This document shows positions 1-64,000 of a stretch of 64,000 bases of DNA, in pieces (the stretch's first letter is position 1; every line of letters starts with the position of its first letter). This DNA comes from Anolis carolinensis (Eukaryota). The notes beneath the pieces are model-generated. The model had not been told where the DNA came from. It saw only the letters and a program-made list of their open reading frames with translations, and did not search any database. The DNA is taken from positions 28,751,636 to 28,815,635 of the forward strand of contig NC_085841.1 of NCBI RefSeq assembly GCF_035594765.1. Reading direction: 5' to 3'. A program made the translations under genes and the position numbers.

Positions 1-37
1 ACATGACTGGACTTAACGTCAGCAGAAACCTTTACCT
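1..37 (+). mobile_element. Sauria SINE, 3' end (cut by window edge)
   Basis: GACTGGACTTAACGTCAG..AAACCTTTACCT matches the 3' end and ACCTTT tail of the other Sauria copies in the window. Confidence 0.8.
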
Positions 38-1022
38 AATTGTCAAAGAGGGGAATCTGTGACTGCTTCAAGATTCAAAATAAATTGACTTGAGTAGGTA
101 AGAGGTGTCATTTGCTCCTTCATCTCAGGTAAGAAAATGCCAGGGACTGGCACCAGTGCCTGGAATAAGAAAGAGGACACCAACAAAACCAAGAAAGCTG
201 TTTTTTTTATAACATTGGTCAAGGGCCTACATGCTAGAGGACGTAGGAAGTGCCTAGAGGGGATACTTCTCTATGTGCTCCAAAGAAACATTATGGCCAG
301 TGTTTCTTTGGCAGCAGCACATCACAGAGTCACACTGATTGACCAAGGAAATGCATAGAGAGCACATGTTTGGTCATATGTCAGTAATTGAAACCATGGG
401 TACCAGTCCTATAACTATGGGAGTTGTACTGTGTAGCTCAACACTGACTGCTACAGAAGTTCAAAATGAAATTAGCAATAAAACTTAAAACAGTTAAAAC
501 AGCTTTTATGAAAAGAAAAAAAACAAGTAATAGACAATACAGTATATTATGCAAGGAACTTTCCCCTTAATCACTCAGTCTTCAAAGGCCTACCTGAGCC
601 AAGTTTCTATCTTTATTGGGGATGTTTCTGCATTTTCTTATCTCAAAAATCAGTAGAACAATGTATATGTTGAAGCAAACTGTACAGAAGAATTTGTACA
701 GTGTGGCAAATTGCATACAAACAAGTTGGTCTTGCAGAAAGTTGCATACTTCCCAACATTTCATAGATGAAAATCAGGGAACATGTGGCCAAGCAAAATA
801 AGAGTGTGGCCAAGGTAGCAAAATGTTAGAAATGAGGAAGAACCTACAAACTCGGAAAGGCTGAAGCAGTTTACTTTCACCCTAGCCTACTGAGAGGGAC
901 AAGATTCTGTTCTCTCCCCTCCTACTTGCCTAGTTAATTAAATGCAAACTCCTTTTGCACTTTGAATTCAGTTTCCAGCCATTGAAGTAAACTGAACACA
1001 AAGTGAAAAAGTATGAGGAGAA

Positions 1023-1508
1023 GGGGGCCGGGCTGTGGCGCAGGCTGGTTAGTAGCCAGCTGCAATAAATCACTATTACCAAGAGGTCATGAGTTCGAGG
1101 CTGCCCGTGGCGGAGTGAGCACCTGACCATTAAAATAAAAAAAATAGCCCTGCTCTTTGTTAACCTGAGCAACCCGAAAGATAGTTGCACATATCAAGTA
1201 GGAAATTTAGGTACCACTTATATGTGGGGAGGCTAATTTAACTAATTTATAACAACATAAAAATCGTCTAGCTGCCGTTTGGAATGAGAAAGTCGGTGTC
1301 ACAGTGGATAATGAAGCAGCTGCTCCCACTATGGCCAAAATCGAGCATCCCCTCAGGAAGCTGGAAGCTGGAGAAGGTTAAATTGCCTCTTTGTCTGTCT
1401 CTGTCTCTGTCTCTATGTCCATATGGCATTGAATGTTTGCCTTGTATGTGTACATTGTGATCCCCTCTGAGTCCCCTTCGGGGTGAGAAGGGCAGAATAT
1501 AAATACTG

Positions 1509-1539
<31 letters not shown>
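1023..1539 (+). mobile_element. tRNA-headed SINE with L2-type 3' tail (Anolis SINE2-like), full length
   Basis: A box TGGCGCAGGCTGG, B box GAGTTCGAGGC; tail CTGAGTCCCCTTCGGGGTGAGAAGGGC + (TAAA)n shared with L2 ends in this window. Confidence 0.85.
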
Positions 1540-1594
1540 GAGAGAACCTGGGACAATTTAAAAACATGGAAAGGGTGTTTTATCATATAACTAA

Positions 1595-1873
1595 GGAGCT
1601 GCAGTGGCGCAATGGGTTAAACCCTTGTACAGGCTGGACTGCTGACCAGAAGGTTGTGTTACTGACCTGAAGGTTGCTGGTTCGAATCCACGAGGTGGGG
1701 TGAGCTCCCTTGTGTCAGCTTTAGCTTGCGGGGACATAAGAGAAGCCTTCTAGCAGAATGGTAACACATCCAGGAGCCCCCTGGATGTGGGTAACGTCTC
1801 TGTAGACAGCCAATTCTCTCATACCAGAAGCAACTTGCAATATGTTCTCAAGTCACTTTTGATACGATAAAAA
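1595..1873 (+). mobile_element. tRNA-headed SINE with Vingi-like tail, full length
   Basis: A box TGGCGCAATGG, B box GGTTCGAATCC, A-tail; 11-bp TSD TCATATAACTA at 1583-1593 and 1875-1885; four further copies in window. Confidence 0.88.
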
Positions 1874-3414
1874 GTCATATAACTATGTGTTGTCTATATT
1901 TTTATGCTTTATATAGTCCTAGAAGAAGGAGATAGATAAACTGAAATGGGTTTTCTCTATAATCAAGCAGCCATCTATTGAGCACTTTGAGACATTTTTT
2001 TTTGCTGTGGGTTCCATTGGGTGTTCTGTATTTTAAATGCTTTTTAGACATCAGCCACAAAACTCTTGCTAGTTTAAGTCAATTGGTTGGCTCATGGCAA
2101 CCCTAAGGTGAACCTATCGCAGGGGGTTTCTTGGCAAGATTTCTTCAAAGGAGGGTATGACTTATAACTCAATTACTTATTTATATACAAATTACATTTC
2201 TATTCTTTTTCCTTAATGTCATGACCCAAGGCAGATTTTTAGCAGTTCCAAGTATCCATCCTTAAATATTCTGAGGAAGGAGCTAACACCTTTTAGTATC
2301 TGTCAGTGATTACATTTTCCCTTCATCATTTATCACTTCAGATCCCATGACCCTTGCCATAAGCCATATCTCCCTCTTTATATGGAACCTGTCTCTGAAA
2401 TGGCATGACAGCAAACCCAGTGGAAGTCTGGGAAGAGACAGCTATTTACAGCATAAGAACTGGGGGGAAGATAGTGCAGATGACCCCAAAATAGTCTGAT
2501 CCATCAAGACCCCAATCTCACAGATGCTACACTGGAATAATCCCATCAGCGGACATAGAGCTACTCTGAGAAAAGTGTCTGGGGATATTTAACTGTGAAA
2601 AGAAAGACAGAGATTTAGCATTGCTGCTTTATGTGCAGATAACATACTCTCTATTGGTTGTGGCAGTAAGAGATCATCAAACAAGAAACAGATACATTGC
2701 CAAATTCTTTGGTGTTTGGTCATCTGTTAAAATCTATGATTCATTTGGGCTGATATGTCTCACTAGGTCTCTACACCTTTCATTCTGTTTAATTCATATG
2801 CTCATGGATGGCTTCAGAAGTTTTCTGCAAGTGTGTGTGTTTTAAAATTAAACTCTTGCCAAAATGTACGTTCACTTTTACAGGGAAATAACAATGTTAA
2901 TGCTAATGGCTAGGGATAATTTAGTTGTAACTAATAATAATTTTCTCCCTAAAGATAGAGCTTAAGCAATCCAAAAGGAGGTGAAACAAATAGCAGGATG
3001 ACTTTATCAGTAAAAGAAAAACTATGTATCATTTTGGCAGACACCATGCTTGTGTCTATATATGCATCAGATAAATAAAAAACAGTGGCAGGAGATATGT
3101 GAAGACTATCTAAAACACAAAATCTCACTATAAGTGCATGTCCAATTTTTTTATCCTTGGGAAAGATCTTTCAGCCCTACCATTTGTAACATTTGTGAGG
3201 ACACAGGAAAGAGACTTCTCGGTGGCTCTCCCAGATTTTTGAACTCTCTCCCAGCCTCTCCCTTTTCTCCTTCTAACAGGTAAAACCATTTTATTTGAAC
3301 ATTTGGTGGTGGATATGCAAAAGATATTTTGATAATATGATTCTGTTTCACTCTTATTGTGGTTGTCATGCTTTTAAATTATTTTATATTTTTAAAGTAT
3401 TGGTTTAACATAGT

Positions 3415-3715
3415 AGGTAAAGGCAAAGGTTTTCCCCTGACATTAAGTCTAGTTGTATACAACTCTGGAGGTTGATGCTCATCTCCATTTTTAAGCTGAA
3501 GAGCCGGCATTGTCCATAGACACCTCCAAGGTCATGTGGCTGGCATGACTGCATGGAACGCTGTTACCTTCCCGCCGGACTGGTACCTATTGATCTACTC
3601 ACATTTGCATATTTTGAACTGCTAGGCTGGCAGAAGCTGGGGTTAACAGCAGTAGCTCACACCGCTCCCCAGATTCGAACCGCTGACCTTTCGGTCAGCA
3701 AGTTCAGCAGCTCAG
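3415..3715 (-). mobile_element. Sauria SINE, near full length
   Basis: AGGTAAAGG tail on +, conserved body, tRNA-like B box on minus strand. Confidence 0.92.
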
Positions 3716-4222
3716 AAAACCCAAATTGCATATGTAATCTTAGGAGGGACAGGTTCAGCCCTCAAGAATGTCCAGAGAATTAGGATATAGGGTGACCCAC
3801 AGATCCTCCATGGCTGCCTATCACTAGTGGAAAGCTTTGTGAGGCATGTACTGGCTATAATAGTCCCATTTCCACAGGGCAGAGAGTCCAGAGAAAGAAA
3901 ACTGGAATCAAAGCAGGGTTGTGGAGTTGGCTTCTCACATTCAGTAAAATTGGCAAATATGGCCCTAATTAGATATGGCAACATTTATGGTTCCCGAGGT
4001 TATGGTGTATGCCAAAGAACATTTCCTGCAGGAAACTACGGCATCAGCTGTCCTAAGGCAGAATGCTTTTGTCTTGATTAGACTTTCCAAGACTGGCCAC
4101 CACTCTACTAATACCCACTTTTGGCTCAGATCCTGCACGGGATAGTGAATTGTAGAGTTCTACCTACATGAAAAGTATGCTTTTCTTCGCCTCTTCCTTG
4201 CTACAGGACTCACTTTCTGCCA

Positions 4223-4571
4223 TCAGGAACTGGACACAATGCAGAACAGAGTGGTATTATTACTTCCCTGGATCTATACTCCTACTAATGTAATCTAGAA
4301 TAGGCACTGGCTCTTTTAGCTGCCACATAACACTGCTGACTCTTGTTCAGCTTGTGGTCTACTAAGACCCCTAGATCCCTTTCACACATGCTATTGTTAA
4401 GCCAGGTGTTGCCCATCTTATATTATGCATTTCATCTTTTTCTACCTACCTAAATATAATAGCTTACATTTCTCCTTGTTAAAATTCATTTTGTTAGGTT
4501 TGGCCCAGCTCTCGAATCAATTAAAGTCATATTGGATTTGGATTCTGCCCTCTGGGATATTAGCTATCCTC
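4223..4571 (-). mobile_element. Degenerate CR1 LINE ORF2 (RT C-terminal) fragment
   Basis: Minus strand reads like CR1 RT motifs (MNFNKEKCK, DLGVLVDHKLNKSQQC, VSSS/VQFW region) with frameshifts. Confidence 0.75.
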
Positions 4572-5106
4572 ACCTATTTATTTATTTTTAAACAGTTGAG
4601 TGTAGCCACATGCATGTAGCAATCTTTCCTTCTCCACTGCAAAAATATTATACTAATAAAACATATTACCAGATTTTAATCTCGTAAAACATTCTGAATG
4701 ATATTGCAACAACATGTCTCAATCAGTTGAGCAAGGTAGCAGTCTGCTTCAAGAGGAAAGGCTCCCCCACATTCGAAGGTGGTGTAATAAAACTTAACAC
4801 AAATCATTAATTTCCCTGTTACTCCATGCATCTTATAAGAAATAGATTGGAAAACCATACAGAAATGTCAACGCTTCCATGTTTGTCAAAAAGGCCTTTT
4901 TTTTTCAAAGCATTTACCATTATACTGATGTCTTTACCTTTTACCTGATGTCTTTTTATTTGGGAAAAACCCTGTTATTTCTTAACATTCTGGAGAAGAA
5001 GATGTCTATATTGCAAAAAGGCTGAATTTGTATCTTTTAACATCTGATTAGCTAATAATTGGCTAAGTATGGTATGACCAGGAATTCTTTTTACACAGGG
5101 TCCAAT

Positions 5107-5339
5107 CCATAATACCCTAAAGACACCAGATTCTGTCTGATGTTGCAAACTAAGCAAGGTCAACCCTGGTTAGTACTTTGGTTGGAGACCTCCAATGAGT
5201 ACCAGGTGCATTGACTAATGACTATATTTCAAATGAAGGAACTTACAAAAGTACCTGAGTATTCCTCGCCTAAGAAAACCCTATGAAATTCATTAGGTTA
5301 CCACCATATATCAAAAGGAGACTTGAAGGCACACACACA
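5107..5339 (+). mobile_element. 5S rRNA-headed SINE with RTE/Bov-B-type tail (5S-Sauria-like)
   Basis: 5107-5209 resembles vertebrate 5S rRNA (CTAAGCAAGGTCAACCCTGGTTAGTACTT..GGAGACC); ends GACTTGAAGGCACACA like the CORE-SINE tails here. Confidence 0.8.
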
Positions 5340-5995
5340 TGTAAGCATGTGCACTACCCAAGGAAGATAACAAATAGCTATCTGCATCCAATCTTTATTC
5401 GTGGCACCCCAACACAAACACACATTTGAGAAATTCAAATTGTTAAGCAAAGAACCTAAAATAATAATATACACACATAATTGTGTACCACAAGTACAAA
5501 ACCAAGAAAATGGCCAAATGCATATGACTGGCATCCGACTAGTAACATATGCATGCTTATTCCAAGCTACACCTACATTTCTCTTATTTATTTTAATCAT
5601 TGTGGACTTCAGTTGCCATTGGCCCTATCATGTTCTGTCCGTCTGGTTAAGGGGTGATGGGAGTTGAAATTCACCCCATGTGGAAGGTGCCAAGTTACAG
5701 GACGCTGTCTTACAATTTTCTCCTCACCCCAATGTTCTGTGTTCTGATTCTGCACTTGTCCACTTACTTATCAATACATTGGTAGAAATCAAATTGGGCA
5801 CCAAGACATCATGATTTTGAAAAAGCCAAACTTTCTTGATGGCACAAGATTGAAGAAGTTCAGTGCAAGGCAAAAAGTATCTCAAATGGGAAGGATTACA
5901 TAGGAAATCCTGGAAGCACTCTGAGGCCTAGATGGTGAATACATATATCTCAGAGCACTAGTGCTTTCTTTTATTCACTTTGTGGGAGTTTGTGA

Positions 5996-6497
5996 GGCCG
6001 GGCTTAGCTCAGCAGGCTAAACTGCTAAGCTGCAGAAAATCCTACCAATCGAAATATCAGCAGTTCAAGCCTGGGTCGGGGTGAGCACCTGCCATCAGTC
6101 CCAGCTCCCTGCCCACCTAGCAGATTAAAAGCAGAAATGTAAGTAGATAAATAGGTACCACTTTAAAAGCAGGGAGGTTATAAAAGGCACCCATAAGGAA
6201 ATTCGACCCAGAGGACGTCTAAGGACAATAAAGCTCCTCAGCATGGAAGATGGAGCGACAGCATCCCACACAGACACACACACACATACACACCCGTGGC
6301 CGGAGTTGAGCACAGCCTCCACATGCTGGAAATTGAAAAGACTGGGAAAGCCTTTACCTCTGTCTATGTATTGTCTGTCCTTGTTAACTGTATAATGGCA
6401 TTGAATGTTTGCCATACAGATGTTCTGTAATCTGCCCTGAGTCCCCTGGGGGAGATAGAGCGAAATAGAGTGAAATATCAATATTATTATTATTATT
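5996..6497 (+). mobile_element. Chimeric SINE: Sauria-like body plus appended L2-type tail
   Basis: Sauria-like blocks (CCTAGCAG, GTAGATAAATAGGTACC), internal CCTTTACCT at 6351-6359, then GGCATTGAATGTTTGCC..CCCTGAGTCCCC and (ATT)n. Confidence 0.8.
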
Positions 6498-6608
6498 TGT
6501 TGTCTGGAAGCTAGCTTTGAACTGCATTAAATCATCAGTATAGATGGGGCCTAAGTGGTTATGTACAAAATGATATTTTTAAAATATATGTTGAATAAAC
6601 TTCATATA

Positions 6609-7015
6609 CAGGCAGTGCCCAACTTACAACAGACTCATAGTTAAGAGTGGGGTGTGACAACAGAAAATGAGAGAAATCTACTCCTAGGAAGGGAAATTGA
6701 CTCCTGAAAGAGTTATCATGGGGAAAGCTGTCTCAGCTAAAGCTTTGTCACCAATCCTTGTTTCCACAACAAGCAAACATTTTCAAAATTCATTTATCAC
6801 AGAGACAGAAAGGGAGGTGAAATCTTCTGAACAGGGGCAAAAACAGCAAAACAAACTCCACAGGGGCATTAACCCTTCCCTATGCTATCCAAAGCTAATA
6901 TATTTGGCTGAAATTAAACTTTAAAAATGTACCTGTTTGATCTTGCATACAAATTCAACTTAAGAACAGGCTTATAGAACTTATCTTGTTCCTATTATAA
7001 CTTAGAGACTGCCTG
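6609..7015. mobile_element. Tigger/pogo-like non-autonomous DNA transposon
   Basis: TIRs CAGGCAGT.../...ACTGCCTG, TA on both sides (6607-6608, 7016-7017). Confidence 0.82.
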
Positions 7016-7680
7016 TAGTGTAATTTGCTTCCTAAACGTTTCCATTGTGAAGATGAATAGATGTGCAAGGATTATTTCTCTCTCTTGGCTATTTTCCCAG
7101 TAAGATGTAAAAGCTCTGGTTTTGCAAAAATCACGGGAAATTATGTGTTGTGTGCCAAAATGAATGGGGCTGATGTGGCAATGATATCTAAGCTATTCCA
7201 TTTCTATTGAGCCAGAAAACATCATCAAATATTCTATGTGGATTTATAAATGAATGGTAGGAAGATCCACAAAAGGAAGATAACTTCCAGGTCATTGCTG
7301 ATTTTGGATCTTTATGTGAAATTATGGAAAAATATATGAAATGTTTCAGCTGTAAAAATCCCTGAAGCACTCCCATTCAAACAAGTTTTGAATGTATACC
7401 ATTAAATTTTTCATGAGACAATAAATCAAAGGATGTGGGGGGATTGTTTGAAGATTTTATTGCTGTATTCTTGCTTTTAACTTACAGATGATTACAAAAT
7501 ATGCATGTTCATTAAAATATATTACATTTCAGTTGGATCTGATCTCAAAAACAACATTGAAAGCCGCTCCTTTCTGCCTTTGTAGATGCTATTTCATTTT
7601 TTCCCAAAAGCCTATTTTTTATTTATACCTGATTTAATGGTGTTCATATTTTTACAAGCAAATCTGAGTATTGCATGCAT

Positions 7681-7730
7681 GTGTGTGTGCGAGAGAGAGA
7701 GAGAGAGCGCGCGGGGGGGGGGGGGGGGAG
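7681..7730. repeat. Compound microsatellite (GT)n(GA)n(GC)n(G)n
   Basis: Directly visible. Confidence 0.9.
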
Positions 7731-8308
7731 AATGAGAACAGAGAGAAAGCTATTTATAGTTTCCCATAGCACAATCACCTCTCAATCTCAAGAAATAAAT
7801 CTAAAATACTGGAATGAGTCAAACTGTCTGTGGCTTATTTAAAATGAGGACTGAGAGTCTTAATCACAAGATATGGCCATTAAAATATGTCTTGTAGATA
7901 TATCTCCCACTGCTTGCTCCTCAAAGTCTACATTTGTGCCAGGTACAAATACACCGCAAAATGGACATTTCCACGTTGCTGGAGAGCAAGAGAATGAGTA
8001 ATGATGAACCAAACCCCATTCCTGTAGTTGAGTAAATCATTTCTCACTTCCTTTTTCAACAGGAACTCAGAAAGAGTTGTGTTGGGAGGCTGCATGGCCT
8101 GCAAGGAAGGTTTTGGGGACTATTGCTGACCATGACAGTGGAACAACTGTAAAAAAGAATTGCAGTGTCTTAAATGAGACTTACAAAATTGTAATAGCTG
8201 AGAAGGCTACCAGCCAGTATGTTGAACATTTCCGTGTTAAAATCACAACTGAATGCATTTAGAATTAAATAAAAAGTGCGGAACTGACACTGTATCGACA
8301 TCGTAGAA

Positions 8309-8744
8309 CAGGCAGGAGCAAACTAAATCCCGGGGGCGGATGCGGCCCCCTGGGTGCTTATCTCAGGCCCTCTCATTTTCCCTGTCCCCTCGGCATAAGG
8401 ACATGGTAATCTGACACATCCTTATACAGAAAGGACAGAGGAGGAAGGCACACAGTGGCTGAGAGCCCTCCAGAGTGCTCTCGGCCATCACCTGTCTCAC
8501 CCTCCTCCCAGCATAATCCTGAGAAGACAACCTAAAGATCAGGGGGGGGGGATTGGGCAGTCGCCACATGTCTCATATTTCTCCTGGCATAAGGACGGAA
8601 CGAGCCCTGCCCTGCCATCTCCCATCCCCACCCTCTTACAGGCCCTCCCCCTCCCAGGACCATCCGGCTGCCCTACCTTCTGGTCCAGCCCTTTCCGTTG
8701 GACCCACAATGCAACCCCAAGGCAAAAAAGTGTGCCCATGCCTG
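8309..8744. mobile_element. hAT-type non-autonomous element nested in a Harbinger-like MITE
   Basis: 16-bp imperfect TIRs CAGGCAGGAGCAAACT / AGTGTGCCCATGCCTG; 8-bp TSD TCGTAGAA (8301-8308) / CTGTAGAA (8745-8752). Confidence 0.8.
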
Positions 8745-8951
8745 CTGTAGAATTAATGGAGTTTGACAGCATTTGAACTGCCATGGCTCAAATCTACTAT
8801 AGTTTGAGCTATAGTTTAACAAGACATTTAGCCTTTTCTTCCAAAGAGCATTGCTGCCTCATCAGGTTTAAGCTCCCAGGATTCCAAAACTTTGAGCCGT
8901 GGCAGTTAAAGTGCTGTCAAACTACGTCAATTCAACAATGTAGAAACACCC
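8745..8951. mobile_element. Palindromic Harbinger-like MITE (left end at about 8291-8308, split by the hAT element)
   Basis: Fold-back arms CTGTAGAATTAATG..TTTGACA..AACTGCCATGGCTCAA; related copies at about 28617-28810, 55572-55710, 60027-60185. Confidence 0.7.
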
Positions 8952-9194
8952 TATGATTCTATAACAGCCTTTCTTTCTTTCTTACAAGAAGATTGTGAAC
9001 TATCAAAACCTCAGTAGGACTTGTAAAGCAAAGCAACATAACGTGTAATATTTATTTCTAGAAATTGATGTATTTGGATAATCAATATAAACTATATAAA
9101 TATTCTCCACCCTAGTATTTGTACCAACACACAGTTATGCAATAAGGAAGATGACTAGGGCTGTGCAAAAAAATCATTTGTGATCATAAGCTGT

Positions 9195-9591
9195 AGCGAT
9201 AGATTGTCACCTTGACGTGGTGAGGGGGCTTACGTGTTCCAATGAACCTGAGGGCACAACCACTGGAGTCACACACTCCCAGGAGTGTCCACAAGGGAGG
9301 ATCCAGACCAAGCACAATCCGAAGACCCGAAGACCTCAACGGCGGAGCAGGCAGAGGATAACATGGTACATGTTACAACGGCTGTGAAGGCAGAAGAAGG
9401 CTGCAACAGACTGAGAAGCCACTCTCATTGTGTTAATCACACCACTGCTGGGACGTCAATCTGTGAAGACTTTGTGTTGATTGGCCGTGCACCGACCTCC
9501 ACACATTAAAAAAAAAATCACGCACAGGCGTCTTCCAAGAAATGGAGGACCATCATCCTCGAACTACGAGGGATCGCCTAAGGAAGGTAAG
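9195..9591 (+). mobile_element. Non-coding RTE-derived (bipartite) retroposon
   Basis: Starts with RTE 5'-UTR-like CACCTTGACGTGGTGAGGGGGCTTACGTGTTCCAATGAA; ends GGATCGCCTAAGGAAGGTAAGG; no RT motifs. Confidence 0.6.
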
Positions 9592-10090
9592 GACAGCTGA
9601 CTAATCACCAGCAGCAATAGATCATTGCCAACCGGAAGGTGGCAAGTTCAAAGCCCGAGTCAGATTGATCACATGACTGCCAATATCCTAGCTTACTGTC
9701 CACCTAAGCAGTTCGAAAAGAGCTGCAGCTGTGAGTAGATAAATTAGAGACTGCTTAAGCGGGGAGTTTAATTTAATTTATGACACCATAAAACTGCCGG
9801 CATTCAAAGAGCGAGGAGGAAATACTATGATCAAAAAGGACTCTGCGTCATAGTGGATGAAGCAACAGCTCTCACTCTTGGCCGGAATCGAGCATAACCT
9901 CCAGAAGCCGAAGTTGGAAAATGTTGAATTACCTCTGTCTTTCTGTATATATTGTATGTCTAAAACTGGCATTGAATGTTTGCTGTGTATATGTGCATTG
10001 TGATCCACCCTGTGTCTCCTTCAGCGTGAGAAGGGTGGAATATAAATACTGTAAGTAAGTAAGTAAGTAAGTAAATAAATAAATAAATAA
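9592..10090 (+). mobile_element. SINE with L2-type tail (Anolis SINE2-like)
   Basis: Homologous to 1023-1539; (TAAG)n(TAAA)n tail. Confidence 0.82.
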
Positions 10091-11898
10091 GATTCTTTAA
10101 ATATGTATTTACAATTCTAGAGGAGAGAAGGGGTACGCAACTGGAGGAGTGGACAGAAGGATGCCCCGCCGGAGGAGATTGCATAAGAGAAGGCGGAGAA
10201 GGAGGAGGAAAGGGCTTGCCTTGCCGTTTGGTGGTAGTGAATTTGCCATGTTTTAGACCTCCTTTGGCTATTTTAAGCTGAAGAGAGACCATTTTTCCAC
10301 CAAAAAAATCTTTTTTAAAAAAAGAGGAGTCTTCAACTTAAAAGAGCTGGAAGGTGGAGCAAATAATTCCATATTATAAGACAGGGCAGACTATACAACA
10401 TGACCCCTGAAACTGTGGGACTAGTCTAGCAGTTTCACTTACCCACATCTGGAAAAAAACATGTTTTCTCTAGATATTTTCTAGGTCCTCCATCATGATT
10501 CTATGTTGTGATTCTGCTGGTTCATTTCAACAGGATTTACTATTATCCACAGTTTTGCATTTCCACAGTAAGTCCAGAAACGAATTCCCATGGGTTCATG
10601 GGGTTTTACTGTATTATAAGATTTGGCAGGCCGATATTAAACATAGATCCTTATCCTCCACCACCATCGTACAGGAATCTGTTTCTGACCAGATTCAATA
10701 ACCTCAGTGTTCAGGTCCAATGTGAAATAGATCCTGATCAGGCCCCTTTTGGCTCTGAGAAGGATATCAAGAACCTGACAAATCTAAGCAAAGTAACAGT
10801 GATACCTTCGTGAAATATCACTTCCATTTTATGGAAGTCCCCATGCTCTGCCTAATATGCTTGGCAGAATCATGTAATTTGGTAGCAAAGATTTTATTTT
10901 CTCAAATTATCTATATTTTTCTTAAATGTATTGAAAAAATACTTTATTTTTAAAGAAGAAATACACATCCAGGGCAGAGTTTGAATCATTTCACAAGGCC
11001 ATGAAGACTGAAAGCCAGATAGCATCAGTAAACCCATATATAGTTATTGTAAACATTTGTACAAGATGCAGCAACTGTTTCCAGACAAATCTCATTAGTC
11101 ACAGTGTGCACTGAACCAATTTTACATAAAATTGTGAAGCACTGCAAGAGAAAAGGAAAGAATATATCCAAGATTTTAACGTAATGAGCCATCTGTTGTG
11201 GTGTATTTCCATTCCAGCAGAGTCGATTGGCATCCATTAAAACATCACAAAGGAGAGAGATTAGAAGAAGCTGTTTGGAAAAACCGTTCAACCACAGTTA
11301 AATGCAAACAGATAGCCAAGCACAGTCTTCTAAATATTCTTCTGTTCCTATTCTAATAGGGCATAATTGATTTAAATTACTGAAATGAAATAATCATCTG
11401 TCTCATTTTCAGATTAATTCCAACATCCACATGTTCCTTTTATTTGAAGAGATTGCAAGAGACATTTTATACCTCTGCTGAGCAAAGGCAGAAAATAGCG
11501 TAGACACACAGTTTGTGAGACAACATAGCCATTTACTATCTCAAAATATATACATCTATCTTTTATCTGACAAATAGGAGATGTCACACTTCAATAGCAG
11601 CAAAGAAAATTTGAACATAAAGTTTGAACTAAGCTTTACGTTCAAATAAGGAAATTATTTGAAAAGGCTTAACCTGGGAAATTTCATAAAGTGTTCCAAT
11701 GAAACAGGCTGGGAGACATTTATTTTACAAATACAAATAATCTGTTGATGAGCTTTTTTGTAAGGGAAGTGCCCACGAGTAAAGATGCAGAAAAGGAAAG
11801 AGGTTATGTGATAAGTCCAAGGCAAAGATGCAGCTGTCCTGTTGTAACTATGATTTTCTTACAGCGTTTAATAAACTCCACCAAATAAACTCAGTTCT

Positions 11899-12180
11899 AT
11901 GTGGCTTTGGGACCAATCCTTTGACAATAATGGGAGCAGTGCAATAAGTGACCACGAATTAATGTGATTGACAAATGGAATGGCCCTGGATTATAATTTA
12001 GATTGTGTGATTTTAATTGATGTTTTAATCATTGATGTCTTAACTGCTTGAATTTTAGTTGTATTTGTGCATGTATATGTGTATGGCATCGAATTGCTGC
12101 CTGTTGTAAGGCTGCCCTGAGTCCCCTTCGGGATGAGAAGGTCAGGGTACAAATTTGATAAATAAATAATGAATAAATTC
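11899..12180 (+). mobile_element. L2 LINE 3' end
   Basis: TGGCTTTGGGACCAA..CAGTGCAATAAG shared with the 32790-33596 copy; GCCCTGAGTCCCCTTCGGG..(TAAA)n tail. Confidence 0.78.
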
Positions 12181-12246
12181 ATTTTTAAAATGCAGTCCTT
12201 TCCTCAAAAGAAGAATAATGTGTACTGCTCCCTTTCATTATGGGGA

Positions 12247-13468
12247 ATTTTTTTTTAACATGTCAGAAGCGAACCGAGGGTACAAGTTGAAATGTATTTG
12301 AAAACACAAAACAAATTTTAAAAAACTTGGCATTATACTAAATGTCCTTTGACCAGTAGCTGGCCACTTGGAGTTCCTCTGGTGTTGCTGTAAGAAGGTC
12401 CTCCACTGTGCATGTGGCAGGATCCAGGCTGCATTGTAGTAGGTGGTCTGTGGTCTGCTCTTCTCCACACTCGGATGTCGTGGACTCTACTTTGTGGCCC
12501 CATTTCTTAAGGTTGGCTCTGCATCTTGTGGTGCCAGAACGCAGTCTGTTCAGTGCTTTCCAAATCACTCAGTTTTCTGTGTGCCCAGGAGGGAGTCTCT
12601 CATCCGGTGTCAGCCACTGATTGAGTTTCCGGGATTTAGTCTGCCACTTTTGAACTCTCGCTTGCTGAGGTGTTCCTGCAAGTATCTCTGTAGATTTTAG
12701 AAAACTATTTCTTGATTTAAGTCATTGGCATGCTGGCTGATATCCAAACAGAGGATGGGCCTTGTCAATGCCTTGGTCCTTTCATTATTGGCTGCTACTT
12801 CCCAGCGGATGTCGGGTGGTGCAATGCCGGCTAAAAAGGATAATTTCTCTATTTGTGTGGGGTGTAGACCTCCTGTGATGATGCGGCATGTGTCATTAAG
12901 AGCAGCACCCACTGAGATGTATTCCCCACTGGACATGCGTATTCAGCAGCAGAGTAGCAAAGCGCAAGGGCAGATGTCTTAACTGTGTCTGGTTGTGATC
13001 CCCAGGTTGTGCCAGTCAGCTGTCATATTACCGTATTTTTCGCTTTATAGGACGCACCGGATGATAAGACGCGTCCAGGAACTAAGGGCAAAATGGGGCG
13101 ATGTGTGCCGTGCGCGCGCGCGCACGGCACACATCGCCCCATTCTCTCTGCCTGGACGCAGATCCAGATCTGCGTCCAGGCAGGGAGAATGGGCACATTG
13201 CGTTTATAAGACGCACTGACTTTTCCCCGCTATTTTTTGGGGGGAAAAAGTGCGTCTTATAAACCGAAAAATACGGTATATTATTTCTAGCACCCACTAT
13301 TTGCTTGATATCAAAGCAGTGCTTCTTGTAAGTCAGGCCACAGTCCAAGGTAATTCCCAGGTATTTTGATGTGCTACAATGCTCCAGTGGGATTTCTTCC
13401 CAAGTAATCCTCAGAGCCCGAGATGCTTGTCTGTTCTTAAGGTGAAAAGCACACATCTATGTTTTAGG
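12247..13468 (-). mobile_element. Vingi (Ingi-related) non-LTR retrotransposon, 5'-truncated and frameshifted
   Basis: ORF pieces KYLGITLD, LNDTCRIITG..LAGIAPPDIR, WKALNRLRSGTTRC..ECGEEQTTDHLLQC (CCHC-like C-terminus); A-tail at 12247-12256. Confidence 0.85.
13031..13276. mobile_element. Tc2/pogo-like MITE inserted in Vingi
   Basis: 27-bp TIRs CCGTATTTTTCG(C/G)TTTATA(G/A)GACGCAC with 2 mismatches; TA TSD at 13029-13030 and 13277-13278. Confidence 0.92.
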
Positions 13469-14677
13469 GGAGATGTGAGTATCACACAACAGAGCTAGTT
13501 ATGAAAAAGTTTTTTTTTTCTTTCAGCAAAAAGTGAAAGAAAAGCAATGTCAAACACACATGCCCACTCAGGAAAGACCTTTGTCTGGAAAAATCTAGCA
13601 TTTCGCCCTTGTCTTTGTTGCCATTGCTTAAATTTTAGACAGTTCTCCTCCTGAGTGTTTTTATTAAGTGATGGAATACCACTATGACACCCCCCTTAAT
13701 GCCAAATGAGTTTGTAATGATTTATGCATATTAGTAAAGAATACCAATGAAATTATAGACGGTGTTACCACAAAATCATGGAAACTGATGACAGCACAGT
13801 CTCTCAGAAGCCGAAGAAGTGGTTTTAGAGTAGACAAAGAAGAATTTGAGGTTTTCTATTGGGGGTAAATCAGAGAGCCCCTTTCAAATGCTAAATCAAA
13901 AGCTCACTTAATTCATCTTGTAGAGATTTTACATATTTTAAAAGGTATTATTTTTAAAGGAATTGTAAATCATAGTTACTTAACTAAATCCTGAAAATGC
14001 TAATATTTATGTTTTTTTCTTCTGAGCAGTAAAAGTCTATCTCATTCCAACCCTTCTCAGTATTTTATGGCTTCCTGCACTGAGTAGTCAAACGGCATTT
14101 GAGATCTGAGCAGAAAATTGAATAGGATGAAACTGATCAAAGCCAGCTTCAGAAAAGACCACCAAATATGGGTTATTTGTTGATGTAAGAGAATCAAATA
14201 CAGCATATGCATGCCAATAGGCTTACATAAAGCAAGATGTAAACCCAATAGTATTTCAGATAGCTTAGCAAATATATATTAGACTGAAGGATGATGCACT
14301 ACCAACATGGTTTGTGCTATTCCCAACATTATTTTGTCATTATTATTTATTGTTGCTACCATTATTTTAAAAGCAAAGATTAATGGTCTTTCATTTTCTC
14401 TGACAAATCAAACCAAAAAGGAGAATCATATTTGCAAGTCTATAGCAATGATTCATCTTTTTAAGTACTTCCAGAAACCGGGGCTTTGGGATATTTTTGA
14501 AGCTCTGGAATGACTTCTTATTTCCAGAAATTTCCACCCAACATCTGTCAATGGTATCCTGTGAGTTTCAAAGCTCATCTCAATAAAGTGGATGCTTTCT
14601 TAGGCTGCAAGAGCCAGCCCTATTTGGTTTCTCATTATGTATAAGTAAATGAGTTATTTTCATATGTAGTTGTCATT

Positions 14678-14858
14678 GTTGTGTGCCTTCAAATCCTTTC
14701 GAACTTACGGTGAGCATAAGGTGAACCTATCACAGGGATTTCTGGGATTGTGTGGCTTGCAAAGAATGACCCAGCAGGTTTTCATGGCAACACAGAGATT
14801 CAAATCCTAGTTTCCAGAATGGTAGTCCACCACTCAAACCACTACACTACACACTCTC
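14678..14858 (-). mobile_element. Old CORE/MIR-like SINE with RTE-type tail
   Basis: GTTGTGTGCCTTCAA tail on +; homologous to 15355-15582, 18192-18414, 48362-48535 and a partial copy at about 2075-2165. Confidence 0.7.
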
Positions 14859-14883
14859 GCTTTTAAAAAGTAAACTTTCCCAT

Positions 14884-15203
14884 AGGTAAAGGTAAAGGAT
14901 TTCCCCAGACATTAAGTCTAGTCGTGTCCAACTCTGGGGGTTGGTGCTCATCTCCATTTCTAAGCCAAAGAGCCACCATTGTCCATAGACACCTCCAAGG
15001 TCATGTGGCCGGCATGACTGTATGGAGCACTGTAACTTCCCACAATACCATCTATTGATCTACTCACATTTGCATATTTTCAAACTGCTAGGTTGGCAGA
15101 AGCTGGAACTAACAGCAGGAGCTCACCCCACTCCCTGGATTCAAAACACCGACTTTTTGATCAGCATGTTCAGCAGCTCAGCAGTTTAACCTGCTGTGCC
15201 ACC
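14884..15203 (-). mobile_element. Sauria SINE, full length
   Basis: Complete tail, body and head match to the other copies. Confidence 0.92.
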
Positions 15204-15354
15204 ATACTTTTTAAAAATTCAAATTCATCAAAAACATTAAAATAGTGAGCAGGTCTATAAAGGAAAATAAAGCATAATTACGATTATGCTATCAAACAAG
15301 TGAAATCACTCTTCATTCTCATACAATTATAATATAATCCAGTTATTATGCTTT

Positions 15355-15582
15355 GTTGCTGTAGCTGTGTGTCTTCAAGTCATTTTCAATGCATAGAAGC
15401 CCTAAGGTGAACATATCATAGGAATTTCTTGAGAAGAATGGTTCAATGGGGTTTTGCTATTACCTTTTTGCGAAGCTGCCAGAGTATGACTTGCCCAAGA
15501 ACACCCAATGCATTTCCATGGCAAAACAAGCATTAAAACAGGGTCCTAGTACAACACCCAATCCATTAGACCGCATTGGCTC
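15355..15582 (-). mobile_element. Old CORE/MIR-like SINE
   Basis: TGACTTGCCCAAG CORE-like motif; same tail as the 14678 copy. Confidence 0.68.
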
Positions 15583-17564
15583 TAAAAGTTTTGGTTCAGT
15601 TTTTCCCAAAGGGAAATAGTTATGAATAAGCTCTTATGGCTTGCAAACCCAAGTTTAAGTATCAGACAATTCCATAATTAAGACCAAGTTTAATATTTGA
15701 ACTTTTGGTAATAATACTATATTAATTTGATTCAATCTTGTCAAGGAAGCCCTAGGAAAGGTTTACTGTAAATTGGAGTCAACTTGAAGTTACATAATAA
15801 CAATTAAACAAAACCCTTTTGTGGATGTTATGATTACCAATTGAACTTGAATTAACAGTTGTGAATCATTCTCATTATTATATTACAAAATGAATACTCC
15901 TTCCATACCCAACCTGGTTTTGTACCCAGGTTTGCTTTGCTCAGTTTGGACACCTTCCTGCAAGATCACACATATTTCAGGAAAATGTAATATGGTAATG
16001 GGAAAAATATGTTTAAATTGTTGAAATAAATATGTTTCTCAAGAGTCAAGAAATGCAGACAAGAAGCATCCTAGATTCTTTAGAAGCTTCACAGTTTATT
16101 GTATGCAAAATTGTACACAAAATTCACGTGATCCTGTTTTGCACAGAAAATAGAATTTCTCTGTGCAGAAATATTTTCAGTATGGAAATACCTTTTTCTG
16201 TGCAGAAAATACAATTTATATTTGCAAAACAATCACATATGAATTTTGCATAGAATAAGCTTTGAACTGTGAATTGTTTTTGAAAATATCAAAGGTTTTG
16301 AAAACCTGCTCACAGTGAAAAAAATATTAAATTGACTCACTGCTTTTGTTGAAAAGAAAATGAGCTAAGAATTGTTTCTTTAGATATTATTTTCACCTAT
16401 GCAAGTCCTGTTAGATATTCCTTCATTGGGCAAGAAAGGAGAAGTTATTTTAATTTACACGAGGTTCTTCTCTTCTGACCATCACTCTGCAGATGTGAAG
16501 AGCTACAGGGGACTGTGGTAATGAAAAAATCTGGCTGCAAGTCAGATTCCAATGAAAAGAAAAATCCTGAAGGAAATACTTTTCGTGATAGTGCTGACAG
16601 CATATTTCTCTGAACAGAGTTAATGCAATACTGTTGTAAAAAGGAACTTGCTGAATTGCTGCACATGGCTGGAGCAAGTTTGGCTTGATCAAATAGGAAG
16701 GTTCTTTTAATAATGCACATCAAAAGGAGCCACCTCATCAATTAATCATTCACTTCCTCCATATTAAATTCTCAACATTTCTGCTGTCTAGCAATATTTC
16801 CAGCAGAAAATGTATTCATTTATTCTAGAATAGGCAAAGATATCTGGTTTCTTTATAACCTTTCCCTCCCAACATCAAGTTGCAGTAATCCAAGGATTCC
16901 AGAAGAATGATGTATCGATCATGTGATCAACTTTCATCACAACCACTGTTATACAGAATTAAAGTTGTCTAAAGAATGAAGATCATGGCCACTAGCCTAT
17001 CTCACAGAATACAGAGTGTAACACTCCACAAATATAGCTCATGTTGCTCCCTTTCCCAGATAGCATTTACAAACATAGGGAATGCTGACCTCACATGTGG
17101 GAAGTGACTGGACGGCACCTGGAAGAACAAAACTAAAATTGCATTCCTGGATCTTCAGCCATCCAGGAAAGCAACCGTAATTCTTCCACTCCTCTCCATC
17201 TGCCAGTCAGTTAATGCTCATGAAATCTCCACCTCAGAACTTGGAAGCTGCTTGGGGGTGGGGTGTCTGGGCACTGGTGAACGTGAATTCCTCCTTGCAC
17301 AACATCCCAAAACCTACCAATTTTCCTATGTTTGAGTGAGCAAGTGTCCCAGGAATCAAGTTGTTAAAATATACCTGAGTACTTAATTCAATCCAGGTCA
17401 GTCAGGTGTTATGCAGCAGGATGAATGGAGAAGCAAGTGAGTGGTCATCAGGTAGTCTAGAAGTCATTCAGCAAGATAAACAAATTGTAGTCAGTCCAAG
17501 GTCAGGAAAACATGAATACCAAATGGAACTGCTAGGTGTCAAGAAAGAGGATTGGAAGTTACAT

Positions 17565-17737
17565 ATTTATTTATTTATACTATATTTCTACCCTGCTCTA
17601 TCTCACCCCGAAGGAGACTTGGAGCGGTTTCTAATTTTGGCAATTATTCAATGCCACAATTACACAAAGAACAACAACATATAACACAATTAAACTGTCA
17701 AAATCAAATAACATATAAATACAATTAAAACAAACAT
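17565..17737 (-). mobile_element. L2-type 3' tail fragment
   Basis: (TTTA)n then TCTCACCCCGAAGGAGACTTGGAGCGG. Confidence 0.68.
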
Positions 17738-17891
17738 TTGCATATTTCACCAATGGAATTCTAGCTCATGTGTTCCAAATATGCTTTACCCCTTCACTTT
17801 GCTCACTGCTCAGCAGTCATTCCCACCATCCAGTAATCCTTACCACCTGCCCAATGTATCATGGTCAAAAAATAGCTACAGTTCTGGAGTG

Positions 17892-18160
17892 ATTTATTTA
17901 TTTATTTATTTCTGGCATTTATACCCCGCCCTTCTCACCCGCGGGGACTCAGGGCGGCTTACAACAGTTGGCAACATTTAATGCCAAGAACATAATAATA
18001 AAACAAAAACAGTACATGTCATCAATTAAAACTATAAAATACATCATTAAAATACATTATAACATGTAAAACATATGTAAATTAGATCCATTTGTCTAAA
18101 AACCTCCTGCTTCAGCCTTCAATCCGACCATGTCAACGTGATGTATTCAATAAGATCTTG
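17892..18160 (-). mobile_element. L2-type 3' tail fragment
   Basis: (TTTA)n then CCCGCCCTTCTCACCCGCGGGGACTCAGGGCGGCTTACA. Confidence 0.75.
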
Positions 18161-18191
18161 AATAGCAAAAAAATACTATGTGCCTTTTCAT

Positions 18192-18414
18192 GTTGCTGCT
18201 GTTGTGTGCCTTCAAGTCACTTCTGACTTACGATGACCTACCCCAGGGTTTCTTGGCAAGACTGTTTCAGAAGGAGTTTGCCTTTGACTTCCTCTGAGGC
18301 TGAGGGAATGTGACTTGAATAAGGTTGTCCAATGGGTTTCCATGGCTGAATAGAGATTCAAACTGTTCTCCAGAATCCCAGTCCAAGGTTCATACCACTA
18401 CAGACCACTGGCTC
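18192..18414 (-). mobile_element. Old CORE/MIR-like SINE
   Basis: GTTGTGTGCCTTCAAGTC tail; CTGAGGCTGAGGGAATGTGACTTG CORE-like block. Confidence 0.7.
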
Positions 18415-18802
18415 TTGCATCTCTATAAGTATAATGAATAATTTATTCACCTACATTTTATATCATTGGAGAAAAATCTCCATTCCATGAGGCAAATGTG
18501 GCCTGTGAAAGGCCTTACAAAGGCCTGAGTGGTGGCCTTCTTATCCCTGAAGCCCTGTCTTCTATCCAATTCTCCTCCCAGAGAACAGGGAGGTTCCCCT
18601 CATGCATCCCCTCATGAACGGGGAGAAACCATTCTTATTTTTCCTCTTAGATGGGTGATTGATAGAGGGATTCAGCCTTTCCAGTAGAAAATGGCACCTT
18701 ATATAAATAAGGAGTAGTAACTATGCAGGCTATCAAATTATCCTCTGGAGAGTCCTACTGCTGTAGTTTAATGAAGTTCAGAAAAGTATTCTGAGTACTT
18801 AA

Positions 18803-18935
18803 GGTAAAGGTATTCCCCTGACATTAAGTCTAGTCGTGTCCAACTCTGGGGGTTAGTGCTCATCTCCATTTCTAAGCCGAAGAGCTGGCATTGTCCATAG
18901 ACACCTCAAAGGTTATGTGGCCAGCATGACTGCAT
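18803..18935 (-). mobile_element. 5'-truncated Sauria SINE
   Basis: 13-bp TSD TCTGAGTACTTAA at 18790-18802 and 18942-18954. Confidence 0.9.
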
Positions 18936-19572
18936 ACTGAGTCTGAGTACTTAACCAAACTACAAATCCAAGGATGGAGCTATGGCATCAAACTGGCATG
19001 ATTATTAAATGTACATTATGTAGGCTATTTACATATATATCTGTATCTATGTACTTTCTACATAAGCCAGTTCTGCGAAGTTGAAGAAAAAATATTTCAA
19101 ACAATCAGGCTGGCATTCATTGATTGATTAATCCAGGAAGAAAAACTCTAGATGAAGATTTATACATATTTCTTCATAGGGGCTAAGTAACCCAAATGAA
19201 TTTGTTCGGATTTTCTCTCCTGCTACAACCCCCCCCTGCCCTCTCTTCTATCAATAGTTACATTCAGTGCTGTTTTCCCTTTGAGCATTTAGAAATAATT
19301 TAAGGTTGATTTATTCCACCTACCATATAAATGTTAAGAGGTTTTGTTTTAATATTGGGCTTTTACTGTGCATTATGTCATTATGACATATGAGTACAGC
19401 TCATATAGGAGTCTGTCTGATACCAAGGCCAGTGTAATAACAGAAACAAAAATATTCTTGAAAGGAAATAAATGAGAACATATAAAAACGTCTCCAACAT
19501 CCGTGTTTTTAAAAGATATCTCTGAAAAGGGCAAAATATTCCTCTTTGGGGAAGGAGTGCTGGGTTGGGATG

Positions 19573-19858
19573 TAGGAGCTCAAAATGTAAGACATTTAGC
19601 TTTTCCAGGAAACTTTACTTATATTTTCCATTATATTTTTCACTGTACAATTCAATTCCTTGAACTATTATACCAACAAAGAAGAATTGGGAAATACAAA
19701 TCTGTCCATTAGCTATAATGGGACCCATTATTCCCTGATGTTTACATGATTTGACTTACATAATATAGTAGTTCAAGGAATTGAACTGTACATTGGAAAA
19801 TATAGTAGAAAATATAAATAAAATTTCCTGGAAATTTTTTAAGTTACATTTGGATCTA
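19573..19858. repeat. AT-rich fold-back (MITE-like) element, unclassified
   Basis: Inverted arms 19603-19672 and 19764-19833 (about 70 bp), extending imperfectly outward. Confidence 0.75.
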
Positions 19859-20091
19859 AGATTGCTTCTAATGCAATCTTAGAACAGGGTCAGCAAAGTA
19901 CAACTTGTGGTCCTCCTATAGCTGTTGGAACTGATTTTTCTGTTCCTGGAGAAGTACAGCACCTCTAAGCTCTCCAAACCCCAATTTAAACTGCCAGGAT
20001 TCTGGGGCATATTTGACCCAAAATCATACAAAATAGTATTACCAAAGTGAAAACTTAGAGATGACTCTTGTAATTTTAATTGTTGTTCAAA

Positions 20092-20295
20092 GGGATCTTG
20101 TAGCACCTTTGAGACTAACTGGAAGAAAGAAGTTGGTGACATAAACACTTGGAGATAAGTCTACTTCATCAGATGTGTCTTGTCTACAAAAAAAGTAGAC
20201 TTGTCTACAAAATCTTATGCGACCAACTACTTTCTCTCAGTGTCAAAGGTGTTAGAAGATCCCATTACATACTGATCCAGACTAACACAGCCATG
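20092..20295. mobile_element. Penelope-like element fragment with inverted terminal duplication
   Basis: GGGATCTTGTAGCACCTTTGAGAC inverted against GTGTCAAAGGTGTTAGAAGATCCC; CTGATGAAGTAGAC hammerhead-like core on minus strand. Confidence 0.7.
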
Positions 20296-20340
20296 TCTTG
20301 GAATTCTACCACGTTTAATAGTTGTGTAAAAGAGAGGATT

Positions 20341-22108
20341 GAAGCATTGCTAATAACAAGGCAGCAGGAGACGACGGGATCCCAGCTGAACTGTTTAAAA
20401 TCTTGAAAGATGATGCTATCAAGATGATGCATGCCATGAAAGAAAGTGAAGGCCTGGCTATGTGAGCAAGCATTTAAAGAATAAGTTTTGTTGGCTTTGA
20501 CTCTGTCTGGACTAAGGTTTATGTACAAGGTTTTTGTGGATGAATGGCTCAAGTATTTTGTATTGTTTTAAATCTGTATTTTAATTGCTTATGTTTTTAT
20601 TCTTTTGTATTGTTGTGTATTGGCATCGAATTCTGCCAGTTTTGTAAGCTGCCCTGAATTCCTTCGGGTGAGAAGGGCGGGATAGAAATGATAGAAATAA
20701 ATAAATAAATAAATAAATATGCCAGCAAATATGGAAAACACAAGAATGGCCACCAGATTGGAAGAAGTCGATTTATATCTCCATACCAAAAAAGGGAAAC
20801 GCTAAAGAATGCTCAAACTTTCATACAGTGGCACTTATTTCACATGGTAGTAAAGTACTCCTCAAGATCCTACAAGACTCCAGCAATACATGGAACAAGA
20901 GTCACCAGATGTACAACTTGGGTTTAGAAAAGGCAGAGAAATGAGAGACCAAATTGCCAATATCCACTGGATAATGGAGGAAGGCAGGGAGTTTCAGAAA
21001 ACATCTATTTCTGTTTTATTGACTATTCTAAAGCCTTTGTCTGTGTGGATCATAATAAATTGTGAAAAATTCTTGGTGGTATGGGGATACCAAGTCACCT
21101 TATCTGTCTCCTGAGGAATCTGTATAACAACCAAGTAGCAACAGTAAGAACAGACCATGGAACAAGAGGCTAGTTCAAGATTGGGAAAGGAGTACACCAG
21201 GGCTGTATCCTCTCACCCTACCTATTCAGCTTGTACGCAGAACACATCATATGATGTTCGGGGCTTGATGAATCCAAGGCTGGAGTTAAAATTGCTGGAA
21301 AAAACATTACCAATCTTAGATATGCAGATGATACAACTTTGATGGCTGAAAGCGAGGAGGAGCTGAGGAGCCTTATAACCAAGGTGAAAGAAGAAAGTAC
21401 AAAAGCTGGGTTGCAATTAAACATCAAGAAAACCAAGATTATGGCAACCAGACCGATTGACAACTGGCAAAGAGAGGGAGAAAATGTGGAGGCAGTGACA
21501 GACTGTATTTCTAGGTGCAAAGATTACTGCAGACGCAGACTGCAGCCAGGAAATTAGAAGATGTTTACTTCTTGGGAGGAGAGCAATGGCCAACCTCGAT
21601 AAAATAGTGAAGAGCAGAGACATCACATTGGCAACGAAGGTCGGCATAGTTAAAGCAATGGTATTCCCCGTAGTAACCTATGGATATGAGAACTGGACAG
21701 GAAGGCTGAGGGAAGGAAGAAAGATGCTTTTGAACTCTGGTGTTGGAGGAAAATTCTGAGAGTGCCTTGGACCGCAAGAAGATCCAATCAGTCCATACTG
21801 ATTGATGAAATAATGCAACAAATAATGCCCGGCTGCTCACTGGAGGGAAAGATATTAGAGGCAAAGATGAAGTACTTTGGCCACATCATGAGAAGACAGG
21901 AAAGCTTAGAGAAGAGAATGATGCTGGGGAAAATGGAAGGAAATAGGAAGAGGGGTCAACCAAGGGCAAGATGGATGGATGGTATCCTTGAAGTGAATTG
22001 CTTGGTCTTGAAGGATCTGGGGGCAGCAACAGGCGACAAGGAGCTCTGGTGTGGGCTGGTCCATGAGGTCACGAAGAGTCAGAAACGACTGAACAAATAA
22101 ACAACAAC
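20341..22108 (+). mobile_element. Bov-B (RTE) LINE, 5'-truncated, decayed RT
   Basis: NNKAAGDDGIPAELFK, LRYADDT, MPWTARRSNQS, YFGHIMRR; (CAA)n tail; 13-bp TSD AAAAGAGAGGATT at 20328-20340 and 22109-22121. Confidence 0.95.
20438..20718 (+). mobile_element. L2 3' end nested in Bov-B
   Basis: Removing it restores CATGCCAT|ATGCCAGCAA (HAICQQ); L2 tail plus (TAAA)n. Confidence 0.88.
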
Positions 22109-23713
22109 AAAAGAGAGGATTTCAGCAAGTATTGTTTGCCATGCAACCAGGTAACAAGTCCTGAAATCCCATTTTCTATACACTCATTAAAGTTATCAAA
22201 GCCCTCTCTAGTTTTCACTCTGGTGAACCTAAAACACACAAATATGCCAGTGTCCTGTGTGTCTTCCAGTTGCAGAGCACAGGCAAAGTGAAGGCACACA
22301 TACACACAATTGAAGATGTTTTTGATGAAAATTCTTGATACCCATGGCTCTTTAATATGAATTCAGGACTGCACCCCACATAGATTTCTATACTTTATTA
22401 GACTGGACCCTGGAAATGAACGAAATCAATAAATATTGTATATTCTGATGAGTTTTTTTCTGTTCTTTCTATTTTCATGTTTTATGATTTCATTTGGTCT
22501 GTTCTTTGCTATACATCTCTGCTTTCCTTTGTATCTTGTAGTTTTTTGCTAATTTAACAAAAATATTTTTGACATACAAGGACTAGACACAGAAAGAGAG
22601 ACTGCCATCTTTCTTTCCCAAACTAACTACCTTACATGATTATTTTGTCTTGAACCCACAATAGTGTCTGGGAACTCTGCAATCTATAGTACTAAAAAAT
22701 AACATTTATGAGCACTGATCTGAGAACACCTAAGAAGTTCAGCACCAGGGTCATTGATGAATCAGCAAACTGAATTGGCTAAAAAAAATTAAAGGAAAAC
22801 AAAGGCCTAAATTAATAGCTCCAATTAAACACATTGATTATTTCCACATTAAGATTCTCTCCCCAAAAACAGTTTGCTCTCATTAAGCTGTATTTCCAAG
22901 AAAGCTTTTCTAGAACTACTGGAATTAAGTCCAACCCCTTCCCATGGACTATTTCTTTTTAATGGCCTCTGATCAGTATACAATCTTGAATAATTCCTGC
23001 AATTAGAGAGGCTCATTTTCAGGGACTGAAATGCTAACAGTTTGGAATTAGTTTTTATGGACTGGAGCTTTTAATTTAAGATTTAAAAAACGTAATAGTT
23101 CACCAAAAAGCAAATAAAGTGGAGCTAATGAAATTCACAGAAGTAAAGTACCCACTTCTCACTAGCTTTCTTGGGTGATTTATTGACAGCTGGTTGTAAA
23201 AACAATTTTATTAAAGGTCATAATGTTTGGAGGATTTTTTTAACAAAAAAGCCCACCCCACTTAATTTATAGTATAATTAGCCTTCTTGCAGTAGGCATG
23301 ATGCCAGACCCATCACTTATGGCTTTGAAATGAACACTTGGTGTTTTTAATTATATCTTTAAGAATGTGTTCAAAGACAAGATTCCGGCAGGGTGGTGTT
23401 ATTTTTCTCTTTATGACTATTTTATTGATGTGAAAAAAATCATAAAAACAAAACAAAACATTACATTTTGACTTGCACTGATTGATATCTCGTAATTAAA
23501 TGAAAGTGCCTAATGGATGGAAAAGTTATAAATAACTGGTAATAACACAGAGACAGAGGCATCTCTTTGAAAGCAACAGTTCACGCTTCACACTTGCGCT
23601 AGCAGAAGTTCAGGCTCAAAAACTTCGGGGAGCTTGCCCACGAGTTGTTTCATGTTTCTTGTGGTTGCCTGGATTATTTGTGTTTGTGTGGGGGTACTTA
23701 AAGTTTACACCAT

Positions 23714-23716
<3 letters not shown>

Positions 23717-23754
<38 letters not shown>
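23717..23754. repeat. (CA)n microsatellite
   Basis: Directly visible. Confidence 0.95.
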
Positions 23755-23756
<2 letters not shown>

Positions 23757-25294
23757 TACACAGGTCCAACAATCTAGAATGGAATATATACTGAAAAATA
23801 TCTGGATACTTCTTAATAATGCTTCCATTGGGAAAAAAGAATTTAATCCTGGGTACAGTAAGATATCAGTGGCATCAAGGGTCTCATGAAATGTGAAAAC
23901 ATAGAACTTGCATCTGCCAATAACTCAAAATTCACACTGTTCTATCAAGGTGACATGCCTGCAATACGTCAAAGTTCTCACAATCAGCCATGGAATGTGG
24001 TCTTTTGTAACTCCCTTTGTGCAAAATTTCCCATGTCATCACCTTCATCCACATCTCAGACTGCTTTTTGACACTGACTTATGTGGATAATTGCAAAACC
24101 AGAAAAAGCATGTTCTGGGAATCATGGGGCAGGGAGAAGCTACAAGTGAAGTAATGGCTTTAGCAAAGACAGCTGTGGTAGTCAGGCAACATGCAGCCAT
24201 GCTCCAAGCATTCCCAGTTCTCCAGCTAGCTTCATCTCTGCAGCCACATTTTTGACATGCAAGCTACCTCCTCTTCTGCCTTACCTCATTTAACTATTCC
24301 CTTGGTAGACTCGGGAAAAGAAATGTTGGCTTCATCATACTGGCAAAAGCTTGAGCTAGTTAGTTAATGAATGGGTAGAACTCAGAGGAAGAATGCTACA
24401 GCCAGCGAGGCAGGGAAAGGACAGATGGACAAAGACGGGAAGGAGGAGTCATACGAGGAAATCTACTCCAACAGGTGTCTAGAATTCAATTCTTCACTAA
24501 GTTCTTGGAGGAAGCATTAAGTAGTTTTCACAATTTTCTTCCCACTGCAGGAAGTCTTCAAAAAAGTGCAGCCTAGGACCTATTTGACAAAAAGTTTTCA
24601 CATGGGATTTTTAGGTGTGGAAAACAAAAAAAATGTTGCAATTGGGAAGTTATTTTGTGCAAAATTCATGCAGTGAACGTTTGTGCATTTAATGTCCAGA
24701 AAATAATATTACTATCCATATAATAAATATAATTCAGTATTATATGATTATATGCTGAACTACATATTTTCTGCACAGAAAATGCAGTTTTTGGCACAAA
24801 AAGCCATGTGGGAAATTTTGCACAGTTCTAAATTGGGAAGATTCTCAACCAGTCCAGCATTCTTCTCATTGGAATTTCCCAAAATTTAAGAATCAAATCT
24901 TTCAAACATGTTTTTTCAAACATTTTTCAAACATTTTTATAGTCTACTAATGTCTCCTATTGCAGGAATTTTATTAACATGTCACAGTGAATGCATGGAG
25001 GAAGAAGGAAGTCTGGGAAAAGGTCTCTGTGTGGCAGTAGTGGCAGGTTCTGTCAAGACATTTCCATCCTCACTATAATAAGAAAAGATGGGAGTTTTAG
25101 TTGAATTGCATCTGCAGAGCAGTAAGGTGAATGGGTGACCAGGAGTCAAGTCAATATATACAACCCCCTCTCCTCTTCACATCTTCAGCAGATGTGTCAC
25201 TTGGAAAAATCACTTAGTGAAACTATAGTTCTTAGAACCTCCAGCCAACATGGTCATGTGGCTGGTTGATCACAGGAGATTTCCTAAACTTGAT

Positions 25295-25950
25295 TGATTA
25301 TTTATGATGCAGTCTTTCTCCTAATACAGACCCAGAGGTGCTTACAAAACATGCAAAAAGTGCATAGCTCAAATCGGTAACAAAGATAGATCAAATAAAT
25401 TACCTCATTGAAAAAGCACCAAATTAAAACTATTTTAAAAGCATTTAAAACATAACAGATAAGGAACAATAAAACAAATACCATTATGCACAGCACCACA
25501 TATTAAAACCTCTTCCTTAACAACTAGTGTCCAAAATTGTCAAAAGCCAATCTAAACAAAAGGATTTTTGCCTGCTAGGGAGCTAACTTGGGCATCTACA
25601 GTTTCAAGCAATGCAGTTTCAAACAAGTATTGAAGAAAGTGGTTTCACTAGGCAAGTGGTTACACGGAAAATCCTAGAACCAGTTTGAGGGCCTGATGGT
25701 GATCACACACATTCTGTGGAACATTTTTGTGAAGTTTTGTTGCTTGGCCACCACAGTTGGAAGCTAATTTTGAACTGTATTAAATGGGCAGTGTAGATGG
25801 GGCCTAGCAACTCATGGGAAGGAGTTCCAAAGCCTAGAAGAAATTTACACCTCATGTTCTCATGTTCTCACCAATCATAGCTATAAAGATGGCAAGATTG
25901 AAGGAGCTGAAAACTTGGACAGGTTCATAGGTGCAGATATGGTCTTTCAG
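25295..25950 (-). mobile_element. Old L2 3' fragment interrupted by a Harbinger-like element (about 25591-25804)
   Basis: L2-like tail and GGGAAGGAGTTCCA motif; insert ends GTGTAGATGGGGCC. Confidence 0.55.
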
Positions 25951-26109
25951 ATAGTTTTTGCATGTCTCCCACCTATATTTTGCACTAATCTGTAACATTC
26001 CTAGATATAAATGTGAGATGTGTTCACAAATGAGCCACAGCTAAAGTATTTGTTTCATTTGCTTTTGAACTCTTCAAGTTTTAATCTTGGTTACAAAAGA
26101 GCTGCATTT

Positions 26110-26140
26110 GCTGTTGTTGTTGTTATTGTTGTTGTTGTTG

Positions 26141-26196
<56 letters not shown>

Positions 26197-27480
26197 TCTT
26201 ACCCGCCTCTCCTCATAGCTCGAGGAGGATTGCAACATAGCTAAAAGCACCATCATAAACATTATATAAAATAAACATTATATAAAAACATAATCATAAA
26301 TGTTATATAAAATACACATATGAAAATGTGTTTCTACAAAATACATATATCAAAATACACAGAACAAAGATTAAAAGATAGTGAACTGAAGATGCAAGTT
26401 TAAAGTTCATGGTTAAAACTGACTGGTTAGGCCTGCCAGAAGAGATAGGTCTTCAAATTTGTTTTAAATTCTGACAACTCATTTAGCTGTTGGAGCTCTT
26501 CTTGCAGGTTGTTCCAAAGTCTAGGGGTGGCCAATGAAAAGGTCCTCTGGGTGATGGTTGTCAGTTGAGTTCTGGTAGGCTGGATTATCTGCCCCCACCC
26601 CCAGAGGACCTAAGTGTTCGGGGCAGATTGTATGGGAGAAGGCAATCCTGTAGGTAACCTGGACCCAAACCATGTAGGGCTTTAAAGGTCAAAACGAACA
26701 CCTTGTATTTCGCCTGGAAACTAAGAGCACTTTCAGACAGGTGTAAAACCAAAGCAGGTTTTAAAAACCTGTTTTGGCATGGGTTTTTGTGTCTACACAC
26801 TGCCAAAAACCTGGGCTTTCCTGGGCAGGGTGTCTAGATGCCATCCCGGTAACTACTGGAATGGCATCCAGCCACCCAGAAGCCCCACAAAGCAAGGCTT
26901 AATTTTTTTTTAAAAAATTACTGGGCCACCATTAAGGTGGTCCTTCTGTCCCTTTGGCATGTAGAAATGATGTGCCAGGAGATGAGGGGACGAGGAGCAA
27001 TTTTGCTCCTCGCCCCCTTGCCCCATCTCCAGGCATGTCATTTCTACATGCCAGGACAGAAGGACCACCATAATGGTAGCCCTGTAAGTTTTTCAAAATG
27101 TTAAGGCTTGTTTTGGGGGCTTGGAGGGGAGTAGGTGGGCATTATCTTATACCTCCAGGAGCCCAAAAGATGAAAGATGGCAAATGGGGACATCCCCAGG
27201 TAGTTGTGAGTAGTCCTGGAACTACCCAGGGATGAGTCCCCACAGGCCCAATACCACATTAAACCTCGGCCTTTCAGGAAGCCCTGATCTAATGGAATAT
27301 CTAATTAATTTGGAAAAAAGCCTCATTTGATTCAAATTAATTCGCCCGTCCAGACAGACCCATATCCTGGAACCTGTTTGGGTTTTTACCAGGGGCATCC
27401 CAGGTCCCGGGACATGTGCCCTAACTGGCAGCCAGTGAAATGACTTTAGTATGAGTATAACATGCTCACTCCTGTATGAC
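26110..27480 (-). mobile_element. L2 LINE 3' part with (AAT)n(AAC)n tail, interrupted by a MITE
   Basis: FHWLPV|SFQAKYKVFVLTFKALHGLGPGYLQDCLLPY is restored when 26725-27421 is removed. Confidence 0.85.
26725..27421. mobile_element. PIF/Harbinger-type non-autonomous element with long internal hairpin
   Basis: TAA TSD at 26722-26724 and 27422-27424; termini GAGCAC / GTGCCC; internal inverted arms about 26881-27122 centred on CGAGGAGCAATTTTGCTCCTCG. Confidence 0.8.
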
Positions 27481-30400
27481 CATAGCCTATAAATTATTTC
27501 TCTGGGCATAGCCACAGGCATCTTTCCCTCATGTATTCACCAAACATGTTTGTGATTATGGTCCTTCAGAGAAACTGGAAGCCAAGCAATATAATGAGTG
27601 AAAACAGCAATCACCTTCAAGATGCAAGCAAGGTTGAGAGACACAAAATCTTGAACATAATAAGCCAGAAGGAAAAACTCAGCTTTGAAGAACAGTTGAT
27701 GGATTCAAATACAGCTGCCCATGAATTCTATTGTATTGGTATCATTGAAGTTCAGGCCTTTTATTTTGCACCCACTAAAATAACGACAGTTACATCTGCA
27801 GAGTCCCTTGAGTACGTCAAACAGTTGTGATTCAAGCTGAAAGACCACATCCTTTTCTAAATTAGTATTTGGTTTCAAAGATCTTGGACAGCTCCCGGGG
27901 GCTTTTGTGGGGGAGTGGGAGAAATACTTTTCAAATACAATTATTAAATATTGTTTGGCAGCACTGTGCTTTTTCTGGCTCCAGTACTTCAAAATATATG
28001 TTCTATAATTAACTTTATATTGCTTTGAGTGGATGAACCATAGTTAATTCCTACATAATTAAATCCTTTGTAGACCTTGTGTTGGCCCTGAACTTTGACC
28101 AGGATTTTAGTGCTCCATTACTACTAATAGCGTTTGTCCAATGAAGAGTCTCCTCTTGGGTTTTTCTTCTTCTCTTTCTTTTCTTGCATATGTCAATGGC
28201 CATTCCTTTGTTCTTTTGCAGAAAAAACATGCCTTTGGCTCCCGAACAGAAATGAGGTTTGATTAATTGAATGTATATAGGACTGTAGACATGATGGGGA
28301 ATGAGCCAACTTGACTTGATGACAATACCTCTTGCTGAGGCCAAAAAAAACCAGAAGAAAAATGACCAGTAATAGTTGCACTGTGGAATATAGGAAAACA
28401 TTTAACCTTCATGCACTAGTATAAAAAATGGAATGTACAATGAGTGAATTGTGCAGTACTTTCTGACCCCAATTCCAATTCCAATATATTAAAGGGAAGA
28501 CACCGAACTAGGGACAGGATTAATATACAACTTGGCATTTCTTGGAGTCAACCAACTGATGATCAGAACACAACACTTTTGCTTCACTGCACCGTAGATA
28601 ACCAAGGATGGAGCAATACTGTAAAATTCATGTGGTTTGGCATCACCTTAATTTCCATGACTCAATGCTCAGGAATCATAGGGTTGTCGTTTCACCAGGT
28701 TTTTCTGCCAAAGGGTGCTGGTGCCTCTCCAAATTACAACTCCCAAGATTCCATAGAATTGAGGCATGGTAGTTGAAGTGGTATCAAACTGCATTAATTC
28801 TACAGTGTTGATAAGTTTTTGGTTGGCCTTAACCTGTGCAGGGGTGGTGGTAGACACAAAGGACCTCATCTCATTTGCTGCCAGAATCACCACGGATCAT
28901 GGCAAATCTGGAGGTGCCCAGTGGGGGGTACCCGCTTCACCACACCCAGCATTGCTCGGATTCCCCTTACCCCATCCCACAGGAGGAAGTGTCACTGTTG
29001 ATCCTAACACAACATGGGAGGGCCCCTGTAGCAAAACTGAAGAGGAACTGGTGCATGCCACCAAATTTGGCCCATCTGATGAGGTCACATGTATGCCTCT
29101 GCATTAGGTAGTAAAATCTCTTGGGCTGGACATGGTCAACCCTATAATATTAGGGAAAAATGCCTAGACATCACCTGAGCAGACCCTATTTCCCTCCTAG
29201 CTGAATCAAGTCACAAGGCAAGGCCATGACAGCTTGCAACATATGGGACAAGCACTGGATATTCAGTTCATAATTGTTTATGGAGTCTGGGATACAGGTT
29301 TCCAGCTGTGAGATGCTCCAATGCCTTTACATAGACTGTCATTACACTCTTACATCCAGACACCATTTGAGAGTCAATGTATTGCCACACATCACTTCAT
29401 TCCCTGAAAAGATGTTCACTCCATGGAAAAATAAATAAAAGTCTGTTCCAACAAGGCAATACCTTTAAATGCCTCTCCAAAAGACAGACCTTTGCCATTT
29501 CCCCAGTTATCAAAGTTCTTTGCACTAAGTTGACAGCCCCCAGTGAGTCTCCTAGTAAATCAATGGACCTACATCTGTTTCTTATATCACAAACTCAGGT
29601 GCCTGAGCCCATCTGTGTTCATTATACCTTGATGTGGTTTTGCTTACCTTTCCCTGAACTTTGGGAACAGCTTCCAGAAGTCTCTCACAAATGCTTCCAT
29701 AAATGGAATCACTAAAATTGCCCTGTAGACTAAAGGAATATATAATACACCAAATTCACTTCAGTATTCCAAAGGAGTTGTCCACATGACTTTCATATAT
29801 GCCAAATGAGAAAACAACGAATATTAAGAGCACGGTGTGTGCCTTGAATTACAGCTCTGACCATGAAACCATTTAATTCTCTCCCTCCTTCATGCCACCC
29901 CCACCCTCACAACAAACAAAAACCTTGTCATTTGCTTGCTATATTGGGGGAGGAGCGCAGCCTAAAAGCCACATGTGACCCCTAGACCCAACTTTTGAGA
30001 TCCCTGGTACTCCCTGAACCTCCTCTATTTTTAAAAAAATCAGTGTGATTTGGGGGCTAAAATAATAAAAAAAAAATGTGTGCAAACATGCTAAAAAATC
30101 TACTCCCATCTCCCAAGCCTCCAAATATCTCAACTTCTCTTTGAAAACCAAGACTAGGGACAGAAGGAGAACCTCCAGCCCTTGGTCTGAATGGTTCTAA
30201 TCCAGCCCACAAAAGATCTGGGATCACAGCCACCAGGAATTCCTGACCAACTTTCCCATCTTTCCAGTGGAAACAGGGGAATCCTGATGTCATCAGCTAC
30301 AGTAAACAATCCAAATTCATGAGGTCCTACGGCAAATTAGGAGAACCCACAAATACTGTGGGGAGGTGTGTGGTTAGTGATGCACAGCAAACAGGAAGAC

Positions 30401-30524
30401 TATGAACTCAGCTGCTGGTCTCACAGCAACTGCCCCTCCCAAAACTCAGTGTCATGTGCACATTCACATGGTAGCTCCTGCCATGTCTACAGGAGGTAAT
30501 AGGAGTGCATCATCACCTCACAGG

Positions 30525-30930
30525 CTGCCACCTATTGAGGACGAGAAGCCTGGGAGACATTCTCAAGGCAGCCTCTCCTCAGAATGTAAGCAAGAGGGGG
30601 CAAAGAATCTCTCCGCATCACTGTCTCCTGAGGACAAGGAGCCCAGGGAACATTCCCAAGGCAGTCCAGCTCTCACGAGGTTAGTGGCGTGAGTCAGGTC
30701 ACCCCCCCCCCCCAAAAAAAAATATGCTGCCATCTTCTGATGACAGGAACCCACTGAGGAAAGTTCCCAAGGCGAGGGATCTCTCCCAGTCACTGCCTTC
30801 CAATGATGGGGATGCCTGAGATACATTCCCAAGGCACCCCTGCTCTTAGAAGGTGAGCAGGGGGAAACAGGGATTTTCCCCACATTGCTATCTTCTGATG
30901 ATGGGGAACCAGAAGAACATTGCTCCCATG
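30525..30930 (+). repeat. Degenerate minisatellite, five units with a shared core of about 45 nt
   Basis: Core CTG..TGA(G/T)GA..ACATTCCCAAGGCA starting at 30525, 30621, 30727, 30793, 30885. Confidence 0.75.
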
Positions 30931-30974
30931 TCACCACCTCCTGACAATTGAGAGACAATAGACATTGAAACATT

Positions 30975-31293
30975 GGAGCCCCCAATGGCACAGCAGATTA
31001 AATCACTGAACTGCTAAACTTGCTGATTGAAAGATTGGCAGTTTGAATCCGGGGAGCAGGGTGAGCTCCTGCTGTTAGCTCCAGCTTCTGCCAACCTAGC
31101 AGCTTGAAAACATGTACATGTGAATAGATCAATAGGTTCTGCTTTAGTGGGAAAGTAACAGTGCTGCATGCAATCAGCCACATGACCTTGGAGGTGTCTA
31201 TAGACAGCGCTGGCTCTTCAGCTTAGAAATGCAGATGAGCACCAATCCCCAGAGTCGGACACAACTAGACTTAACGTCAAAAGTAAACTTTTA
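30975..31293 (+). mobile_element. Sauria SINE, full length
   Basis: tRNA-like head, conserved body, CAGAGTCGGACACAACT Bov-B-like end. Confidence 0.9.
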
Positions 31294-32476
31294 TTTTTAC
31301 TAGTCATTGAGAGGCAGTGGCTTATCCCTCTCCCCCCCCCCTCCCCTGAGTTAACTGAGTGTAAAATACTTTTGCACTTTAAATTCAGTTTGAGCCAATG
31401 GAAGTAAGCTGAGGATAAAAGGGGGAAATGGAGGAAGGCAGAGAAACTGGGCCATTTCAAAGCAAGTGAAAAAGTATTAATTGTGACTCTATAAGATGTC
31501 TATAAGATGAGGGTATAAGATGTGTTTCCGGGCATGTAATACTGATCAGTCTTTCAGTGTTGTTTTTCAGCTTATTCAAACAATGGCTGTGGAACTCAAA
31601 ATATCCAGTGCAACTGCTCAGAATTAGTACGTAGTATTAGTAATGTCACTACTTGGTCATCGTGTCTGGAAATGCCTTGGTGACCACAGGCAAAAATATT
31701 ACACAGGCTTTCTAGCAGATTGTGAGCCAACCAGATCCCCATACAAACATAAGAATTTACTTAAAGGCTGCCCTAGTTTTAAGCAGCTAGTCACCATTTT
31801 GAAATTCAAAGTAATCCCATTTCCTGAAGGAATGCAATAGCCTGAAATGGGAAATTTTAAAAGAAAATCAAAAGGGAGTTTTCCTCCTGATTGAGGAAAT
31901 AACTAACAGGTGCCCTTCTCTTGCCCCAGCAAGTGTCTGCAAGATCTGCTTCTCCTAAAGAAAATAGGGTTTATGCTCTGAAATCCCATAATCACAATAA
32001 TACACCACCATGTGACTTTAAAACATAAGACAATTGTTAAAGCCATATTTCAAGCTAAGAAACTGCATGCTGTGCGTTATGCCTAAGAGAAAGCAGTTGT
32101 CTTTTTCAGAGAAACATTTCCCCAGTGGTTCTTGAATGTGAATCATAATGTATGAACTTGGCAGATAAATGTTTATTGCTGGGAATATTACATGTACTAC
32201 ATCAAGAAAAACTGTATTTTTTACAGCCAGAATAATTCCATGGAAGCTTAGTCAGATGCTAGTTCATCAAATTCAGTAGGATGCATGCTTAAACAGTGTT
32301 TGAAACAGAGATGGAGAATTTAATTCAGTTCTTTGTTTAATAAGTATTTACCACATTTGTTGAATCAATCTCCAAAGTGGAATGCAGAAGGTATCCTTCT
32401 GCATTTATTTCCACACTTCAGAATATTTAACATGCTTATATATATATCAAAAATCCCACTTCTGTATCAAAAGGTA

Positions 32477-32625
32477 NNNNNNNNNNNNNNNNNNNNNNNN
32501 NNNNNNNNNNNNNNNNNNNNNNNNNNNNNNNNNNNNNNNNNNNNNNNNNNNNNNNNNNNNNNNNNNNNNNNNNNNNNNNNNNNNNNNNNNNNNNNNNNNN
32601 NNNNNNNNNNNNNNNNNNNNNNNNN
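32477..32625. other. Assembly gap (149 N)
   Basis: Run of N. Confidence 1.
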
Positions 32626-32789
32626 TGCATAAAATAGCAATACATCAACTAATACTGCTAGGGCACTAAAATGAATTCATTTCTTCTAGGTTCTTCACAA
32701 CTTCTAAGTTGCAAATTAATGGAAACAAACAATGAAGTAAATATAAGATATTAAAAATGAAACCCAGATAAAACTCAAAACTGAAGCAG

Positions 32790-33596
32790 CTTACCTGTCT
32801 GAACGTATCTCCCTCTATGATCCATCTTGGAGGTTAAGATCGTCGGGGGAGGCCCTGCTCTCGGTCCCACCCTCCTTCTCAGTATTGGCCCCTCATCTAT
32901 GGAACTCCCTCCACAGTGAAATTAGATCACCCCCCTCCCTCCTGACCTTCAGGAAAAAAAATAAAAACATGGCTTTGGGACCAAGCTTTTGGTCAGTAAA
33001 TGGGAACAGTGCAATAAGAGACTATAAATAACATAATGATGACTCAAATTGGCCCTGGAATATGACCTGGATTGTGTGATTTTAATTGATGTTTTAATTG
33101 TAGTGTTAATGTTTATATTTTAGTTGGTTTGGATTTTAATGCATTTGTTTAATTATTGATATGTACAGAAGAGTCTCACTTATCCAACACAAATGGGCCG
33201 GCAGAACATTGGATAAGCAAATATGTTGGATAATAAGGAGGGATTAAGGAAAAGCCTATTAAACATCAAATTACATTATGATTTTACAAATTAAGCACGA
33301 AAACATTATGTTTTGACAGAAAAGGCAGTTCAATACACAGCAATATTATGTAGTAATTACGGTATTTACAAATTTAGCACCAAAACATCACAATGTATTG
33401 AAAAGATTTACTACAAAAAAGATTGACTACTAAAAGGCAGACTGCGTTGGATAATCCAGAACACTGGATAAGCGAATGTTGGATAAATGAAACTCTACTG
33501 TATATGTATATGTGGCATCTAATTGTTGCCTTTGTACAGCTGCCCTGAGTCATCTTTTGAGTGAGAAAGATGGGGGTACAAGTGTGGTAAATAAAT
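32790..33596 (+). mobile_element. L2 LINE 3' end, interrupted by a mariner-type MITE
   Basis: YLSERISLY..LRSSGEALL..APHLWNSL..LLTFRKK; L2 tail. Confidence 0.82.
33166..33500. mobile_element. Tc1/mariner-superfamily (Tigger-like) MITE
   Basis: TIRs CAG(T/A)AGAGT(C/T)TCA(C/T)TTATCCAAC; TA TSD; same family as 39110-39431 in opposite orientation. Confidence 0.9.
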
Positions 33597-33624
33597 ATTA
33601 ATATTGATATTAATATTAATAATA

Positions 33625-34015
33625 AAACTTTATTTATATACCGCCCTCTTTTCTCAAGGGACCCAGAGCGGTTTCCAACATACCAAGAAACATACAGTCA
33701 ATTCAAAACATAGAACAATTAAAACATTATACACATATCCAAGAATACTTAAAACAAATAAATCATAAACAAATAACCAGGTAAAAACCCAATGATAGGG
33801 CTCCATCAATAAAACCGGACACAGTGGCCAGACTTTAACATTGGAATGACCAGCTGTAAAGTACTAGACGTGCCACGTATTCAGTATAATGTGGGTAGGG
33901 ATGGATAAAATGCTGAGCAAAGACATTCTAAGGAGCTCTATTCAAAGACCTGTTTAAACCACCAGGTTTTCAGCTCTTTACGAAATGAAAGTAAAGTGAA
34001 GGCTTGCCTAATCTG
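33625..34015 (-). mobile_element. L2-type 3' end, tail-to-tail with the previous L2
   Basis: TTTATTTATATACCGCCC..GGGACCCAGAGCGG; minus strand FRKELKTWWFKQVF. Confidence 0.72.
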
Positions 34016-34112
34016 AATAAATACATTTGTATCCCTGATGACAAATGTAATCAAAGGAAACACAGAGGCTTCCTAATAACAGTCCCTGTTTTTATTTGTC
34101 ATTTAATTTAAC

Positions 34113-34238
34113 AGGAAAAGGTTTCCCCTGACATGAAATCTAATCATGTCCGACTCTGGAAGTTGGTGCTCATCTCCATTTCTAAGCCAAAGAGCCAGCA
34201 CTGTCCGTAGGCGCCTCTAAGATCATGACTGCATGGAG
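34113..34238 (-). mobile_element. 5'-truncated Sauria SINE
   Basis: Sauria 3' half; TTAATTTAA near both ends may be the TSD. Confidence 0.85.
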
Positions 34239-35630
34239 AACCATTAATTTAATACATCCTAAAAAAAAACAATAGATTAAGGCTTCATCTGTCAACTAGC
34301 TAGTTACTACTATAATGAAGAAGAGGCAAACAAACAAAACTAACCATTTTCCTCCTCTCCCAGGATTATATCTAAGAAATCCTAACAGCTGGTAAACTGG
34401 CCAGGATTTCTGGGAGTTATAGGCCAAAAACATCTGGGGACCCCAGGTTGAGAACCACTGAATTTAACCTCTTTTTACATCCATACAGGAATTTCCTTGG
34501 AGATATGTATATTAGTCATTTGAACTGCATTTATCTTCCAGAGAGCAATTATAAACAATTCACAATGCAAGATAAATAAGTGAGGAAAACCGATGCCTTC
34601 CATCACTGGGAAGGGCACATAGTTTGTACTTAAAACCTGTGATCTAGCTTGACCTTTATATTCCTCCATTGCAACATTCAAAGGCTAGAGAGAAATATCA
34701 AGCAGCATAAAAACCAAAAAGAAAAGCCTATCACAGCAGATTTTTAATCTGATGGCCAGGATGTTAAAAATACAAACATATCCTTATCCATTTGATTGAT
34801 TACTGCCTACCTGTTTGACTGGCACTTTTCATGCCAAAGCCATCAAGCACTGGTTCACAGCTATCAACCCCAGAGATAGGTTGGCTGGGCCTCTTTCTAG
34901 TACACATTTCAAACTTTTAAATATTTATCTGTATATAGGGAAGGACCCTGTGAGGTTTAAGCAAGCATGCTAAATGGCCACATTGAGCAAATGTATGTGG
35001 CCATTGAGTGATTCTCTGTGTGTGTGTCTGTCTGTCTGTCTGTCTATCTACATTGGTTTTACATATGTTGTCAAATCCTACAACTGAAGTGTAGGCACCA
35101 TGTGATTGTTGGACTACTTCCAACAATTTCTGTCCTAGGTAGGCAGGTCAATTGCCCATATATACAACATTGTACTCAATTTAGTGGCAAAAGACTACTG
35201 CGTGTCAAATAATCTGTTAGATACGTAAAGCACAATGCTATTAGCCAAAGTAAAGTGATCAGGTTATTATTAATGAATGAACTAAGAGATCTTTCCACAT
35301 TTGTAACTTGCCAGATAGAAAAGAAGCATCCTGCTGCTTTATGATTCTTCGATTCTCCTTGTATAAAGATCACCAAACTGTCCATATTTTCAGATCTGCT
35401 TGCCAGATGACATTTTGAATGTCAAAATCTATACAGTAGCATATTATTAATCACAGCACCACTGTCTCAGATTTGTTCCTTTGCATAGATGTAAATAAAT
35501 TTAAAAAATTAAATATGGTTACAGTTTCAATATCAAGTGTAATTCATATCTAAGTAGCTAGATTCGCCATTACACAGTAAAGCCATCACATTTGTGAGTT
35601 TAAATTTTGCAAACTTGATTATTCACAAAT

Positions 35631-35988
35631 TTGGACTGGATGAGAGCAAACACATTGAAACTTAATCCAGACAAGACAGAGGTGCTCCTGGTCGATCAGA
35701 AAGCAGATCAGAAAATAGGGATCCAGTCTGTGCTGGATCGGGTAACACTTCCCCTGAAGACACAGGTCCACAGTTTGAGGTTTCTCCTGGACTCACCATT
35801 GAACCCGGAGGCCCAGATATCTGTGTTGTGGCTAGGAGGGCCTTTGCACAACTAAAACTTGTGTGCCAACAGCACGCATTCCTCAAGACACCTGTTCTGG
35901 CCATAGTGGTACTTTGCTTTAGTTATATCCCATTTGATCCAAAAAGCTGTGGTCATATTGCTTGGGGCTGGCTACAGGGAACATACAA
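35631..35988 (+). mobile_element. L2 RT internal fragment
   Basis: DWMRANTLKLNPDKTEVLLV motif. Confidence 0.85.
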
Positions 35989-37110
35989 CTAAGAAAATAA
36001 AGTGCTGTGTGAGATTAAAGGCATGGGCAAGGACCCAGTACAATCTTTCCAAGACAGAAAGTGGGCACAGAGCTTGGAATGGAAACATTACTTTGGAGGA
36101 AGGGGAATAAATTTCCCATAGGTAGTAAAAAAAAAACTACAGTTCAAAGCAGTAGATGTCAAGAAAAAGCTGCAAAGGCATCTCACATTAAACAGAAATG
36201 GCTAGTCCACATCTTCATCCATATGATTGCCCATGCTCCACATATAGGCCACTTAGCCTGAATTTGAAAGCTGAACATTATTGAGATGACATAACAAAGG
36301 CAACATCCTTCCAAATAATGTATCATAAGTAGTAGAGATGAGGTGAATACTTTGAATGAGGATTAAAACAATGGATGTAGCCTCCTCAGAGATTCCCACT
36401 GGAGAAATTCTCTACACAAGCAGCTTTGATTTTTTTTTCCAGATAAATTTCTCTGGATTGACTTGTGCCCTTCTGAACCTATCAAACAGAAGGATGAACT
36501 CATGAGGAAGGTAAAAGGAACAAGAGCCCCAACTATGTTGAGAGGCTTTAATAAAACTCTAGCTTTTAATAGAAAGCAGATTGATATTTGAATCTCTCAA
36601 ACCACTTATGACTTTATCACGAAAGCCACTGTTTCAAGGCATATGTGTGATCACAGATAGCGGATACATGATCGTCCTTCCTCATACCCTTGCAACCAAC
36701 CCTGCCTTCTCACACTTCCACTGTTTCATAACCTTTTTAATAGCAATTTTGCAGTTTCAGCAATAGTTAACAAAAAATATAAATGGAAAATATTAATTAA
36801 ACATAAAACAGTGAGGTGAAGGGAAAGACAAGGAAAATTCTGTCCCTTATGTCACTTTAGTGCCAAAATGCCAGCACAAGAGGAATGTCCCCCTTGCACA
36901 AAGTAGGTGATGGGATTGCTAGCTACTGACAGGATTTTCCAGTCAGTAGTGGAGTAGTGGGGAGGAGGCAGCCCAGAAGTGGGATGTTCACTGGTCACCT
37001 CAACTGGAATACAGTATCCAGTTCTGGGCAACACAATTCAAGAAGAATATTGAAAAGCTGGAAGGTGTCCAGAGAAGACTACCAAAATGATCAAATGTTT
37101 GGAAGCCAAG

Positions 37111-37341
37111 CATTAACATACTTTGTCCATCAGTCCTATCCTCAAAATTGATTTGCACCAGTTTGCGCACCCATGCCCAGAAACTGATTGTTTATTTCAG
37201 GTCCATTGGTTGCCTTATACTCTGTTATAATGTTGTTGTTTTTATTCTGTTTTATGATATTGTCTTATTATCTCAGGGCTTGTCCCCATGTAAGCCGCCC
37301 CAAGTCCCTTTCGGGGAGATGGAGTTGGGGAACAGAAATAC

Positions 37342-37391
<50 letters not shown>
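37111..37391 (+). mobile_element. L2-like 3' end with (ATT)n tail
   Basis: TGTAAGCCGCCCCAAGTCCCTTTCGGGGAGATGG then (ATT)n; the CR1 resumes after it. Confidence 0.72.
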
Positions 37392-37392
<1 letters not shown>

Positions 37393-37445
37393 GAGGAGCA
37401 GCTGGGTATGTTTAGCTTGGGAAAAGACTGAAAAGGGGCATGATA

Positions 37446-37761
37446 AGTAAAGGTAAAGGTTTCTGCTTGACATTAGGTCTAGTCGAGTACGATTCTGAGG
37501 GTTGGTGCACATCTCCATTTTTAAGCCAAAGAGCCAGCATTGTCCGTAGACATCTCGTAGGTCATGTGACCAATATGACTGCATGGAATGCCGTTACCTT
37601 CCTGCTGAAGTGGTACCTATTGATCTACTCACATGTGCATGTTTTTGAACTGCTAGGTTAGCAGAAGTTGGGGCTAACAATGGAAACTCACAGATTCGAA
37701 CTGCTGACCTGATTCGAATTTTGCAGCTTACTGGTTTAACCTGCTGTGCCACCACAGCCCC
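37446..37761 (-). mobile_element. Sauria SINE nested in CR1
   Basis: Full family match; degenerate TSD GGGGCATGATA / GGGGACATGACA. Confidence 0.9.
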
Positions 37762-37850
37762 TTATGGGGACATGACAGCCATGTTCACATATTTGAAAAG
37801 ATGTCTCATTGAGGAGAGGTCAAGGTTTTTTCTGCTGTTCTGGAGACTAG

Positions 37851-38218
37851 GCTGAGAGGAGACATGATAGCTATGTACAAATACGTGAAGGGAAGTCATA
37901 GGGAGGAGGGAGCAAGCTTGTTTTCTGCTGCCCTGCAGACTAGGACACGGAACAATGGCTTCAAACTACAGGAAAGGAGATTCCACCTGAACATCAGGAA
38001 GAACTTCCTCACTGTGAGAGCTGTTCGACAGTGGAACTCTCTCCCCGGGGCCGTGGTGGAGGCTCCTTCCTTGGAGGCTTTTAAGCAGAGGCTGGATGGC
38101 CATCTGTCGGGGGTGCTTTGAATGCGATTTCCTGCTTCTTAGCAGGGGGTTGGACTAGATGGCCCATGTGGTCTCTTCCAACTCTACTATTCTATGATTC
38201 TATGATTCTATGATTCTA
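37851..38218 (+). mobile_element. Young 5'-truncated CR1 nested in the older CR1
   Basis: Uninterrupted ORF2 C-terminus (37864-38121); (ATTCTATG)n tail; CTAGG at both junctions. Confidence 0.93.
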
Positions 38219-38281
38219 GGGCATAGAGAAATTAATTCAAATGGCATGAAAAAAAGATTCCACCTAAACATTAGGAAGAAC

Positions 38282-38585
38282 AGTACTTTTCCATTATCCA
38301 GGCAGATTTCCAAAGGGGGCCTAGACAGAGAATGGGGGAATCCATTTTAATGGGGGAAGAGTTGAAGGAGGAAAACCATTTTCCCCATATTTTCTGGTTA
38401 TTCCCTCTTCCCACTTCCCATTTCATAGACAAGGGTTGTTTCCAGGATGGTGACATGGGTGGAGGGAATAACAGGGAAACAGGGTGAAATGGTTTAACCC
38501 CTTCAAACACCCCCCCCCCAAAATAGGCTCTACTTCTCTGTCTTCTGCCCCCACGTGGCCTCTGCCTAGATAATGGAACAGTACC
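38282..38585. mobile_element. MITE of about 304 bp; possibly Merlin-type
   Basis: 25-bp TIRs (A/G)GTACT(T/G)TTCCATTATC(C/T)AGGCAGA; 8-bp TSD GGAAGAAC at 38274-38281 and 38586-38593. Confidence 0.85.
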
Positions 38586-38863
38586 GGAAGAACTTCCTAA
38601 CAGTAAGAGCTGTTCGGCAGCGGAATATGGTGGTGTCTCCTCCTCTGGAGATTTTCAAACAGAGACTAGATGGCCGTCTGTCGGGGGTGCTTTGATAGTG
38701 TGTTCCTGCATGGCAAAATGGGATTGGACTGGATGGTTCTTGTGGTCTATCCCACATCTATAAGTCTATGGCTGTATGTCATGTGACACCAACTTCAATA
38801 TCAGTTTGCATGCCTCATGCAATAAAGTGTTTCCATGATGCTGCAAAGATACAATAGTCTGGC

Positions 38864-39720
38864 TTTTTTACTGTTTTTATTGAAATTTTATATGAAATTT
38901 AAAAAAATGAAAAAAAGAAATCAAGAGATGGTGTTTCCTTTACATTGAAAGTGGGAGAACATTTACTTATATAGAAAGTAGGAAAAAGAGAAAGAAGAAA
39001 AAAGGAGAGAAAAGACGAAGAAGAAAAAAGAAAAAAAGATAAAAGTTTGTTGACTTCTTTCTTACTTTTGATGGTCATTAAGTTTATTTCGAGTTAATAT
39101 TTTGTTATACAGTAGAGTCTCACTTATCCAACACTCACTTATCCAAGGTTCTGGATTATCCAACGCATTTTTGTAGTCAATGTTTTCAATATATCATGAT
39201 ATTTTGGTGCTAAATTCGTAAATACAGTAATTACTACATAGCATTAATGTGTAATAAACTACTTTTCTGTCAAATTTGTTGTATAACATGATGTTTTGGT
39301 GCTTAATTTGTAAAATCATAACTTATTTTGATGTTTAATAGGCTTTTTCTTAATCTCTCCTTATTATCCAACATATTCACTTATCCAACATCCTGCCGGC
39401 CCGTTCATGTTGGATAAGTGAGACTCTACTGTAATTGTTCCCTTCCATCTTCTTTTTTCCTTAAGATTGAACAGCTTCAGCAGATGAGATCTATTTTCAT
39501 CTGTTTTAAGTAGTTTTTAACAAGGTCCCAATTAGTTTCTTTCTTAGGTAAGCCTTGATTTGATGATAGCCAATAGGTAAGTCTGTCCATGTTCATAATC
39601 TCTAACACTTTGTTCAACCAATTTTCTTTTTTCGGTGTTTCTTTTTGTCTCCAGTTCCTGGAATACACTATCCTGGCTGCAGTGACCAAAAAGTTGATAA
39701 CTGTTCCTGTACCATTTTTG
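38864..39720 (-). mobile_element. L1-clade 3' end (ORF2 C-terminus plus 3' UTR)
   Basis: VTAARIVYSRNWRQ..WLNKVLEIMNMDRLT; T-rich UTR, AATAAA and A-tail on minus strand. Confidence 0.72.
39110..39431. mobile_element. Tc1/mariner-superfamily MITE nested in the L1 3' UTR
   Basis: Perfect 24-bp TIRs CAGTAGAGTCTCACTTATCCAACA; TA TSD. Confidence 0.93.
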
Positions 39721-40820
39721 AAGTAGTTTGATGGAAAACTTTACTATGTACATGGTGTTTAGGTTACACTTATAATATGTTCTTGGTCTAAAGATGAAGC
39801 AGGGAGATCTGCACTATGGTTTACCTAGATTTTAATTTTATTTTTTCCCTTCCACTGCTCTGTGGTTTAATGAAAGCTGAGCTGTCAGCCATCTCCTTCA
39901 TTTCATGCTGACAGCCCAGACCTTCCTTTCCTCAGTTCTATTTGATGTAGAATTTATATCAGCCACATGGGGAAAGAAGGAGAAGCTTCAACCGCTGGCT
40001 TTAATCTCCATGAGAAAGGAAAGGTGAAGATAGGGCAGTAAGGAGCACGGAAAGTCCATATATAAACTATGCTGCTTATTATAAGGTCCACCCTCAAGGG
40101 GTTTCAAAGATTAACTGCATCTCTTGTTTTCATTCTCTGTCTTACTCACTTTTTCTTTCTCACACGCAGATTTCTTTCCTGCTATGATAAATCCCCACTG
40201 TTCATTTATAGGCATCTGGTTTCCACACAGGAAACGCTTGCCATAATTATACGAAAATAAACTCACCATTCAGTTGTTGTTGTTGTTGTTTTTAAAAAAT
40301 GTATTTCAAATTAACAAAACTAGGAAAAATAAAGGGCGGATGGGAGAGAGTGCCCCGTCTCATTTGCCAAGGAGAACTGAAAAACCTGGTTGTGTATTTA
40401 GCCTGTCAGAGTGGTATTTTTCCAAACCTATCATGTCCCAGCTCAGCTTCAGGGACATAAAGAAAACATAGCAGGAGTTCTGAATTTTAACAAGAGCAAA
40501 ATCATTCCTTCCAGCCAAAAAAAAAAAGAAGAAGAAGAAGCAACTTGGGAGCTAAAAATAAAAACAAGCACCAAGTTTTTGGGGAATATAATTTTAATAA
40601 TGAGGCCTATTAGAGCAAATTAAAATTATTGTATTAGATAAGGTTGGAAACAAGCCTGCATAGTCATAATTGCATTGTAAGACACAAGAGTAAAAACCAA
40701 AATAAGTAACAAGTCAGAACAAATAAGATTAACCTTAAATATCATTTTAAACTGGAAAAGTCATGAAACAGAGAGAGCAGATCTAGAGAGAGGGTACATC
40801 TATACAGCAGAATTAATGTT

Positions 40821-41037
40821 GTGAGAAAATTGGCCGTCTGCAAGAACATTGCCCAGGGGGTGCCCAGATGTTTTAATGTTTTACCATCTTTGTGGGAGGC
40901 ATCTCTCATGTCTCCGCACAGGGAGCTGGAGCTTACAGAGGGAGCTCACCAGCTCTCCCTGGATTCTAACTGCTGACCTGTTGGTCAGCAGTCCTGCCGG
41001 CACAAGAGTTTAACCCATTGCACCATCAGGTGCTCCC
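40821..41037 (-). mobile_element. Vingi-tail SINE family copy lacking the tail
   Basis: Homologous to 1595-1873; stops just after the HDV-like body. Confidence 0.85.
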
Positions 41038-42302
41038 ATTCCATAGGATGGAACAATGGTAATCTTTTCCATCCTCATTGCAACACAACCCAAGCATTTA
41101 GACAGAGTATTTTTGCATTATCATCCAGGGAGTTCTAACGCTTCACCAAAATAAGATCCCCAGGATTGCGTAAGATGGGGTCATGGCATTTAAAACAGAA
41201 TCATGGTGCTGTAATTGTTGAATGTAAAAGGGCCCTTGGTTGCTGCAGGCTATAGGGCCTATTCAAAACAGTATTAGCACACCAGGGTGAAGAATCGGAA
41301 ATTTCCTTCCTCCCATGTGGTTGCAGAGAAGGTGGGGAAATGGCCTTGCACATTATTCAGCTCACCTATCAAGCATGAATCATCTATGTAATTATAAAAA
41401 TCATGCTGCACCTTTTCAAAATAAGGAATACTTTTTATTATTTTATTTGTACTGAACCCCTGAGAAAAATGTGTTAGCTTTGACTTCTGGTATATGTCTT
41501 TCATATGTTTCAGCAGAATTATGTAGATCTGGAAAGTGTTGCCTTTTACCTGCTAATTCAGGAAACTAAAGAAACTAGCATTATCAAATGAACGGAAAGA
41601 ACTTTCTAATATCCTCAATAACTTTTCTTCTTGTGTATACTCAGTCACAGCTATTCCATTTTTTCTCACATCATAACAGTTTTCAAGAAAAGTTGAAATG
41701 ATAACAAAATCTGACTGTTACAGTTCCTCGACTACAAAAGAAATCAACCTAACATTATTACAGTGTCAGTATGTACAGAAATAAAACCAAAGATGTTTTG
41801 ACTACAAGAATCCCCTCACATATATCCTGCTGCTGCCTTGTCTACCCGACTCCCCCATAAAAGAGGTTATTATTAGCAAGACAAGGCAAAGCTAGCAAGA
41901 AATCTTTATTCCTCTGCATTTAAAACATTATGAAGGGGGAAATAGGTTTAATATTGCAGGCAAAGAGCTTTTCCAGCAGAATTTTGGCAACTGACTGGTT
42001 GCTGGAGAAGGAGTTCTCAGTTGGTAGATATTATATGTGTATGTTCTTTAGTTAATCTGCTTGTGTTCAGTCTTGAATCCTAGTTTTAGAAAAGAAAGGC
42101 AACATAGATTTAAATAAATAATGACCCATAATTGAAATTCTATTTAAGTAGGATTGTTAAAAAAAAAAGACAACATTATTCCTTTAGAGCTTTCCTACTT
42201 CTTCTCAAATGTGAAGAAATGTCAATTTGTGAAAGAGGATTTCAAGACCCGAGTTGCCTAAACTGAAACTCACACCCAGAACTGAAGATCCCACCACCTT
42301 CA

Positions 42303-42467
42303 TGCCCCATCTACACTACATTATATGGTCCCCCATTTGAAACTGCATTATCTGGTCAATTTAGACTCATATAATGTAGTTTAACTGGATTGAACTGTAT
42401 CATATGAATCTACACTGATCATATAATACAGCTTAAAACTGCATTATATGGCAGTGTAGCTGGGGCC
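42303..42467. mobile_element. Harbinger-like palindromic MITE
   Basis: GCCCCATCTACACT / AGTGTAGCTGGGGC termini; TCA on both flanks. Confidence 0.75.
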
Positions 42468-42606
42468 TCATAGGTACATCTCAGTACCTTCTCAGTGGCT
42501 ATTTCCAGGCTCTGGATCTCCCTTTATGGTAAGGCTAGACTGTCAACCTTCTTCCTATTTTAACACAAGCACATACAAATATTTTCATCCATTTAAATCT
42601 GCTGGG

Positions 42607-42813
42607 GCCTGGTTTCAGGACCCCCTGTGGATACCAAAATCCAGAGATGCTCAAGCCCCATTATACACAGTGGTGTAATAAAATAATGCCTCTTATATAA
42701 AAATGGCATCCAGCTTAAACAAGTGCTGAAATTCGTTATTTTTTTCTAATATTTTCAATCCGTTGTTGGTTGAATCCATGGATGCAGAACCTGTGGATAT
42801 GGAGGATTGACTG
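42607..42813. mobile_element. Tigger/MER2-like fragment
   Basis: GGTTGAATCCATGGATGCAGAACCTGTGGATATGGAGG..CTG|TA; related inverted copy at about 49918-50130. Confidence 0.7.
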
Positions 42814-44294
42814 TATATATAAGATGAGAAGCAGGGGTTGTACAATATGTTGGCATTTTCATTGTTGTTGTCTTTATTTTTTTTAACTGTTTTCAACTTT
42901 ATGGTCTTTTTAAAAAAACTTTTGTATCCTGTGAATTTTAACTGTGTTTGCTTTAATTGTTGCAAGCTGCCTTGAGTCCCAAATAAGGAAAAGGGATCAA
43001 TATAACTAAATATAGCAACAATATCAACTTTTTGCACGACAATTCTCAAAATCTGCCACCAGTATGCCCCAACTCATGGAGGATTCTGGCAGCCAAATTC
43101 CAAAAACGAAAAGCTTTGCTGAGCTCTGACCAAATTTGGATCCTTATAATGCTCTTCTAGTCTTTACTAGAAATAAGAGCAAAGCTGATACATAAGGAAG
43201 AAAGTAAGAGGAAGTGGAGACAAGTTGAGAAAAGTTGTGTTTTCCTCGTTGCATCGATCTTCCTTCGATTTTAGATGGTGCATGCTTCTCCTGCTTGGCA
43301 GCTAAGGAGGCAATCTATATTACCACAGGGGCTGGGGCTGGCCTTGGGCCCATCCATCGCTGACCCTTCATTTTACATGAAAGGAGCTGAGCAATCTGTC
43401 ATTCAAGCAACAGCTGGACAAAGTTATAGCACTGGAATGTGAGGAAATTTATTTTAGCGTGATTCCATTTTTCCTAGTTTGCCTGGGTCCCAGGTGCCTC
43501 CGTAAAAGAGCCTTCCATATGTAGACCCATGCCAATGAGAACATTGCTCCCTTCCAAGCACCTCATCCCCTGAGTCGAAAGAGCTTAGCTTTGCTTTTGA
43601 CTTCCCTTCATTTAAGCCTCGTCAGAAACTATTTCCCCCCTTCTACTTGCTTAAAAAGCTGGCTCTCACCAACTTACATTCAAGCAAATATTTCTGCACG
43701 ATTCAAATTCCTCAAGAATGCATTTCATTTCCTTTGGAGAATAACAATGTTACTATTTTGGACTGTAACCCCCAGAATCCTCCAGCTGGCAAAGTCAATG
43801 GATACTGGTGACTGCTCAGTCAGTGAGGAGGTGATTCTGCTCGAAGCTTAGTTCGAATTTTAAAAGAGCTATCCATGGTGCTTAAGTTATTTTAAGAGAT
43901 TAGACAACCCATTTCAAGTTTGAACTAACACCCAAAGTGGATTCACCCTTTTAAAAAACCATTGGATCTATCAGTCTCCACTGAGAATTGTGAGCGGCTC
44001 TGCTGGTTGGGGCATTCTGGGGGTTCTAGTCTCAAAAATTAGCATTTCCAAACTTTGTACATATCAGAGCCATCCTTCCGAATGCTCTTTACAAAGGACT
44101 CTGCAGTGTTCTAAAGATTTAACTAGAAGTTACATCAATAATTAAACTATAATTCCATGCATCACTTACTTGTGTAACTCTGCCTTCCCTAGCCCAGGGC
44201 TCTACTGAAATTTTGTACCATATACACCATAATCCCTGAACTGATAAGAAGCTGATGGAAATTTTGCATTGAAAAACATCTGGAGAGCTGACCA

Positions 44295-44433
44295 GGTCCC
44301 TTCCATACAGCTGTATAAAATCCACATTGAACTGGATTATATAGCAGTATGGACTCAGATAATCCAGTTCAAAGCAGATATTGTGGATTATTTGCTTTGA
44401 TATTCTGGGTTATATGGCTATGTGGAAGCCCCC
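44295..44433. mobile_element. Harbinger-like MITE
   Basis: CTTCCATACAGC / GCTATGTGGAAG termini; internal hairpin TTGAACTGGATTAT..ATAATCCAGTTCAA. Confidence 0.65.
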
Positions 44434-45509
44434 CTAACTGAACCAAAGCAAAATGTAAAGGACCAATCAAATATTTTTAAAAGTTTACAAGTGATAACAA
44501 AATTAATTGATTGTCTTTGAATATTAATCTTATGATATACACTAGACAGATAAATACATCTATCACATCAGATATATAATACATATGATATGCTGCATAT
44601 AAATATAAATAATTGCAGCCAAAGTGAGTGAGGAACAGAGTCCCATCAATTTCAGCAGCAGCTGCCCCAGAAGTGGAGACTGGGACACTTTCACAGTCTC
44701 CACATAACTTCTAAACTAGGGACTGTGAATATCTATATAGCAGTCATGAGAGCATAACTCCAGGCTACACATTTCATAACTGGTAGGATTCCAGTCAGAG
44801 AAAGAAAGAAAAAGGGAATGGGGGATGGAGGGAAGGAGATGGATGGATAGGAAGATGATAGATGGATAATGTTGCAGATAGGTTTGTGAAGTGACTTATA
44901 GTTTTCCAATCACGGCCTCCCTGGAACCGCTGCACACTGGACAAGCAAGTGCCACAGAGGCAAGCAAAACCTAATAGAGCCCATTCACAGCAAAAACATT
45001 TTTTTAGTCAGTTAATCAGCTTGTCATCAGAGTACAACTACAACATCTGACTTTCTCCACACTCCGTTTTGTAAACTCACAGATTCAGTTTTTCATCCAA
45101 AAATATCAGGATACTTTAATCTTCATTGTTGCACTATTTACAGCTGTACAATCGGGATACATAGCTCCACAATCAGATTTGTACTTACAAATGATTCTCA
45201 GAGACAGAGAGATAGTCTCGACAAGACTAACACAGGAAAGAAAAAGATTGAGCACTTTATCTCCCTTTTATAACCACCCACTGACTTGTCATCAGTAAGG
45301 GACAAATGACTAATGCAACCCCTTGTCATAAACCTCCTGTGATTATGCCTCAGCCATTTCTGCATGCCCCTCATGACCTTCTCAATCATTTCCCAGGTGT
45401 GACTACATGTCCATCAAAACTGTATTTTCACATAGATTCAATGCTGAGGCATTTCTATCTAACAAATAATAGATGGATAGACAGACAGAGCCAACTGTAT
45501 GTGTGTGTA

Positions 45510-45680
45510 CTGTATTTCTTCAATTCTAAGAGGCATTTTGCGATATAAACATCCCTAAAAATAAGATGTGTCTGAGAATCATGGTGCTTTTTATATATAC
45601 ACAGAAAGCTTTCTTTCTGTTGGTGGTACTGAAATTAGTGTGTATTTCACAATCAATGGCATCTTACAATCAAATTTTCT
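45510..45680. mobile_element. Old Tc2-like (Kanga/MER104-type) MITE
   Basis: TA|CTGTATTTCTTCAATTCTAAGAGGC against GCATCTTACAATCAA; right end degraded. Confidence 0.5.
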
Positions 45681-45836
45681 TATGTTGTCTGTGGGCCCTG
45701 CCCCTTCTGTATTTTGATTTTCCAATGCACAATCTGCATAATGTGTAAAGTTACATGCATGCAGACATTCCCAGGGAATATTCTCTCTATCTCTTTTAAT
45801 TCTTTCTTGTTAAAATGAGGGGAAACACACTTTCGA

Positions 45837-45891
<55 letters not shown>
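45837..45891. repeat. (TC)n(AC)n microsatellite
   Basis: Directly visible. Confidence 0.95.
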
Positions 45892-45894
<3 letters not shown>

Positions 45895-46865
45895 TGCAAT
45901 ATTTCTGTATATAACAGCTCCCTTCCAACTTCCACATTAAACACGTGAAGATCAAGAACTGAGAAACAGGGTCTGGGATGCTGATATGGATGGATAGGGG
46001 AGGGGCATCTTGTGGTACCTTAAATATGTGGTTTATGGCCTCACACTTTGGAATGGGCACAGGCAGGGCTATTTCCTCAAATGAAATATAAATTTTCTGT
46101 CTCCTCCTCCACCAATGTTCCCAAGAAATTCACACAGCTTCTGATTGCTCTATTTCTGGCAAGATAAGATGTGCAGGAGCCAGAAGCACCAGGGACTGCT
46201 GGGATTTGCACTTCTGACCCAACTGGGAGACCAGGGCTTAACATCTGAAGTCTTTTATTCGCATTCTTTAACAAACAGTATACTTCCATGTGCAGTTTGA
46301 GGGAAGATTTGCTTGACATATTCATTATGGAATGGAAAAATATCCCAATAAAGAAAACCCTCGAAGGAACTCCATTGGAAAAGTGAGAGAAAGAAGCAGA
46401 GGTTGGGAGAGAAACCTGTGGACGAACTTAACAGCTGGATTAATACTAAGTTATTATTAAGCATCCATAGTCAAGGAAATGAATCACGATGTTCAAGAAA
46501 ACAAGGAATAACCCCAGGGGGACATAAGATAAAAAGAATTAAGCAGAGTAGATAAAACTTGCTCTCACCAAGATAAACAGTGTCCATGCTTGTATAAGTA
46601 CAGCTGCCTCATGCCGTTCTCTGTGTGAGGTAGCAGGGAAGAGGTAGAGAGGAGGTCAAGGCAAAAGGAGAATGCAGGTGTTGGGGAGAAAGTTGAGCTA
46701 CCCAGGCATATTTCAGCAACATTCCCACTGGCCTTCCTGTTATATCCAGTTGTACTGTGACTTCATCAAAGAATCCCATTTTAGCACAAAAACCTCATCT
46801 TATTCTTTGAAGGCCATTTTTTCCTTTGAAGGTGTTGGAAACAGCAACCTCCCAAGCCACTCACT

Positions 46866-47612
46866 TTGTGTATAGTTGGTAACCCATAATCTATATGTAT
46901 GTTGATTTGAGTCTTTGGTGTGGGAGAAGTTATAGACATGTAATTCTACTGAGCATGTGCAAACTCAAATCTCCATCATGTTGTATTAAGTTTCTGTTTA
47001 GACCTCAGAGGAGGTAGATGTATGCAAATTTTGCTGTTTGGATTCGGAAAGAAGTCAGTTTAGAGACTTCAATATTTGCTTATGGACTTCAGTGAGTACA
47101 GCTATGCTAAAGACTAGTGATTAAGACTCATACCCTGTGTTCTCAACACAGGGAGATGAAGCTACATCCTATCTGTAACCTAACTTTATTAAGAAATGTG
47201 CCTGTATGGTGAATTAATACAATTTATATTATTTTTTCAAAGAAGACTTTGTTTTTATCTCTGAGTGCATATTTTACTTAAGAGGCTTAAAGGGGGGTGT
47301 ATATCGTCTGGGCAACTTCAACTTCAAAGAAACAACCGCCCTCTGCTAACTAACTATACTTTTGTAGTGGCATGTCTTTACTCTTGGCAGTCTAAAGACA
47401 TGGTTCTTCAGTTTAACAGCTGAAATTACCTGTGTGCGATTACATTAAAGCTTGTGAATGTCACTTGTTAAAAGAGTTGATTTCTAACAAGGTTATGCTC
47501 TTCTTGACCAGTGGTTTTCCAAAGGTGGTCTCCACATATTCATAGAGATTCATTCACATTTGCCAAAAGAATATGTACCTATAGACTGAGTGCAGTTATG
47601 TTCCAGTAGTTT
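46866..47612. mobile_element. LTR-like interspersed repeat, copy 1
   Basis: About 750 bp collinear with 57720-58533 in the same orientation; no ORF, TIR or A-tail. The LTR call is inference. Confidence 0.6.
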
Positions 47613-48198
47613 ATGCAATAAGTTATGTTTTGCAATAGGTTATGGGATGTCCAATAGAAGGCAATCTCATCATAAAGATTTACCTGATTCTTCATGTGGA
47701 TCAAAACAGGAAACAACAACAAATGACACAACATATAGCATCAGTTACAAGAGCATATAAAACCAACACATATTACAATTCATCAATAAATACTTTAAAA
47801 ACTATAATCTAAAAACAATCTGGGCAGCCTTGATCTTTGCTGCTTAAAATAATCTGTGTAGGCACTGGTCTTTAGTGCTGATTTAAATACAGACAGTGCT
47901 TTGAAAGCTCTTCCAGCAAGTTGTTCTGCTGTCCAGGGGCAGCTAAAGAAAATGTCCTCTGGGTAGCAGTCAGCCAAGTTTCTGCTGAGTGACATAGCTG
48001 TCTCCCAGAAAACCTGAGTGCGCATTCAGTCCCCTTCTAGTCTCCAAACACGCATCCAATATTATGCTCTGGATATAGTCCAGAGCATAATATTCCATAT
48101 AGTACCCTGCTGTAGAAAGGAACACAGTTCAGATTTTAAAAATATATATAAACAAAAGGAAGCCTGTGCCAGAACTCTGTATCTCACAAGATTTAATT

Positions 48199-48304
48199 GG
48201 AGCCCCTGGTGGCACAATGGGTTAAACCATTGTGCCAGCAAGACTACTGATTTGAAGGTTGGGTTTCTGACCTGAAGGTTGCTGGTTTGAATCCGACCCG
48301 GGGA
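48199..48304 (+). mobile_element. Head-only fragment of the Vingi-tail SINE family
   Basis: Matches the heads of the 1595 and 50264 copies. Confidence 0.8.
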
Positions 48305-48361
48305 TTGCAGAATGTTTTGAGGGACCCTTCTGGGGTGGAAAACTTGTATGTGTTTGTGTGA

Positions 48362-48535
48362 GAGCCAGAACGGTGTCATGATTTGAGCACTGGACTATGA
48401 CTCTAGAGACCACGGTTCAAATTGGCCACAAAACCGATGGATGACCCTGGGCAAGTCACACACTCCCAGCCCCAGAAAACTCTGTGGTTTGGTTGCCATG
48501 AATCAGAAATGACTTGAAAGTCTTCAATAACACAA
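48362..48535 (+). mobile_element. Old CORE/MIR-like SINE
   Basis: GGTTCAAAT B box, TGACCCTGGGCAAGTCAC CORE motif, GACTTGAA tail. Confidence 0.7.
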
Positions 48536-49954
48536 AACAAATTAAAAGTGAAAACCACAACTCCAACACCAGTGATACAAAGAGCTTCAGGAAGAGATGT
48601 GGTGGAAAGTCCCATGCAAGGAGGTTTTTTTAAAGTTACCCTATTGAATTACAACGGCCAGATTGGCACAAATAATATCTTGCTAGCTTGGATTTTTTTA
48701 GAATTACAGCTCCAAACAGTAATGTTTTCAGAGGCCATCACAAGCAGAAAGGTAAATGCTGTGGTCCCTCAAGGCTTGCTCTTTAAAATATTTCAGGCAC
48801 ACACAACCTGCAAAAGTCTCATGGATGAGTTCCCCAGTGTTGAGACTGTTAAAAACAAATAATTATAGATTGCTACTGCTTGCTCGGGTAGCCAAGCATG
48901 TTGCTGGGAAAATTAACCATTCCTGTTTTCCACTAACCATGAATGCTAATTAAGAGTATCTGCCAATGCAGGCATAAATCAAAACTGTCCCATGATTCTC
49001 CTGGGTCCTGTGCTGGAAAATATCACTGCAGTTTATAGGGACTGGTGGGGGTGAATGTGGAATGTTTCTTTCTTAAAAAAAAAAATTAACGATAAAATAT
49101 TGGATGTAAATGCGCAGCACTTTATGCACCGCATCAGACAGGTCTCCACAGTAATTGTGATAAATGAGAAGGACCGGGCCAAGGCTGCAGTCATTTGAAA
49201 GGGGCTCTAAGGATTGAAAATATTACAATTGATTAAAGGTCAAATGCTTTAAGAATTTATCAGGGTTGTATACATTTTCTCATGACACCGGCATCACTTA
49301 CGCTTCCTGCAATGCTAAACAGAGAAGGCCTGCAAAACAGATCATTTGTAAAGCTCAAAAGCAGCTGCTGGTTTGGCTATGGTGAGTACAATTAATGGAA
49401 ATTAAACATTTCAGTTAGACAGGTAATACAGGAAAGTGTTGTTTCCACTGCAACTCTCCATTCATTTTCCTTTAGCTGATCTACCTCACAGGACTACAGC
49501 AGAGCATTTGAGATCTGTATAGCCCCAAGATGCTTTGATCTCCATAGAAGATCACCCAAGAGCCTGCCATTCAGACCTTGAAATCCTGTTCTCTTGCATT
49601 AATACAGACAAGAATTCTGTTCCAGAGGAAACAGGCTGTACAGAGAAATTAGTTCAAAGCTAACAATAGAATCCACCTTCAGGATTTTTTGAGGTTTAAA
49701 ATCTATGTTAGGAGTAGGACATTGTACACAACAGGTTCTTTGTTCAAAGTGCAGACTGATATAATGAATCAAATATAAGAAGGTGTTTCATTCATCCAAG
49801 TGACTTTTGGACCACAACAAATATTCATCCTGCAAGTAGTTGCACTGTTTATAAAACTATTTTAGTGATCAAAAATGTCTTCTTGACCTATTAGTGTTCT
49901 TGTTTATGGTTGGCCAATTCAACACCCATGGATTCAACCATCCACAGCTTGAGA

Positions 49955-49990
<36 letters not shown>

Positions 49991-50263
49991 CAAAAAAAAC
50001 AAACCTTGATTTTGCTATTTTATATAAGGGACACAGTTGTACTATGTTGCTGAAACATAAGCATCCAGAGATTTTAGCATCCATAAAAAGTCCTGGAATC
50101 ATATCCCAGCAGATATCAAGGGCTCCCTATACCAAGTCATGTTTTGAGTGAAATTTGTTCTAAAAGGGAAGTGGGCCATGTTTACCCTCTCAAGATACTT
50201 CACAATATCCTCCCCAAAGGGGCAAACACTATGAAAATGGCAAATTATGCTCCAAGAAGCCAC

Positions 50264-50546
50264 TTTTTTGTGTGTCAGGAGCAACTTGAGAAACTGCTTC
50301 TGGTGTGAGAGAATTGGCCATCTGCAAGGACATTGCCCAGGGGAGACCCAGATGTTTTGATGTTTTTACCATCCTTGTGGGAGGCTCCTCTCATGTCCCC
50401 ACATGGAGCTGGAGCTGATAGAGGAAGCTCATCCGCAGTCTCCCCAGGTTGGATTCAAACTGGCAACCTTCAGGTCAGGAACCCAACCTTCAAGTCAGCA
50501 GTCCTGCTGGCACAAGGGTTTAACCCACTGCACAACTGAAGACTCC
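50264..50546 (-). mobile_element. Vingi-tail SINE, full length
   Basis: Head, HDV-like body (50307-50401) and GCTCCTGACACACAAAAAA tail on minus strand. Confidence 0.88.
50307..50401 (-). ncRNA. HDV-like ribozyme fold inside the SINE body (activity unknown)
   Basis: P1 GGGGAC/..TCCCCT, P2 GAGAG(G/A)A/TTCTCTC, P3 GCC/GG(T/C), GG then GCAA, P4 GTC/GA(T/C), J4/2 GGCCAA in HDV order. Confidence 0.65.
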
Positions 50547-52270
50547 AAAAACCGCTGAGATATACAATTTGCTATTCTATTTTTTTTTTAATTTTTCCCT
50601 TTCTCTGTGCCTCTTTCAGTCCCCAAAATTTGATAGTGACATGACAGGAAGCAGCAACTTGCCTAACCCTATTGATCAACCATGTTTATTTTGTTGAGGC
50701 TGATGGTCTTGTTTCCTGGGGTTGCATTCCTACCACTGGAAATCAAGTGAGAAAACCTTTTCTTGTCCTTCCGCTCATAGCCCCCATCCCACGCCTTGCA
50801 AAAATCTTTTCCAGAAAGTTCCTCAATCATCACAGCAGAATTTTAAGGCAAAGGAGAATGAAGAATGTTAAGGCAAAGGAGTATCTTTTCTACTATATGT
50901 TTCCCAGCACTAGAATTAAATTAGGAGAGTCAAGGGGGCTGGTGCTTCCCTTGTGCCCAGGCACAGACATGCACATTTCCATATCAAGCACCTAGCAGTT
51001 CTAGTTTGCTCATGACAAAAATTGTGGAAGCCCTATGTATGCGCATACACATTTCCCACTCCTATTTAGGGCAGGCCCAAACTCTGTAGTGTGTATTCAT
51101 CCATTCATGTGGCAATTTCCACAGTGCGTTTTGCCAAGAAAGTGCCTCCACAGCTGTGCTCATTTATAAGGCTCCCTGTGTGAGAAACACTGCAAAGGCC
51201 AAGTGGGTTTGAGTTGTTGTGACAACCGCGTTTAAAATGTGGCCTCTAGCATATGTCACCTGATTTAATTATGACTCTGTTAAACAGGATAGTAAGTCCA
51301 AGCAGTTGATATAGGAGAATGCAGGTCTGTTTCCTGTGGTAAGGAGGTTTTTCGAAGCAACACCCTGTTTTATAATTCACCGTTTGATTGGGACTGAGCT
51401 CGAATATCCCAGCTTTTAAAGTTAAACTCAGACATATGCACCACATATGATGCTGTGAATACATGATGTAATGTTGATGGCTCCATAACAACCAAATATA
51501 TTTCAGCATTGCTCTTTGGCAGAGTTTGGACTCCCTCTGAAGTAGAAAATTAAATGGGTATAAATTTCATGGCGTGTGATTCAGGTCACCCTGAAATAAA
51601 ATCTTGTTTATTTTCTTAATTCTTTCTCCTTCCATCCCAGACAGCCTCTCCAAGCATACACCCACTCATGCACAGAGAGGGAGGGACAGAGCAAGAGTTT
51701 AATTATATTTTAAAACATCTCTCCAAATTAATAAAGTGTCAATTTCATTAAATGGAGTTGCACCAACTATGTCATTCTTTGGCTTGTCTATTGCTCTTCT
51801 TTGTTTCTGCAAAATTGTGATGTGAAATTACAAGCTATTTAATTGCAATCGCTGTCAGTTTCCCTACAATAAAAATTAGTCACCGCCTGACAGGAAAATA
51901 CTCCGTGTATAAATAATGAAGAAATTAGACAAGATCCTAATGTGTAAATATATGTAATTGAATACCAAAGTAAGGATTCATGTGCTGTGGAGGGGCTTAA
52001 GAACTGCTTTAAATAATTAATTGCATTTAGTAACCCGTAGAGAAATGGTAACGAGAGAACCCAAAAGAATCTAAAAATAATGCTGACATTGAAAGTCATT
52101 TTGCTAACAAGCAGTCTCTCTCTGAAGGACACAGTCCTCAGCTGATAAGAAGCCTGGAACAGAAAGGATTAAAACTCGACTCCCTTTTGGTAAAAATTGT
52201 TTCCTAATGTCTTATCACATTTCTATATTCTGTTTCTTCACTCTGAACTATAATGGATAATAGAGTGCTT

Positions 52271-52574
52271 GTAAAGGTAAAGGTTTTCCCCTGACATTAA
52301 GTCTAGTCGTCTCCAACTCTGAGGGTTGGTGCTCATCTCCGTTTCTAAGCCGAAGAGCCGGCATTGTCTGTAGACACCTCCAAGGTCATGTGGCCGGCAT
52401 GACTGCATAGAGTGCCATTACCTTCCCGCAGAAACAGTACCTATTGATCTACTCACATTTACATGTTTGCAAACTGCTAGGTTGGCAGAAGATGAGGCTA
52501 ATAGTGGGAGCTCACTCTGCTCCCCGGATTCAAACTGCCGACCTTTCGGTCAGCAAGTTCAGCAGCTCAGCAGT
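52271..52574 (-). mobile_element. Sauria SINE, near full length
   Basis: Family match. Confidence 0.92.
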
Positions 52575-52717
52575 AAATCAAGAAATCTTATTTACCTATT
52601 TGATAATGGCTGATAAAATTATCTACATGAAGAAGTAGAACTCCAATGAGATCCCAAACAAGGAAGAATGAATATTGCAAATATGTGACATAATGAATAT
52701 GGATAAATTAACATACT

Positions 52718-52885
52718 ATCATGGCCGGGATCACAGGGTTGTTGTATGTTTTCCGGGCAGTATGGCCATGTTCCAGAAGTATTCTCTCCTGACGTTTCGC
52801 CCACATCTATGGCAGGCATCCCCAGAGGTTGTGAGGTATACCTAACAACCTCTGAGGACGTCTACAAGAGGTGTGGGCGAAACGT
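52718..52885. mobile_element. Penelope-like element terminus with inverted duplication and hammerhead motifs
   Basis: 47-bp inverted arms 52792-52838 / 52839-52885; CTGAGGA..GGGCGAAACGT. Confidence 0.85.
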
Positions 52886-53144
52886 TATTTATACACAGGA
52901 AAAACTATTTGGCATATCAAAAAACGGAGCAGTTCACAAGAGAAACCATAAAACAGATTCATCACTCAGATGAATGAATTGAAAGTCACAAGGAAATCTT
53001 TTTTTTTTCTTTTTCTTTTTTCTTTTTTTTTCATTTTCTTTTTTCTCCCTGTTTTCATTCTACTTGCCTCTCCCTCCCACACCTACCCAAATCCCCCTTC
53101 CTACCCCACACATTTACCTTCACATCATTCCAAACTTCTTTATA

Positions 53145-53293
53145 AAAAGGTAAAGGTTTCCCCTGACGTTAAGTCCAGTCATGTCTGACTCTGGGGGTTG
53201 GTTCTCATCTCCATTTCTAAGCTGAAGAGCCGGCGTTGTCCTTAGACACCTCCAAGGTCATGTGGCCGGCATGACTGCATGGAGCGCCGTTAC
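53145..53293 (-). mobile_element. Young 5'-truncated Sauria SINE
   Basis: 11-bp TSD ACTTCTTTATA at 53134-53144 and 53292-53302; CpGs retained. Confidence 0.92.
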
Positions 53294-53297
53294 TTCT

Positions 53298-53298
53298 T

Positions 53299-53341
<43 letters not shown>
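53298..53341. repeat. (TA)n(GA)n microsatellite
   Basis: Directly visible; extends from the right TSD of the SINE. Confidence 0.95.
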
Positions 53342-55148
53342 CCATCACTTCTTAAAAACTTTAATAAAAATTATTTTAAAATAAAAAGCATATATTTCAA
53401 TAAATACACATATTAAAATACATGGAAGAAAGAAATAATAACTATATTTGTAACATAATAGAGATGGCAATAGAGGCAGCCTTGCTTGCTCTCCCTTTTT
53501 CTGTTTTCTTGCTGTTCAAGCAAGCTCAGTAAGGAGTGCTGGAGGCAGCTGCTGCTCACTTTGTCTGCTGCAGACAAAGCTACATCTTTAAAAGCTGAAT
53601 CATGCCCTTTCCCAATTCACCTTTGTTGAATGCATTGTTTATTGCTGGCAGGCGACAACAGTCCATGCTGAAAATCCTGCTGCTTTATTCAAGCTGAAAA
53701 GGGCCCACTACCAAGCCCTGGCAAATACATCTCCTCTCCAGCTTGCCTTCTCTTTCTCTATTAAACTAATAAATACACCCCATTCTTTAGAGTTTCCCTA
53801 CCCACCCAAAAATTCATAGGGTCTATATATACCTGCAACAATGCTTTATAGTTTAAAGTGTTGCTTTCCAGGATCCCCTTTGTTTTGTCTGACGTAGGTT
53901 CAGCACTTTGGATAACTAAAGTTCTGACTAAAGCTTGTCCTCATTGACCAAAAAACCAAACTCATGACAAATCCATTGCTGTCCCTTTCCACAATGGATA
54001 GTGATATTTAGTGAGTATTCCAAATATTCTAGGATTAATCTGACTTTGATCCACTTTAAACGATGTCGAGGATACTCTGGACAGATTCACCATCGTCAGT
54101 CATTACTGATCACGGGCAAAAGAAATACTATCAGTAGTCCTACCTGGATCAGAAAAAGTATTTTGTGACACTTATATAGGGATATTTAATTCGTGCTTTC
54201 TTTCAGCCTCTGACAGTGTTCTTATCCATTTATGTTATTACAACACACTTCAGAAAATCCCAGGCTTGGAAGGGAAGTTTAATGTTTGCTGTTCTGGGAT
54301 CATTTGCAGACATGCATGCAAAAAGGACAAAATCACTTTTAAGTCCGCCCGTAGGAAATCTATCTTGGCAACCAGACAACTAGAATTCGTTATTAAAGGC
54401 ATGTCAAATGAATAAAGACACCTCTGTGGGGGAAACCGCAGAAAGCACTTACTTTTTTCTAATGTGAATAGTGGACTAATACCAAATCTGTGTTCGTTTT
54501 TGACTCTTGCTTTCTGCTCCTGCACAGGAGGGCAGGCATAAGAAAGACAGGCAGTCCTGGGGGAGAAAAACCTCTCTCTTCTATTTTTTTTTTCAAGAAA
54601 CATATTATTATATATACCCCTTTCAAAACATAACAAAAAAGAATTGGCTAAGAAAGTTGTATGTCCTACCTTGCAAAAGATAATCCTCCATTTGAAAACA
54701 GCATCTTTTTGAAGTGTTGTCCATTACATGTCTGATTTCAAGAATTTAAAAAGCATTAAAAGGAAGACCCTGGAGATTGCCATCAAAATAGTGGGGCCCT
54801 TGGATACAATGTGCCAATGTGAAAAATGGAAAGGGTTCCTATTGCATTTTTTAAAAAGAACAGAATTAAACAGCATCCATGCACTACTTAAGCTGCACAT
54901 GGAAAGGTAGGTGGGGTCAAGCAAAGACTACTTGTAGGAAGATAAATCACTGAAATGGCATCAAAATGTTATTGGCAAAAAGTGTGGAAGTGATTGTTTC
55001 CATGCCAGTGTGTTTCCATTTGTTGAACAATGTGATGGCAATTTGTTGAACAAGTTGGTATGATAAAGCTCCAAGTCCCCTTAATTTCACTGGTTCTGCG
55101 AATTAAGCTAGGCTTAACCTAACAAGTCCTATCTACATTAGCTTAGCA

Positions 55149-55282
55149 CAGTGATTCTCAACCTGGGGTCCTCAGATGTTTTTGGCCTACAACTCCCAGA
55201 AATCCCAGCCAGTTTACCAGCTGTTAGGATTTCTGGAAGTTGGGGCCAAAAACATCTGGGGACTCTAGGTTGAAAACCACTG
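55149..55282. mobile_element. hAT-type palindromic MITE
   Basis: CAGTGATTCTCAACCT / AGGTTGAAAACCACTG; half copy at 34374-34460; relative at 59420-59542 with 8-bp TSD CTTAAGGT. Confidence 0.8.
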
Positions 55283-56761
55283 ACCCAGCAAGTCCTATCT
55301 ATTCTCAGTTTCCTCATACTAGAATGAATGTAGGACACTAAAAAGGAACCCTCTTCCAATACACAGATACACACATTTTGAGATCAAATATCCAATGGTT
55401 GTATAGAAAATGGAATTTCATCAGGTGTTCCTTGTTACCTGGTATTATGACAAGCAATGCCTGATGGAAATTTCTCTTCGTCAATGATATTAAAGGTCCA
55501 AGAGCCATCTCCAGTTTTCAGTATTTCAATCCTATTTGAACAGAAGGCTGAGGTAGCACATAGGACACCTGGGGTGCATCTACACTGTAGAATTAATGCA
55601 GTTTGATACCACTTTAATTGCTATGTCTCAAAGATCATGGGATGTGTTGTTTGGTGACACCCCAGCACTATTTTGCAGTGAAGGCTAAAGAAATTGTAAA
55701 TCCCCATGATTATATTTGTCCTTGAGTATGTGTAGTCAATAGATTTTCTCCACTGCTGCAAAGAAAATTGCTGGCTGAAATGTCCATTATGCTTAGTCAA
55801 AAACAATTTGATCCTGAGATGGCTTAGAGCAGAGTAAAACGTAACCTGTCAATCTTTCTGTTAGCAAAGCTGAAGATAAAACTTTAGGCCATGCTGTTAC
55901 AAAAAACATAGGCCTCACTTGGATGTTACCTAATACCTAGTAGGTGACACTATCAATGTTATGCAGCCCTTCCTGAATGCAGTGATGGCTGGTGAGTCCA
56001 TAGGGTGGTGAATTCTTTCAAGGTGTTGAACCTATAATGGCATGTGGCTCAGTTTAAAGTATGGTGAAAAATCTGGAGCAGATTCACTGATCCACTGGCA
56101 GGGAGCCACCACTGCTTCTGTGATCTAAATCTTTCCAAAGATGTAATTTGCAAAAATTTGATTCAAATCCTCCAGTGGGGAAATGGAACAAACTGTAGTG
56201 GTGTAACCCTGAGCAACAGCAGCAGCACCCACTGCTGGAAGCAGATTATCCCATTCTTGGAAGCAAAGGGCCCAATAAAAACAGAACTCTGTTGGCCTTA
56301 AACCTATCGGGACAATCTCCCTCGGCTGGATTGCAAGAAAAGCAAGCTCTTTGTAAGGCTTCCCGCCAACTTGCCTTGCCTCACACAAAGACTCATTCCC
56401 TTTGAAATTAATTAACTTCAGTGGTCTCCAAACATGGCCCTGCTTCTTCCCCACCCACTGCGCAAAACTTCGAGAGTCTTAATTTCACTGTAAATAAACA
56501 GGCGGAAATCGCTCTTTAATAAGAACGGGAGCTGGAGCTGTCACTCAGCAAGAAGCTCCCCTCATTCTTAGGCAGATGCCTGACTTCACACACACACACA
56601 CAGAGAAAGGGGGGGGGAGGGAGAGAGAGGGAGGGGGGAATGAATCAACCTATTGACTTTCAAAGGAGAGTTTAGTTTCAAGACAATAAGGAGCAAGACT
56701 GAGGCGTAACCACTATCTATCTAGGTTAAGACACTTAATGCCGTATTCATAGAAATTTATG

Positions 56762-57037
56762 TTTTGTCGTGTCAGGACTTGAGAAACTGCAAATCACTTT
56801 TGATGTGAGAGAATTGGCCATTTACAAGGACATTGGCCAAGGGATGCCCAGATGTTTTTGATGTTTTACCATCCTTGTGGAGGCTACTCTCATGTCCCTG
56901 CATGGAGCTGGAGCTGATAGAGGAAGCTCGTCTGTGCTCTCCCTGGGTTGGATTCATACCGGCAACCTTGAGGTCAGCAATCCAACCTTCAAGTCATCAA
57001 TCCTGCTGGCACAACGTCTTAACCCACTGCACCACCA
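56762..57037 (-). mobile_element. Vingi-tail SINE, near full length
   Basis: Family match to 50264-50546. Confidence 0.87.
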
Positions 57038-57719
57038 GTATGCAAAAATATGACTTTCTACCACTGACTTCCTTACATCAAGTAAAATTCCTAGCAAACA
57101 TCAAGGCAGAACATTTCTTGTGAATACTGTAATTTATACTGTTCTACCTCCTCCCACTACCATTCCATTATGAAAGAATTGCAGTAAAATTCAATCATAG
57201 GTACTATCAGGTTCTGTATATAGGGTAAGGGAGGGATCACTATGTTATCCTATACCACAAGCAGCAAAATATCTTGAGATATAGAACTGTAAGGCTAGGC
57301 TTAGACAGATGCATGTTTTAACATGGTTTGATGCTGCCTGGGGGTATCTAGGCACATCAGTAATGATGTCCTGCTTCTTATTTTCTACCCAGTTTTTGAC
57401 CAACTGGGTCTTTGGGAGGTTCTTGGGGTTGGTGGGTTCTGGAAGGCTAAAAATGCCAAACCACCACATTTGGGACATAAAGGTTTGGGTTAGTGCCAAG
57501 GGGCTGCAGGGACCATGAAAGTAGGATTTGAGAGGTGCTGGTTGCCAGAACTGGTTATGCCCCAGATGATATCCATAAGTGCCAGTTGAAACTACTGTGC
57601 TCCTCCATCACCTTCTCTGGGCATGAAAGGTGCAAGAAGTCCCTGCTGAAAGCATCAGCTCGGAAGCTCACATGGCATTTGTTGGAAATAGCAACCTCCC
57701 AAGCCTTTCACTATACATT

Positions 57720-58533
57720 TGTTAATGTATATATTTGCTAACTTGTATTCTATGTATTTTATGACTGTATCTCTTTGGTGTTGGAGGGACTATAGACATG
57801 TGATTATACTGAGCATGTTCAGACTCAGGGCTCCATTTTGTATTCAGTTTGCATCAGACCTCAGTGGAGGTGGATACATATGTGTTTGCTCTTCAATGGA
57901 TGCCTGTTTGCATCAGACCTCAGTGGAGATGAATGCATGTTGCTGTTTGGACTTCAGTAAAGAAGTGTGACTTATGTACTGAGTACAAATATACCTAAGG
58001 CTATGGACTGTTGATTAAGAACGATACCCTGTGTACTCAACACAGAGAGAAACTACGTCTTATCTGTAACTGAACTTTAATAAGATATGTGCCTGTATGG
58101 TGAATTAATACAAGATGTTTATGAGTAAACAAGATATGTTATTTTTCAAAGAAGACCTTGTTTTTTTATCTCTGAGTGCATATTTTAAACTAAAGGGTTT
58201 TAAAGGGAATGTATATGTTTTGGGCAAATGCAACTACAATTTCAACTTTAAAGAAACAACCATCCTCTGCTAACCAAATATATTTTTGTAGTGGCATGTC
58301 TTTGTCCTTGGCAGTTCAAAGATATGATTCTTCAGTTTAACAGTTAAGTTACCTGTGTGCCATTACATGCATGCTTGTGACTAACACTTGTTCAAAGAGT
58401 TGACTTCTAACAAGGTCATGCTTTTCTTGACTAGTGGTTTCCAAAAGGTGGTCTCCACATATTCATAGAGATTCACATTTGCCAAAAGGATATGTGCCCA
58501 GAGACTGGGTGCAGTTGTTTTCCAATAGTATTA
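57720..58533. mobile_element. LTR-like interspersed repeat, copy 2
   Basis: Collinear with 46866-47612; internal duplication of GTTTGCATCAGACCTCAGTGGAG. Confidence 0.6.
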
Positions 58534-59557
58534 CCCAGGCCATGGATGGAAATTGATGGCAAGATCTGAAACCAATCAAATATTCCACCCTGTCCTATTT
58601 GTTAGGTTTTATAAAAATAAAATAGGGAGTGGGGAGACAGTTATGTATATCTCTCTGAACATACAGGAGAGATGGATGTGGTATAAATCTAACAAATAAA
58701 TAGCCAAAGCCATTCATTTCGCATAGTCACCTTCCTATAAAAGCATGCTGCCTGTTGAAGACTGAGCATCTTTAAAAAAAGACTTTCTTTTATGGAAGCA
58801 GTTCTTAAAGCGTATAATGACAGGATATGTTTCTGAGAAATCTGAACGTTGTTGTTTTTCAAAACATTAAAAGTGAACCTGAAAGCAGATGCGCTACAAT
58901 AAAAGCATCCCCAGGAAGATGTAAGGCAACAATTACACCTAGAAAATTAGAAACTCTGGGGAACTTAATCAAAAAGGACAGTCTAATCAATGAAAAAGTA
59001 TACCACATGCTCTCAGAATAATTGCATTCCTGCCCAGATTTTCATAGTAACAGCCAGCACTTAAAGTAATTGCATTCCAATAAAGATCAGTGGTCGAGAG
59101 CTACTATGGCTTTAATATTTGACATATGGATCTCATCCTGCCAGAAACTGATGGCAAAAAAATGAAAACTTGAAATGAAATCAAAGTCAACAGCCAACAG
59201 ACTCTGCATGGTAACACAAACCAAACAATGGGAATCCTGTCTTGTTCCAAAATCTGTGTATATCCTAGTAAATAAAGCTTGCAGAGATGCAAGCAGAGTT
59301 GCACTTTCATGCCTGCTACTGGAAATGCCACTGTCCATTCCTTCTTCCCACACATATTTCTTTTTAACTTGTTGATTTAACTTTTTGATTAAGTCTTCAT
59401 TTCAGCAGCCTCTTAAGGTGAAGTTTCCCAAACTTTGGTCTTCCATATGTTTTGGACTTCAGCTCCCAGAATTTCTGACTGACTGAGGCTTCTAAGAGTT
59501 GAAGTCCAAAACAGCTGGCAAACCAAAGTTTGGGAATCACTGCTTAAGGTCAGTTGA

Positions 59558-59679
59558 CATTTGCATGTTTTCAAACTGCTAGGTTGGCAGAAGCTGAGGC
59601 TAACAGCTCCCTGGATTCAAACCGCCAACCTTTTGGTCAGCAAGTTCAGCGGCTCAGTGGTTTAACCCCCTGCACCACC
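59558..59679 (-). mobile_element. Sauria SINE 5' half (no tail)
   Basis: Family match. Confidence 0.82.
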
Positions 59680-59879
59680 ATCAGGTACTAAACATTCCAT
59701 TTGAGATGTTTCTACTGTTTAGGATATCTTGAATCATCTAGGTACTCATCAACTTTTTGACACTTATACAGAAAACCCATACAATTTGAATGCCTCTCTG
59801 AAATGAGTGAATGAGACAGCTAGTCACAAGAACACAGTGAGGGCCTTTTAAAGATCACACCAAAGGCTTATAGCTAGAC

Positions 59880-60023
59880 AAGTGCTCTACCTGCAAGCAC
59901 ACACCAATTTCTCTGCAATGCCAGCAATACAGCTTTATGGTATAATGCTAGAAAGCATTGACCATTTCCGCTACCTTGGCAGCCACCTCCCTACAAAAGT
60001 TGACATAGATGCCAAAATATATT
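59880..60023 (+). mobile_element. RTE-clade RT internal fragment
   Basis: IQLYGIMLESIDHFRYLGSHLPTKVDIDAKI. Confidence 0.72.
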
Positions 60024-60272
60024 CAGCTGGCATGGCTCAATGCCATGGAATCATGGGAATTCTAGCTTTACATTGCCGTTAACCTTCTCTGTACCTCACC
60101 AAACCACAATTGCGATTCCATTGCCCTGAACCATGGCAGATAAAATGGCAACAAACTGCATTAATTCTACAATGTAGATGCACCCTTATCCATACTTGGA
60201 ATCATTGGATCCATACTGAAATCATTAGATCTCAAGTCTAAACCAAATATCATTTATTTTTACTCTTACTAT

Positions 60273-60460
60273 TATTTATTTATTTATTTATTTGCAGTAT
60301 TTATATTCCGCCCTTCTCAACCCAAAGGGGACTCAGGGTGGATCACATTATATACATATAGGGCAAACATTCAATGCCCATATACACATAGAACCGAGAC
60401 AGAGACAGATGCAGAAGCAATTTAACCTTATCCTGAGGGGATGTTTGATTCTGGCCACAG
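60273..60460 (-). mobile_element. 3' part of an L2-tailed SINE
   Basis: Matches the 3' third of 1023-1539. Confidence 0.82.
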
Positions 60461-61663
60461 ATCCAAAAAGGAAGACAGGCATGTTATTATCACTTGAATT
60501 TCCTATATCATAATGCATATATAGACACATACCCAACTGGGCAGCAAGTTTTCTATTCTATAGTGTTGTTAGATTTCTGCAATAGGAAATGTACTACAGA
60601 TTTCATACCAAACATTAATGCAGTAATGAATTATTTCCCTGCCAGGTTCATAATGCAAATGAACCCACACAGTTGTATCCAGCCTGAGGTAGGATATGGT
60701 ATGATTACATCCGCACAGATTTGGTATCCATGTGAATACCGACTCCGAGCCTTGAATTTGCCATGATTAACCCCATCCGCTCTGCAAATCTACTTAAAAT
60801 TCCTTTGATCAAGCATTCCATCCAACCTTGAAGAAGTTAATAATAATGGTGGTGTTTGGAATTATCATGGCTGCTTGATGACTGGCAAGTTAATGCCATT
60901 TTCCTCCTGGCAGCTTACGAAGATTTAATTAAGCTCCTGGGTTTTAATAAGGGTCTCGTTTAATGCGGGGGGGGGGGACTCTTTTTGTGGAAATGACAGT
61001 AGGTTTGAATGGCTGACTGTATGCTGCCTCCCATAAAGTCCTTGGTCATTTAATTACTTATCGTGAAAATAATAGGAGCTTTGTTCATCTAGGAATAAGT
61101 AAGAAAAGAACTGGCTATAGGATAGCAGAAAGGAAGTTTTTCATTCTCTATCTTGTTATTGACCAACAGAACCCTTTATTCTTGGCTCCTCCAATTACAT
61201 GCAAGGAAATTAGGAAATGGCTTTGAAATGCTCAAGGTGTGTATGAGTGGGGGCTTTAGAAGTTCTAGCTTGGCATTTACCTGAATAAGTATATAAACTC
61301 CATGATGTTTCATCTACACATACAGAGAGAAAGAGAGAGTGCTGCTACTTCAAACACACACATAATTTAATGTACTAGTGTCTTGTTATAAATGAACAAA
61401 AGAACAATGGAAGTGGTTTCCATCTTGAATATGATACAACTTGCTATGTAGGAATAAAACTCCTGTGTAAACAGGAGATCACGCTCAGGTTCCATCAGTC
61501 TGAATTTTCTGCTGTCAGATGGTTTCAACAACTCTGACCTGACTTTGGTTCAAGGGGCATATGGTCTGAGTCTGAGTTTATGTGTTGTCCTTATGGGGCT
61601 TTATTTCTATAATGAAATAATACAGAAGGCTGAATTTTTGTCTACTTGTTGTGGATATCATAA

Positions 61664-61900
61664 TTTATTTATTTTATTTATTTATTTACAGCATTTATAT
61701 TCCGCCCTTCTCACCCCAAAGGGGACTCAGGGCGGATCACATTACACATATAGGCAAACATTCGATGCCTTTTAACATAGAACAAAGACAAGACAAACAT
61801 AGGCTCCTAGCGGGCCTCGAACTCATGACCTCCTGGTCAGAGTGATTCATTGCAGCTGGTTGCAGCTGGCTTGATCTCCAGCCTGCGCCACAGCCCGGGC
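61664..61900 (-). mobile_element. Short, internally deleted L2-tailed SINE
   Basis: Head CGGGCTGTGGCGCAGGCTGG..GAGTTCGAGGCC joined almost directly to the L2-type tail. Confidence 0.85.
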
Positions 61901-61951
61901 TAAGGAATTTCTTAGTAGTTTTCTTGGACTGGAAATTTGGAGAATTACATC

Positions 61952-62308
61952 TAATTTTCAGGAATCTTGCCTGGTATCGACGTGAGGATGACCTGACGGT
62001 AATTGTTTGAGTCGTCCTTTTTTCCCTTCTTGAAAATAGGGACCACATTTGCCTTCTTCCAATCTGCTGGGACTTTTCCCGTTCTCCAGGAACTCTCAAA
62101 GTTGATTGCCAGTGATTCTGAAATAACTTCTGCTAGTTCCTTCAATACTCTTGGATGTAGTTGATCTGGCCCTGGGGACTTGAATTCGTTTAGAGCAACC
62201 AGGTATTCCTGGATGACTAGTTTCCCTATTGGGGTTGGATTTCCCCTAATCCTTGGTCCACTCCATGTTGTTGAGGATGACTTTCTTTTTGTGAGAAGAC
62301 TGAGGCAT
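61952..62308 (-). mobile_element. CR1 ORF2 internal fragment (RT N-terminal part)
   Basis: LNEFKSPGPDQLHPRVLKELAEVIS..SWRTGKVPADWKKANVVPIFKKGKK..NYRQVILTSIPGK. Confidence 0.92.

Positions 62309-64000: not shown

Follow-up and report, generated by a model that had tools for sequence, protein, structure and literature searches.

The middle of a lizard SINE is most likely a captured HDV-like ribozyme, probably disarmed

Introduction

LINEs of the R2, RTE, LOA, R1, R4 and Ingi clades are known to carry HDV-like ribozymes at their 5' ends. Among the Ingi-clade LINEs and their non-autonomous derivatives, these 5' ribozymes are active. Vingi is absent from the six ribozyme-bearing clades given by Kojima (2018). 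Some SINEs also use hammerhead or HDV-like ribozymes, as a review mentions in passing.

A second line of work concerns the origin of SINE bodies. Kojima (2018, citing Kojima 2011) states that SINE2-1_ACar and SINE2-1B_ACar are similar in their middle part to the 5' end of Vingi-2_ACar and in their 3' part to its 3' end, and that positions 61-127 of the alligator SINE2-1_AMi match positions 2-74 of Vingi-2_Gav. SINE bodies derived from Vingi 5' ends, and HDV-like ribozymes at the 5' ends of LINEs and of their non-autonomous derivatives, are thus already known; an earlier note on the DNA studied here had taken both the Ingi-clade ribozymes and the derivation of SINE bodies from LINE 5' ends as established, and both are indeed stated in the literature. 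In that literature we found no published description of an HDV-like fold or ribozyme in Vingi elements or in a SINE of the SINE2-1_ACar type.

Here we analyse a stretch of 64,000 nucleotides of the Anolis carolinensis genome (NC_085841.1, positions 28,751,636 to 28,815,635; hereafter the window), in which the earlier note had recognised, in the body of a SINE family, an HDV-like fold lacking the G of the cleavage site. The window holds a run of N at 32477-32625.

Results

Four decayed copies of one SINE family

With a model built on four copies, nhmmer delimits four members of one SINE family in the window, at 1591-1877 (+), 40796-41035 (-), 50261-50549 (-) and 56760-57039 (-). They share one layout: the head, derived from a tRNA, has motifs like the A and B boxes; it is followed by a linker, then by the body of some 95 bases and by an A-ended tail, the last being absent from the copy at 40823. 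Two subfamilies, A and B, are seen. When the bodies are aligned to the 95-nt consensus core, they occupy exactly the coordinates that had been proposed for the four copies:

1729 to 1820, plus strand: subfamily B body inside SINE 1591-1877; 71 of 95 positions identical to the consensus core; short L3 hairpin loop
40823 to 40916, minus strand: body inside SINE 40796-41035; 84 of 95 identical; three P1 pairs broken
50307 to 50401, minus strand: HDV-like fold described below; 88 of 95 positions as in the family consensus
56807 to 56900, minus strand: body inside SINE 56760-57039; 83 of 95 identical; one L3 C deleted, and the G of J1/4 changed to C

The copies thus diverge from the consensus core by 7-25%. 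Pairs are broken in every one of them, and the intact fold exists at the level of the consensus only, with none of the four (0/4) carrying it unbroken. In addition, copy 1729 has a 6-base insertion, ATGTGG, after the GG of P1.1, and SINE 40796-41035 has a head without a 20-base duplication. All four are CpG-decayed, non-functional relics.

The element that holds copy 50307 is organised as follows:

50264 to 50546, minus strand: whole SINE, with tRNA-like head, linker, ribozyme-like body, Vingi-type tail and an A run at the end
50441 to 50546, minus strand: tRNA-derived head, with an A-box-like TTGTGCAGTGG at 50534-50524 and a B-box-like AGTTTGAATCC at 50461-50451
50402 to 50440, minus strand: linker, common to a second SINE family (..GAGCT.CC...AGCTCCAGCT), then 2-6 unassigned bases up to the fold
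50264 to 50306, minus strand: Vingi-type 3' tail, with a deletion in its 5' arm in this SINE

The limits of the element are given by loose contig ends at 50527-50533 for the 5' side and at 50264 for the 3' side, the nhmmer match running from 50549 to 50261. In the consensus of loose ends, the genome-wide forms of the head boxes are GGTGGCGCAGTGGG (A) and GTTCGAATCC (B). Both GGTGGCGCAGTGGG and GGTTCGAATCC are present in the copies and in the loose-end consensus, as befits a tRNA-derived head with A and B boxes. Since ARAGORN calls no tRNA gene, we regard the head as tRNA-derived rather than as a tRNA gene. The family tail, read from loose ends at 50295-50297, has a consensus made of an 8-bp stem, GCGACTTG/CAAGTCGC, drawn by eye, followed by ..CTCCTGACACGAAAAAA.

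The fold begins at the edge of a family-specific module

Six other SINE copies in the window have the same head and linker joined to a different body. Alignment of both families places the end of their similarity at ..CCAGCT, 2-6 bases before GGGGAC. The fold therefore begins at the 5' edge of the family-specific module, 2-6 bases past the point of divergence, as would be expected if the captured RNA had begun at a ribozyme cleavage site. Within the element this start lies about 145 bases from the 5' end, hence not at the first base as in the 5'-terminal ribozymes of retrotransposons.

From its architecture and the published descriptions, the window SINE is very probably a family of the SINE2-1_ACar/SINE2-1B_ACar type. 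The earlier note had suggested that a tRNA head captured a bipartite RNA made of Vingi 5' and 3' ends; this agrees with the hypothesis of Kojima, and because it was already published (2011, 2018) it is no new inference. No Vingi ORF was found in the window, where a search of 35 ORFs of at least 90 aa returned neither a reverse transcriptase nor an endonuclease domain, and nhmmer found no tail-only copies in the window.

A genome-wide consensus restores every helix

The fold of copy 50307 was compared with the family at large using Logan contigs of four public runs, aligned on this copy at a likeness of at least 80% (5-32 thousand contigs per run). The majority across the genome departs from the copy at seven sites only, six of them CpG-decay transitions and one a transversion at a CpG (50345):

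50401, minus strand: T in the copy, C in 63%
50387, minus strand: G in the copy, A in 99%
50350, minus strand: T in the copy, C in 66%
50346, minus strand: T in the copy, C in 83%
50345, minus strand: C in the copy, G in 74% (or A in 26%)
50332, minus strand: T in the copy, C in 52%
50320, minus strand: T in the copy, C in 58%

At no further position of the fold does a variant reach 8% among the contigs of the four runs aligned on copy 50307. Counted from "+1", the consensus reads C GGGGAC AT GAGAGAA GCC TCCCACAA (GGATG..CATCC) G GGC GTCCCC T GG GCAA CGTC CTTGCA GACG GCCAA TTCTCTC. A consensus drawn by eye from the window, with its CpGs restored, had been put forward before; the contig majority applied to the window sequence reproduces it letter for letter. 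Restoring CpGs is justified, given an observed/expected CpG ratio of 0.21 in the window.

On this consensus, the order of helices proposed from the window copies is borne out: P1, P2, P3, P1.1, P4 and a J4/2 with its C follow one another as in HDV. P1 has 6 bp, P2 7 bp (8 with a flanking T-A), P3 3 bp, P1.1 2 bp and P4 4 bp. The consensus also has J1/2 and an L3 that starts with UCC; P3' is followed directly by P1', then by U, the GG that pairs with the CC of L3, GCAA and, before P2', GCCAA. Part by part, in the coordinates of copy 50307:

50401, minus strand: "+1" position, opposite the U at 50339; T in this copy
50395 to 50400, minus strand: P1 5' strand, GGGGAC; no variant at 8% or more genome-wide
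50386 to 50392, minus strand: P2 5' strand, GAGAGAA in the consensus; G at 50387 in this copy
50383 to 50385, minus strand: P3 5' strand, GCC
50375 to 50382, minus strand: 5' part of L3, TCCCACAA; CC at 50381-50380 are the P1.1 partners, and P1.1 cells are 100% paired
50350 to 50374, minus strand: extra L3 hairpin, stem GGATG/CATCC with arms 50374-50370 and 50354-50350, loop of 15 nt
50346 to 50348, minus strand: P3 3' strand, GGC in the consensus, GGT in this copy
50340 to 50345, minus strand: P1 3' strand, GTCCCC in the consensus, CTCCCC in this copy, with the top pair broken
50333 to 50339, minus strand: U, GG of P1.1 and GCAA of J1/4; TGGGCAA is the same as in the HDV genomic ribozyme
50319 to 50332, minus strand: P4, in the consensus CGTC, loop CTTGCA, GACG
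50314 to 50318, minus strand: J4/2, GCCAA; the C at 50317 stands in the catalytic-C position, three bases before P2'
50307 to 50313, minus strand: P2 3' strand, TTCTCTC

In P4 of this copy both CpGs have decayed to TG, which leaves G-U pairs. The C of J4/2 (the 50317 position) is unchanged in 4/4 copies, and its position is what points to a catalytic role.

An extra hairpin in L3

The extra hairpin that had been noticed in L3 is real. Its 5-bp stem, GGATG/CATCC, sits between the first 8 bases of L3 and the single G that precedes P3'. In subfamily B (copy 1729, and a loose end at 50344) the same stem carries a loop of 6 nt; the longer loop of subfamily A, of 15 nt, seems to have arisen by duplicating about 8 bases. 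HDV-like ribozymes have a compact L3 of about 7-8 nt, containing a U...G reverse wobble and the cytosines of P1.1. In the SINE, L3 starts with UCC, a G precedes P3' and the hairpin lies between them. We know of no tested HDV-like ribozyme with a 25-base hairpin in L3 beside the active site.

Likeness to the HDV ribozyme and its chance level

For a comparison by letters, the HDV genomic ribozyme sequence given in the supplement of bioRxiv 10.1101/025023 was set against the consensus by hand, segment by segment. That sequence contains CTGGGCAAC, as the earlier note had asserted of the HDV genomic ribozyme. Against the sequence as printed there, the consensus agrees at about 24 of 30 positions in the junctions and core, namely in both strands of P3, the TCC of L3, TGGGCAA, the C-G pair closing P4, and the G-C-x-A-A of J4/2, which reads GCGAA in HDV and GCCAA in the SINE consensus. 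The helices depart from the same HDV sequence on both strands, with complementarity kept, at three pairs of P1, at nearly all of P2 and at two pairs of P4. Identical letters in the core together with compensated changes in the helices are the pattern expected of a shared fold.

How often such a structure arises by chance was estimated with a structure-only descriptor (P1 of 6 bp, P2 of at least 6 bp, P3 of 3 bp, a CC/GG P1.1, P4 of at least 3 bp, "+1" free, a C three bases before P2', L3 of 6-45 nt), which the consensus passes. It matched 3 times in 100 dinucleotide shuffles of the window read on both strands (12.8 Mb), or about once per 4 Mb; on the real window there were 0 matches. Metagenome contigs gave 0 matches to a family-specific pattern. 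A broader pattern matched 90 stretches there, whose core letters are due to chance and of which none combines a proper P1 with a proper P2, and these served as an empirical null: P1 was complete in 1 of the 90, where P2 had only 5 bp. A pattern scan of viral contigs for relatives gave 16 matches, all of them due to chance and lying in phage genes.

Within the family, 83% of the pair cells of the four copies are standard in register; a shift of the partners by 1-3 columns lowers this to 38-52%. Covariation among the four copies is not informative and shows nothing beyond neutral decay, as expected of copies that decay neutrally.

Several observations do not favour the fold. No Rfam model of the HDV family reached its gathering score on the window (cmscan), and for queries of 401, 104 and 99 bases, all decayed copies, neither HDV_ribozyme nor CPEB3 nor the drz models gave a match even at E up to 10. 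We do not read this null as absence, because decayed copies with an L3 insert are heavily penalised by the models. The nested minimum free energy of copy 50307 is no better than that of shuffles (z = +1.2), a score that is uninformative because the fold is a pseudoknot. For the consensus, the best nested fold has -27.6 kcal/mol and contains a rival 8-bp helix, in which the 5' arm of the L3 hairpin pairs with the P4 region. The nested half of the HDV-like fold (P1, P3, hairpin and P4) amounts to -21.1 kcal/mol; the P2 duplex contributes about -7.8 more, and P1.1 would contribute as well. With these contributions the HDV-like pseudoknot is energetically competitive, though thermodynamics alone proves nothing.

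These negative results are what one would cite for a coincidence, in which a structured LINE 5' UTR happens to resemble HDV and no ribozyme ever existed in either the LINE or the SINE: there is no Rfam match, the nested energy is unremarkable, the L3 insert is atypical, and in a genome of gigabase size a relaxed descriptor would match hundreds of places by chance. The match, however, is to the consensus of a repeat family and lies exactly at the boundary of a LINE-5'-derived module; Vingi is sister to a clade with proven 5' HDV-like ribozymes; and the junction letters shared with HDV come on top of the structural match. We consider such a coincidence very improbable, and an HDV-like fold in the SINE to be well supported.

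The cleavage-site pair is missing

The earlier note had read "+1", the position that follows the cleavage site, as C, C, T and C in the four copies, and alignment to the consensus core returns these same bases. Among the contigs of the four runs C is found in 63%, T makes up most of the rest, and G stays below the 8% reporting level. In the register of 7 positions, C or its decay product T faces U, so that there is neither a G-U nor any other pair at the base of P1, and the base at -1 is G.

Comparable changes are costly elsewhere. In the CPEB3 ribozyme, G1A lowers the cleaved fraction from 92% to 3%. One L1Tc-clade ribozyme in which C1 and A39 are mismatched is nearly dead, its activity being very low. 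G is the worst -1 base for HDV (PMC1874588). Caution comes from the L1Tc/ingi clade, the nearest one, whose active ribozymes cleave with C at +1, there paired with G. Because the cleavage-site pair is C-U instead of G-U, we think that self-cleavage of the SINE RNA has probably been lost or strongly reduced; the muting of cleavage that the earlier note supposed is plausible on these letters.

The GGGG of the consensus lies opposite CCCCU, which permits a slipped register with a G-U pair, and a P1 of 6 bp could provide a G-C, spacing being abnormal in both. The SINE version might accordingly still work as a ribozyme, cutting 5' of the first G of GGGGAC (6-bp P1, G-C) or in the slipped register (G-U plus three G-C), and releasing headless body-and-tail RNAs with a 5'-OH; the SINE would then survive thanks to slow cutting, or to other folds of the Pol III transcript that win over the ribozyme. 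The R2 ribozymes lend this some credit, with P1 stems typically of 6-7 bp, a quarter of them with mismatches, and one that works with 4 nt. The L1Tc-clade ribozymes do without a G at +1, the consensus has the rest of the core elements intact, and the SINE-like elements of Schistosoma are a precedent for Pol III elements with an active ribozyme. Yet the geometry on the P1.1 side would be abnormal in both registers, one having an extra unpaired U and the other no more than 4 pairs, and the CPEB3 ribozyme suffers strongly when its G-U pair is lost.

The genomic copies bear on the same question. Kojima (2018) argued that a SINE carrying a self-cleaving ribozyme would be truncated at its 5' end. 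In run X1 about 750 contigs end at the 5' end of the SINE, and no cluster among the best-supported loose ends falls at the predicted cut site; on this rough reading of contigs only, headless copies starting there are not a major class. Taken with the geometry, this makes a still-working SINE ribozyme unlikely in our view.

Discussion

A ribozyme most likely captured and probably disarmed

The middle of this lizard SINE matches the self-cutting RNA of HDV helix for helix and, in the core, nearly letter by letter; it is most likely a captured ribozyme that has probably been disarmed. More specifically, we favour, with moderate confidence, the reading that the body is the 5' HDV/R2-type ribozyme module of a Vingi LINE, with a hairpin in L3, whose cleavage has been lost or strongly reduced in the SINE.

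The proposed history runs as follows. The 95-base body of the tRNA-headed SINE would be the 5'-terminal module of a Vingi LINE, and this module a double-pseudoknot ribozyme of HDV/R2 type whose L3 holds an additional hairpin. In the LINE, the fold would cut the RNA of the element from the upstream transcript at its first base, and may then cap, protect or help to translate the new 5' end; the architecture, the relationship between the clades and the boundary of the module lead us to infer that the LINE version is active. The SINE would have been born, as Kojima's hypothesis has it, when a tRNA-derived head and linker were joined to a bipartite Vingi 5'+3' RNA. The module would then find itself some 145 bases inside a Pol III transcript, where cutting would split the promoter-bearing head from the body and tail. 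Only uncut RNA, with both head and tail, could found new active copies, so that a version without the cleavage-site pair would presumably be favoured. The SINE master would have retained every helix and core base except that pair, C-U standing for G-U. The loss of activity in the SINE is likewise inferred, as is any reason for which the fold was retained.

A stricter version of this history, in which the change from G to C was selected to hold the head attached and the rest was maintained for the Vingi machinery in a purely structural role, we regard as doubtful. A fold that no longer catalyses anything in the SINE, and that selection retains as a structural element acting in cis for the Vingi machinery, by protecting the 5' end, binding protein or pairing with the tail, is given the same low weight; it overlaps the preferred history and is not exclusive of it. 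Bipartite non-autonomous derivatives of Vingi, Ingi, RTE and R2 do retain both of their ends, and the design of engineered Vingi-1 donor RNAs includes the 5' as well as the 3' UTR. The stem of the L3 hairpin is kept in both SINE subfamilies while its loop differs, and HDV-like folds have been proposed to protect 5' ends and to aid translation. On the other hand, an intact consensus may reflect nothing but recent capture, and solo cases such as SINE2-1_AMi (Kojima) show that tails are exchangeable, the co-dependence of 5' and 3' ends not being strict.

If the fold is real, a vertebrate LINE clade would join the list of those bearing ribozymes, and with it a variant in which a hairpin next to the active site is tolerated. 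It would also offer a natural experiment on a self-cutting RNA trapped in a transcript that needs to stay whole, a conflict that Kojima raised as a theoretical constraint on the birth of SINEs. It would bear, finally, on Vingi-1 of the green anole: its 5' UTR is in use for gene-insertion platforms, and whether it cuts itself, and what role its fold plays, would have practical weight.

Comparison with known systems

The SINEs nearest to the one studied here are SINE2-1_ACar and SINE2-1B_ACar of Anolis and SINE2-1_AMi of alligator, which likewise join a tRNA-derived head to a middle from the Vingi 5' end and form two subfamilies; a Vingi 3' tail is present in the ACar families. Where the 2011 and 2018 accounts of Kojima deal with them, they report sequence similarity only and describe no fold.

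As to structure, the closest systems are the HDV genomic and HDV/R2-type ribozymes. They share with the SINE the order P1-J1/2-P2-P3-L3-P3'-P1'-P1.1-J1/4-P4-J4/2-P2', a GCC/GGC P3, an L3 that starts with TCC, U-GG-GCAA after P1 and G-C-N-A-A before P2', and a P1 of 6-7 bp as in the SINE falls within the R2 range. The SINE is unlike them in its L3 hairpin, of 25 bases in subfamily A or 16 bases in subfamily B.

The SINE-like elements of Schistosoma resemble it in another respect, as short Pol III retroposons with a self-cleaving motif that meet the same conflict between cutting and promoter. Their motif, in contrast, is a hammerhead that is active, processes multimers and does not come from a LINE 5' end.

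Closest by descent is the Pr77 ribozyme of L1Tc and the ingi clade (NARTc, RIME, SIDER), in a lineage sister to Vingi. It too has C at +1, and its fold lies at the first bases of the element and has been inherited by short non-autonomous derivatives, some of them inactive. It differs in that C1 forms a Watson-Crick pair with G and in that its core letters are far from those of HDV and R2. Moreover, the Pr77 ribozyme is terminal, whereas the fold of the SINE is buried behind a Pol III head.

A tRNA-like head common to two SINE families

A second SINE family, commoner in the window than the one carrying the HDV-like body, was found at the following positions:

15099-15206, minus strand, second SINE family
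30974-31088, plus strand, second SINE family
52489-52574, minus strand, second SINE family
3633-3703, minus strand, second SINE family
37664-37764, minus strand, second SINE family
59592-59681, minus strand, second SINE family

The two families have the tRNA-like head and linker in common as far as ..CCAGCT, past which the body of the second family differs (TCTGCCAACCTAGCAG...GTGAGTAGATCAATAGGT...). SINE heads and bodies are evidently swapped as modules in this genome. Separately, a run of 149 N at 32477-32625 (an assembly gap or masked sequence), set aside in the analysis, is crossed by the ORFs 32333-32632 and 32382-32669, which are meaningless.

The head itself occurs in duplicated and unduplicated forms: three copies carry the ..CTGACC.GAAGGTTG.. 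unit twice in tandem, and the copy whose fold starts at 40823 is missing one of the pair, a 20-base segment, at 40960-40985 (minus strand). A duplicated anticodon-arm segment is present in a head-only fragment:

48197-48302, plus strand, head of the HDV-like family, followed by a different SINE-like sequence at ~48370-48480 (plus strand)

Homology to the family stops past the B box in this fragment, and the SINE-like sequence that follows contains a CORE/MIR-like motif (..CCCTGGGCAAGTCACA..).

A stem-loop in the tail

The tail of the HDV-like family was located in three places:

50264-50306, minus strand, tail
56760-56806, minus strand, tail
1821-1877, plus strand, tail

Its consensus forms an 8-bp stem (GCGACTTG/CAAGTCGC) enclosing CAGTTTCT and immediately preceding ..CTCCTGACACGAAAAAA; in copy 50307, most of the 5' arm is deleted. 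It is a 3' stem-loop of the type recognised by the reverse transcriptase of a partner LINE.

Alternative pairing in the HDV-like core

In copy 1729, 6 extra bases (ATGTGG) directly follow the P1.1 GG (1783-1790, plus strand) and would disrupt J1/4, the joining bases before P4. The nested minimum free energy structure of the 95-nt consensus core is dominated by a competing 8-bp helix, in which CAAGGATG pairs with CGTCCTTG (consensus of 50323-50377, minus strand), so that the P4 region is paired with the L3 hairpin's 5' arm. This could be a chance pairing, as about 0.3 such helices are expected in 95 nt by our estimate. Alternatively, it could be a conformational switch, similar to the one described in L1Tc, a LINE with a 5' HDV-like ribozyme.
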